Made by a program: the position numbers and the translations under genes. From Eledone cirrhosa (lineage: Eukaryota), in the NCBI GenBank assembly GCA_964016885.1, contig OZ024759.1, positions 17,360,001 through 17,424,000 on the forward strand: a DNA stretch of 64,000 nucleotides. The letters run 5' to 3'. Below are positions 1 through 64,000 of this stretch, one piece after another. The first letter of the stretch is position 1; every line of letters begins with the position of its first letter. Below the pieces are notes generated by a model, which was not told the DNA's origin, ran no database searches, and saw nothing but the letters and a program-made list of their open reading frames with translations.

Positions 1-790
<790 letters not shown>

Positions 791-933
791 GGACTAAAAA
801 ATATACAAAAGTTAGAAACCAATAAAATATGTAGAATTTACAATGTAACTGAAAAAACAACAACAAAAAAATATATAAAAAATATAAAAACTACAGTATA
901 TAACAAAAAAAAACAACAAAAAGTCCACTTTAC

Positions 934-1126
934 CTGGTTGTGATCAGGGAACGGAATAATGGAGGCACACACCCCTAGTACCATAGCGGGGTGGATCTCA
1001 CAGTGAGTATATGTAGAGCAGTATGCCATTCCTTGGAGATCATCAGGAGTCATGGCTAACATTACAGTCTCTTCTTCGAGAGGATCAATATATTCCACAA
1101 CACCGCTGGCAACAAGATCCTGCCAA
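934..1126 (-). CDS. POLR2B: RPB2 exon 14 ([20 protein letters not shown]...[25 protein letters not shown])
   Basis: THCEIHP and IIPFPDHNQ motifs; ctag/gtaaag; 193 nt. Confidence 0.97.
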
Positions 1127-1539
1127 CTAGTAAGAGATAAAAAAAAACAATATTCATTTACTACCTATATTGAATCTTGAGGCAGCGTATTAACAGAGTT
1201 CAGAGAACGTCCGATAGAAAGCTCTGCAACATTCGTTTCAGCTCTCAGACATCAAATCCCGCTGAGGTCAACTTTGCCTTTCATCCATTCGAGGTTGATG
1301 AAAAAAATACCAGTGTAGCTCTGTAGTACTGGGGTTGATTCTTCCTCTATATCTCTTTCTCACTATCTCTATGCTTCTCCAGAAGAAATCTGGTGTATTC
1401 AGAACTGGAGAGGAGATAGATAGGTTCTGCTATGGTTTTAAAATGCCCTATTTCAATATGGCGGCCCTACGACTCCCTCGGGAGTTAGGGGAAAAGATGA
1501 AAGATGATGATGTTGTGTCTTGGGTAATTCCTGAAAGAA

Positions 1540-2070
1540 TACAATTGCCAATGCAAGTGACTAAAATGGAGTTCTTCTGAAGGGACTTCAGAGTAATGTT
1601 GGTCAATAGAGATCAGGGAGTCACTCCATGTACAGCTACTACTTCTCCGAATTGAGAGATCACAGCTCTGGTACTACGGGCATGAGGTTACAATGTCTCA
1701 GTTAAGATACACTACACATATTTTATGCGCAAAGCCAACCAGCAAGAGACCCAGGGGTAGACCACAAGCAAGTGGCTGAAATAGGGTTCCTCTGAAGGGT
1801 CTTTGGAATAAAGTTTCATGATAGGGGGCATAGTTAAGCGATCAGGGCATCACTCCAGGTAGAGATGCTACTTTGCATTGAGAGATCACAGCTCCAGTAC
1901 TATGGACATGTGATTAGAAGAATGTCTAAGGAAAGAATCACTAGACAGATTTTATGGGCAAAGCCAACCAGGAGACCCAGGGGTAGCCCTTGAGCAAGAT
2001 GGTTGGATGAAATCCATAAGCTCAGATTGGTGATTACTCAAGATCATTTGTAGATGGTTGCTTCTGATAG
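1540..2070 (+). mobile_element. Two tandem degenerate RTE-like 3' fragments
   Basis: GAGAGATCACAGCTC...GCAAAGCCAACCAG...AGACCCAGGGGTAG occurs twice and matches the 20.2-20.4 kb element. Confidence 0.6.
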
Positions 2071-2159
2071 AACCATAAGGTTTTATCAGAAGCATAGAAC
2101 CTTATGGAAGGCATAACTTAGGACTCTGCCTTCATGACACTTTAATAACACCAGCATCA

Positions 2160-2855
2160 GTAACAACAACAACTACAAAATGAATAGCAGCAGAAACAAA
2201 GAGAACCAGCAACAGCAATAACAACCTCCACACCACCACCACCAACAACAAAACTAGACCCACCACTAGCAAAACAACCATTAACAGCAGCAACAACACC
2301 ACCACCACCACAAACAACACTAGCAGCAGCAGCAACAACAACAAAACTAGACCCACCACTAGCAAAACAACCATTAACAGCAGCAACAACACCACCACCA
2401 CCACCACCACCAACAACAAAACTAGACCCACCACTAGCAAAACAACCATTAACAGCAGCAACAACACCACCACCACCAACAACAAAACTAGACCCACCAC
2501 TAGCAAAACAACCATTAACAGCAGCAACAACACCACCACCACCACCACCAACAAAACTAGACCCACCACTAGCAAAACAACCATTAACAGCAGCAACAAC
2601 ACCACCACCACCACCACAAACAACACTAGCAGCAGCAGCAGCAACAACAACAAAACTAGACCCACCACTAGCAAAACAACCTACAACAAAACAACATTAG
2701 CAGCACAACCATTAACAGCAGCAACAACAACAACACCACCACCACCACCACAAACAACACTAGCACCATCACTAGCAGCAGCAACAACAACAACAGCCGT
2801 AGCACCTATAACAACTACAACAACAACCACACCACTACCAGCACCAACACACATA
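2160..2855. repeat. CAA/CAC/CAG-rich minisatellite
   Basis: Recurrent AAAACTAGACCCACCACTAGCAAAACAACCATTAACAGCAGC unit. Confidence 0.9.
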
Positions 2856-2884
2856 ACATAATGAGACTGACAGAGCAGACCTAC

Positions 2885-3039
2885 CTGTAATTGTTGTACT
2901 CTCTTTGTTTCAACTGTTTAATGTGACTCTGTTTGAGCAGAAGTTTCTGGTTCTCGACAATCAGCAATGGCCGACAGATACGGCCGGCGTCGGTGTATAT
3001 CCGAATCTCTCGATCTCTGATATCTCGAATCATTGATAC
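2885..3039 (-). CDS. POLR2B: RPB2 exon 13 ([28 protein letters not shown]...EYNNY)
   Basis: TDAGR.CRPL motif; tcag/gtaggt; 155 nt. Confidence 0.96.
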
Positions 3040-3099
3040 CTGAGTTAGATGAACAGTGCTATGATAAGTTAAAGAATGTAGAGGGGTAGTACTGATGTG

Positions 3100-4265
3100 C
3101 TGGTGCCGTGATAAAATGCACCCATTACACACTGTAAAGTGGTAGTATTGGTGCCATGATACAATGGACCCAGTACACTCGGTAAAGTGGTAGTACTGGT
3201 GCCATGATACAATGCACCCGGTACACTCTGTAAAGTGGTAGTATTGGTGCCATGATACAATGGACCTGGTACACTCGGTAAAGTGGTAGTACTGGTGCCA
3301 TGATACAATGGACCCGGTACACTCGGTAAAGTGGTAGTACTGGTACCATGATACAATGGACCCGGTACACTCTGTAAAGTGGTAGTGTTGGTGCCATGAT
3401 ACAATGGACCTGGTACACTCGGTAAAGTGGTAGTGTTGGTGCCGTGATAAAATGCACCCATTACACACTGTAAAGTGGTAGTATTGGTGCCATGATACAA
3501 TGGACCCGGTACACTCTGTAAAGTGGTAGTATTGGTGCCATGATACAATGCACCCGGTACACTCTGTAAAGTGGTAGTATTGGTGCCATGATACAATGGA
3601 CCTGGTACACTCGGTAAAGTGGTAGTGTTGGTGCCGTGATAAAATGCACCCAGTACACTCTGTAAAGTGGTAGTGTTGGTGCCGTGATACAATGCACCCG
3701 GTACACTCTGTAAAGTGGTAGTGTTGGTGCCATGATACAATGGACCTGGTACACTCGGTAAAGTGGTAGTGTTGGTGCCGTGATACAATGCACCTGGTAC
3801 ACTCTGTAAAGTGGTAGTGTTGGTGCCGTGATACAATGCACCTGGTACACTCTGTAAAGTGGTAGTGTTGGTGCCGTGATACAATGCACCTGGTACACTC
3901 TGTAAAGTGGTAGTGTTGGTGCCATGATACAATGGACCTGGTACACTCGGTAAAGTGGTAGTGTTGGTGCCATGATAAAATGCACCCAGTACACTCTGTA
4001 AAGTGGTAGTATTGGTGCCATGATACAATGGACCTGGTACACTCGGTAAAGTGGTAGTGTTGGTGCCGTGATAAAATGCACCCAGTACACTCTGTAAAGT
4101 GGTAGTGTTGGTGCCGTGATAAAATGCACCCGGTACACTCTGTAAAGTGGTAGTGCTGGTGCCGTGATAAAATGCACCCAGTACACTCTGTAAAGTGGCA
4201 GTGCTTATGCCATGATAAAATGCACCTAATACACACTATAAACTGGTGGTGTTGCTCCCACAATA
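3100..4265. repeat. 45 bp tandem minisatellite (~25 units)
   Basis: Unit GTAAAGTGGTAGTGTTGGTGCCATGATACAATGCACCTGGTACACTCT-like; 15-aa periodic ORFs. Confidence 0.95.
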
Positions 4266-4648
4266 AAATATACACCTAGTAAACTATATAAAGTGTTTGG
4301 TATGAGGAAGGGCACCTAGTCATAGACATCATACCAAAAGGATAGATAGAACTTTTCAGTTTCCTCAAGGATACAACAACCTTTCTAGCACAGGTGCCAG
4401 GATGAAATGCACCCAGTACACTCTGTAAAGTGGTTGGTGATAGGAAGGATATCCAACTGTAAAAAATATACCAAAATACCAAAATATACCAAAATCTGAG
4501 TTGACGTGATCCACCAACCAGTCAAGGAGCACAGTAGCTTGGTCAGTACTTATTACAAGTCAATAAGTATTGACTTGGTCTGTAACGACCTATCCATCTA
4601 ATGCCAGTATGGAAAAGAGGACGTATGATGATGATGTAGAAAACTTAC

Positions 4649-4760
4649 TTCAGATACAATAATATCCATTTCTCTTCTTAATTTTCTTAAAGTGTTCATC
4701 AACTGTTCAGGATCTCGATGGATTCCAACCCAGCAACCATTGACAAAGATTTTTGTTGCA
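4649..4760 (-). CDS. POLR2B: RPB2 exon 12 ([37 protein letters not shown])
   Basis: KIFVNG.W.G motif; gtag/gtaagt; 112 nt. Confidence 0.96.
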
Positions 4761-5276
4761 CTACAAACAAATATATGATAGGTGGACATTTAGAGAAAAT
4801 GTAGTGAAACATCAGAATCTATCTAAAATAATAGGAGATCAATTAGTAGAGTGGTTGGCATTAGAAGACTCTTCAGTTGTGTCAATGACATGACAACTCT
4901 CTAGTGCTAGAGACACAATAAAGCATATCCAGTACATTTTGTGAAGTGTTTGGCATTAGGAAGGGCATCCAGCTGTAGAAACCCTGCAAAACAAAGTGGG
5001 CTTAGAGGACTCTTCAGTTCCATCAAGGACATGAAAGCCTCTCTAGAGCTAGTGACACAATAAAACGTATCCAGTTGTGTAGGCCCTGTCATGGGATTTG
5101 CAGCTAGAAAGTTCCTCTCCAAGTAAACTGGAGCAACATGAAATATAGTGTCTTGCTCAAAGACACAACGCACTGCCAAGTCCAGAAACTGAACCCACAA
5201 CCTCACGATTGTGAGCCTTTACACAATATATTAACTACAGAAACAACTATTTTTTTTAAATAAAAAAATGATATAT

Positions 5277-5757
<481 letters not shown>

Positions 5758-5760
5758 CTA

Positions 5761-6078
<318 letters not shown>

Positions 6079-6119
6079 TTAAAAAAAAACCTCTACAAAA
6101 TCATCATCATCATCCATTT

Positions 6120-6405
6120 TTTTTTTTCACGTTCAGAGTTGCTGAAGCATGGAACAAACTATTTGCATCGGTTAGCTGTCGGGACACTGTATCCTTCAAA
6201 ACCTCCATGTTTCCCGAAATTCCCCAACACTACACCTGATATTCCACCTCCATACACATACATGCATGTATCTGTGTTTATATCATGACTCATACATTGT
6301 TCACTTTCCTGACATTTGTACATTATTCTATGTACTATACATGCACCTTTGATGAGTTGTAGTGCACCTGAGCATTGTACACAATAATTTCATTACTATT
6401 ATCTT
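6120..6405 (+). mobile_element. CR1/L2-like LINE 3' end
   Basis: FFTFRVAEAWNKL..SFK motif; same 3'UTR (GTAGTGCACCTGAGCA..GTACACAATAA) at 30605-30730 (-) and 43185-43350 (+). Confidence 0.6.
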
Positions 6406-6424
6406 CACTGTGTTGGACGAGATG

Positions 6425-7905
6425 CCTTCATCACAAACCACTACCCCCCCACTACTACCTTCATCACAAACTACTACCCCCCCCACTACTACCTTCATCA
6501 CAAACCACTACCCCCCCACTACTACCTTCATCACAAACCACTACCCCCCCCACTACTACCTTCATCACAAACCACTGCCCCCCCCCACTACTACCTTCAT
6601 CACAAACCACTACTACCTTCATCACAAACCACTACCCCCCCCACCACTACCTTCATCACAAACCACTACCCCCCCCCCCCACTACTACCTTCATCTTCAT
6701 CACAAACTCCCATCACATCCCCCACCCACTATTACCATCATCGCAGACCACCACCACCATAACCAACTACTACCACTACCAACTACCGCTACCACCACCA
6801 CCAACTACTACCGCTACCACCACCATAACCAACTACTATCACTACTACCACCACCAACTACTACCGCTACCACCACCATAACCAACTACTACTACCGCTA
6901 CCACCACCATAACCAACTACTACCACTACCAACTACTACTACCGCTACCACCACCATAACCAACTACTACCACCACCAACTACTACCGCTACCACCACCA
7001 TAACCAACTACTATCACTACTACCACCACCAACTACTACTACCGCTACCACCACCATAACCAACTACTACTACCGCTACCACCACCACCACCAACTACTA
7101 CCACTACCACCACTACCACCACCATAACCAACTACTACCACCACCAACTACTACCGCTACCACCACCATAACCAACTACTACCACCACCAACTACTACCG
7201 CTACCACCACCATAACCAACTACTACCACTACCAACTACTACTACCGCTACCACCACCATAACCAACTACTATCACTACTACCACCACCAACTACTACTA
7301 CCGCTACCACCACCATAACCAACTACTACCACTACCAACTACTACTACCGCTACCACCACCATAACCAACTACTACCACCACCAACTACTACCACTACCA
7401 CCACCATAACCAACTACTATCACTACTACCACCACCAACTACTACTACCGCTACCACCACCATAACCAACTACTACTACCGCTACCACCACCACCACCAA
7501 CTACTACCACTACCACCACTACCACCACCATAACCAACTACTATCACTACTACCACCACCAACTACCGCTACCACCACCATAACCAACTACTACCACTAC
7601 CACCACCATAACCAACTACTACCACTACCGCTACCACCACCATAACCAACTACTATCACTACTACCACCACCAACTACTACTACCGCTACCACCACCATA
7701 ACCAACTACTACCACTACCAACTACCGCTACCACCACCATAACCAACTACTACTACCACTACCACCACCATAACCAACTACTATCACTACTACCACCACC
7801 AACTACCGCTACCACCACCATAACCAACTACTACCACTACCGCTACCACCACCATAACCAACTACTATCACTACTACCACCACCACCACCACCACCACCA
7901 CCACA
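6425..7905. repeat. (ACC/ACT)n complex satellite
   Basis: Repeated ACCGCTACCACCACCATAACCAACTACT units. Confidence 0.92.
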
Positions 7906-7939
7906 ACACTGACAGAAGTGACCACATGGGTTAGTATAC

Positions 7940-8126
7940 CTGAGAGACTCCAGCCCTTGCTTGATGGGCTTTCTTCTGGTCTCCCCAGTTGCCAGTGGCC
8001 AAAGAATACTTCAGGCCGTCTGTGATAATCCTCGTCTTTATGGCCAGTTCCAGATTGAAATCTTTCCCCCGATCAATAAACTTTTGGGCATAAATCCGAA
8101 CTTCTTTCATCAGATTCCGGAACAAA
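7940..8126 (-). CDS. POLR2B: RPB2 exon 9 ([10 protein letters not shown]...[12 protein letters not shown]...RAGVSQ)
   Basis: [11 protein letters not shown] motif; ctag/gtatac; 187 nt. Confidence 0.96.
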
Positions 8127-8171
8127 CTAGAATAGGACATATTGAAAATGTCAGGTGAATATAAACATGTA

Positions 8172-9245
8172 TTATACATACATACATACATACATACATA
8201 TACAGACAGATGCATAGATAGATAGACAGAGAGAGAGATAGATACATGGATTGATACATAGATAGATAGATATATAGATACATGGATTGATAGATACATA
8301 CATACATGGATTGATAGATACATAGATTGATAGACAAATACATAACATGGATTGATAGACAGACAAATACATAACATGGATTGATAGACAGACAAATACA
8401 TAACATGGATTGATAGATACATACATACATACATGGATTGATAGATAGATACATACATTACATGGATTGATAGATAGATACATATATACATAAACATACA
8501 TAAAGATAGACAGACATAAACATACATAACATACATAAAGATAGACATACATAACATACATAAAGATAGACAGACATAAACATACATAACATACATAAAG
8601 ATAGACATACATAACATACATAAAGATAGACATACATAACATACATAAAGATAGACAGACATAAACATACATAACATACATAAAGATAGACATACATAAC
8701 ATACATAAAGATAGACATACATAACATACATAAAGATAGACATACATAACATACATAAAGATAGACATACATAACATACATAAAGATAGACAGACATAAA
8801 CATACATAACATACATAAAGATAGACATACATAACATACATAAAGATAGACAGACATAAACATACATAACATACATAAAGATAGACATACATAACATACA
8901 TAAAGATAGACATACATAACATACATAAAGATAGACATACATAACATACATAAAGATAGACATACATAACATACATAAAGATAGACAGACATAAACATAC
9001 ATAACATACATAAAGATAGACATACATAACATACATAACATACATAAAGATAGACATACATAACATACATAAAGATAGACATACATAACATACATAAAGA
9101 TAGACAGACAGATATAATAAAACATACATAAAGAGAGACAGATAGATACAGAAAGATACATAGATTCATACATATATAGATAGATTTCTTTATTTGCCAC
9201 ATATATAGATAGATAGATAGATATATTGATATATAAACAGATACA
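8172..9245. repeat. (ACAT/AGAT)-based complex satellite
   Basis: Repeated CATACATAACATACATAAAGATAGA units. Confidence 0.92.
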
Positions 9246-9481
9246 TAGAAAGATAGATAAATAGTTAGGTAGACAGTTATGTAGATAAAGTACCAGGCAA
9301 ATACTGGTGTTTATATAATCAACTTTCTCTAAATTGCTGGCCTTGTGCCTAGATTAAAAACCATCGTTTACAGATAAAAAAAAATAAAGAACATAAAAAG
9401 AGGTAGGCCGAGAATATTACCAGGAAAGGGAGGATGGGTAAGAGGATGAGGGGGATGAGGAGGCGGTTTAGTCATACTTAC

Positions 9482-9601
9482 CCTCTGAACAAGAAGGCTA
9501 ACAGTGGTCCTGCCAAATCCAGTCTTTTGTTACCATAGTGATCTCTGTCGTCCACTTCTTTGCGGCCACAGGCAGCCAAAAGAAGCCTATGTACCATGTA
9601 T
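9482..9601 (-). CDS. POLR2B: RPB2 exon 8 ([40 protein letters not shown])
   Basis: [18 protein letters not shown] motif; tcag/gtaagt; 120 nt. Confidence 0.97.
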
Positions 9602-10002
9602 CTGAAAAATATGATAATGTATATGTATATATATATATGGAGGCACATATATATATATATATATAGATGGAGGCACATGGCTTAGTGGTTAGAGCATTGG
9701 CCTTGCAATCGAAAGGTTGTGAGTTCAATTCTCAGACCGCAAGCAGGGAAAAAGTGGACGTAAAATGAAATGAAGAAGAAATAGTGAACATGCTTAACCC
9801 TTTAGCTCTTAAACCGGCTATATCCATCCAGAATTCTTTCTGTTCAAACCAGCTGCCCATACTTATGTTAAGGTATTGTTCTCAAAATAAATAACATGAA
9901 AATCTCGTAGATTTGATATTATATGAGATAAAGTGTTTACTATGAAAATATAATAGTAAATATAGAGTAATTTAAATGTTAAAGGGTTAAAGATGTTACT
10001 CA

Positions 10003-10512
<510 letters not shown>

Positions 10513-11327
10513 AAAGCAGCTGTTTGATCATCATCATCACTGTTTAACGCCTATCTTCTATGCTTGCACAGGTTAGAATGGCTGTCACATTATGAGGCTA
10601 GACTGGTCAAATGACAGTGTCTCACTCGTATGACTCATTCAATCTTGTTGATGCCTTACAGTGTTTATTTTAGCTCTTTGTGTTCTGAGTTTAAATCCTG
10701 ATATGGATTCAGTTAATTAAAGAATTTTGTGGGATTGACTAAAATGATTAATTACTAGAATTTTTTTCCATACGCTGATGCGTATGTGTGTGTGTGTCCC
10801 CGTGCATATGCATTCATTTATATGTATGAGTATATAAATATAAACGTGCAAACACAGACACTTACAAAAATACACACTCAGACATACATTCACACAAACA
10901 CATACACACACAGCATAACAAATGGAATGCCATCTGCTATTTTCCTTTTACACACACATACATTCACGCAAACACTCACAAACATACATTCACACACAGC
11001 ATTATTTCACCATCCCCTTCCTTCCTTTTACACATACATTCATGCAGGCAGTAGATATGAAGAGAGAGGAGTAGTATGAGGTAGTCAAACTACTCCTCTC
11101 TCTTTACGGGTTGTGACAGAATCGCAGAAATTTATATATAGATTTCATTACTAAGATAGTATTTGTGACAAACAGTTCTTATATTCAATTATGTTGGAAG
11201 ATGTTAATTTAAATAGCGAGATTTGAACTCAGAATACAAAAACCCAGATTTACAAACTAAATAAATACTGCAAAATATTTTGACTGACTCTCTACCAAAT
11301 CTCTACCAATAAAAAAAAATAGCTTAC

Positions 11328-11492
11328 CATTTCCATCATTTCTGGGTCATCAAAATCATAAATGATGTGTTCAAGGATGTCTCGATCAGACACAAAACCA
11401 AGAGCTCTGAATACAATAATGATGGGAATCTCCTGACGAATATATGGCAAGATGGCAATAATCTTCTGTCCAATGGCACTTTTTTTCACACC
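11328..11492 (-). CDS. POLR2B: RPB2 exon 6 ([32 protein letters not shown]...DPEMMEM)
   Basis: RPB2 homology; ttgtag/gtaagc; 165 nt. Confidence 0.96.
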
Positions 11493-12034
11493 CTACAAAA
11501 CAGATAGAAAATAATTTTTTTTTTATTGTTGTTTGGTCAAAGAGGGCAGTGACCTCTACCCTTTATGATAAGGTGTATAACAGTTATGGGTGTATATAAC
11601 ATTATCATTATATACATATGTATGTGTGTGTGTGTGTATGTATGAGTATATATCATCATCATCGTTTTACGTCCATTCTCCCATGCTAGCATGGGTTAGA
11701 CGGGTTGTCCTGTTGTGGGCAGTGTCTGGTTGGCTGACCTTGTCTTGCTCATATGGGAACTGATTCTGGCTTGATTTCTACAGCTGGATGCCATTCCTAA
11801 CACCAACCTCATTTACAGTGAGTGCTGGGTGCTTTTTTGCCGTGGCACCTCCACGACCACTTTGCAGTGGAATGATAGGGACCTCAGTCCTATCATCTCA
11901 TTTCTACAGCTGAGTAAACTGGAGCAATGTGAAATAAAGTGTCTTGCTCAAGGAAACAACACATCACCCGGTCCGAGAATTGAACTCAACCTTTCGATTG
12001 CCAGCCCAATGTTCTAATCACTAAGCCATGCGCC

Positions 12035-12069
<35 letters not shown>

Positions 12070-12247
12070 TAATAATAAATTTGAAGACTAAAATCCAAAG
12101 AGGGCTCGATAAGGATAAATATATATCAAATATCTAAGAACCGTAGAGCAAATATTTATTAAAATAACAGATTAAAGTTTAAGCAAAGAATCGCTGCTTT
12201 CACCCTTAACGGGACAAGATAGGAAAACAACAAAGAATTTCACTTAC

Positions 12248-12369
12248 AGTTCCTCCTCTTGCCATCATGTTCACCCAAAGTGTACTGGTAGGACGGGATG
12301 AATGTTCTAGGCAAGACCGGATTTCTGTTTTATAAGCATACTTTGAGTCTTTCTGTTGGAATACGTACA
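12248..12369 (-). CDS. POLR2B: RPB2 exon 5 ([41 protein letters not shown])
   Basis: Manual translation; tttcag/gtaagt; 122 nt, phase consistent. Confidence 0.95.
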
Positions 12370-12589
12370 CTGAAATAAAGAAACAAAATGGTAGATATGA
12401 AAAAATAGGGAGTCAAAATAGTAATATGAAGAAAGAAATTGATTTCATCCGTGTATACATATATATATATACATGCTTAAAATTTACTTTTCCATTTTTT
12501 TTACCATCCTAAAATAAGATTTAACCTACATAATAACACAGTAATAGTGAAGGATGGTGGAATACAAACATAGAATTAAAAAGCCTTAC

Positions 12590-12846
12590 CAGTGTTTGTA
12601 GCCATTTTTTCTTGTGCAATGAGAACTTTTTCTGATCCATTAATGATAAAATATCCACCAGGATCAAGGGGACATTCATTCAACTCTGTTAAATCACGAT
12701 CGGTGAGACGATTGAGAAGGCAATAAGTTGAACGCAACATAATCGGGATTTTACCGATGAAGGTCTTCTGATGTTGTGTTTCAACTGGTTCTTCAGCTTC
12801 TTTAATCACAGTTTTCGTGATATCAACATAAAGAGGAGCCGAGTAG
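12590..12846 (-). CDS. POLR2B: RPB2 exon 4 (YSAPLYVD...GKIPIMLRS...[29 protein letters not shown])
   Basis: Conserved RPB2 motifs; ag/gtaagg; 257 nt. Confidence 0.97.
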
Positions 12847-13122
12847 CTAAAGGAAACAAGAACAACAACATTATTGATAAATAATATGGACAGATAAAGA
12901 GGTTGGAGAGAGGAAGGACATCCCACTGTAGAAAACCTACCAAACAAAGAGTTAAGAGGAATCTTCAGCTGTGTCAAAGACATGACAACTTCTCTAGTGT
13001 TGGTGATTTACATCAGTGGTTCCCAACCTTTTTTTAGCTCATGGCCCACTTTGAACCCAGAATTTTTGTGGCACACAAAATTATTATAGTGTAAAAAATT
13101 ACTTCCATTTTACATTTACTTA

Positions 13123-13314
<192 letters not shown>

Positions 13315-14107
13315 TCAGGTTTAGCATTTACATTACTCTATATTTACTATTGTATTTTCACAGTAAAGGCTTTTACCTCACATAATATTAAATTTATGAT
13401 TTTGATATTTATTTTGAGAATAATACCTTAACGTTGGTATGAGTGGCCGGTTACAGCTGGTTTGAACAGAAAGAGGTGAGAAAATTCTGGCTAGTTACAG
13501 CCTGTTTAAAAGCTAAAGGGTTAAAGTGTAACGTGAAGTTGAAGAATTATAAAGCACTAATTGTTTTTTCTACCAGCAAAAGTTGGATGGCTCATCATCA
13601 CAAACGAAGTCAGTGCTCAAGCGGAACTACTGACCTCTCAGATGGGCTGGAAGGCCTGCATCTCGCTTACATATGTTCTAGCACGATACCAAGTGCATTT
13701 TATCATGGCACTTGCACTAGGGGCATTGTCATGTGTTTGACATTGCTGAAGAGTCCTCTTAACCCTTCTTTTTTTGCAGGTTTTATATGACTGCATGCCC
13801 TTCCTCTAACCAACCACTTTACTGGATGCATTCTATTATGAAGAATTTTTGAGGGATTTATCAAAATTATTAATCATTTCATGACTAAGTAACTTAACAA
13901 ATGGTTCTTATATAAAATGATGTCGATAGAATTAAATTCAACTATGAACTATTTGAAATGGGTGGCTTGATTTCATAAAAACAGGTTAAAGAAATTTTGA
14001 AGGATTTACTAAAATTACGTTGAAAGATTTTCATTTAAAAAGGAACTGCGTTTCATACAAGCAAAGTATGTTTGGCTGGGGTGAGTATAAAAGAATTTAA
14101 TACTTAC

Positions 14108-14334
14108 AGGTGTCTCAACAATGCCTGATGTATGTTGTGCCTCAGCCTGCAAATCAATGGCAGGAGAATGCTCAACAATTCTCTGCACGGACATTTGAAT
14201 GAATTCATCAAAGGAATCCAACTGTTGTCTCACCAAACCCTTTTCATCAAAATATGAACTGATGACAATCCAACAGGCTTCTTGCCAGAGATCTGGGGTA
14301 ATTTCTTCTCCATCTTCTTCTTCCAGTACGGGAT
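14108..14334 (-). CDS. POLR2B: RPB2 exon 2 ([45 protein letters not shown]...VETP)
   Basis: Hallmark RPB2 motif [13 protein letters not shown]; ag/gtaagt boundaries; 227 nt. Confidence 0.96.
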
Positions 14335-14703
14335 CTATAATAAAAATCACATGTAAAACAAACAATTCACATCACAAAATTAAATGAGATTGAAATGGAG
14401 GGAAGCGAATGGAGAGAGAAGAAATCCTCACATTTGATGACCCTATTGCTGTTTCAGTTGGCAACATAACAGAGTCGTCAGATAGATTGGTCTGTGGTAT
14501 TTGCTCTAACTCTGCCCTCTGAGTTCAAATCCTACTAAAGTCAACAAATAACGTAGCAATCTAATAGTGAGGTGAAGTTTTCCTCTGTTTGTCTGTCTGT
14601 ATATATATATATATTTATATATATGTTAGGTAATTCCGAAAGAAAAGCAAAGGAAAAAAGAGTGCTCTATGTATAGAACGAATCTCATTTCATATCTTTT
14701 ATC

Positions 14704-14784
14704 TATAACATCTCTGACGACCGAATCCAGACGTATATTATTATCGTCTATGATCCAGAAACATTTGGTAATGGAGTAGTTATA
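14704..14784 (+). ncRNA. Degenerate hammerhead ribozyme, family A
   Basis: CTGACGA...AGACG/CGTCT...GAAACATTTGGTAATGGAG; upstream flank GAGTGCTCTATGTAT shared with the 51.9 kb copy. Confidence 0.5.
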
Positions 14785-14837
14785 TTTTGTGTTGTTCAAT
14801 TTCTAATTACGTATATATATATATATATATATATATA

Positions 14838-15355
14838 TCATCATCGTTTTACGTCTGTTCTTCCATGCTAGCATGGGTTAGACGGGTTGTCCTGTCGTGA
14901 GCAGTGTCCAGTCGGCTGACCATGTCTTGCTCATACAGGAACTGATTCTGGCTTGATTTCTACAGCTGGATGCCCTTCCTAACACCAACCTCATTTACAG
15001 TGAGCGCTGGGTGCTTTTTTCTGTGGCGCCTACACGTCCACTTTACAGTGTGGGCTGGGTGCTTTTTTGCCGTGGCACCGCCACAACCACTTTGCAGTAG
15101 GAGAGTCAGGGGTTCGGGTCTTCTGTATTACTGCAGAGGTCACGGTCATGTGTCATTGCTCTTGAGAGGTGCAATTGGGTAAGGTCGGCCTTTATCACCT
15201 CATCCCAGGTCTTCTTGGGTCTCCTCACTCCGTGGCTTCCATCAACTTCTAGTGCTCTGCACCTTTTTATGCAGCTGTCATCCTTTATACGCATCACATG
15301 TCCATACCAACGTAACCTCCTCTCCTGCACACAGCATTTGATTCCTCTGATGCTC
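14838..15355 (-). mobile_element. RTE LINE 3' fragment
   Basis: [13 protein letters not shown]...RPKKTWDEVIKADL; (GAT)n tail. Confidence 0.8.
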
Positions 15356-16643
15356 AGTCTTTCTCTATATATATGTAAAAGGTAAACAGAAATACCACGT
15401 CAAAAAACACACAGTTCACGCTGTAATGTGGCCGTGTAGGCAACACGGTAAAAACCTCCCAGCCCCACACTGTAAATGTGGTTGGTGTTAGGAAGGGCAT
15501 CCAGCTGTAGAAAACCCGCCAGATAGTCCTATGCAAGCAAGATAACCACTCTTGCCTGAAGTGGGAAAACCCTCCGTCCAAACCCATGCAAGCGTGGAAC
15601 ACGGACGTTAAACGATGATGATGATGATGAAATACCAACACAATCGGTACAGTTGTATATATAATAGATGGAATTCAGATGTATATCAGGAGGTGGGTGG
15701 TGCATAATATATGTATGCTTCAGCTTCTGGCCAGATACAGTCACTTTAAATGATAACTAATATTTGAGATCAGCAAAAACTATGTTCCCTTATACATATA
15801 CATACTACTATTAACTACATCTACTTCTTTGTGATGACATGATAAAACCTTTCCATCTCATATGATCCAACATTAACTGCCTCAGTTCTTTACCAGATAA
15901 TTCTGTATCTTCCTCAATGACTCTCTTTAATATCTAGAGAGGTTTTCCATGTTTGTGTTTCAAATTAGCGGACTTCCATAGTAAAAGTTTTGTAGCAGGT
16001 TCATTGCTACTCATGACATGACCTGTAAGTTGAAGACGCCTGACACGGATGGTATGGCTAATGGGCAGGAGGTTGTCGTAGAGAAATTTATTTCCAACAG
16101 TCAAAAATTTGAAATATATATAGTTCGAAGTTCGGTGTAGATGTTTAAAAATCTTTTATTAATATAGTTGTGATACGTATTTCAATGGAGATCAGGAGAA
16201 CAGACAGCAACCATGAAAACATATCTGTCCATTCCCTTGTCTTTAGATTGGATTGTCGCAGAAACATAACCTTATTATAGAAGAAGTTGTCAGACGATGG
16301 AGAGTGGCCGGTAGTGTGATTGAACTAACAAGTAGCCATGATTGACATTGAAATATATATCACAGCTTTATGAATAAATGTCTACACCGAACTTCGCATT
16401 TACCATTATTCTAAATATACTCTGTCATGGACTGACAAATTATATTAGGAAGAAAACATATGACGTTGAGTGCTTAAGTCCAGTTGCATCATTATTCACT
16501 GATCGGTGTGTTGCATTTGCAACCATGATTACTCAACATGTTTATTGTAAATATATATATATACATATAAATACGTGTATATATATATATATATATTTAC
16601 ATGCATATATGTAAATATATATATATATATACACGTATATATT

Positions 16644-16684
<41 letters not shown>

Positions 16685-17216
16685 TTACATGCATATATAT
16701 ACATATTTACATGCATATATATACATATATGTATATATATATATATATATATGCATACATACATATAAATACATGTGTATATATATATATATTTACACGT
16801 ATATATTCATTCATACATATACATATATGTGTGTGTGTGTGCATGGTGCTCCGTTAAATAAAAGTCAGTTAAGGTACTCAATACTTTAAGTAGAGAGGGT
16901 AATTAGTACTTAATTTCATTGCATATACAGGACTAGCACCATTTCAACACCGAATGAAACAGTACCAGTCCTGTATAGGTAACTTCTAAATAAGATTATA
17001 TATACTCTTTTACCGGCTGAGGCCATGCTGGGGCACCGCCCTTCAATATATATATAATTAAAAACGGTATCCCGAAATAACCAAAACTAAATAAGGTACT
17101 CAATACGTCAGTTCTGAATAAACATATTTATTATATATATATATATACTGAAGTAAAAGTTAAGTGGAAATATCCAAGAGTAAGAGCACTCGGGCCATAG
17201 GTCCATTTTTTTCTCA

Positions 17217-17268
17217 CGATAGGCTGAAGAAATTGGGGCCCAGAACCCAACGAAACTTGTCACTATTG
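17217..17268 (+). ncRNA. Degenerate minimal hammerhead-like motif
   Basis: CGATAGG-CTGAAGA-AATTGGG/CCCAAC-GAAAC TT GTC-ACTATTG. Confidence 0.45.
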
Positions 17269-17666
17269 TAATTATATATATATATATACACACACACATA
17301 ACAACTAGTTATCACATAATTGCAAACGAATCGAATATTATTATTAATATTCGAAAACCTCAGATTACACACACACACATATATATATATATATCATGTA
17401 AACAGCGATAACAAAGCAAATGACACAGTACAAGATGAAATGTATTAGTCTAACGGATACCACGTAAATACAAAGAAATTGTGTTAATCTATTCAATTCA
17501 AAATAGATGTTTAAAGATTTTCCACTAAACAGAAAATAAATATAAGTAAAATATATTTAAACAGAAAACAACATGCAAGAAGCTTTCGATGAATAAATAT
17601 ATACAAAACATCATGGAACGTGGAAAGGTTTGAAGCGTCAATAATGAAATGAAATAGAAATATTAC

Positions 17667-17685
17667 CTTCTTCCTGTCCATACAT
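17667..17685 (-). CDS. POLR2B: RNA polymerase II subunit RPB2, coding exon 1 (MYGQEE)
   Basis: ATG TAT GGA CAG GAA GAA G|gtaata; 19 nt phase-1 exon joins in frame to the next exon and resembles the vertebrate N-terminus MYDADED. Confidence 0.85.
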
Positions 17686-17854
17686 ATTTATAATATAAAG
17701 GTCGTTCGATTTTTAATTCTATAGATGGCAGGGAATCCCGATTAAATGTGAACGAATGATTATTAAAAAAAAAACGACAATAGATTGATTGTATAAAGGT
17801 ATAAAAACAATCTATTAGACAAAGCTATGAAATTTACATGTCGCAATTATGGGA

Positions 17855-17863
17855 CGCCATTTT
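17855..17863 (-). promoter_or_regulatory. YY1-type motif near the POLR2B transcription start
   Basis: AAAATGGCG on the gene strand, 170 nt upstream of the ATG; typical of housekeeping promoters. Confidence 0.5.
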
Positions 17864-18054
17864 GCCGAATAGTGATATAGTAAAGCAGTGATGGTGGTGG
17901 TCAGAGTAATAGTGAGTTATAGTGCTTGTAACGATAGAGTAATAGTTTAATAGAGGGGTTTAGTGCGGGAAGTGAGAGTGTGATTTGCGAGGAGTGGTCT
18001 GAGGTGTCACATAAGGTAGAATCTTAGTGAATGATGGTAAAAAAAAAGTAATTA

Positions 18055-18069
18055 CCGGAAATGACGTCA
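18055..18069. promoter_or_regulatory. Composite ETS + CRE motif in the POLR2B promoter
   Basis: CCGGAAATGACGTCA = CCGGAA adjacent to a perfect TGACGTCA, ~370 nt upstream of the ATG. Confidence 0.5.
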
Positions 18070-20199
18070 TTACACACTAACATGTGCACATTTTCGTCAG
18101 CTCGTTTTGCTCCCTATAGAAAATGATGTAACTTACATGGGTGATGAGAAACCCCTACCCCACAAATCCACTCGAGCCCTGCATCACTAGGGTGGCGATG
18201 TAGAGTATAGCTAAACATAAACTATAATTTTTAAAAAAACCTTTAGCATGTAAACCAGCCGGATCGAGTCATAATTCTCTCGCCTCTTTCTGTTCAAACC
18301 GGCCATAACCGGCTACTCATACTTATGTTAAGGTATTGTTCTCAAAATAAATAACATCAAAATCTCATAGATTCGATACTGCGTGAGGTAAAGTGTTTAC
18401 CGTGAACATACAATAATAAATATAGAGTAATGTAAATGCTTTTGGTTGTTTCTTTGAAGTAAATAAATGATCGTTATAAAGTTAAACTATTATAAATTAA
18501 GCATCTTAGTGATCCCCCATCTAGATATGTGTAGTGGGTGTATTTATCGTGTAGGTCACCAACTAGGAAGACTGTCATGTCCTTGACATGATTGAGGAGT
18601 CCTCCCAGCCCTTGTATAGCCTAATATATATATATCATCATCACTTTTTAACGTTCATCTTCCATTGCATGCATGGGTTAGACCAATGGTTCCCACCCTT
18701 TTTTTATTTTAGTTCATGACGCAATTTGAACCCAGAATTATTCTGTGGCCAGAGATAGGGAGGGGTGGAGAGATGGAGGCGATGACAGTGGGAGTTTGGT
18801 TCCTCTGTGTTTGGACCTGGTGTACATGTGTATTATGTTATTTGTTAAAATTCAAATTTGTATGAAATTATTATAGCTTAAAAAATTACTTTCATTTTAC
18901 ATAGAATAGATGTAATAAAGATACAACTATGTCTATTTTCATAATCTAAGTATATTAAAATTATTTACATACATTTAATTTCATTAATTTAATGACTAGT
19001 ATTCAATAAAATCTCTATGGACCATTCAAAAAGCTGTGGCCCATATATTTGCCTGGTGGCCCAGCTGAAATTTGCCATGGCTCATTTTAGCCATGTGGCC
19101 TTATGTTGGAAAACATTGGGTTAGACTAGTTGTCATGTTATGAGTCTAGCCATGTCAGGCAATCATGTTTTGTTCAATCATCTATTTTCGGCTTGGTTTT
19201 CTGTGGCTGGATGCCCTTCCTACTGCCAACTGCATTACAGTGTGTATTGGGAGCTTTTTTTATGGCAGTAGCACTATCACCTTACAAGGTGGAGTAGGTG
19301 CTTTTTTGTTGTGACACCAATACAGCTACTTTAGAGGGTGGGTTGTGCTTTTTTGTTGTTGAGGAATCAACAAGGCCATCTTACAGGGTAGAATGGGTGT
19401 TTTCATAACGTTTTTGGTTTGATTCCTGGACTTGGTTGTGTGTTGTCTTCTTGAGCAAAACACTTCCTTTCACATTGTTCCACAATACTCAGCTGAAAAT
19501 GAATACTAGCAACAACAGCTGGGGGTTTAATGCTGTAATGAGCTGGTATCCTGTCCAGAGGGAAGTCTTGTACTCTCAGTTACTTAACACCATGGAAACT
19601 GTGATAAACACTGGCCTGATGAACTGTCAGGCTTGAGACAGACTTTAGACTTAAGACCAACATAATCGGAGAATAGGTGTTGAGTGTCTCTGGCTTTCTA
19701 TGGTTGCATGCATGGGTTGTACGGAAAAGGTGCAACAGGAGTATGGAGGTAGTGATAAGAGCGTAATACAACCTGTTTTTAATGCTATGCTAAAGTGGAT
19801 ATATTTTTTACTCCATATTTTCCCCTTAATCTTCCAAAAGCTGTTGAAACTAATGCAATTCTTCTTTTCACATCATCAAATGTTGATGGTACAATTGATC
19901 TCAATAAGACAAAGCTTTCCACATACTCTATTTCCCCATCCAACAGAATTGCATTAGCTTCATCTACATAAGCATATTTCTCCTAACATTGTTGGCAGTG
20001 TAGACGTTCTTAATTTTCTGACAAAAGGTTTTATGTATGCCAATCAATATTATGACACCGCTGTTCATTATTGTATTATGAATATTTTATTATGCTTTAT
20101 GTAATTAAAATAAACAAACATAGTATACAATATTTTTTTAAATAGTCCTTCCAGCACATCCTGTAAGAAGCAACCATCTCCAACTGATCCAGCTGGATC

Positions 20200-20950
20200 C
20201 CCAAGCAATATAGATGTTATCCAAGCTCATGGATGTTATCCAACCATCTTGCTCGGGGTCTACTCCTGGGTCTCCTGCTGGTTGGTTTTACCCATAAAAT
20301 CTGTTCAGCAATTCTTTCCTGAGACATTCTAAACACAAGTCCATAGTATCTGAGCTGTGATCTCTGAATCTGGAGAAGCAGCAGCTCTACTTGGAGTGAC
20401 TCCAAGCTATGCACTCTTTCAAGTAATGTTACTTCAAGATCCTTCGGAGGAACGCCATTTCAGCTGTTTGCATTCGCGATCATATTCTTTCGGTCATTCC
20501 CCAAGATTCATGACCATAGATAAGGGTTGGCATGAATACCAAATTGAAGATGGCGAATTTGACTTTTATGCCTAGCTCCCTTCTGATTACTGAATGCTGA
20601 AGTTGGTACATTACTGCACCACCTCCAACAATTCTTGGCCTTAATTCAGCCTTCTGCCTTCCATCACTCGTGAACACCCGAGATACTTGAACTTCTCTAC
20701 CTGCTTCAGTGGAACTCCATTTACACTCCACAGGCTTCCTTGAAAGGACGAGCATCTCAGTTTTCGCAGCACTGATTTTCATTCCAGCCATGCATCACTC
20801 AGCATCAAACTTATTGAGTAGAAGTTGGAGATCACCTTCTGTTGAGTTAAGTAACACTATGTTGTCTGCAAATTCCAGTCAACTGATTTTACACCCACCA
20901 GTCATGATACCACTTTCAAGCTGGCTGCGCATGTCAATCCTGTTCATGTA
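20200..20950 (-). mobile_element. Degenerate RTE-like LINE (RT C-terminal half)
   Basis: AGMKISAAKTEMLVLSRK, PTLIYGHESW, RSQLRYYG..FRM, RPRARWLD across broken frames. Confidence 0.75.
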
Positions 20951-22429
20951 AAGGAGAGGTGACAGTACAAAATGTTTGTCGTGTTATATAAAGATATATC
21001 ATTTTATTTTATTGTTGTATTTTGTATGATATCACCACATTACTTTCGCTTTATTTTGTTTTCTATCAGTTTAAAATTAACTTTTCCATTTTTTACCATC
21101 CTAAAATAAGATTTAACCAACATAGTACTATGGTTATAGTGAAGGATGATGGAAATAGTAACAGAGGAGGATGGTGGGAGGAGTGATATAGTAATATAGT
21201 AATAGTGGAGATGATGGGGGTGGGGAATTAGTAATAGAGTGTTGGTGGTAGTCATAAACAGAATAGTGATGATAATGGGGGTGGTCACAGAGTGGTAATG
21301 ATGGTGGTGATGGTGGGCCATATCTTTTGGAGTAACGAGGTTTGAGTACTTTTTCTCATATCTTCAGATCTCTCTCTTTCTCTCCCATACCTCGCATTGC
21401 AACATTTCATTAATAAGAAATTTGTACCCGGAAACAGGCGATGAATTGATAATAATAATAGTAGAGAGTAGTTACATAATGGTTTCTAATTTAGGCACAA
21501 GGCCAGCAGTTTTTATTTGGTGCGGGATGGAGTAGGGTGGTGGAGGGAAAGAGAGGGGCAAAGAGCTTAAACAAATGCTGCAAAGCATTATTGTTTGACG
21601 TTCTAACGATTCTGCCAATTCGCCACTTTTGATATTAAAAGCCCTGCCCCCTTCGGACTTCATTGACCATGAGTTTGCACCTAAAATATTTCTCTCCAAG
21701 TAAAAAAACAGGGCAATATGTTTTATGGAAGACCAGCAGTCTCCTTTCCACATCACCGATTTTGTTCAAGGGAAGGGCAAAAGCTGATACAGTTTGGTAT
21801 TAGTGCTGTCGCAAGTAATTTTTCCCCAGCTGAGTCGAATGGAGCATCGTAAAATAAAACGTTTTACTGAAAAATAGAACACGCCGCCCAACCAGTAAGT
21901 CGAACTTATGTCCGCAATATCTTGAGCCGAATACTCTAACCATTAAGCCATGCGCCTTCACTCGTAATGTTTGGTTTAGGCACACATCCAGCAATTTTGG
22001 GGGAAGGTAAAGTCGATTAAATCGACCACAGAGCATTACTAGTACTTTATCGCGACTTGGCTGGATTTGAACTCAGAAGGTAAAGGGTTGTAACTATATA
22101 CTACAAATCATGTTCACCCACGCTCTACCGATACTACCAATACATCGTCCTCACCCATGCTATATTAACAGAGTAGTGGTGGTGGTGGAGGAAATTAATC
22201 AACGGAAGCGAACTCTTTTGTGTGAAGATGCAGACAAGTGTGTGGTAAAGATGTGAGAAGGGCGCACATATAGATATCAAAAGAGAAAGTAGTTTGAGAA
22301 AAAGAAAGATAGAGACTAATACACAGATGCAGACAGAAATAAAAAAAAAAGTAGTTAGAAAAAGACAGAGGAAGAGCAAGCAGTTTGATAGATAGAAGAG
22401 GTATATACAGACGGGGAGAATGAGCGAGT

Positions 22430-22795
22430 AGTTAATGAGAGAGAGAGAGAAACAGAAAGAGTGATAGACAGAGGAAGAAAGAGCAAACACTTAGAGAGAG
22501 AGAGACCGAGGAAGAAATATCAATTAGTTAGAAAGAGAGTGAGACAGATAAACAGAGGGAAAAGGAGCAAGTTTGACAGAGAGAGAGAGAGAAAGTGCAA
22601 GTAGTTAGAAAGAGAAACAAAGTGCAAGTAGTTAGAAAGAGAAAGAGCAAGTAGTTAGAGAGAGAGAAAGTGCAAGTAGTTAGAAAGAGAAAGAGCAAGT
22701 AGTTAGAGAGAGAGAGAGAAAGTGCAAGTAGTTAGAAAGAGAAGGAGCAAGTAGTTAGAGAGAGAGAGACAGAAGGAGCAAGTACTTTGAGAGAG
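22430..22795. repeat. GA-rich repeat upstream of INPP5F
   Basis: Repeated GCAAGTAGTTAGA(G/A)AGAGA units. Confidence 0.8.
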
Positions 22796-22938
22796 ATGGG
22801 GTGAGGGAGAACTATCATATCATAGTATTACACCGTCTCCCACTACTTGAGATCAGCACTTAGCTTACCGACCGACTGACAGTTTGTGGCTCCTGTTATT
22901 ATTGTTTATATAGATATTACTATTTATTACAACTTACC

Positions 22939-23035
22939 ATGGAAGTTTACCAAACCGAAAACCATTTTATTATAGTGGATGGAACTCATTTACTTTGGTG
23001 CAGTCGGATAGACGGATCTTTAAAAGCTGAAACAG
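22939..23035 (+). CDS. INPP5F: Phosphatidylinositide phosphatase SAC2, coding exon 1 (MEVYQTENHFIIVDGTHLLWCSRIDGSLKAET)
   Basis: Resembles the human INPP5F N-terminus as recalled (MELFQAKDHYILQQGERALWCSRRDGGL); good Kozak ACCATGG; donor ACAG|gtgggt; 97 nt. Confidence 0.88.
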
Positions 23036-23759
23036 GTGGGTAATTCCCTTCGAAATGTTTGGGTGTAAAAAAAAAAAAAAGACGGGGACTGTTTTTAATT
23101 TATCGAATGTTACAGTTAATTAACTGATTATCTAGTCGTATAAAATAGTTCGAGGGATTTAATATTGGTTAACAGGGCACCAGTGTTTATATATATATAT
23201 GTATCAAGTTTGGTTTAGAAACCGGTAGAGCTTGATATAACGGGAAGAAAAAGTGTTGCTTTCTTGAAAATATACAAACATAGTGATACACATGTAGACA
23301 CTTAGACACATTTTCTGAAAAAAAAAAAAGTAGCAATGACTACGAGCTTTCCGTGAAAGACTTCATTTAGTAAAGGCTTTCGTCGAAGTTTCGAAGTAAC
23401 TGGCACCTTTTTTTTTCAGAAAATTAATTCTATACTTGGCTGACATGTATTGAGTTGTCATTCATATCTTGTTTGAACGATTTATGTATACAAAGTTACA
23501 TAATATATATTTATCACACAACGAGTGCGTATATTTATATATATGTGTGTGTGTGTATTTCACGTACGTGTGTATACATATACATTAGGTGTACGTGTAT
23601 ATGTATATACACGTATGTATAGGAATGTCTGATTGTCTATTTATTTATCTATCTTCTTCCTTATAATTTGTTGAAAATATATGTAAACAAAGATTAAAGG
23701 CTATATCCTTAGTATACAAGTATAGGCACGTATTATCTATCTATCTATCTATCTATCTA

Positions 23760-23942
23760 CGAGGGTCAGTTGTAATGTCCATAGGTTGACCAAGATACTT
23801 TCGCGGAATAGCCAAACGAGGTATATTTTTCAACATAGTCTCTGGAAAGAAACAATACAGTTATTAATAGGAAGATTTCACAGCCCTAGCATCATTCCTT
23901 GATAGTCGGCCTATGGCCTATGAACTTTTTAGCTGACCCTCG
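23760..23942. mobile_element. Tc1/mariner-type MITE
   Basis: TA-CGAGGGTCAG...CTGACCCTCG-TA; related copies at ~32090-32465 and ~32523-32722. Confidence 0.72.
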
Positions 23943-24354
23943 TATATATTATATATACACACACTAATATAGACATGTGCGTACGTAATTGCTCATGCAC
24001 GTGTATGAGACTGTTTCTGACGGTTTAACAGTGCTTTTTGTTTCTTTATTTTTGTAAAAAGATGTAAACAATATATTTGAACTATATTAAAGAAACCACT
24101 CTGTAATAAGCTAAGGGATTTAAAATTAAACACCGACACACACACACACACACACACGTATACTTAAACACAGGAAACTGAATTATGAAAATGAAATTAT
24201 AAGGAGAAACCATGCAAATCTTCAAAATGTCATACAAACACACGTTCGTTAATAGGAGTGTGTATATATACACACACGCACATATATATACATTGTCATT
24301 TAAAAAAAAATGACTGATACATAAATAATAAAGGCGTGAACACACCCTATATCG

Positions 24355-24912
24355 TTGTCTGTCTATCGTTATGCCCGTCTATCTATCTATAGTTATGCCT
24401 GTCTATCTATCTATCTATCGTTATACCCGTCTATCTATCTATCGCTATGCCCGTCTATCAATCTCTCTATCTATCGTTATGCCCGTCTATCTATCATTAT
24501 ACGCGTCTATCTATCATTATACCCGTCTATCTATCATTATACCCGTCTATCTATCATTATACCCGTCTATCTATCATTATACCCGTCTATCTATCATTAT
24601 ACCCGTCTATCTATCATTATACCTGCGTATCTATCATTATACCCGTCTATCTATCATTATACCCGCGTATCTATCATTATACCCGCGTATCTATCATTAT
24701 ACCCGTCTATCTATCATTATACCCGTCTATCTATCATTATACCCGTCTATCTATCATTATACCCGTCTATCTATCATTATACCCGTCTATCTATCATTAT
24801 ACCCGCGTATCTATCATTATACCCGTCTATCTATCATTATACCCGCGTATCTATCATTATACCCGCGTATCTATCATTATACCCGCGTATCTATCATTAT
24901 ACCCGTCTATCT
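24355..24912. repeat. 20 bp tandem repeat
   Basis: ACCCGTCTATCTATCATTAT x ~21 plus degenerate lead-in. Confidence 0.95.
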
Positions 24913-25433
24913 TTATGCACATCTTTCTATATTTATATCTAGTACTGTGGGTATATTTTCTTCAGAAACGGAAACAAAAACAAACATTATCCATAGGTAT
25001 GTCTAAGCCATCAGATATAACAGGTGTGGTAATGTTTGCTCTACCTATAGTTATTTTGTATTTATCTTTTTATTTTGAGAAGGGGGCAGGACAAATGTTA
25101 AGACATACTATTCTTCGATATACACCGAAATGTGGGGAAATTTAATTAGATTTAGAGGTAGGATTAAATTGAATATATTCCACTGGTGATAATTCAACAA
25201 AAATTGGTAAAACTGATATCTTTCGAAATGTGTACCAGTCATATGCTACATGATGGCAGTAATAAATGGCCTTGTTTTTTTTAATATTGGCTGCACCTTA
25301 TTACATATTATGGAAACACACGCACGGACAAATCAATATAAAAGGCTCATACTTAGATAACACCGGAAAATATCGAACACCGAAATGAACACACAGACAC
25401 ACATATATATAAGCATATACATACACATAAACA

Positions 25434-25690
<257 letters not shown>

Positions 25691-27087
25691 ATTTATATAC
25701 ACACATATATACACACCCACAATCACGCCTAACATCTTCCGATGCTTAAAAATATTTTGTTGAATGGAAACAAGCGTTGAAGAAATCAGCTGCTAAACAT
25801 AGACTCCTCTCTCATCCCCCCCCCCCCTCTCTCTCTCTCTCAGATATATATATACAATCTCTCTATATATATGCAGGTTCCCGAGTTGTGTCAGGAAGGG
25901 GAGGTGGGTAACAACAGTTACAAAGAATACTTAATACGTTGGTAGAGTATAGGCATCTTGGTGATTTCATACGAATGAAAAAGTTCTAGTCCTGTAGAAG
26001 TCATTTCTATATATATAATAAATACACACACACACACGTATATATATGTATTGTTTTTCCTAGCAATATACACAGTTTCTCCTCTCAATATTCAAAGAGA
26101 CACAATAGTGTTTACGATATACATACATAAACACCACTGTTGCTGTTTCATTCACGTATTGACATTCGTTTGCTTTCATTCATATATTTGCTGACCTAGG
26201 ACACGTTGACACACACATGCACTTACACACACTCACATGCACTCAGAAACACTCACTCACAAGCATGCACTCATACACGCACAGACACACTCACACACAG
26301 GCGCTCACATGGACTTACACATTCTCACACACATGCACTCACACGCATACACAAGCATACATTTACACGCATGCACTCACTCACACGCACACTCACACAC
26401 GCACTCATATTTTCACACACATGTACTCAAGCATATACACAAACATACACACAAACATACACACATACACATGCATGTATCTACGCCATGTTCTCTCTGT
26501 TGTACAAACTTTCTCACGCAGTTGCACTAATATTTCACATTCAGTGACGTGCAGACGTATCTTTCTTCATTACACACACACACACACACACATACTGATG
26601 TATGGCCATACACACATTAAGGAAGGGCACACTAGTGTGTGCCCCCACCCCGCCACATAGGATAAGCGTCACTATTAGTTCAACTAAGGAGCCACCTAGG
26701 GCACAGACATCAAAGAAGTGTATAACTAATCTTCAAAGGATCACAGTTTTATACAAATTATAATAATTTTCTGTTATCAATAAATAAATCACCAATCATC
26801 TGAGGCGTTGTGGAAATCGAACTATCAAAATCGTTCGAGGAGAGGGGCGTTTGGTGTTATGACCAGTAGCATGATTTGTTGTGGATGGTGCAGTGGAAAA
26901 TGCAGGCTTAGTAATTTTTTTTAATGTTAGAGCAAGAAGTGTAAAAAAAACTAGGTCTGTCAGCTTATGAAATTGTATTTGTGGGAAAGGGGTACACATT
27001 ATAGAGCTAGCTTAGGGTGCTAAATACATAAGTGCCGGCCCTGATCTCACAGTGACGTAAGAAACACACACTCACTCACTCACACAC

Positions 27088-27121
<34 letters not shown>

Positions 27122-27664
27122 ACACACTCACTCACTCACTCACTCACTCACTCACTCACTCACATACTCACTCACTCACATACTCACACACTCACTCACT
27201 CACTCACTCACTCACTCACTCACTCACACTGGAGTATGACCACACAGACTTTGATGTAAGCCATATGTATGTAAACATATACACACTAATGTATGGCCAT
27301 ATACCTTAACGTATGATACATACACACACATAAATAAATAAGCTCGCACTGGCTTATGTACACTCAGGTTAACTTTGCCTTTCATCCTTATGGGGTCGAT
27401 AAAATAAAGTACCAGTAATACACTGGGTAATTGCTGGCCATGTGCCAAAAGTAGAAACAATTATCTGCTTACTCAAACACTGATACACACACACTAATGT
27501 ATGGCCATATACCTTAATATATGACACACACACAAGCTCTCACTGGCTTACACACACACACACACACACACTGTATATGACCACACCGATATTGAGGTAA
27601 GCCATATGTATATACACATACACACACCAGTGCATAACCATACGCCTTAACATATGGCAGATAC

Positions 27665-27711
<47 letters not shown>

Positions 27712-28717
27712 AAGCTCACACTGGCTTACGTAGACACATTGTTATCTGCATACTCAAACACTCGCAAGAAAAAGCATGAAATTTAGAGCTTGTGCTTTTG
27801 CAGGTTTAGCTGGCCCCTTATGAGGTTGCATCTCATGGGTTTCTTGGCTATTTTAATGGCAGGGGTCCAAGTCGTATGAAAAACATGAAATGAAGGACCT
27901 TGCTCAAGAACGAAACACCCTGCTCAGTCCAGCAATTGAATTTACGACCTTATGATCATCACATGAATACAATAGCAAGGAAGGGCACGTGAATTATTTT
28001 CACGTGCTCTTCAACACAATGTGCACGCTTATGCATACTAAAACATGAATGTATGTATGCACATGTGCATCTATCTGAAATTCACTTATGTGATGCAAAT
28101 ATACAAGTTGACTGCTATTTTTGAACATGCATGCATACATGTGCATGCTAATAAATTGACTGTGCTGAAGATGTTTGCATAGCAACTATGTTGTACCTTG
28201 AGCAAGTATTTTCTCTACTATAGAAACAATGCTATCACATGTTAATCTATGCTGTAAGTAGATCTGTACAAACATTACAGGTTTTTAAATATTCATCCCT
28301 TTAGCACTTACATTACTCTATATATACTATTATACTTCCACAGTAAAGGCTTTACTTCACATAATTATCTCACATAATATCAAATCTAAGGGCAGTGGGT
28401 TGGCAGTATCGGTAGAGGGTCGGACGCCATGCTTTGCAGCAAAGAATTATGGCCCTTTATGGTCTGAGTTCAAATCCCGTCGAGGTTAACTTTGCCTTTC
28501 ATCCTTACGAGGTCGATAAAATAAAGTACCAGCAATGCACTGGGTAATTGTCAGCCTTGTGCCAAAAGTAGAAATAATAATATCAAATCTATGGGATTTT
28601 CATATTATTTATTTTGAGAACAATACCTAACATCAGTGTGAGCAGCCGGCTACAGCTGGTTTGAAGAGAAAGAGGTGAGAGAATTCTGGGCGGATATGGC
28701 CGGTCTAAATGCTAAAG

Positions 28718-28917
28718 CAGGCATGTCAAACATCCGGGCCTTTACAAGCACACCAGCAGCCCACATAAAAAGGTTTTTACAGCGTGAGCATGTTTTATCT
28801 TTGTAATATAAAATTAAAAAAATTTAGTTGTAATGTGCGCAATTAGCTGTCATGTGTGGCCCTCAGACAACACATGACCCATGTGGCCCTTGGGGCACCC
28901 TCAGTTTGACATGCCTG
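28718..28917. mobile_element. hAT-like MITE nested in a piggyBac-like MITE
   Basis: Perfect 14 bp TIR CAGGCATGTCAAAC/GTTTGACATGCCTG. Confidence 0.65.
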
Positions 28918-29421
28918 AAAGGGTTAAGCATGTAAACATATCTTGTCTACATATTTCTCTGTAGATTGAAAAAGATGAACAGTTTGACTTTGTTGAGATC
29001 TTCATCAGAAACTGTCTATATTCATGAAGATATATGCAGCCAAAGGCTTTATACCCATTGGGGATGGTAGAACTATAAAACTGGATCTAGTAATGTGCGT
29101 AATTATAGTAATTAACCCTTTAGCATTTACATTATTACTCTATAGGGTGGTGGATTGGCAGTATCGGTAGAGGGTCGGACGCCATGCTTTGACGCATAGA
29201 GTTGCCATTCTGAGTTCAAATCCTGCCGAGGTTAACTTTGCCTTTCATCCTTACGGGGTCGATAAAACAAAGTACCAGTAATGCACTGGATAATTGCTGG
29301 CCTTGTGCCAAAAGTAGAAACAATTATTACTCTATATATACTATCATATTTTCGTGGTAAAGGCTTTTATCTCAACTAACATCGAATGCATGAGATTTTG
29401 ATATTATTAATGTGTGCAAAA

Positions 29422-29610
29422 AGGGCGGTGGATTGGCAGCATCGGTAGAGGGTTGGACGCCATACTTTCCAGCATAGTTACGTCCCTTTACGATCTGAGT
29501 TCAAATCTCGCCGAGGTTGACTTTGCCTTTCATCCTTACGGGGTCGATAAAATAAAGTACCAGTAATGCACTGGGTAATTGCTGGCCCTGTGCCTAAAGT
29601 AGAAGTAATT
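29422..29610 (+). mobile_element. tRNA-derived SINE family 1 (~190 bp), representative of ~20 copies
   Basis: A box TGGCAGCATCGG, B box GTTCAAATC, core GCCTTTCATCCTTACGGGGTCGATAAA; TSD ATTATTAATGTGTGCAA; copies near 28390, 29144, 37330, 37530, 42220, 42427, 48914, 51141, 58195, 58541, 63188, 63415. Confidence 0.85.
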
Positions 29611-30778
29611 ATTAATGTGTGCAATATTATTGTGCATTTGGCACCACCTATACACCAACTGGTTTACACTTTACAGTTGATCACTGCTGTTTTCATTAAA
29701 CAATTTTTTGTGGGGCGGGTACAATAATGATTTTTGAAATGTTGAAATGGGGCATGGTGCCCAAAAAGGTTGGGAACCACTGCTCTAGGGCCAGATACTG
29801 ATGTTAAACTATGCAATGAATAAAGTCTAATACCTAAAGAGGCAACAGTGAGATTTGAACTCACAATATAAACAGCATATAAAAATACTGCTCTAACAAT
29901 TCCACTCATCCATCACCCTGGACTGATACTAACCATGACATGTGAGTGAATGCATAATGTATGTGTTTGCATTTGTGTGTGTGAAAGGTTAACAGAACTA
30001 ATATTGCTGCAAGTTTTAATGGATTCTCTGTTGGTTGCAATGACGAGTGTTCCAGCTGTTTGGTCAAAGGAATGTCTTATTCATTAAATTAACACCTAAG
30101 TGGTTGAGTATTCCACAGACATGTGTATCTTAATGTAATTGCCAAGGTGAGTCAGTGTGTCACAATATATGAAAGGTTGGATTTTTGAATTACAGCTATA
30201 TTCTTGACATGCACAGACATGTGTACCCTTAACCCATTAGCATTTAAACTGGCCAAATCCAGCCAGAATTCTCTCATCTCTTTCTGTTTAAATTGGCCAT
30301 AACTGGCCACTCATACTTATATTAAGGTATTGTTCTCAAAATAAATATCAAAATCTCATAGATTCGATATTATGTGAGGTATGTGAGATAAAACCTTTAC
30401 AGTGAGAATACAATAGTAAATTTAGAGTAATCATCATCATCATCGATTAACATCCATCATCCATGCTAGCATGGGTTAGATGGGTCCCATTTAGAGACAA
30501 GTTGGGTCGGGTGACCGTGTCTTGCTCATATAGAGGTGTTTCTGGCTGGTTTTCTATGGCTGGATGCCCTTCCTAACGCCACATGTAAATGTTAAAGGGT
30601 TAATAATAATAATAATGAAATTATTGTGTACAGTGCTCAGGTGCACTACAACTCATCAAAGGTGCATGTATAGTACATAGAATAATGTACAAATGTCAGG
30701 AAAATGAACAGTGTATGAGTCATGATATAATAATAATAATATTATATCATGACTCATACATGATATAATATTATTGTA

Positions 30779-30952
30779 CCGTGTATACTTGAATATATTT
30801 TATGTCTGAGAAATGGGCAAAAGTCTAAACTCTATAAGCTGAGGCTGCTAATGAACACATTGTTTAGATGGCGTAATTTAGCCGACACCTCTCCTCCATT
30901 TTGCCATCACTTTTTTAGTCATATTTCTCGGCTTATATTCGAGTATATACGG
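30779..30952. mobile_element. pogo/Tc-type MITE
   Basis: TA-CCGTGTATACTTGAATATA...TATATTCGAGTATATACGG-TA; a relative at ~32934-33258. Confidence 0.6.
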
Positions 30953-33657
30953 TAATTGTCAAGGTGAGTCAGTATGACACAATACGTGAAAGGTTGGACT
31001 TTTAAATACCAGATATAATACTGAGTATTCCACAAACATGTGTACCCTCAATCCTTTAGCATTTAAACCAGACATATCCAGCCAGAATTCTCTTACCTCT
31101 TTCTGTTCAAACCGTCCATAACTGGCTGCTCATACTTAGGTTAAAGTGTTCTTCTCAAAATAAATATCAAAATACGTAGATTTGATATTATGTGTGATAA
31201 TTATGAGATCAAGTGTTTACTGTGAAAATACAATAGTATATATAGAGTAATGTAAATGTTAAAGGGTTAACGTAATTACCAAGCTGAGTAAGTATGACAC
31301 GATATGTGAAAGGCTAGACTAAATTGGTGTATCGATGACGCCAGATGCACAAAATGTATTATGGAGGTGAGACAGGAGTTTCTGACAGTAATGTGTGCCG
31401 AAGTTGCCTTGGTGTAAAAGTAATAAGGTAAAACCTGAAGTTTGTTCTCATTAACATCATTTTCAAATGGTCTCCTTAGATATTCAAATTGTTCCTCTGT
31501 GGGGTGTGTACCTTACGTTGGGAATCACTTCCCTAGAGTATCACATGTGAAGTCCACTCTGTTGTATGCATTATGGCCAGGTCTCTAGTTTGAGAAGGCT
31601 GCCTTCCCCCTCTCACACTCACCAGTCTGAGAGGCGCTGACTAGGGAACAGCCCTTATATCCCTGACTAAAATAGTAAATGCAAAAGAAATTGTTTTTAT
31701 ACGCACACACACACACACACAGGTACACATTCTCTCACATGTGCACATATGCACACATTTCATGTGCACTCACATACACACTTAGAATGCACACATAACT
31801 CATGTGTGCACTCAGACACAGTTTATATGTGCATAACATACTTCATGTGCACCACATATACATGCACACAAATGTTATGCATTCTCTCACATTTCATATG
31901 CACATAACATGGAAATATACGTCCAGACATGCACACATACTGCACTCCATTAGCACAAGGTTTGTAAAAACTGAAGTCAATAAGAAACTACCAAAAAACA
32001 AACTAAAAACCAAAATAAAACTGACAGACTGTAATGAAAATTTTCACACGAAGATATAAATACATGGGAAGTGAATTTTATAGTATTTGTGTTTGGCTGA
32101 AAGGTTCATTGGCTGTCCAAGATACTCTCATAGAATGACCAAATGAGGTTTATTTTTCAACATAGCCCCTGGAAATTAATTAAGTTGAAATTAATGCATG
32201 CAAGATTTTATAGCTCTAGCATCACTCCTTCATAGTCAGCCTATGAACTTTTCGGCCAATCCACGTGTTTATTTTCACTCCTTCATAGTCTGCCTATGAC
32301 CAAGATACTCTCATGGAATGACCAAATGAGCTTTATTTTTCAACATAGTCCCTGGAAAGAAGCAATGCAGTTATTTATAAGGAGTTAAAATTAATGCATG
32401 CAAGATTTCACAGCTCTAGCATCACTCCTTCATTGTCAGCCTATGACCTTTTCAGCTGACCCTCGTACATACGTACATATATACACATAAATATATACAC
32501 ACACACACACACGTACGTACATATGATGGTCAGCTGAAAAGTTCATAGGCTGATCAAGACACTCTTATGGAATGACCAAATGAGGTTTATTTTTCAACAT
32601 AGTCACTGGAAGGAAACAATGCAGTTATTAATAAGAAGATTTGAAATTAATGCATGCAAGATTTCATAGCTCTAGCACCACTATTTCATAGTCAGCCTAT
32701 GAACTTTCAGCCAATCCACGTATTTGTTTTTGAATAGTTAACATGACTTTTCTGTGATGTGATTATTTTAGTTTCAACACAATCTCAGATCAAGTACGTG
32801 CTAAACAAGTACATTGGCTTAACCCTTTAGCATTTACATTACTCTATATTTGCTATTGAATTTTCACTGTAAACACTTTATCTTATATAATATCGAATCT
32901 ATGAGATTTTGATATTATTTATTTTGAGGAAAATACCGGTATACAAGTTGACATTTGGGGCCTAAAAATATTCCTCCAAAACCAATGACTTGCCAGAGTT
33001 CATAGGGTGGGTTACCATAGGTTCGTTAAGGTTACACTAGGCTGGTTTACTCAGTGAGTTAGAACTGACTTGCGACTGAAGTGTTTAAGCCTTTAGTCAC
33101 GCCACTAAATTTTCTGAATTATTTCCCTTGCAACTGCCGTATTTTTTTTGGGTGGGGTCGTCTTATCTGGTGAATATAGGCCTAAACCGGTATTACACCT
33201 CAGAATTTTAGGCGTCAACCTATGCGCTGAATCGACTTATACACCAGCATATACGGTAGTTACCAAATGAACTAATAAAGATAAAACATTAGTGAAAATA
33301 AACTTGTTTGTGTGTGTTTATTGGTAACATGACTGTCTCCGAATATAACAATATTCTTATCTATTTAATCAACAATTATTATCTAACACACATGCTCTTC
33401 CATGAATTTGAAAGAAATAGAAGAAAAGTACATTTACATATTGAAGATAACTTCAAATGAAGCAGTTTGGTAGAGAGGGTTAGGAGAGTGACATATAGTA
33501 GATATGATATGAGACCTGAGACTAAGTTTGAAAATAATCATGAATTTGGAGGTATTTAGCAATATTACTTTCTTATGAAGTGCTTGGAGTAAAACTTAAC
33601 AAATGTTCTTTCTTACTTAAACTTATTTTGGACGGTGTTTTAATAAGTATAAAAACT

Positions 33658-34091
33658 TTAACCCTTTAGCATTTACATTACTCTATATTTACTATTGTAT
33701 TTTCATAGCAAAGGCTTTATCTCACATAATATCGAATCTATGCGATTTTGATATTATTTATTTTGAGAATAATACCTTAACATAAGTATGAGTGGCCAGA
33801 TATGGCCGGTTTGAACAGGAAGAGGTGAGAGAATTCTGGCTGGATACGGCTGGTTTAACCCGTTAGCATTTAAACTGGCCATATCCGGCAAGAATTCTTT
33901 CACCTCTTTCTGTTCAAACCAGCCATAACCGGCTGCTCATACTGATGTTAAGGTATTGTACTCAAAATAAATAATATCAAAATCTCATAGATACAATATT
34001 ATGTGCGATAATTATATGAAATAAAGCCTTTACTGTGAAAATATAATAGTAAATATAGAGTAATGTAAAGGGTTAAGTGCCAAAGGCTTAA
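33658..34091. mobile_element. Two nested, inverted piggyBac-like MITEs
   Basis: Second copy 33855-34076 sits in an internal TTAA of the first, with TTAA duplicated. Confidence 0.78.
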
Positions 34092-36401
34092 ACTCTTTTG
34101 TTAATATATTTCTAATGAAAGACAGTTTTCCAAATATAGAAAATAATGAAAATAGCCAAGAGTTTGGAGTGATTTAGTTATATAACTTTCTTATTATTGA
34201 GCTGGTGTTTGATGAGTGCTCCAGCTGATTTAGTCAATAGAACTACTAGCTCGTGAAATTAATGAGTATGTGACTAAGCATTCCACAGACTTATGTACTC
34301 TTAATGTAGTTCTCAGAGAGATTCAGCTTGCCACAGTGTGACAAGGCTGGCTCCTTGAATCACAGGTATGTCGTTTTTATCTTTCGTAAGGACTGAAGCC
34401 ATGTGTAAGAGTGTCTTTCTCATTGACATAATGTGCAGCCTGGTCTGGAGATTGAACTCATGATCTTATGATTGTAAGTTCAGCACCCTAACCACGATAC
34501 ACATACTTCCATATAAAGCTTTAAGTAGCTGGTGTTTGGAACATAAAATAACATAACATGAGGTTAAAAGATAATTTCTGAGACAACATATTTTGGATGT
34601 GTTTAACTTTTTATTACCATATTTCTAGCGAAAGACACTGCCTATGATTTTTAAATAATTTTGACAGAAATGAAGAATTTGGAGGGATTTAGTAATATAA
34701 CTAACTTTCTTATTATTAAACTGGTGTTTTGGAACATAAATTATTAAAGCTTTTGAAATAAAATTACGAGGGAAGGTGTTTAGATAAATATAAAAAGTAA
34801 AGATTCCCTTCGGTCACAAATGACCATGGGATTTGCATCTAGAAAGTTCCCTCTCCAAGGCACAAGTCCAGACAAGGTTGTTTGTGGAAGACTTGCAGTC
34901 GCCCATGCATACCAGTCTTCCCTCTACACACCACCGATGTTGTCCAAGTGAAAGGCAAAGGCCGATACACCTTCACACCAGTGATATCACAACTCATTTC
35001 TACAGCCGAGTAAATTGGAGCAACGTAAAATAAAGTATCTTGCTCAAGGATACAACACACTGCCTGGTCCCAGAAAGAATGACATCAACTTGATAACTCT
35101 TGGGTGTCATTAGTAGAAATAGGTTGGCTAGGCCTCCTGTTTGAAAACATCTTGCCTTCATCTCATTAGTCTTTGAGACCCCGAAAAGAAAAAAAAAAGA
35201 GCCACAGATATTTCTGTTCCTCATCTAGGCAAAGGTTATAAGGAAAACTATGGGATTTAATCATGACACCAGCACTAGGGAATTTGTCATGTCTTTGACT
35301 CAATTGAAAAGTCCTCTTAATCCTTTGTTTGACAGGTTTCTATGGCTGCATGCCCTTCCTATCACCAACTACTTTACAGTGTGTACTGGGTGTGTTTATC
35401 ATGTTGTGCACCAACACTAGGGAGGTCATCTTGTTTTTACTCAACTGAAGGGTCCTTTCAACCCTTGGTTTGTAAAGCTTTCTACAGCTGAATGCCCTTT
35501 CTATCAGCAACCATTTTACAAATAGTACTGGGTGTGTTTGTCATACTTATCACCAACACTAGGGAGGTTGTCATCTCTTTGACACAACTGATGAGTCCTT
35601 TTGTCATGAAAGCAAAGAACACCGTAAATGAATGAGCAACACTGTAAATGTGGTTGACATTAGGAAGGGCATCCAGTTGTAGAAACCAAGCTAGAAAAAG
35701 TTACGTATGAGTGAGACACATTCATCTACTCTGACTTGTCTCACAACGGGACAACTCATCAAACCCATGCTAGTGTGTAAAAATGGATGTTAACCCTTTA
35801 GCGTTTAAACTGGCTGTATCTGGCCCAAATTCTCTCACCTCTTTCTGTCCAAACCGGCTGAAACTGGCCACTCATACTGATGTTAGGTTATTGTTCTCAA
35901 AATAAATATCGAAATCTCATAGATTCAATATTATGTGAGATAAAGCCTTTACCATGAAAAAATAATAGTAAATATAGAGTAATGCAAATTCTAAAGGGTT
36001 GAACAATGATGATGATGATGATGATCACTGTAATGTGGTAGTCAAGATGAGAGACTAAATCTATTAAACTTTATCAAATTAAAGTTATGTTTATTTAACA
36101 AATTTTTTTAATAAGAAATCTTTAGCTGAAATATTAATTTCAGGTAACATATGGTACCACGTAATTAAATTAATAGATCAGTAATATTTAGTCACCTGTC
36201 ATACTGAGTTGTCTGTCTGTATATATGTCATCATAATCACCATTTAACGTCTACTTTTCAACGCTGGCATGGGTTAGACGAGTTATCCTGTTGTGAGCAA
36301 TGCCATGGTCACCTGATCATTCAGTGGGTTTATATTCTCTCTTCAGCAGCGTCACATTTACATTAACTTTCCTATTTTTATTATTTTTTGTGTATATTCT
36401 T

Positions 36402-36455
<54 letters not shown>

Positions 36456-38101
36456 TCATCATCATTATACGTCTGCTTTTCCATGTTTAGAATTGAAATA
36501 GAAATAGAAGTTTCACCATAACATTGACTACATAATGTAGTCTAATAATGGGTCATATAAATCCACTGAATGGAAAAAGAGGGTGTCAGCACATATGGGA
36601 GTCAAACCCACACCTCTTGTTTGCCAGATGGGTATACTACCATTAGGTGAAGCTTCTATTTCTATTTTAACCCTTTAATGTTCAAACCAGCCAAAACCGG
36701 CCAGAATTCTCTACCTTTTTCTGTTGAAACTGGCTGTAACTGGTCGCTCAAACTGATGTTAAGGTATTGTTCTTAAAATAAATACTTTCAAAATCTCATA
36801 GATTCAATATTATGTGAGATGATTATGCGAGGTAAAGCATTTATCATGAAAATATAATAGTATATATAGAGTAATGTGAATGCTAAAGGGTTAAACTTCG
36901 CTTTGCTGTTTCATAGCAGTGAAACAAAGAAGACTGCGCTGATTTAGACATGTGTTGCATATAGATGAGGAACACTTGGTGATGAAGTGTCAGGTGATGC
37001 CAGTGGATGGAAGCAGCAGTAGAGGAAGACCAAGACGGACCTGGTGAACCTCACAGAGGAGATAACAAAGGAACACTTTGTGAGTGGAATGAGGCCTTGC
37101 TTGAAAGGACCTGTCCACCCCATATAAGCATAGAAGAGCAGATATAAAATGATGGTAACAAGCCTTCCGATGCTATGGGGTTTAAGCCCATCTAATAAGT
37201 TGTTTCAACATACTTGTGCTTTGATTTTTACTACACTGATTTTCTATCGACTCTAAATATGTTGATATGATCATGTTTTTAATTTCTTAGTCTCATAGTC
37301 TTATATTGGTGATGAACATGTGTAACTAATAATTGTTTATACCTTTGGCACAAGGCCAGCAATTACCTCAGTGCATTACTGGTGCTTTATTTTATCAACC
37401 CCGTAAGGAGGAAAGGCAAAGTTAACTTTGACGGGATTTGAACTCAGAACGTAAAGAGCCATAACTCTCTGCTGCAAAGCATGGTGTCTGACGCTCTACC
37501 GATACTGCCAATCCACCACCCTAACTAATAATTGTTTCTACTTTAGGCACAAGGCCAGCAAATTACCTCAGTGCATTACTGGTACTTTATTTTATCGACC
37601 TCGTAAGGATGAAAGGTAAAGTAAACCTCGGCGGGATTTGAACTCAGAATGGCAAGGGCCGTAACTCTATGCGTCAAAGCATGGCGTCCGACTCTCTACC
37701 GATACTGCCAATCCACCACCCTAACTAATAATAATAATACACATATACAGTATATGTACTTGGTATGTTATGGTCCCATAACTCCTGATGGAGAGTAGGG
37801 GCACCGTATTGACATACAGTGTTTCTTGGGCATTTTAAGCCTGTCTGAGCCCATCCCTCTCTAGGCCTGTGTACAGCAGATTCTTTCCAAAGAAAGATAG
37901 AAAGTGAGAGAGAGGAAGAGAGAAAGAGATATAGAGGAAGAATTGACCCCAGTACTAGACTGGTACATTTTTATCAACCTCGAAAGGATGAAAGGCAAAG
38001 TTGACGATGGCAGGATTTGAAGTGAGAGATCAGAGAGCCAGAATGAATACCATAAACCATACTATGCGACATTCTAATGGGTGAGTCAATTTGTCACATT
38101 A

Positions 38102-38161
<60 letters not shown>

Positions 38162-38166
<5 letters not shown>

Positions 38167-38276
38167 AAAATGTATGAACCTGACGGCGAGCTCAAGCTGT
38201 TTCGACGGCTATTTCTGGACTGAAATAGCCGTTGAAACGGCTGGAGCTCCGCTGTCGGGGTCATACATTTTCCTAT
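38162..38276. repeat. Fold-back hairpin (~54 bp arms, 6 nt loop) after (TA)n
   Basis: ATAGGAAAATGTATGA...TCATACATTTTCCTAT. Confidence 0.9.
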
Positions 38277-38355
38277 TACCTACTCTACTACCCTAAGTAT
38301 TGAGTACTCTGGTGCGTTATGGTCCATCTGGTTCCTCACCACAATTCCTTCTTTA

Positions 38356-38940
38356 TCTGTATATATATAAAGCTGAAGTTTTCTGTGTGTGTGTGTGTGG
38401 ACAATTTTTAAGGAGGGCTCATATATTCTAAACCATTCATGCGATTTCTTTGAAATTTTTTACAGAGCTTCTCCTTGCACAAAACCAATACATGATCTAC
38501 AAAGGCTTTCAAAAATCGATATTGGGGCCTTTGGAGACATTAAAAAGTTTCGGTTATTTGTGTCAATTTTCGTGATTAAGTAAGACAAGTTATCTTTCGT
38601 CAATACAATAGGAACTCATTTTTTATGTTGTCAAAAATTTTGTTTTGGGATTTTCATTATTACAATTCGGCTCATTTGGATTTTATTTTATTCTTTGTAC
38701 TTGAAACAAAAGGTTTCACTGTTGTCAAAAAAATTTATACCTAGACTGGATTGCTGTTGTTACATAGGATAACGGATGACACCGAGCTCACATATTAATT
38801 ATTTCGCTGGAATAGTGCCTAAGGTTTTCATGTTTACATAAAGTACGCTTTTCTTCTATGTATTCAAATTTACTTTTTTTAGTTTAATGAGCTACATCGA
38901 AAGCTACTTGAACCGTCCAAAGGACGGGTACTTTAGCTAG
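38356..38940 (+). mobile_element. Non-autonomous Helitron
   Basis: A|TC 5' end, subterminal hairpin CCGTCC-AAA-GGACGG, CTAG|T 3' end. Confidence 0.7.
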
Positions 38941-38952
38941 TATATATATATA

Positions 38953-39148
38953 TATATTTGAAAAAAAGGAAAAGAATGACTTCACTTGTAGTGTTAAAAA
39001 ATTTTTTGATTTAATTTTATATTATGAGTTGGTGCAAAGTTAACAAAGAACTTACTGGATCTACCAACTCATAATATATTATAAATTAAATAAAAAAAAT
39101 TTTTAACACTACAAGTGAAGTCATTCTTTTCCTTTTTTTTCAAATATA
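38953..39148. repeat. Fold-back inverted repeat (~80 bp arms) in (TA)n
   Basis: GAAAAGAATGACTTCACTTGTAGTGTTAAAA / TTTTAACACTACAAGTGAAGTCATTCTTTTC. Confidence 0.88.
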
Positions 39149-39909
39149 CCTAACTGTACCAAGGATCTCACACATTTTCCAATATATATATGTATATATA
39201 TACTTAAGCTCCTCCAATCCCAAAACTTTAATGGAAGCTCTGGGTAATGGTGACTGGGACAAGTAAAGTTGTCTTAATATTCATGAAACCATTCCTCCAA
39301 AATTCTAGGCTGCGCATTTTCACTGCACTCTCAATAATTATTGATGATAATAATAATAATGATAATTCATAAACTTAAAAATACCTCGAAATCAATGATC
39401 TTGATTGACAAACTTATTTATAACTACATAGAAATCAATAAACTGGACAGTATAGTACTTGTAAATAAAAGTCAAGTCAAGTTAAGGATAGAATGGTATT
39501 GACTTATTAGACTTAATAATATCTTCTTAAAACATAATTAAATGCCAAAAATATAATAATAGTCATCAATACTGCAATAGTAACGTTCGTTCAGCTTCAT
39601 ATATTAAAACTGTATCAATGGCAGTAGACAGAGAAATTGGCAGCGTTTACAATAATCACCAACCAGAAAAAAAAAGAAACCTCGAAAGACGAGTATATTT
39701 TACTATAAATATGAAGAGTTTGGACATGTCTGACATTAAAAAGTTATTGTTGTTATGGCTGTGTGATCAAGTGAGATCGTTTTGCAACCACGTGGTTGAG
39801 CAAAGTATGTCTTCTACTTTAGCCTTGGGTTGACCACTGCCCTATGAGTGAAATTTGGTAGACGGAAATTGTGTGGAAACCAGTTGCACATATGCATACA
39901 CGAGTGTGT

Positions 39910-41310
39910 ATCATCATCATCATCGTTTAACGTCCATGTTCCACGCTTGCATGGGTTTGGACGGGAGTTTTCCCACTTGAGGCAAGAGTGGTTGTCATTG
40001 CTCGCATAGGACTGTCTGGCGGGTTTTCTACAGTTGGATGCCCTTCCTAACACCAACCACATTTACAGTGTGGGGCTGGGAGGTTTTTACCGTGTTGCCT
40101 ACATGGCCACATTACAGCGTGGACTGTCTGGCGGGTTTTCTACAGCTGGATGCCCTTCCTAACACCAGCCACATTTACAGTGTGGGGCTGGGAGGTTTTT
40201 ACTGTGTTGCCTACACGGCCACATTACAGCGTGGACTGTCTGGCGGGTTTTCTACAGCTGGATGCCCTTCCTAACACCAGCCACATTTACAGTGTGGGGC
40301 TGGGAGGTTTTTACCGTGTTGCCTACACGGCCACATTACAGCGTGGACTGTCTGGCGGGTTTTCTACAGCTGGATGCCCTTCCTAACACCAGCCACATTT
40401 ACAGTGTGGGGCTGGGAGGTTTTTACTGTGTTGCCTACACGGCCACATTACAGCGTGGACTGTCTGGCGGGTTTTCTACAGCTGGATGCCCTTCCTAACA
40501 CCAGCCACATTTACAGTGTGGGGCTGGGAGGTTTTTACCGTGTTGCCTACACGGCCACATTACAGCGTGGACTGTCTGGCGGGTTTTCTACAGCTGGATG
40601 CCCTTCCTAACACCAGCCACATTTACAGTGTGGGGCTGGGAGGTTTTTACCGTGTTGCCTACACGGCCACATTACAGCGTGGACTGTCTGGCGGGTTTTC
40701 TACAGCTGGATGCCCTTCCTAACACCAACCACATTTACAGTGTGGGGCTGGGAGGTTTTTACCGTGTTGCCTACACGGCCACATTACAGCGTGGACTGTG
40801 TGTTTTTTGTCGTGACACCTACACGATCTCATTTGTTTCGGCCTGGATGTTGTGGCACCAACATAACTTTACATTGAAAGGGGCGGTGTGGATGGGGTGG
40901 GGGTGGTGGGACGGGGGTGTATTTTGTTAGAGATGCCTGCTGACTGTAGTAGGTTTTACTTTGTATTTAGGTAAGGCGGGTCTTCTCTATTACTGAGTAC
41001 CGCCAAAGGTCTCGGTCCAGTGACATTGTCTTGGAGAGGTGTAAGTGTGTGAGGTCGGAATTTATCAGCTCGTCCCAGCATGCAAGCTTTGTTTCTCTCC
41101 AGTCTGCGTATATCCTCTGCACACAATGCCCAGGTCTCACTTCCATGTAACATTGCTGTTCGTATGCAGGCATCATACAGCCTGCCTTTCATTTTTAGAG
41201 AGAACCCTTTAGCGGCCAATAGTGGTATAAGCTCTCTGAACTCTAGCTACTGTACTTTCAGAGCACCCTCCCCCACTGCTGATTTTGTCACCCAGGTAAC
41301 GGAAGCTTCC
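39910..41310 (-). mobile_element. Same RTE LINE family, internally deleted, with tandemly amplified 3'UTR
   Basis: Near-identical to 44317-45247 (MAAKGFSLKMKGRLYDACIRTAMLHGSETW) but lacks ~215 nt and has a 7x112 bp array. Confidence 0.85.
40009..40799. repeat. 112 bp tandem array, 7 units
   Basis: ORF starts recur every 112 nt; units almost identical. Confidence 0.95.
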
Positions 41311-43639
41311 ACTATTTCTATAGAACCCTCTGCGCAGTGTATGTTTATGTATATTGTTTACCTCAGTCATTGGCAAACTGTAGCCCATCACCTGTTTGGC
41401 TTTCTGAATGGCACGCCTAATTTCAAAATTGCTTTGAATTTGTTAAGTAGTGTGGCCTGACTTAAGAAGTACATCCCATGCAGCCTACTGCTCAAAAAAG
41501 ATCCTCCGTGCCTGGTATATGTCTTGCAATTAGTGGATGTGTAGTGTGACCCCTGAGGATGATGTCAGCTCAACTGAACTCCTGAAAAGACTGTTGATAG
41601 ATGACCTCGAGGGTGTGCTTCACACGAGCCACATGGTAAGGCCATGTCGATCGTAGTGAAGGCTGGATCAGCAAAATAATGAACGTCAATTCAGGAGGCA
41701 GGGGAGGCCCAAGAAGACCAGAAAGGATTTGAGTGGAGGATGTCCATCAGGATCAAGCTAGGCTTAGCCTGGCTAGTGAGACTGGCAGACAGAAACACAT
41801 GGGCGCTGTCAGCTAAGATCCATGCCTACTTAGGGATTGTGACCTGCATAATAAAAAAAAAAACTGGATGATGATGATGATGAAATAAAATAAGAACTAG
41901 ACTAGAAAAATAAGTATTGGGGCCATGCCATGGACATTGAAAGGGCCCTCCCTAAGCTTCTTTTCTCCTATGGTCATAATATTGATTTCTAATTTAGGCC
42001 CGTGGCCAGTAATTTTTTTGATGGGGTGGGATGGAGGTGGGGCAAAATTGATTATATTAACCCCAGTACTTATTTTATTGATTATGGAAGGACGAAATGC
42101 AAAGTTAACCTCAGCAGGATTTGAACTCAGAACATTAGGGGCTATAACTAGATGCTGCAAAGTATTTTTGTCCAATTCTTAGTCGATTCTGCCAAATTAC
42201 TGCCCTCTTTGATGATAATAATTGTTTCTACTTTTGGCACAAGGCCAGCAATTATCCCAGTGCATTACTGGTACTTTATTTTATCAACCTCGTAAGAATG
42301 AAAGGCAAAGTTAACCTTGGTGGGATTTGAACTCAGACTGTAAAGGGCCGTAACTCTGCTGCAAAGCATGGCGTCTGGCCCTCTACCGATACTGCCAATC
42401 CACCTCCTATTTTCATAATAATAATAATTGTTTCTACTTTTGGCACAAGGCTAGCAATTACCCAGTGCATTACTGGTACTTTATTTTTATCGACCCCGTA
42501 AGGATGAAAGGCAAAGTTGACCTCGGCGGGATTTGAACTCAGAATGGAAAGGGCCGTAACTCTATGCCATAAAGCATGTTGTCCAACGCTCTACCGATAC
42601 TGCCAATAATAATAATAATGATTTCTTTATTGGCCACTAGGGCCCTATTAATAATAAGGATAATAAATGATTGTTATAATGATAATTATACTGCATGATG
42701 GCAACAATGATTATCTTAAATGCCAATAATGATAATTAAATCACTGACACACTAGCTGTGTGTTATTTTTGTTTTTGATACTACAGTGTAGATTTTAGCT
42801 ATCACTGAATGTGTAAAGTAATCAAGGTTATATTTATATGTTGGACAGTCTCATCATCATCGTTTAAAGTCTGTCTTCCATTGCTAGCATGGGTTAGACA
42901 GGTGTGTCCCACTTGAGGCAAGTTTGGTCGGGTGACCGTGTCTTGCTTGTATAGCACCGTTTCTAGTTGGTTTTCTACACTTGGATGCCCTTCCTAACGC
43001 CAACCACATTTGCAGAGTGTGCTGGGTGCTTTTTTTTTACCGTGTCTCCTACATGACCACTTTACAGTGTGGGCTGGATGTTTTGTGGTACCAACATAAC
43101 TTTACAGAGTAAAGGTAGTGTGGGCAGAAGTAGGGGGTAGGTGTAAGGGGTGTGGGGTGTATATTGGATTAAGAGGTGCTTACTACACCTGATGTCCTCC
43201 CTCCATACACACGCATACATGTATTTCATGACTCGAACGCTGTTCATTTTCCTGACATTTGTACATTACTCTATGTACTATACATGCACTTTTGATGAGT
43301 TGTAGTGCACCTGAGCACTGTACACAATAATATCATTATATTATTATTATTACTGAGTGTAGGTTTAAGTTTGTACGCAAGGGAAGGTGGCTCTTCTGTA
43401 TTACTGCATTGCGCCAAACATCTTGATCATGTGTCATTGTCTTAAATAAAGGCCATCCCTTTATTTATACAACTAATGTGAATAGGGAAAAGAAATTTAC
43501 AGGGCTATAATTTCAAACATCATTACACTCTTTTCAGAAACCACTTATCCTGCTCATAATTGAACACAAGTTATGTTCAACTTTTAGCATCCTTGTAAAG
43601 AGACATTCAGAAATTTTGTGAAATTTGAGAATAAAGTCA

Positions 43640-43990
43640 CTACCATATTTAAGCCCCTAGCAGTGGAGACTTCTGTTGTCCTTGGCCCCAGGGCCATCTC
43701 CCTACTCACCACCAAAGGTGCAGAACTGGCTAGCCGCAATTGTGAGCCTCGCAAGCTGGAATGCCTCTTCCAACGCATCTCCCTTACCATCCTCCGGGGG
43801 AAACATCTTCTCTATTCTGTCTACCGGGGCCGTAGGGCAGCCAGCGTGTAGGACCCCATTTGCTTGTAATAGTGAGAAATGGGGAGGGCGAGAGAGAACG
43901 AGGCAATGACAGTGGGAGTTTGGTTCCTCTGTGTTCGGACCTGGGGTACATGCGTGTGTATGCTATTTGTGAAAATAGAATTGTGCAAAG
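43640..43990 (+). mobile_element. CRE-like (RLE-endonuclease) non-LTR retroelement 3' end
   Basis: FKPLAVETSVVLGPRA...LFQRISLTILRG, typical CRE-clade C-terminus; 3'UTR piece recurs at ~18750-18860. Confidence 0.65.
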
Positions 43991-44316
43991 AAAGTTTCAT
44001 TCATCATTACACACTTTTCAGAAACCACTTACCCTGCCCATAACTGACCGCTGTGAAGTTATTTTCAACTTTTAGCATCCCTGTAAACAGAGACACATTC
44101 AGAAATTTGGTGAAATTTGAGAATATAGTCACCACAATTGTTGAATAATTTATATCTATATTGAAATCGTTGAATGTAAATTGTATGGGAAGTTGAAATT
44201 TATAGAAGTTCCTATTCAACAATGTCTCTTTTGTTAAGTAGGTAAGACCTAACCTATTATTTATGGTCAGAACATAATATGCAATACACAAACTGAAACA
44301 CACTCACATACACACA

Positions 44317-45247
44317 TATCATCATCATCATCATCGTTTAACGTCCATCTTCCACGCTAGCATGGGTCTGGACGGGAATTGTCCCACTTGAGGCAAGATT
44401 GGTTGTCTTGCTCAGGACTGTCTGGCGGGTTTTATACGGCTAGATGCCCTTCCTAACACCAACCACCTTTACAGTGTGGACTGGGAGGTTTTTACCGTGT
44501 TACCTACACGGCCACATTACAGCGTGGACTGTGTTTTTTTTTGTCGTGACACCTACACGACCTCATTTGTTTCGGACTGGATGTTGTGGCACCAACATAA
44601 CTTTACATTGAAAGGGGCAGTGTGGATGGAGTGGGGGTGGTGGGACGTTAGAGGTGCCTACTGACTGTAGGTTTCGCTTTGTACTTAGGCAAGGCGGGTC
44701 TTCTGTATAACTGTGTAGCGCCAAAGATCTCGGTCCAGTGACATTGTCTTGGAGAGGTGTAAGTGTGTGAGGTCGGAATTTATCAAGTCGTCACAGGTTT
44801 TTCTGGGTCTGCCTACTCCGTGGCTACCGTCTATTTTTATCGCCCTGCACTCTTTTATACACCTGTCGTATTTCATGCGCATCACGTGACCGTACCAACG
44901 TAGTCTTCTCTCGAGTACACAACATCTGATCCCTCTTATTCCTAATTTCTCCCTTAGTTCGTTTATGCTTTGCCATTCACATATATTACTATTACACATC
45001 CAGCGGAGCATGCAAGCTTTGTTTCTCTCCAGTCTGCGTATATCCTCTGCACACAATGCCCAGGTCTCACTGCCATGTAACATTGCTGTTCGTATGCAGG
45101 CATCATACAGCCTGCCTTTCATTTTTAGAGAGAACCCTTTAGCGGCCAATAGTGGTATAAGCTCTCTGAACTTTTTCCATCCCGTTCTGACTCTAGCTAC
45201 TGTACTTTCAGAGCACTCTCCCCCACTGCTGATTTTGTCACCCAGGT
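44317..45247 (-). mobile_element. RTE-clade LINE, 5'-truncated (ORF C-terminus, 3'UTR, (GAT)n tail)
   Basis: ORF 44685-45149 with [32 protein letters not shown]; tail GGACGTTAAACGATGATGATG. Confidence 0.88.
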
Positions 45248-45331
45248 ACTATTTCTATAGAACCATCTGTGCAATGGAATGAGTTAGTATTCTGTGGGCA
45301 CTTGCTGCTACTTATTGCACCATATATATAT

Positions 45332-45364
<33 letters not shown>

Positions 45365-45691
45365 TGCATATACATATATATATACACAGATATATACACA
45401 GACACACTTACACAAATACATACACATATATATATACACACACACATACACATATAATACATATATACACACATATACACATGTACATATATATATATAT
45501 ATATACACACATCCATACATACACACACATGCATATATATACATATATATAACCAAAGATTAATATGGTTCATTGATTATTCAACGAATACAATTTTACA
45601 ATAGGTTAGAAGCACTCAACAGGAATTTTTCTGGAGTATTTAATATTATTCAAAATATTAATAAATGAAAAATATTCTCATAACCAAAATA

Positions 45692-45758
45692 TATATTTTA
45701 TTATACATATTTCAAAGGTACAATGGTGTTCAAGTATGTTTTCACCAGATAAAATATA
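45692..45758 (-). ncRNA. Degenerate hammerhead (CTGGTGA core), same family as the 52.2 kb element
   Basis: TATATTTTAT-CTGGTGA-...-GAAATATGTATA-ATAAAATATA; stem I intact, core mutated. Confidence 0.45.
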
Positions 45759-46399
45759 TGAGATTGGAAATATGTATAATAAATATATATTTTGGTTATG
45801 AGAATATTTTTCATTTATTAATATTTTGAATATATATATACAAAAGAAAAAAATTCAGGATACTGAGTTTCTTTCCATTTTTTAAGTAGAGCTGTATCTT
45901 TGTGATAAATGATTATTACACTGACATTAATCATTATTGCCATGGATACTGTTGAAAAGAAATATGAAAACATAAATTATGTGTTAAATAAACTATGGAA
46001 TGATTAATTACTAAGTAATTGAAGACATGTCTTTAAAAAAATTACGGTATAGCATAGAAAACATTTTTTAAATCAAATATTGGATGATACATACGGAATA
46101 AATAATTTCTGAACTAAAAAAACAAGCAGGAGATAGAAGAAAAAATATAGGAAACAAAAGAAGCCATAAGTGATAAATGTAAGATACGATGAGGCTAAAT
46201 TCCACCAAGCTGTACATACCATCCATTACGTCTTGCCCAGAGCTCAGCTAATGCCCAAAGACGCTGTCTACTTTCTTGGCTTTCCAATTCTCTTAAAAGC
46301 CATACACGAGTGCTTGGAGACCAAGCATGTAGACCTGTTGCGGATGACGGAATGCTTGCGTCTCATTTATGTACACCCATCGTTCTTACACCTGAGGAA

Positions 46400-47540
46400 C
46401 TGCTTCACATTTTCTAAATTCTTGTTCACAATGTGCAGTGTGCTTTGTCTCCCTTTCACAGATTGCCTCGGTGAACTCGATGCCACCATCTGACTCTATG
46501 CAGAACTCCTCTGCAATGTAAGTTTCAACAGTGCCAGCTGGCAACAGTTGAAGCTCCTCATGAGGTTCGGTGGCCTCAGCCTCTGATCTGCATCACATCT
46601 GACACTGCCAGCTTACCTCTCCTCAATCTCCTCCGGTGAGGTCCTCAGCATGACTGCAGAACCTGACATGACCCAAGCACTGGAGCAGACTCTGGCAGAC
46701 TGGACTAGTGAAGGTCTTTCCATCCCCTAGTATACAAATGTCCAATTTAACTGAGACAACATCAAGTACCAGTCTTCCTGTCTTCCTTCAAGTGGATCAA
46801 GTCCCGCTTGGAACAACGTTGCCTCACCTGCCTCCGTTTTGCTTTGTAGCCAAACAGCTGTGTGTGGATCAATTTGGAGCACTCTTCATCAACCTGTATC
46901 CTTCTTGATGATGAGTGCACCCACATCAGAGTTGCCCAATGCCTTGGCCTCCACATATGTGAGCCATACAAATGCCGTTGTGGTGTTGTCGTTGACGAAT
47001 TTGTCCAGCACCCGTTATCATGACGCTAGAGCGTAGGCAGGATCCCATGACATGCTGCTTTGAACAATATGAGGAGACTAGATAGCCTAGATGCAGCAGA
47101 CTTCCCATCACAATTTGAGCTAGTAGGCCTTGACTGTGGAGATGGCAAGCACCCTAATGGAATTCCTCTTCCCATTTGAGGAAGAGAAATCCTTTATCTG
47201 GGATGCAACTTGCTACAACATGTTCTCTGCCTCCAACTTAGTCACTTCAGCCATAAACCCCGGTACCACAGTCCACAATGCAGAGGACAGGAAATAAGCA
47301 AATATCGAGGCTTGTCCAGTTGCTTCCTTTTTGCACCAGTTGCCATTGAAGCCAGTCCTCCTTAGACCCTGTACAGCTGACCTCCTTCATAAAATTGGAA
47401 TGATAGCAGCCCGTCAGAGGAAGGAATGCCCCAAGATAAGATGGCTGTTGCAGTAGGTGTCGCTGGCCATTGTCCATGCAATGCCTTTGCCATTTTGTCT
47501 GCGGGACCAGCCAAAACACCATTCCGACTTTGTGTAGAGT
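46400..47540 (+). mobile_element. Decayed CRE-like non-LTR retroelement
   Basis: WQQLKLLMRFGGLSL..A...LPAYLSS, IWDATC, VPVAIE, WLLQ.VSLAIV remnants with stops and frameshifts. Confidence 0.6.
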
Positions 47541-47960
47541 CTGTCACCCTCCTCCTTTCTTTCATTGCTTAACAATCCTAGCCTTTTCCCTCCTTTTTTT
47601 CTCAATTAAGCACTCAACATCATGTGTTTTCTTCCAAATGTAATTTTTATCATTTCATAGTGGAGTGTACAAAATAATTAAAATCAGTCCGTTAATTCAA
47701 GTGTTTGTAGCATCTTTATTAGTGGACAGATCATTGTGAAAATTTGTAGTATTAGGTTGATGCAAAATTGTTTCTACTTTTGGCACAAGGCCAGCAATTG
47801 TCCTAATGCATTACTGGTGCTTTATTTTATCGACCCATATAAGGAGGTCAGCACTTCCAACTTAGTACTAATTTGGTCTGTGAGGACTCGTCCAGCCCTT
47901 ACTATCAGGGAAAACTGACATTAAATGATAATAATGAATCTATTTTCTGATGTTTTTTAG

Positions 47961-48038
47961 GTAATTTTTTCCCACCTGTGACTGCAATTTGCATTGGGAC
48001 TGTTCATGGTGTTGTTGGAAAAGTAAAAGCTCACACAG
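47961..48038 (+). CDS. INPP5F: SAC2 exon 2 (GNFFPPVTAICIGTVHGVVGKVKAHT)
   Basis: Resembles ICLGLVEGVIGKIQLHS; ttttttag/gtatgt; 78 nt, phase 1-1 in frame with exons 1 and 3. Confidence 0.85.
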
Positions 48039-49155
48039 GTATGTCATATTTTTCTTAATCTTTATAGCACCCAGTTCATTCTGTAAAGCAACAGAGCTGG
48101 TGCCATGATAAAATGCATCCAGTATTCTCTGTAACATGGTTGGTATTAGGAAGAGCATCCAACTGTAGAAACCTTGCCGAGCAAAGTGTATCAAGTGCAT
48201 GACAACTTTCCTTGTGCTGGTGCCATGGTAAAATGATTCCAGTAGACTCTGTAAAGGGTATCCAACCCTAGAAACCATGTCTAACAAAGGGGTGAGAGGA
48301 TGTTTCAGTTGCCAAGGACATTACAACTTTCCTTGTGCTGGTACCATGTTAAAATGATTCCAGCACACTCTATAAAGGGTATCCAACCCTAGAAACCATG
48401 CCTAACAAAGGGGTGAGAGGACTTTTCAGTTGCCAAGGACATTACAACTTTCCTTGTGCTGGTACCATGTTAAAATGATTCCAGTACACTTTGTAAAGTG
48501 TTTGGTGATTGGAAGGGCAACCAGCTGTAGAAACCATGCCCAAACTGGAATGCATGTAAGAGAGACTTAACTCCTGACCTGAGAGGGAGGACAGTAGCTT
48601 TGATTAAGTACTAATTTGTCCAATCCATGCCAGCATAGAAAAAAAAAAGATGTTAACCCTTTAGCATTTAGATTACTCTCTATTTACTATTATATTTTTC
48701 ACAGTAAACACTTTACCTCCTAATATCGAATCTACAAGATTTTGGTATTATTTATTTTTAGAACAATACCTTAACATAAGTATGAGCAGCCAGTTACAGC
48801 TGGTCTGAAGAGATAAAGGTGGGAGAATTCTGGCTGGATATGGCTGGTTTAAATGCTGAAGGGTTAAATGATGATGATGATGATGATGTTTGTGTTGTAA
48901 TATTTCTCACATAGAGCAGTGGATTGGCAGTATTGGTAGAGGGTCAGATGCTATGCTTTGCAGCATAGTTACGGCCCTTTACGGTCTGAGTTCAAATCCT
49001 GCTGAGGTTAACTTTGCCTTTCATCCTTACTAGGTTGATAAATAAAGCACCAGTAATGCACTAGGGTTGATTTAATTGATTTTCCCCTCCCCTTCAAATT
49101 GTTGACCTTGTGCCAGAAACAATTATTATTTTTTGTTTGTATTTTTATTAACCAG

Positions 49156-49292
49156 ATTCAGAATGGAAGTTGATTTTGATCAAAAGTCAAAACCCTGTTG
49201 GTCAAATTCTTGAGACTCATGACATCTACCAGATCAATAAAGTTGCCATCCTCAGTTTATCTGGGCTAGAACCAACAGAACTAGGACTGTCG
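49156..49292 (+). CDS. INPP5F: SAC2 exon 3 (DSEWKLILIKSQNPVGQILETHDIYQINKVAILSLSGLEPTELGLS)
   Basis: Resembles DLPWWLILIRQKALVG...KIAVLSLSEMEPQDLEL; accag/gtaagt; 137 nt. Confidence 0.88.
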
Positions 49293-50542
49293 GTAAGTCT
49301 GTCTACCTTTTGATATCTTCTTGTCTCATTAATTTTAATTGTAACTTGTACAAGGTTGCTTGCTTAGTTCTTTGAGGACACGTCTTTTAATAGCTGTGTT
49401 TTTTCTAACTTGTTTTCAAAGAACTGGGCAACTCTGTGCATTAGTTATTGTTTTATAGGTGGAACAAGTAATATTTGTCACACACTCTGTGATCCCCTTA
49501 ATGGCTATCTGTTCTCATTTGTATCTCCTCTTCTTTTTGGTCTTAATCTACTAATCCATTTTGTCTTATTTTAAGACTTGAAAGAAGAGGAAGCACAAAA
49601 TAGCACAGATAGTCATTGAGGTCACAGAATATGTGATGAAAGAAATTTGATGAACTAACGAATAACTAGTAATAAAGATAAAGATATATTTGGTTTCTTA
49701 TCAAACTGTGTCTGGCATGTTTTAGCTCTACCTCCCAACTCCATAACATTGCATAGCTTAACTCTTTAGCATTTACATTACTTTATATTTACTATTGTAT
49801 TTTCATGGTAAAGGCTTTACCTCACATAAGTATCTCACATAACATTTACATTACTCTATATTTACTATTGTATTTTCACGCGAAAGGCTTTATCTCACAT
49901 AATTATCGCCCATAATGTCAAAGCAATGAGATTTTGATGTTATTTATTTTGAGAACAATACCTTAATATCAGTATGAGTGGCCGGTTACAGCCAATTTGA
50001 ACAGAAAGAGGTGAGAGAATTCTGGCCGGATATGGCCAGTTTAAATGTTAAAGGGTTAACATGTATCCTCACTATCAACTGGTACTCCGCTGGAGAATGA
50101 TTGTCAATGCATCTGTGTTTCCCTGAGGTATGGCCTCCTAATCTACAAGCACAAATGTTGCTGTGGACCTTCTGTGGACGCTTTTAGCCTCCACCCACTG
50201 TCATGTCATCCCGGTTCCAGTCATCTTCCATGCTATGTCGCTCTCAATGAGATTATTAAACATGGCTTTAATGCAGCTGGTTTTTCCTTGCAGCTTGAGC
50301 TGGTGGATTTGACTGAGAGGATGGCAGAAGGGCAGATTGCATCACAATCTTCCTGTTCCATGGTGGTAAGCTCATCTGGAATGTGATGTACTGTGACACT
50401 TTCTCCAACAACAACCTGGTGAATTCGGTGATAGACTCAGGTTCCATTAGCCGATAAGTTAAAGATCACAAGTTGTTGAAATATCAGCTCTTTTCCTATA
50501 AGTTTCAGGGTGAACCGGTACTGGTGTAAACTTCTAGTCTTG

Positions 50543-50760
50543 TGAAGGTACATAGCTAAGTGGTTAGAGCATTGGGCTTGCAATGGGGATGTTGTGTGTT
50601 TGATTCTCAAACTGGGTGATGCATTGTCTTTGAGCAAGACACTTTATTTCACATTGCTCCAGTTTACTCAGAAATGAGTTGGAATGTCACTGGTGCCAAG
50701 CTGTATCGACCATTGCATTTCCCTTGGACAACATCGGTGGCACGGATGTTTATGCAGGTG
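50543..50760 (+). mobile_element. tRNA-derived SINE family 2, representative
   Basis: AGTGGTTAGAGCATTGG head and CTTGAGCAAGACACTTTATTTCACATTGCTCCAG body; copies near 5110, 9669, 11895, 19420, 21640, 34790, 52640, 62035. Confidence 0.7.
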
Positions 50761-51894
50761 TGAGGAGCCACATATATTCTTGCCATTAGAAAAAAAGCAA
50801 AAATGAATACTTCACCTTCGAAAGAGGGATGACTCAAAAAGAAGTGTGTTTTTTTGTCCCTGAGCAACTTTCATACTCATTATTACTGGGACATTTCAGT
50901 GCATCTCCTTTGCTATCCTCTAGACCAAGTTTTTCAAAGTGGGCACTTCTGCCCCCCAAGGGGAGTTGAGAAGATCCAGGGGGTTGCTGAGGCCTAAGAG
51001 GATAGTAGTGATGATAGAATAGTATATTAAATATCAAATGATACATATTATATATAAATATAGTAAAATAAAAAATATATATTTATTTATTTATTTATAC
51101 ATAGTATATATTATAGTATATATTATAGTATTTATTATATAAGGTGGTGGATTGGCATTATTGGTAGAGGTTCGGACGCCATGCTTTGCAGCACAGTTAC
51201 GTCCCTTTACGGACTGAGTTCAAATCCCGCTGAGGTTAACTTTGCCTTTCATTCTTACAGGGTCGATAAAATAAAGTACCAGTAATGTACTGAGTAATTG
51301 CTGGCCTTGTGCCAAAAGTAGAAACAATTATTTATTATATATAAATTAATGATTTTATTTATATATTATTTACAATTTGTGTGGAGGTAGGTCTCTGTGG
51401 AAATAGGGTTGGAAGGTGTGTGTGTGTTGGGGGGGGGGCGCTGAGGGTATTACATGGCTGTGACGTGGGCGGTGGCCCCAAAAAGTTTGAGAATCTCTGC
51501 TCTAGGGAAACGCTGTCTCCATTCTGTCCACCGTGACCATGCAGCAGCTTATACATGGGGTTCTGTACATCAATACTGTTTGGTCTTGTATCATTGAGTG
51601 AGGTAGCATTGGTGTAGGTTGCTAATATCTATGACAGTTGTCAACAAAGCAAACACTTATATATTACCCTGATTTGTAAGGATTTGTTCTAGATTAATAT
51701 AAAGCTACTGAGAGAAACAGAAAGATAGAAAAAAAGTGAGATGTAGAGTAATAGGATATAAAAGAAATATACTATATATATATATTTATATATATATACA
51801 CACACACACACAGTTAAATATCACTCTCTTTAATATATATACTTTATATATATATATATAATTTAATTATGTAATAAACAACATCAGACAATTA

Positions 51895-51965
51895 TTCCAT
51901 TTAGCAAAGGTTTCACGAAAGCAGACGAGCTCAAGAGACGTCTGAAATCGCTCATCAGAATGAAA
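51895..51965 (-). ncRNA. Type I hammerhead ribozyme, family A (stem III mismatch)
   Basis: TTTCATT-CTGATGA-GCGA..CAGACG/CGTCTG..TCGT-GAAAC CTTTG CTA-AATGGAA. Confidence 0.6.
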
Positions 51966-52058
51966 ATTTATTACATAATTAAATAGCTCTGTAGCATACA
52001 TAGAGCACTCTCGCTTCCTTTACTCTTCCTACGGAAATACTTCATATATATATATATT

Positions 52059-52097
<39 letters not shown>

Positions 52098-52104
52098 ATA
52101 TACA

Positions 52105-52135
<31 letters not shown>

Positions 52136-52173
52136 ATATTAATAAATGGAAACTATATTTTTAAAACCATAAT

Positions 52174-52238
52174 TATTTTATTATATATATTTCAAGGGCT
52201 ACCAAGGCAGTCTTGGTGCGCTTTCATCAGATAAAATA
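52174..52238 (-). ncRNA. Minimal type I hammerhead ribozyme (mirror copy)
   Basis: Reverse-complement copy of 52338-52402 with intact CTGATGA/GAAA core. Confidence 0.72.
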
Positions 52239-52337
52239 CAAGATTTGTTTTATAAATATTGACATAACCGTGGAAAAACAACCTTGACGGTTGAAAGTTC
52301 GCTGTTGAAAGTTTGTTTGTTTATAAAACAAATCTTA

Positions 52338-52402
52338 TATTTTATCTGATGAAAGCACACCAAGACTGCCTTGGTAGCCCTTGAAATATATATAATAAAA
52401 TA
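52338..52402 (+). ncRNA. Minimal type I hammerhead ribozyme
   Basis: TATTTTAT-CTGATGA-stem II (AAG..ACCAAG/CTTGGT..CTT)-GAAA-TATATA-TA-ATAAAATA; 8 bp perfect stem I. Confidence 0.75.
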
Positions 52403-52774
52403 ATTATGGTTTTATAAATATAGTTTCCATTTATTAATATATTGAATATTTACTCCAGATTCTGTTGAGTGCTTTATATCAGTTATAAACTTTTAAGCTT
52501 GTTGGAATCCCACAAATTAAATATATGTATATATATATATAGGAGACGATCGACTTTCGTCAAATCGGACCGAGGGAACAATGTTTCCGTTGGTCTTTCC
52601 AATTGCTAATACTATCTATCGGTCGCAACTCCAGGTAGAAGGAGCAACGTGAAATAAAGTGTCTTGCTCAAGGACATAACGCATCGCCTGGTCCAGGAAT
52701 CGAACTCACAACCTTACGATTGCGAATCCAATTCTCTAACCACTCAGCCACACGCCTTCACAAATATAAAAAGC

Positions 52775-53270
52775 TGGGACGATTTGATAAATTCCGACCT
52801 TACACACTTACACCTCTCCAAGACAATGCCACTGGACCGAGATCTTTGGTGCTACACAGTAATACAGAAGACCCGCCTTGCCTAAGTACAAAGCGAAACC
52901 TACAGTCAGTAGGCACCTCCAAACCAAAAAGACACCCCCATCCCACTACCCCTACCCCCACCCCCATCTACACCACCCCTTTCTCTGTAAAGTTATGTTG
53001 GTGCCACAACATCCAGTCCTAAATAGGAGGTTGTGTAGGTGTCATGACAAAAAACACACAGTCCATGCTGTAATGTGGCCGTGTCGGTAACATGGTAAAA
53101 ATCTCCCAGTCCACACTGTAAACGTGGTTGGTGTTAGGAAGGGCATCCAGCCATAGAAAACCCGCCAGGCAATCCTATACGAGCAAGACAACCAATCCTG
53201 TCTTACGTGGGACAATTCCTGTCAAAACCCATGCTAGCATGGAAGCTAGACATTAAACGATGATGATGAT
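52775..53270 (+). mobile_element. RTE LINE 3' end
   Basis: WDDLINSDLTHLHLSKTMPLDRDLW...KTRLA plus 3'UTR and (GAT)n tail. Confidence 0.8.
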
Positions 53271-53281
53271 TATATATATAT

Positions 53282-53479
53282 TAGAAAAAGAAGCTTTTGC
53301 ACTATTTTTGACTAAAGAAATTTTAGCACCTGATGGTGGGGTTTTAAAACCCTCTAAAAATGGAAAAAGATGAGTATTGACGTCAATATTCATCCTTTTC
53401 TATTTTTAGAGGGTTTTAAAATCCCACAATCAGGCTAAAATTTCTTTAGTCAAAAATATGGCGAAAGCTTCTATTTCTA
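53282..53479. repeat. ~200 bp palindrome centred on TATTGACGTCAATA
   Basis: Arms reverse-complementary; homologous to 57864-58073. Confidence 0.88.
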
Positions 53480-53519
53480 CTAAATTTCAAACACTGTTTA
53501 AAAAAAAACTTTTTACTTA

Positions 53520-54253
53520 TCTATATACATAAATGGCAACTCCTGTCCTGTTTGTTTGTGAACCTAAAACTCAAAAGCTACCTAACCGGTCTTGATGAAA
53601 CTTGACACGTGTGGGGCTCATGCCCATTTGATTTCTTACGTATATTTCATTTTAATCAAAGGGTTCCCCGGGGACTCAAACCCCCACTGAAAATTTTTTC
53701 CCTTCGATTTATATGAAATTTAAACCATAGGTAAATGACAAGATATGATGCCTATTCACAAAATTTCAGCAAATTTGAATAATATTAAGACACCCTAATG
53801 GGGGTTAAACACCGTATAGTGAAAATTTTGGTCAATAAATGGAACAAGATTTCACGAACTCCTCCTATGGTTTTGGTGATAGACCCCCATAACCATATAT
53901 ATTCTGAAACTACATTGCCCAGGGCACTTGGATAATTATAAAACCCCCCTTCGATTTATATTAAATTTAAATTATAGGTAAATGACAAGATATGATGCCT
54001 ATTCACAAAAGTTTTGAATTGATATTTTTAAAAAAATTATTTACAAACTAAGAATAAGATTTAATAATGTAATTTTGATTTAATATATTTCAAAAAATAA
54101 TATTTTCCAATTTTCCATCCATTACATTTTACATTGAGTAATATTGAAATGTAGAGTTTTTTTTCATAAATTATATCACTGATTTAAAATCAATCATCAT
54201 TTTCTTACAAAAAAAATGTGTGGAACGCAGCAAGGCGCGGGTAATTCAGCTAG
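53520..54253 (+). mobile_element. Non-autonomous Helitron
   Basis: A|TCTATATACATAAA 5' end, GC-rich CGCAGCAAGGCGCG near the end, CTAG|T; internal ~63 bp direct repeat. Confidence 0.65.
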
Positions 54254-54327
54254 TATATATATATATATATATGTGTAATTCAGCTAGTATATATATATAT
54301 GTGTAGTATATATATATATGTGTAAAG

Positions 54328-54411
54328 ATAACTATTTCATCTGATGAATGAGCTGGATGTTTCTGTAAGGATCATCTAGTTTCCTGAAACCTTTGGTAAT
54401 GGAAGAATTAT
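54328..54411 (+). ncRNA. Type I hammerhead ribozyme, family A
   Basis: TTTCAT-CTGATGA-long stem II (GAGCTGGATG/CATCTAGTTT)-GAAA-CC TTT GG-TA-ATGGAA; GUA cleavage triplet. Confidence 0.68.
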
Positions 54412-55018
54412 ATTGTGTTGTTTATTATGTAATTAAATAAATAAATCTATATACACATACACATGCACCCAGTGAGTTAATATATCACTCTTTAATATAT
54501 ATATGTATGTATACACACATACACTGAATCTACATCTTACATTAATATATATTCACACATACACATTGTTTATATTTAGCAATAAACATCCTATTTCAGA
54601 TATCTCTCCCCCCTCTCTCTTTCTCTCTCCCCCTCTCTCTTTCTCCCCCTCCTCTCTCTCTCCCTCTCTCCCTTCCCCCTCTCTGTGTCTCTCTCTCTTT
54701 CTCTCACAGAGTAGGGAGTTGTTGTAATATACAGAATTAGGTTAAATACACAAGGTTTTCATCTGTCGAAATGTGCATATTCTGCAAGTAAAAAAATTGA
54801 GAATTTCGCCTAATTTTGTGTATATGTAGTAGACAATTAGGACCCAGCAGCAAGAGCTCAACCACCTGGCCCTAACTCTCTACTATATTTACACTCTATT
54901 ATCCCAAGTATCGAGTGCTCTCTTGAACAATGGTCTTACTAGTTTAAACTGGTAAAATCTCTCTGTCTCCCTCCTCTCTCTTCCTTTCTCCCCCTCTCTC
55001 TTCCTCTCTCTCCTCCTC

Positions 55019-55049
<31 letters not shown>

Positions 55050-56100
55050 GCGTGTGTGGTGCATTGACAGTCATTAGAATGCTGGATAGAAAGTTTTGTG
55101 GGAATTGCTCCAGTTATCTTACCTCTAAGTTTAACCCTTCAGCATTTAAATCAGCCATATCCGGCCAGAATTCTCTCACCTCTTTCTGTTCAAACCAGCC
55201 ACAACTGGCTGCACATACTTATGTTAAGGTATTGTTCTCAAAATAAATATCAAAATTTCGTAGATTTGATATGTTAAATAATTATGAGATAAAGTATTTA
55301 CCATGAAAATACAATAGTATATATAGAGCAATGCAAATGCTAAAGGGTTAAAGTCAATTTTTTCATTGTCAAGTTAAATAAAATATTACCAGTTGATTCT
55401 TCCTCTATATCTCTTTCTCACTTCCTTTCTATCACCCCCTCCCCTCTCTCTTCCCTTCTCTGGAAGAAATTGACTATATTCCAACATGGAGAGGGTATAT
55501 AATCTGCCAAATGTAAAATGGCCAAGACATGTATGTCTCAGCAGCGCTCTGATGACCCTATCAAGATTTACAAGTCCATATACTCACACTAACACAAACA
55601 CACACACATACACATAAAATCTTCTACCCGTAACCGCTGATGTTGTCATAGGGGTGCCACAGTGACATAGTATTTCTTGGGCATTGTTGAAACCTAGTGG
55701 AACACATCTCTTGAATACAGCTGATTTCTTTCAGAAGAAGCGAGAAAGAGATATAGAGGAAGAATCGACCCTAGTACTGGACTAGTACACTTTTTTATTG
55801 TCTGTGAAAGGGTGAAAGATAAAGTTGACCTCAACAGGATTTGAACCCAGAGTGCAGAAAGCCATAACAAATACAGCTAAGCATTCTATTTAACATTCTA
55901 ACAAAACTGCCAATTTACTGTCTCATATCTAAAGATGCACACCTTTACATGCACACACAAAACCAGCAAAGAATTACCAATGCTGACATGTAGACATTAA
56001 TAAAACTGAAGTGAAAACTTGTAATGTGTTAAGAGACCTTGGATGTAGGTTTATTTATATATTACTTATTTATCTATTTATTTGTTTGTTTATTTTGCAG

Positions 56101-56238
56101 CCATGTCCCAAACATCACTCTTTAAACAAAGAGAAACAAGGTTTTCAAAGCTCATCACTGACACAGACTAGTAGTAAACCTTTGCAGAAGACATGGAACT
56201 CTGTCAAATCAGCAGTTGAGAACGTCAAACCAAAGAAG
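56101..56238 (+). CDS. INPP5F: SAC2 exon 4 (PCPKHHSLNKEKQGFQSSSLTQTSSKPLQKTWNSVKSAVENVKPKK); gene continues beyond window
   Basis: Resembles LCKKHHFGINK...LLKTFTHIKSNVSAPNKKK; ttttgcag/gtaggc; 138 nt phase 0-0. Confidence 0.85.
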
Positions 56239-56419
56239 GTAGGCCTAGTTGTTTTCCTGTGAGACACTCTATACATCTTACTTTTATATACATATACATC
56301 ATTATCATCATCAGTTATAGTGAATGTAGTGAAAATGTGTGGCCGAGGGTTTAGGATGTTGGTCTCACTAAAATAAAACCCACAGCTTTACTTACTCCAG
56401 TCACCATCATCATCATTTT

Positions 56420-57010
56420 ATGACTGCTCTTTGGTGTTCATATTGATTGGATGGGTCATTTCCAACACAGCCTCCTCCTCCTAACAACATCCCTTCATTA
56501 TCTCCTGTGTGAGACCCAGCAATTTGAGATCAGCTCTCACAACCTCTGCCTTGATCTATCTCTTCTGTGGCTTCCCTTCACTGGGATTTCCTGATACTTC
56601 TTCACACAGCAATTATCACCCATGTGCATCACATGTCCAAACCAATGTAGTTTTCTCTCTTGCACACTATATCTGATTCCTCTTATACTCAGCTTTTCTC
56701 CCAGTTCATCAACACCTCATTATTCAAATGCACTAACATTGCACATCCAACAGACCATGTTCACTCTGTCTTACCAGTCTCTGTATATCCTCTGCATGTA
56801 CTGCCCATGTCTCACCACCATGTAAGCAGCATACTTCTCATGCCAGCATCATACAATATACTCTTTGCTTGTAGAGAAAATTCCTTTGTTCTTAACAAAG
56901 GTAGTAGTTCCCCAAACGTTTGATAACCTCTTTTTATTCCTGCTACTATACTTTAAGAGCAAGTCCATCCACTGTTTAGTCACCTAAGTAACAAACTGCC
57001 TATGGTTTCT
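56420..57010 (-). mobile_element. Degenerate RTE LINE fragment
   Basis: Nucleotide similarity to the 44.7-45.2 kb RTE region; catcatcat tail near 56405. Confidence 0.6.
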
Positions 57011-57863
57011 ATGGTACCATCCTGCAATATATATATATAGGTTACATATGTTGTGGTTTACACATATACTCTATATATCACCTCAATATATATATATATA
57101 CATGAACACACTTAATCTATATCTCATATTACTGGTCATGCCATAACTTGCTCTGATGAGACTGTAAATTTGGCTGGGGTTTTACAGCTATATGCCCTTC
57201 CTAACACCAACCACATTTATAGTGTGGAACTGGATGGCACCTTTATGAGAAGGGACAGACCAGTTGGCCTCACCAAACCCTTCACACAGCAGAACCATAG
57301 TTTGAGATCTGCACCCACAATTACAGTGTGGAATTGGATGGCACTGGATGGCACCGCTATGGTACCTTGCATCTTAAGGATACTGACAATGGTTAAATAT
57401 TAAATGTTGAATACCATATCAGCAGCTGGACCCGTATTATTTAATTACATATTACATATGTTTCATTGACAATCAGCTTGAGGGACCAACTATTAATGAT
57501 TGAACCTGACTCTGGCATCGGAAGTTCCTCAGATATGTTTTAACATGTAGAATCATGTCTGAGAGTGGTTGAATATTATCCAGGTTCCTTCTTATATGCT
57601 ACCACAAATTCTGTCATAGAGGTGTGTCATCGTATTCATTTGTTGGTTTGTTTTCGGTCAGATCACAGCTGGGGGCTTCCTATAATTTAGCTGCTATTAT
57701 CGCCAACTGGATCAAGTTGATGTACGTATCTATGTATGTCGACCTATCTGCCTGATGTCTGCTGGCACATTGCTTGAAGTAAGCATTAAGGAGATAAGGC
57801 AATACAAGAATGCAGGGATAATGAAATGTAAAGGGGTAAAGGAATATATATATATATATATAT

Positions 57864-58073
57864 ATTATTAGAAATGTAAGCTATCGCCATATTTTGACTA
57901 AAGAAATTATTTAGCCTGATAGTGGGGTTAAGAACCCTCAGAGAAATGGAAAAAGATGACGTCAATACGCATCTTTTTCCATTTCTCCGAGGGTTCTTAA
58001 CCCCACTATCAGGCTAAATAATTTCTTTAATTTCTTTAGTCAAAATACGGTGATAGCTGACATTTCTAATAAT
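57864..58073. repeat. ~210 bp palindrome, same family as 53282-53479
   Basis: TTTTGACTAAAGAAAT..TAGCCTGATAGTGGGGTT / AACCCCACTATCAGGCTA..ATTTCTTTAGTCAAAA. Confidence 0.88.
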
Positions 58074-58141
58074 TTCAAACCCACTCGCTGTTTCGAAAAT
58101 ATTCTTAATATATATATATATTTTTATATATTCCTTTACCC

Positions 58142-58179
<38 letters not shown>

Positions 58180-58387
58180 ATATTGATATTGTTATGCAGT
58201 GAATTGGCAGTATCGGTAGAGGGTTGGACGCCATGCTTTCTAGCATAGTTACGTCCTTTTACAGTCTGAGTTCAAATCCCGCCGAGGTTAACTTTGCCTC
58301 TCATCCTTACGGGGTCGATAAAATAAAGTACCAGTAATGTACTGGGTAATTGCTGGCCTTGTGCCTAAAGTAGAAACGGTTATATAT

Positions 58388-58775
58388 TATATTTGGGGAG
58401 GGTCATATTGTTATAATATTGCCAGAAATAAGAATAGAACACACTCACTGTTTGGTTTGGGTTGGTTTTCCCTTCTATTATTATTTCTGGTAATAGAAGC
58501 GAAAACCAACCCAAACCAAACAGTGAGTGTGTTCTACTCACGGCAGTGGATTGGCAGTATCGGTAGAGGGTCGGACACCATGCTTTGATGAAAAGAGTTA
58601 CAGCACTGGCCATTCTGAGTTCAAATCCCGCCGAGGTTAACTTTGCCTTTCATCCTTACGGGGTCGATAAAATAAAGTACCAGTAATGTACTGGGTAATT
58701 GCTGGCCTTGTACCAAAAGTAGAAACAATTATTATTTCTGGTAATATTATAACAATATGACCCTCCCCAAATATA
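58388..58775. repeat. Fold-back element interrupted by a SINE
   Basis: Inner arms 58435-58538; outer arms TATATTTGGGGAGGGTCATATTGTTATAATATT at both ends. Confidence 0.85.
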
Positions 58776-58842
58776 AAATTGTTTCAACACTCGATTTCAT
58801 AAAAAAAACCTTATATACACACACGATACATACATACAGACG

Positions 58843-58886
<44 letters not shown>

Positions 58887-61800
58887 CGTCTGTATGTATG
58901 TATCATTTATTTAAATACATCTATGATGTTTGATTAACATTGCCATATCCCCGTTGGCAATATTTCAAATAGGAAAGGTAAGAAAGGCGTTAGAGATGTG
59001 AGGTTAGAGGGAAACACAGAAGACCAAACAGATTAGTAAGACAGAAGTGTCAAGATTTTTTATTCCCTGTCATCATTTACAACTGTTCACTATTTATATT
59101 TTATAAAGCTTTTGGCAAACTTACATAATAAAATAATCTTTACTGTGGGGTATATTTCAAAGTTGTAGACTACTATGTTAGTAAGACTTGAAGTGTCAAA
59201 ATCTCTTTCCACTCTCATGTTTACAATTGTTTAGTATTTCATCATGATCATCATCATGACCATGATGATGATGATTATCATCATCATCATTGTTTTTTCG
59301 TCAACTTCTCCATGCTGGTATGGGTTGGACGGGGCGGGACTTTTTGAGGCAATATTTTACAGCTGGGTGCTCTTTCTGACATTAACTATTTTAACCCTTT
59401 AGCATTTACATTACTCTATATTTACTATTGTATTTTCATGGTAAACACTTCATCTCAGATAATTATCTCACATAATATTGAATCTATGAGATTTTGATAT
59501 TTTTTTTATTTTGAGAACAATACCTTAACATCAGTATGAGTGGCCAGTTATGGTTGGTTTGAACAGAAAGAGGTGAGAGAATTCTGGCCAGATATGGCCG
59601 GTTTAAATGCTGAAGGGTTAATCACTTCTTACAATGCAGGGATACAGTGTACTTATTCTAAACAAGACATGTTTTCTAAAGCTGGGGTTGATTTAACCCT
59701 TTAGCATTTAAAGTTCTTGCATCAGGCTGCCTGTGAACCTTCACATGTCGCTTCAGTCCTTTTATAGATCAACATTCTTTGCCACATTCATATATTTATA
59801 TTTTGCAATACCATGGAGATCATAGTTCACTGGTTCTCTCTGAACATGGCTGCAACCGTGACTCCTGAGACCAGATATGCTCAAACACACCTTTCAGCAC
59901 ACAGGATGAACACCAAGTCAATATATATATACATACATACACATACATACAAAGGGAATAGCACTAATAAAGAGATGACACACATACACTCACACATATA
60001 TATATACATACATACGCACTATACAAATATATCTACACTATATTACATGGTTTAACATGCTCCTTCAACTGTTGTTACACCAATCTATTTTCATTTTCCT
60101 GTAACTTTCACACAATGTCCCTCTCACTGATACTCCGGTCAACAGCAACTGATAAACACCTCATCCTTCGACTCATTTTCATTTATTTTTTCTTTCATTC
60201 ACTCACTCTATTTATTTGAAAGCCTCATACTTCCACACTATCTCTTTAAAGTGACAGCAAATAAATACAAAAAGCTCATTATTATATATATATATTTCCC
60301 ATGTTTACTTGCCTCGTTGCTAAGCAGTTATGTCTAAAATAAAATGTCTAACCAAAAAAAAAAGTTGTTGGTTTTAGATTGTGATGCATTTTCTGAAGAT
60401 GGAAGAAGACTTACCGTCATAAATATCATTTAATGTCAGTCTTCCCTGCTAACAAGGGTTTGATGGGTTGTCAGCAGATCAAGTTGGTACTCAGATTGAA
60501 GTACAGACCTTACAAATAAGCAAGGAGCCTGCATCTTGCTTCTCTATGTTCCTCCACTCTGCCAATTACTCAGTCAGGCCATTTGCCTAAAGCTCACTCA
60601 CATACAATCCCATATACTAGTGAGTGCATTTTATCATGCCACCAGCATTAGGGAGGTTGTCATATCTTTGACACAGGTGAAGTATTCTTCTAACCCTTTG
60701 CTTGGATGATCTTATCACCAACCACTTTACAGTGTGTACTGGATATGTTTATCATGTAAACCACCAACATTGAGGAGTTTAGCTGAAGAGTCTGCCTAAC
60801 CTTTTGTTTGGCAAGTTTTCTACAGCTGGATACTCTTCCTGTCACCAACCACTTTACAAAGTATACTGGCTGTGTTTATTGTGTAGATCAGCACTAGTGG
60901 GTGGGAATGTCTTTTATGCAATTGAAGAATAGCTGGATGCAGTTATTACATGATAAATGCACTCAGTTCACTCTGTAAAGTGGTTTGTGATAAGTGGCAC
61001 ATCCTATCTTAGAAAAGATGTCAAGGGGATTTAAGTACTTTTCAGCTGTATCAAAGACATAGCAACTTCTGTAGTGCTCGTGCCTTTATAAAATGCACTT
61101 GGTTGAGCATAAGAATGTATGTAAGAAAGATGCAGGCCCACAGCTCCATCTGAGATTTCAGTAGTGTGGAAGCATGTAGGCAAAATGCAAGCTCTTGGCC
61201 CATCTGAGTGGTCAGTAGCTCCACTTGAGTACTGACTTGATTTGTGATAACTCTTCCAAACCTTGCTATCAGCAGGGAAAATAGACATTAAATGAAGGAC
61301 CTTCAATGTTTGTAATGTTTGCATTTTTGTGTATTTATACTTTGAATATATGTTACGGCGATGATGATAGAGAAACATCTGTTTCACTATGCTGATATAT
61401 CGACAAATCCTTTTAGTTTTTTCTGACAGATTTATATAATATTGTTCAACCTGAACGAGAGCCTGGTTTTCAGGTAAGTTTGTGACCTTGAGCTCTGAAT
61501 GAGAAACTCACCAGGTGTGCTGTTTGCATTATTTAATCTTTAGGATGCCGATATAAGAAGCTATTCAAATTTCGTACAATTTTACTTCACTTTGCTCCCA
61601 AAAAGAACAAAGAAAAAACAACCCCACAAAATTATATTCTCCAGTTTAAACTTAGAAGTAAAATATGAAATGATAAATGTTGCTCAAAACATTTTCTATT
61701 TTTCTCAGAGTAATATAGTTTGTATGAAGTATTGTAAGGTATGTAATTAAGAATATATTTCGGAAGCTGGTACAATGTGAACAGGAAATACAATAATGGA

Positions 61801-62439
61801 ATTATCTCATCTTGTTCCACCATTGTATTTCCTCTTCATATTGTACCAGCTTCTCCAATATATTCTTTCTTAGAGTAATTTAAAGTAAAACTTATAAAAC
61901 CTCAAAAGATCATAAACTACAAGAAATGTCTTATAATTTATAAAGTAACACAGAGAACTGAATGGTAAACAAATTGAATGACTGGTTTCTATTTTAGATG
62001 AATGCTTACATTAGTTTTGAAAGCAGTGAGTTTGGTGAAGGACTGTGTTGGCTTAGTGGTTTGGGTATAATTATCAAAATTGTAATGTTGTTAGTTCAAT
62101 TCCATGACTGGGTGCTGTGTTGTGTCCTTGAGCAAGACACTATATTCAGTCTACTCAGCTGGAAAAAAATTAGTTGAGATGCACTGGTGCCTAGCTTTGC
62201 TTTTCCTTTTCTTGCAAACGACATTGCAAACATGCATTGGTAACAGCTAGTCTTCAAAGGGTCATCCTTGACCTAAACTGGGACTTGCTGAATTTTACTG
62301 TGAATTGCGTGAGGGGTGCACTTGTCTGTTGAATGCTCAGCCACTTGCATTTTAATTTAATGAGTTAGCTATGTCATTGCTAGAAAAAATGGAACACTTA
62401 TCAATGAAGCCAATGCAGGTTCATTTACCTTCACTATAT

Positions 62440-62890
62440 TCTGGTCATCTGGTTCTTCTAGCATCACAGCAATGGAACAATATGCTTTTCTTTCTTGCTC
62501 TGTCTCTAGTAAAGGTTGGTGCCTGAAAACAGTTTGTGCCTCACCTGGTGGATCTCCAGATATTCTTTGGCCTACCCTTTGGTTTTTTCCCACCAGCTGG
62601 TAACCAGAATGCTGCAATTCTTGCTGGCATATTGTCCCCCATTCGTAGGACATTCCCTGCCAGCTGAATTCTTCTACTCTTGATGATAAGGCTCAGGAAT
62701 GTGTCATTGGCTCTTCGAATCACATCTTTGTTTGTGATCTTGTCTTGCCATCTAATGCTCAGGATCTTTCAGAGGCATCTTTGTCGGAAAATATCAAGCT
62801 GTTTTTCAGTTCTGGTGGTACTTTCCCATGTGTCAGCACCACAGGTTGCTGTTGAAACAACAGATAACCAGAATAATCTCACTGCACTCA
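62440..62890 (-). mobile_element. Degenerate RTE-like LINE fragment
   Basis: IIKSRRIQLAGNVLRM...W.PAGGKKPKGRPKNIWRST. Confidence 0.65.
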
Positions 62891-64000
62891 GCTAAATTCT
62901 AAGGTTTAACCATTTTGATACCAACCTATCTGAACTGGTCAAGTCTTCTCATGACTCCAAATTTAGGCACAAGTCCAGCAAATTTGGGTGAAGGGCAAAG
63001 CTGACTAAATCAACACCAATACTTGACTGGTACTTTTATTCACATCAGCAGGATAAAAGCCAAAGTTGAACTTTGCAGGATTTGAGCTAAAAGAACGTGT
63101 AATTTTAAAGAGATCAAATTCAAACTTTCCTAGATAATTTTCAGTAAAAGTCTTTTGTTAAGATATGTTCTTAACTCCTGACTAATAATCGTTTCTACTT
63201 TTGGCACAAGGCCAGCAATTTAAAGGGAAGGAGAACGTTGATTAAATCGACACCAGTGCATTACTGGTACTTTATGTATCAACACCAGTGCATTACTGGT
63301 ACTTTATTTTCTAAACCCCATAAGGATAACAGGCAAAGCTAATCTCAGCAAGATTTGAACTCAGAATGTAATAGTCTGTAATACTACTGATACTGCCAAT
63401 TCACCACTCTTTTAATAGTTTCTGATTTAGACACAAGGCCAACAATTTTAGGGAGGGGAAAGTCGATTAAATCGACCCCAGTACATTACTGGTACCTTGT
63501 TATTGACCCCTGCAAGGATGAAAAGCAAAGCTAACCTCAGTGAGATTTGAATTCAGAATGTAATGGAGTGTAACTATATGCTACAAAGCATGTCTGGCGC
63601 TCTACCAATTCTGTCAGTCTACTGCCGTACACTATTTTAATAATGAAAAGGTCAATTATCTTACTAGAATTTTCCTAATTTTTAGTTACTTTCTAAATTC
63701 ATTGTAACAGATTGTTAGTTTATTTCATTAGAAATATAGAAAGGAAAGTCAGGAAAAAGTAGTGCGTATTACACTCAAATACGTATGGCCTGTGTGTGTA
63801 GGTATGTGTGTGTATTTGTGTGTGCATGCATGTGTCTCTTTGTGTGTGTGTTTGCGTTTATATATGGGTGTGCATGTAGTTTGTGTGTGTGTGTGTATGT
63901 GGTGTATGTGTCTGATGCTATTTCCAAGAAGCCAAGCAGTTTTCTATGTTACTTTGTGAAGACTTAAATTTAAATATTAGCCATAAATTCTGTGATTTCC

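Follow-up and report, generated by a model that had tools for sequence, protein, structure and literature searches.

A fold-back with paired hammerhead motifs in an INPP5F/SAC2 intron of Eledone cirrhosa, likely a head-to-head pair of truncated pLTR copies of an abundant Penelope-like element

Background

Hydra-clade Penelope-like elements (PLEs) with a C-terminal endonuclease (EN+), including Hydra-1_Obim of Octopus bimaculoides, are described with a single ORF for RT and GIY-YIG, a hammerhead in the pseudo-LTR (pLTR), (TA)n targets and the marks RW[K/R], DKT, a CxCx5C linker, CxxC and CxH (PMC8557442). An inverted 5'-truncated copy, as in Penelope-13_HM, one-sided tails and a (TA)n bias in PLEs are reported in the same source, and the origin of the inverted ends and one-sided tails is stated to be unresolved both there and in PMC11167929. 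An initiator-like TCACT was reported in rotifer pLTRs, and antisense self-priming was proposed for the inversions (PMC3846280). In vitro, nicking and extension took place on both target strands, from two internal start sites that set the limits of the tail, with uncut RNA as the main substrate; hammerhead cleavage was seen solely with protein and was dispensable for insertion (PMC11167929).

The hammerheads of PLEs have a long bulged helix II, a small palindromic helix III and predicted dimer activity (Cervera and De la Pena 2014, PMC4209133). A single PLE motif did not cleave and dimers cleaved at a low level; pairs lying 100-700 bp apart on opposite strands were reported, as were scattered motifs related to truncated PLEs (PMC4209133). 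Non-LTR retrozymes are non-coding, 200-400 nt long and PLE-related, with a type I hammerhead, and consist of head-to-tail tandem repeats yielding circular RNA (PMC7229834; bioRxiv 10.64898/2026.07.22.740005). The literature on PLEs already includes truncated pLTRs in inverted orientation, tails on one side only and hammerhead pairs on opposite strands. Neither Hydra nor hammerhead is mentioned in the main text of a 2026 octopus repeat annotation, which does count Penelope families and whose library may include the family considered here (PMC13282606). No paper on this family was found in the literature on octopus hammerheads or Hydra elements, nor in that on twin priming or end pairing in PLEs, with few subscription journals covered.

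Results

The fold-back and its host intron

An inverted repeat was delimited in the window (the whole 64-kb stretch of DNA that was analysed), with arms at 52124-52256 and 52320-52452 that are 133 nt long including TA margins, 96% complementary and separated by a gap of 63 nt. The segment 52132-52530 folded at −204.3 kcal/mol (z −29.4), and none of 100 shuffles folded equally well. The inverted arms of about 125 nt, the tail of about 80 nt and the (TA)n flanks that a sequence-only reading had described were all present on re-analysis.

The left arm (52132..52304, minus strand) follows a (TA)n-rich target tract at 52044..52131 and is an inverted pLTR copy with 91% identity over 182 nt to the 5' pLTR of locus L127; it starts at the tail-less proximal end of the family and stops about 10 nt before the CCACTATCC site. 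The right arm (52320..52444, plus strand) is a direct 5'-truncated pLTR copy ending at the same proximal end. It continues into a tail (52445..52524, plus strand), placed between the proximal and distal family ends by comparison with family copies and L127, and then into the right (TA)n tract (52525..52540). Right arm and tail together were 92% identical to the L127 pLTR over 210 nt. The tail of full elements runs about 55 nt further, up to the ORF start, and the window copy is short of a few bases of the usual end. The element is non-nested, the left arm having upstream sequence absent from the right and the right arm having a tail absent from the left. A reading of the 63-nt gap as an unrelated spacer was rejected, as 52257-52304 is further inverted pLTR sequence carried by the left arm only. 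The remaining 52305..52319 is a junction filler, and 52304-52313 repeats the 10 nt of 52290-52299, which from its sequence is likely the result of end-joining by re-priming. Three contig sets from one sample had loose (TA)n ends at 52440 and 52449, corresponding to the proximal end; they are silent on expression.

Coding exons of SAC2 were mapped by tblastn to 22939-23037, 47960-48039, 49155-49292, 56100-56238 and 61420-61473, all on the plus strand. As the third and fourth of these flank the site, the fold-back lies in coding intron 3 (approximately 49293..56099, plus strand), the position originally assigned to it. The gene name was taken from an O. bimaculoides SAC2 protein with 90% identity to a downstream exon; an hSac2 domain search gave a single weak match about 0.9 Mb away, so the name INPP5F/SAC2 rests on that protein and on the exon mapping. 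The 18-codon exon 61420-61473 is present in the O. bimaculoides SAC2 isoform, was unmatched by two other homologues and is possibly alternative. SacI-domain and weak hSac2 exon matches on contig C20 (17.47-18.36 Mb), 0.57-0.9 Mb downstream on the same strand, suggest that the INPP5F gene is very long or that the assembly contains a break.

Other repeats were noted nearby. A different, very abundant repeat (52541-52760) directly follows the right (TA)n tract and also adjoins family copies in L083, L110 and L024. A near-perfect palindrome at 53290-53470 (centre about 53381) belongs to another fold-back repeat family; related sequence gave 11 matches in the fetched loci, and no protein similarity was found between the palindrome and the PLE set.

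Hammerhead motifs in the window

The type I hammerhead core (CUGANGA, GAAA and NUH with helices I-III) was present in both arms. The right-arm motif (52338..52402, plus strand, sense to the INPP5F pre-mRNA) consists of an 8-bp stem I (52338-52345 / 52395-52402), CUGAUGA (52346-52352), stem II (52353-52382), GAAA (52383-52386) and a 2-bp stem III with an AUAU loop, with a predicted cut after A52394. In the left arm (52174..52238, minus strand), CUGAUGA starts at 52230 and the predicted cut lies at 52182/52181. A descriptor scan of the 64-kb window returned four motifs (both arms, 51958 minus and 54341 plus) against one in total over 10 shuffles; together with the sequence itself, it bore out the earlier hammerhead coordinates and the placement of one motif on each strand. 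Stem I may be extended beyond an internal loop by pairing of 52320-52329 with 52409-52418. Minimal PLE hammerheads have a helix I of 4-5 bp, whereas the present one has 8 bp and a possible 10-bp extension (PMC4209133). A covariance-model scan, one of the checks first proposed for the locus, matched no Rfam hammerhead family at E ≤ 5 in 50000-55000; the miRNA-type matches obtained reflect hairpins only.

In a single arm the hammerhead was not the minimum-energy fold (−14.3 constrained versus −18.6 free), and single arms folded barely better than shuffles (z −0.7 to −1.9). The monomer is predicted to be weak because the hammerhead fold lies 3-4 kcal/mol above the free fold and the dimer energy of helix III is only −3.2 kcal/mol.

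The two remaining motifs belong to a second hammerhead family, for which 271 exact matches of a related pattern were found genome-wide, some of them as fold-backs. The copy at 54335-54410 (motif 54341, plus strand) is sense to the INPP5F pre-mRNA and has an intact core, a 6-bp stem I and a 3-bp stem III. An inverted partner was not found nearby, the nearest relative having 80% identity over 84 nt at a distance of 2.4 kb. If either cuts the intron, these sequence features favour this copy over the fold-back. The copy at 51900-51965 (motif 51958, minus strand) has a stem III mismatch and lies 170 nt left of the fold-back; a TA tract lies between the two, and (TA)n-targeting elements are clustered here.

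Parent element and family size

A genome search with the arm and tail yielded 2,861 candidates, 40 of which were scored. The exact core pattern matched 6,131 times genome-wide and a 27-nt pLTR word 3' of the cut 28,212 times, with 0 matches for reversed controls. Among the 30 best loci, the outer ends were fixed and the middle varied from copy to copy. Generic GIY-YIG matches (150 scored among 10,598 candidates; 30 short and 20 long loci) were tried as coding partners and rejected, since they represented other PLE families and the arm occurred near them as unrelated neighbouring insertions. The true parent was reached through a 3.7-kb direct pair among the exact-pattern matches, and its RT segment gave at least 150 scored matches of 81-100% identity.

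The layout pLTR-ORF-3'UTR-pLTR was found in L111, L118, L127 and L132, in an element of about 4 kb (pLTR to pLTR 3.7 kb in L111 and about 4.1 kb in L127). Across 21 ORF loci (L111 plus 20 picked for long frames or high identity), the arm lay downstream of the ORF in 17 by script and was additionally visible in L126; a 5' pLTR copy was direct in 8 and inverted in 8. The (TA)n-targeted retroelement with a PLE-type hammerhead envisaged at the outset is thus recognisable, and the copies joined to an RT + GIY-YIG ORF that were to be sought exist in L111 and other ORF loci. The unit itself is not a stand-alone non-coding element as had been supposed; at 91-92% identity to the L127 pLTR, it is pLTR sequence of a coding PLE.

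The parent ORF encodes RT with a C-terminal GIY-YIG. RWR and DKT occur in L118, and RW and DKT are invariant in the ORF alignment (the Hydra-clade mark being RWK, with DKG changed to DKT). A CNCRIKSNC-type CxCx5C linker is present in L111, L117, L119, L121, L122 and L124; CxLC and SCKH occur in L118, whose linker has a deletion. The endonuclease, judged by eye, is without CCHH. GIY-YIG was matched by Pfam in L111 (E 1.5e-4) at 22.4 bits, slightly under the 22.6 cut-off. No significant match was obtained for the L118 protein in Pfam or for the ORF profile in PDB. The profile aligned to another PLE ORF of the same genome with 97.2% probability at 18% identity, and 31 ORF homologues (31-42% identity) were found, none with a PLE name. 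No fully intact ORF was found among the 21 loci, the 741-aa frame of L118 having an altered RT catalytic motif.

By these ORF motifs, and with a hammerhead in the pLTR and a (TA)n insertion bias, the parent is assigned to the Hydra clade as defined in PMC8557442. Its length of 3.7-4.1 kb exceeds the 'generally under 3 kb' of that source, which is a tendency and not a strict criterion; the octopus family is about 4 kb long with a 1.2-kb 3' UTR and tens of thousands of pLTR copies. In contrast to the described Hydra-clade elements, it has a stem III of only 2 bp with a self-complementary loop and a long stem II, and because the hammerhead sequence differs from that listed for Hydra-1_Obim (supplement row of PMC8557442, compared by eye) the parent is likely a different family. 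It is likely an undescribed high-copy Hydra family. The window copy is likely dead, having neither an ORF nor upstream pLTR sequence.

Further features were seen in passing. An octamer, ATTTGCAT, lies about 50 nt upstream of the CCACTATCC site in several subfamilies (L111:2624-2631, with equivalents in L081, L096, L100 and L127); we take it to be a possible promoter element (octamer motif). A sister hammerhead that shares stem I but differs in stem II, and has GCGC as its helix III loop, occurs at L066:25-95 and L075:4955-5030. Many other GIY-YIG PLE families are present in the genome (L061-L080; 10,598 first-look candidates); small hammerheads of their own and coding fold-backs occur in several of them (L066, L067).

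Ends, arm pairing and 5' boundaries

Copies of the family terminate at either of two fixed positions, separated by about 90 nt. The first 100 word matches on contig C1 comprised 65 tail-less ends, 33 tailed ends and 2 running into the ORF. Head-to-head pairs on this contig combined one tailed with one tail-less end in 18 of 20 cases (p=3.4e-5 versus independent ends), and the two exceptions trace to the pairing rule. Over all loci, 38 of 41 short head-to-head pairs (one mis-pairing of 690 nt, L019, included) had one tailed and one tail-less end; one was two-tailed (L020) and two were tail-less with an unaligned arm. The tail-less arm extended further 5' than the tailed arm in 25/38 pairs (8/17 outside the query-biased set), and in these 25 neither arm therefore contains the other. 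Arms were equal in 5/38 pairs, L170 being a perfect palindrome. Private alleles common to both arms of one pair and absent from every other arm were found in 8/41 pairs. For 38 of the 60 arms without an exact-word partner, the upstream sequence contained no inverted fragment; in 11 of these 38 the stretch examined was shorter than 4 kb.

In ORF-bearing copies the tail was on either the long or the short side, and inverted fragments lying wholly inside the tail occurred. Junctions were mostly overlaps of 0-8 nt or short fillers, and were private except for one shared by L009 and L011. Tail-only fragments, whose excess could indicate collision of two RTs on a single RNA, were by rough count not clearly more numerous than equally short tail-less fragments.

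In order to locate 5' ends, copies were mapped against 25 linear references (5/30 were skipped); all-against-all mapping was dropped because it was confounded by fold-backs aligning mutually. Of the 67 locatable ends, 22 fell within −2 to +8 of CTATCC, with at least 1 of the 22 a scoring artefact, and 0 fell from −9 to −39. Short copies often stop at the CCACTATCC site, about 85 nt upstream of CUGAUGA. Genomic 5' ends formed no peak at the predicted cut: 10 of 100 lay within 40 nt of the anchor, compared with counts of 6 and 12 for the two 40-nt bins that follow. This comparison is confounded by the TATATATA that precedes the cut, which resembles the target.

Variation in the hammerhead

Variation in 41 head-to-head pairs was split into alleles common to both arms, which were probably already in the source, and arm-specific ones, which probably arose later; 2 of 43 pairs (L019_14 and L210_50) were left out as mis-pairings. 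Shared alleles touched 2/12 core columns, once each, versus 34/67 other columns (Fisher p=0.056). Arm-specific changes averaged 1.0 per column in the core and 0.6-1.6 in stems I, II and the internal loop. Position N7, the single free position of CUGANGA, was T, G or A across pairs.

Across 19 subfamily representatives, 10/21 base pairs changed on both sides and 92.9% of cells were paired versus 33-55% in slid controls, with 0/500 shuffles reaching this, in a set of which 11/19 rows had been selected with a pattern that holds the core and stems I and III constant, and in which kinship inflates the shuffle test. The helix III loop was self-complementary in 19/19 (AUAU, GCGC or, with wobbles, AUGU), which dimer formation would require. 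Stem II folded better than shuffles (z<-1.65) in 40/55 distinct sequences. The sequence-only reading had made preferential conservation of CUGAUGA/GAAA or stem covariation part of its test; covariation was found, and core conservation by column alone was not significant (Fisher p=0.056 and 0.086). With N7 free, covarying stems and sparse shared alleles in the core, and arm-specific changes striking the core as elsewhere, the motif is probably preserved in active lineages and decaying in single copies. In the parent element the hammerhead probably acts as a genuine ribozyme, with help from dimerisation or protein.

An ADAR footprint was sought in the source alleles and not found, A/G and C/T variable columns being about equal (roughly 10 each by eye).

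Discussion

The fold-back is likely two head-to-head truncated pLTR copies of an abundant PLE and an ordinary insertion by-product. In more specific terms, we hold with good confidence that it is a 5'-truncated pLTR pair of the high-copy Hydra-clade family, likely made in one insertion with RT/GIY-YIG nicking both (TA)n strands and priming two cDNAs. In LINE-1 twin priming, both nicked strands prime on one RNA, which leads to a 5' inversion with a microhomology junction. In L1 the second site is opportunistic, with hardly any overlap between the two parts, whereas in the fold-back the sites are fixed and the cDNAs overlap. The anatomy of the fold-back resembles that of PLE insertions, with a head-to-head inverted truncated copy, a tail at one end only and an AT-rich target (PMC3846280, PMC8557442, PMC11167929), and 5' ends at an initiator-like site recall rotifer pLTRs with their TCACT (PMC3846280). 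Published PLE tails of 30-40 nt lie inside the ORF, whereas the tail here is about 90 nt and upstream of the ORF start. The near-strict rule of one tailed and one tail-less end and the non-nested arms were counted here; such counts were not found in the accessible text of PMC3846280, PMC8557442 and PMC11167929.

Twin priming on sense RNA, followed by run-off and end-joining, is the simplest reading given the end data and the two-strand nicking and extension from two internal sites reported in PMC11167929. With the RT/GIY-YIG protein nicking each strand of a (TA)n tract, two cDNAs would be primed on the element RNA. The two fixed end points may represent two internal RT start sites, with the tail as the interval between them, and the template would be an uncut sense RNA starting at the initiator-like CCACTATCC site. 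Priming close to the 5' end of this RNA would give two short run-off cDNAs, which host end-joining could link head to head. In the full proposal, a single uncut sense RNA would serve a dimeric RT-endonuclease as template for both target strands, each primed at its own fixed site, and the short fold-backs, in their thousands, would arise as double run-off ('strong-stop') products of priming within the 5' pLTR; we advance it tentatively, as a possibility falling a little short of probable.

The end pairing in 38/41 pairs, the non-nested arms and the pile-up of 5' ends at an initiator-like site favour twin priming on sense RNA over an origin of the inverted arm in the same element by self-priming (snap-back) of cDNA or antisense RNA with later one-sided deletions, as published for PLEs (PMC3846280), which we regard as unlikely. 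A snap-back copy must fall inside the first strand, so self-priming needs a later one-sided deletion to account for the window element and the 25/38 non-nested pairs; ORF-bearing tail-less arms joined to short tailed inverted arms (e.g. L131) would need such deletions at kilobase scale, and inverted fragments lying wholly in the tail also speak against it. The palindromic junctions or equal arms of 5/38 pairs, with L170 a perfect palindrome, are nevertheless as self-priming predicts, and the private alleles common to both arms in 8/41 pairs fit self-priming and twin priming alike; arm-to-arm conversion or two RNAs of one locus would also produce shared alleles. Twin priming is further weakened by L020 with its tail at both ends, by the possibility that one-sided deletions at the hairpin tip made nested arms non-nested, and by the fact that the RNA start site and template strand are inferred from DNA. 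A very improbable alternative is that the 400-nt unit is itself mobile, as a self-propagating non-autonomous fold-back retrozyme or MITE-like element. Many like-sized fold-backs with conserved outer ends and (TA)n flanks would suit it, but identical ends flank coding copies of 1-4 kb, and the length and sequence of the junction vary between copies. As junctions differ save in L009 and L011, a shared pair explicable by 6-nt microhomology, the fold-back does not appear to be copied as a unit. A head-to-tail array of the unit was absent from the loci examined. Non-LTR retrozymes are made of head-to-tail hammerhead units (PMC7229834; bioRxiv 10.64898/2026.07.22.740005), whereas the present locus is head-to-head alone, with one sense motif per strand, and direct repeats elsewhere flank the ORF.

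It had also been suggested that the antisense arm, made first, sequesters the ribozyme and thereby protects the host pre-mRNA while feeding ADAR or Dicer. Burial itself is predicted, with a mean pairing probability of 0.85-0.98 over seven growing prefixes of the plus strand, and very high levels of hyper-editing and numerous near-perfect dsRNA loci are reported for octopus (PMC5625713). Burial is not evidence of function, because the head-to-head geometry that follows from insertion alone yields it automatically; burial of the hammerhead of the window copy in a long hairpin would be a consequence of geometry. Retention of the antisense arm for silencing the ribozyme is, in our judgement, scarcely credible: the monomer to be silenced is predicted to be weak and PLE hammerheads cleave poorly alone (PMC4209133, PMC11167929), and arm-specific changes are as frequent in core columns (1.0) as elsewhere (0.6-1.6). 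With nearly all junctions private, no inverted fragment seen ahead of 38/60 arms lacking an exact-word partner, and an unpaired sense hammerhead at 54341 in the same intron, protection of the host pre-mRNA is unsupported. A-to-I editing of the fold-back is plausible by analogy with the hyper-editing described in PMC5625713.

Conclusions

Being one likely dead pLTR copy among tens of thousands, the single locus matters little. The at least 28,000 arms allow end pairing, nesting and 5' boundaries to be counted, bearing on twin priming versus self-priming, and the end-pairing rule is the part most worth follow-up. If twin priming is correct, head-to-head inversions and the one-sided tail would be explained without antisense self-priming, and the octopus Hydra family would record missing steps of Penelope transposition at genome scale. 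Each short intragenic fold-back is a predicted near-perfect dsRNA of 100-170 bp in a lineage with extreme A-to-I hyper-editing (PMC5625713), and the genome would have been seeded with ready-made hairpins, possibly a major class of ADAR substrate.

Follow-up and report, generated by a model that had tools for sequence, protein, structure and literature searches.

We analyzed a window of 64,000 nt of Eledone cirrhosa DNA (contig OZ024759.1, positions 17,360,001 to 17,424,000; all positions without a locus name are those of this window) and found that the hammerhead-like sequence at 54.3 kb is one among thousands of 5'-truncated pseudo-LTR (pLTR) ends of a Penelope-like retrotransposon (PLE). With a probability of roughly 0.88 we regard it as the pLTR end of a Hydra-clade PLE, with a hammerhead that selection maintained in the source elements, and as what is now likely a neutrally decaying passenger in intron 3 of the host gene INPP5F.

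The 54.3 kb copy carries a type I hammerhead

The 54.3 kb copy (54328..54439, plus strand) is a 5'-truncated, tail-less pLTR end of subfamily S5 within a TA/TG microsatellite, and its end coincides with that of the 3' pLTR in the full element at locus L207. Its hammerhead was located by descriptor search and folding at 54335..54404 on the plus strand: stem I (54335-40/54399-404) is followed by the core segments CUGAUGA (54341-47) and GAAA (54386-89), the long stem II (54348-85) takes up the 38 nt between the core halves and stem III is formed by the 3 bp of ACC-UUU-GGU (54389-91/54395-97). With a GUA triplet and N17 at A54398, cleavage is predicted 3' of 54398. All core bases and all three stems are retained, and the copy was the only match to a strict type I descriptor in the window, both strands included. 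The stem I, core, stem III, GUA site and cut position that the earlier note had assigned to this copy hold on inspection and folding. The type I signature, CUGANGA and GAAA with an NUH site, is invariant in all six consensuses of the repeat family (family A, see below), and three helices open at stem I, as indicated by pairing and RNAalifold for stems II and III and by consensus inspection and constrained folding for stem I. The canonical G10.1-C11.1 pair is absent: depending on the subfamily we observed A-U, G-U or C-A there, and stem II of the 54.3 kb copy has A-U instead of G-C at its base, with a mismatch next to it. Rfam reported no hammerhead for the window at E <= 1 or for five loci at E <= 10, and the folding z-score of the 54.3 kb hammerhead was only -1.44. 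We regard the motif as a genuine type I hammerhead.

A profile search recovered exactly the three homologues that had been reported for the window, at 14.6 kb (plus strand), 51.9 kb (minus strand) and 54.3 kb (plus strand). The 51.9 kb copy (51860..51975, minus strand) is a pLTR end of subfamily S4 that lies antisense to the INPP5F pre-mRNA and whose hammerhead has a G16.2>C lesion; an inverted PLE tail of ~60 nt stands on its 5' side (51984..52042, plus strand; tail match of 85% over 59 nt). The 14.6 kb copy (14680..14810, plus strand) is a pLTR end of subfamily S3a, its hammerhead broken by a short stem I deletion and C15.3>A, and it too has an inverted tail on its 5' side (14623..14679, minus strand; 86% over 58 nt). 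The predicted shares of the hammerhead fold are 1e-7 for the 51.9 kb copy and 6e-11 for the 14.6 kb copy. The motif that had been described as shared by the three copies does reflect homology, but its (C/A) and (G/C) 'variants' turned out to be lesions of stem III, borne by the 14.6 kb copy and the 51.9 kb copy. The stretch GAGTGCTCTATG, which had been taken for shared upstream sequence, is the reverse complement of the 3' tail of the element. A hammerhead-like repeat of another kind occurs as an inverted pair at 52170-52400 (cores at 52346, plus strand, and 52230, minus strand; 8-bp stem I) and is probably another PLE end; its plus-strand copy likewise lies sense in INPP5F intron 3.

Genome-wide copies and the parent element

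Using the three window copies as queries, we obtained 1210, 2685 and 2249 first-look candidates in the 3.0-Gb genome (40 per query were scored, and these figures are not copy numbers). From these genome-wide candidates we conclude that the pattern at 54.3 kb did not arise by chance. Among 90 fetched loci the ~60-nt tail was present in inverted orientation in 56 and in sense orientation in 20, an inverted second hammerhead was found in 13, and in 83 a microsatellite lay at most 110 nt from the 3' end, the last being a raw count without background control in a microsatellite-rich genome. The depth of contigs from three runs of one sample, a summed value that is not a copy number, rose from ~680 at the 5' end of the element to ~170,000 near its 3' end, which fits 5' truncation. 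The 5' ends of the copies are ragged and merge gradually into the PLE 3' UTR. At the family-A loci we find the PLE signature described in PMC8557442: copies truncated at the 5' end, pieces in inverted orientation and a tail that may be present or absent. Since 35 of the 67 members of its subfamily are equally intact, the 54.3 kb copy is not special.

By walking upstream we found, at locus L162, a hammerhead and tail followed by ~110 nt and an ORF with RT and GIY-YIG pieces. The start of this ORF, used as a query, retrieved 29 further loci, 17 of them with a sense tail and 12 with hammerhead and tail directly upstream; the hammerheads joined to the ORF in these loci were of the S4, S3 and S1 type, that of the query locus itself being S5. 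In a control with another PLE family (that of L091), a family-A hammerhead was present at none of 29 non-query loci. At L207, direct repeats of 630 bp (81% identical) on either side of the ORF represent both pLTRs, of which the 5' repeat runs on through the tail and the 3' repeat ends tail-less like the 54.3 kb copy, and at L098 and L105 the 3' UTR stands upstream of the hammerhead. The order of the full element is pLTR (with hammerhead), tail, short leader, RT/GIY-YIG ORF, long low-complexity 3' UTR and pLTR, and in L162 and L207 we find the PLE arrangement of a single RT and GIY-YIG ORF between hammerhead-bearing pLTRs. All 13 ORF stretches examined were broken, none being intact, and for the four ORF fragments scanned Pfam gave no RT or GIY-YIG match. 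The RT-EN piece matches 209 proteins of at least 628 aa, and the best 120 of these 209 show 37-56% identity and carry no informative name.

These data also bear on an alternative in which the short copies replicate independently as a small RNA, forming a non-autonomous family of the retrozyme or SINE-like kind. In its favor, the majority of the copies measure 100-200 nt and are non-coding, and animal retrozymes have been argued to come from PLE pLTRs (bioRxiv 10.64898/2026.07.22.740005). However, the window holds no head-to-tail array of the hammerhead unit, the copies in the fetched loci are single or inverted, their ragged 5' ends grade into the PLE 3' UTR, and each main subfamily was found joined to the ORF. 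We consider independent replication of the short copies highly improbable and prefer to see them as truncated PLE ends. As the PLE literature suggests, the protein of the element would nick AT-rich DNA and prime reverse transcription immediately 3' to the hammerhead, the tail being included or not, and most insertions would stop early, leaving ends of 100-200 nt, often with an inverted piece.

Two further PLE ORFs that lie beside family-A copies, at L091 and L092, were tried as parent and rejected, each having its own different hammerhead-like end; for L091 the 29 other loci without family A were a second reason. The L091 ORF (L091:5045-7250, G000:C888) belongs to a second very abundant PLE family with 21,539 first-look candidates. 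The top 150 of these candidates show 89-100% protein identity, open frames reach 995 aa, and this family looks younger than family A. A third PLE lies at L092:6400-8600 (minus strand); it has a CxCx5C linker, and past its ORF comes a hammerhead-like end of variant form. A 310-bp tandem repeat at L162:9121-10000 (G000:C4; 99.8% identical) contains CTGATGA...GAAAC and a short stem, and could by its sequence be a retrozyme-like array.

Placement in the Hydra clade and comparison with known elements

In Craig 2021 (PMC8557442), the Hydra clade is defined by RWK, DKT, CxCx5C and CxxC/CxH. A frame-by-frame scan of the 13 broken copies detected RMRWK in six and SDKT near the ORF start in seven. The CxCx5C linker and CxxC and CxH around E and N were found at L200, L202, L203, L207 and L209, and CxCx5C is present in 107 of 120 homologues. 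Compared by eye, L200 and Hydra-1_Obim agree in 24 of the first 40 residues. Because an intact ORF was not found, the placement rests on these motifs in broken copies and the by-eye comparison, which support a Hydra-clade PLE as the putative parent.

Hydra-1_Obim of Octopus bimaculoides inserts into (TA)n and has a hammerhead with stem III ACC-nnn-GGU (PMC8557442). Family A shares with it RWK, DKT, the CxCx5C linker, CxxC/CxH, the C-terminal GIY-YIG, apparently the (TA)n flanks, and a hammerhead located in the pLTR with the same stem III pattern; many of the published Hydra hammerheads likewise have a stem II base other than G-C. It nevertheless constitutes a family of its own, with a distinct hammerhead sequence, a longer, internally bulged stem II (core halves up to 38 nt apart) and four or more subfamilies. 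The 3' UTR of family A comprises ~2.4 kb of low-complexity sequence and L207 exceeds 5 kb, whereas the published Hydra elements are mostly shorter than 3 kb. Like the metazoan PLE hammerheads of Cervera and de la Pena (2014, PMC4209133), those of family A are of type I with a large helix II and a short, near-palindromic helix III, number in the thousands as scattered single copies derived from truncated PLEs, include nearby opposite-strand pairs, and form consensus families with covariation; unlike them, they have a helix III of 3 bp instead of none and lack the conserved G10.1-C11.1 pair. The anole Poseidon PLE (Frangieh et al. 2024, PMC11167929) resembles family A in its optional tail 3' of the hammerhead and its AT-rich targets, but its ORF starts inside stem II, compared with ~110 nt past the tail in family A, and its tail measures 30-40 nt, compared with ~60 nt. 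The available part of PMC13282606 mentions no ribozyme.

Selection on the hammerhead structure

For the analysis of conservation we collected 153 distinct full-length hammerhead regions, of which six singletons were left out and 147 were grouped into six consensuses. The consensuses are 52-87% identical; CUGAnGA, GAAACC and GGUA are invariant, and N7, loop II and loop III vary. In an alignment of 27 hand-picked copies, 82% of the cells in stems II and III were paired compared with 74.5 +/- 1.0% in shuffled alignments and 24-42% with the partners slid, and doubly changed cells numbered 41 compared with 20 in the shuffles; two of five covariation measures were not above the shuffles (double-change pairs, 9 versus 8.2; extra pair types, 22 versus 23.5), and kinship among the 27 sequences inflates the remaining ones. 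The 9 pairs that RNAalifold predicted by itself all belong to stems II and III, and the consensus energy was weak. An additional pair in two subfamilies kept stem I from being counted on this alignment; inspection of the consensuses shows it paired in each, with a U-A/C-G swap.

Next to the pairing data, we considered whether an AT-rich repeat might resemble a hammerhead by chance. The absence of an Rfam match, the modest z-score and the two covariation measures that do not exceed the shuffles would agree with it. However, the core is invariant while N7 and the loops are free, over consensuses this divergent, pairing collapses when the partners are slid, and the motif occupies the pLTR position at which Hydra elements have their hammerheads (PMC8557442 File S2). 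We give chance a negligible probability and continue with the hammerhead as a structure of the PLE.

Among 30 copies, which had been picked by upstream sequence with a query that overlapped the first core half, all substitutions taken together hit the core in 7 of 317 and other non-CpG positions in 132 of 1935 cases (p = 0.0006); the 3' core half alone gave 3/143 versus 123/1700 (p = 0.015). For singletons the values were 7/317 and 49/1935 (p = 0.85), a family-level comparison of low power with 7 core events, and in 9 of the 30 copies a core base was altered or deleted. Since shared variants avoid the core and singletons do not, we read this as selection on the structure in the source elements followed by neutral decay after insertion, the second half at low power. 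The proposal that the structure was selected in the parent element is therefore supported by a Hydra-clade PLE parent, by the invariant core and by variants shared between copies that avoid it.

The stem II covariation that had been claimed stands only in part. The outer C-G/U-A swap (alignment columns 30/55) is real, as a difference between subfamilies, but the middle C-G to U-A change consists of two independent CpG transitions: in 65 of the 67 copies of the subfamily, the middle stem II CpG is found as CG (34), CA (15), TG (11) or TA (5), with a Fisher p of 1.0. Within this 67-copy subfamily the mutation rate amounts to 21-26% at CpG positions compared with 3-8% elsewhere, and over the hammerhead and the adjoining 3' bases the differences between the 54.3 kb copy and the subfamily consensus are three CpG transitions plus a single T>G. 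Where a CG is self-complementary, CpG decay on both sides can pass for covariation.

Setting of the copy in INPP5F

With the Octopus bimaculoides SAC2/INPP5F protein (P0121) as tblastn query, we mapped plus-strand coding exons of INPP5F/SAC2 at 22939, 47960, 49155, 56095 and 61420, including coding exon 3 (49155..49292, plus strand; 87% identity) and coding exon 4 (56095..56238, plus strand; 79% identity). Syja_N exons follow downstream on the same strand. Since these plus-strand exons and the downstream Syja_N exons flank it, the 54.3 kb copy lies in sense orientation in intron 3, between exons 3 and 4 by coding-exon count, in agreement with the previous assignment. The hSac2 profile matched on a different contig and was of no help for the host gene, which Syja_N and tblastn did place; Pfam scans of exon and ORF fragments were mostly blank. 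In contigs of two runs, in which repeats were skipped, we found no joint spanning the insertion at 54.3 kb, so that no empty allele was seen.

Elsewhere in the window, exons on the minus strand (841-14371) stand head-to-head with INPP5F; their translations resemble the RNA polymerase II subunit RPB2/POLR2B, and the 14.6 kb copy lies on the strand opposite to them. Two tandem arrays were observed, one at 3097-4254 (48-bp unit, 24 copies) and one at 40009-40799 (112-bp unit, 7 copies, 98% matches).

Possible cleavage of INPP5F intron 3

If the 54.3 kb copy were an active monomeric ribozyme, it could cleave intron 3 while INPP5F is being transcribed, and the level or the routing of INPP5F mRNA would be measurably lowered or changed. 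Its sense orientation, intact core, 6-bp stem I, 3-bp stem III and long stable stem II agree with such an activity, as does its position as the sole window copy that passes the strict descriptor, and the consensus of its subfamily folds as a hammerhead within 0.6 kcal/mol of the MFE. In the copy itself, however, constrained folding placed the hammerhead fold 3.3 kcal/mol above the MFE, and the predicted share of this fold is 0.0002-0.003 depending on context, the energies omitting tertiary contacts. Stem III as a lone hairpin is predicted at +0.4 kcal/mol and as a dimer at -5.1 kcal/mol, and the stem II base lacks the G-C pair. Although the copy indeed has no adjacent inverted arm, its description as unmasked fails: 2.3 kb upstream, intron 3 also contains the 51.9 kb copy in antisense orientation. 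The predicted duplex of the two copies spans the whole core at -88.1 kcal/mol, compared with -46.8 kcal/mol when folded apart and with -55.8 kcal/mol for the best of 200 random intron pieces (the copies themselves excluded). No post-insertion constraint was seen in the family. Among published PLE hammerheads, that of a schistosome showed no cleavage as a monomer and was weak as a dimer (PMC4209133), and that of the anole cut only with the protein of the element, with no RNA-seq ends at its site (PMC11167929). Because of the 3-bp stem III, the fold above the MFE, the antisense homologue earlier in the intron and these published hammerheads, co-transcriptional cleavage of intron 3 by the 54.3 kb copy is, on the predicted folds, poorly supported. 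We consider an active monomer that alters INPP5F mRNA very unlikely, and an effect of the hammerhead on INPP5F is unlikely.

For the passenger that we favor, a different course may be proposed for the two RNAs. In the parent RNA, cleavage past GUA would occur probably as a dimer via the near-palindromic stem III or with the aid of the element protein. In the host pre-mRNA the lone 54.3 kb copy would probably be too slow to matter, and the antisense 51.9 kb copy could sequester it. A farther-reaching idea is that family A, by virtue of its long, bulged stem II and its 3-bp stem III, represents a monomer-active hammerhead variant missed by Rfam, in which intact sense copies in octopod introns would be live co-transcriptional cut sites, tolerated only with an antisense copy nearby to pair with them, a part that the 51.9 kb copy would play in INPP5F intron 3, and the resulting dsRNA could be edited by ADAR; we regard this as a long shot.

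Implications

Intronic ribozymes of amniotes, including HH9/HH10, exist in few copies and are conserved between species; in contrast, the 54.3 kb copy is one of thousands of decaying transposon ends. What it has in common with the amniote ribozymes is a ribozyme on the sense strand of an intron (CPEB3; PMC6765202). The 54.3 kb hammerhead is a real but ordinary PLE hammerhead, and beyond the Hydra clade of Craig 2021 our literature search, with Repbase and Dfam outside its scope, found no prior description of its family. The element in INPP5F intron 3 likely brings no benefit to the host. Our findings add to the Hydra clade a high-copy PLE family, family A, whose four hammerhead subfamilies go undetected by Rfam and which offers a natural series of compensatory variants for testing PLE ribozymes. 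If its monomers cut quickly, live cleavage sites would be present in many octopod introns, and selection would act on the orientation of these copies.
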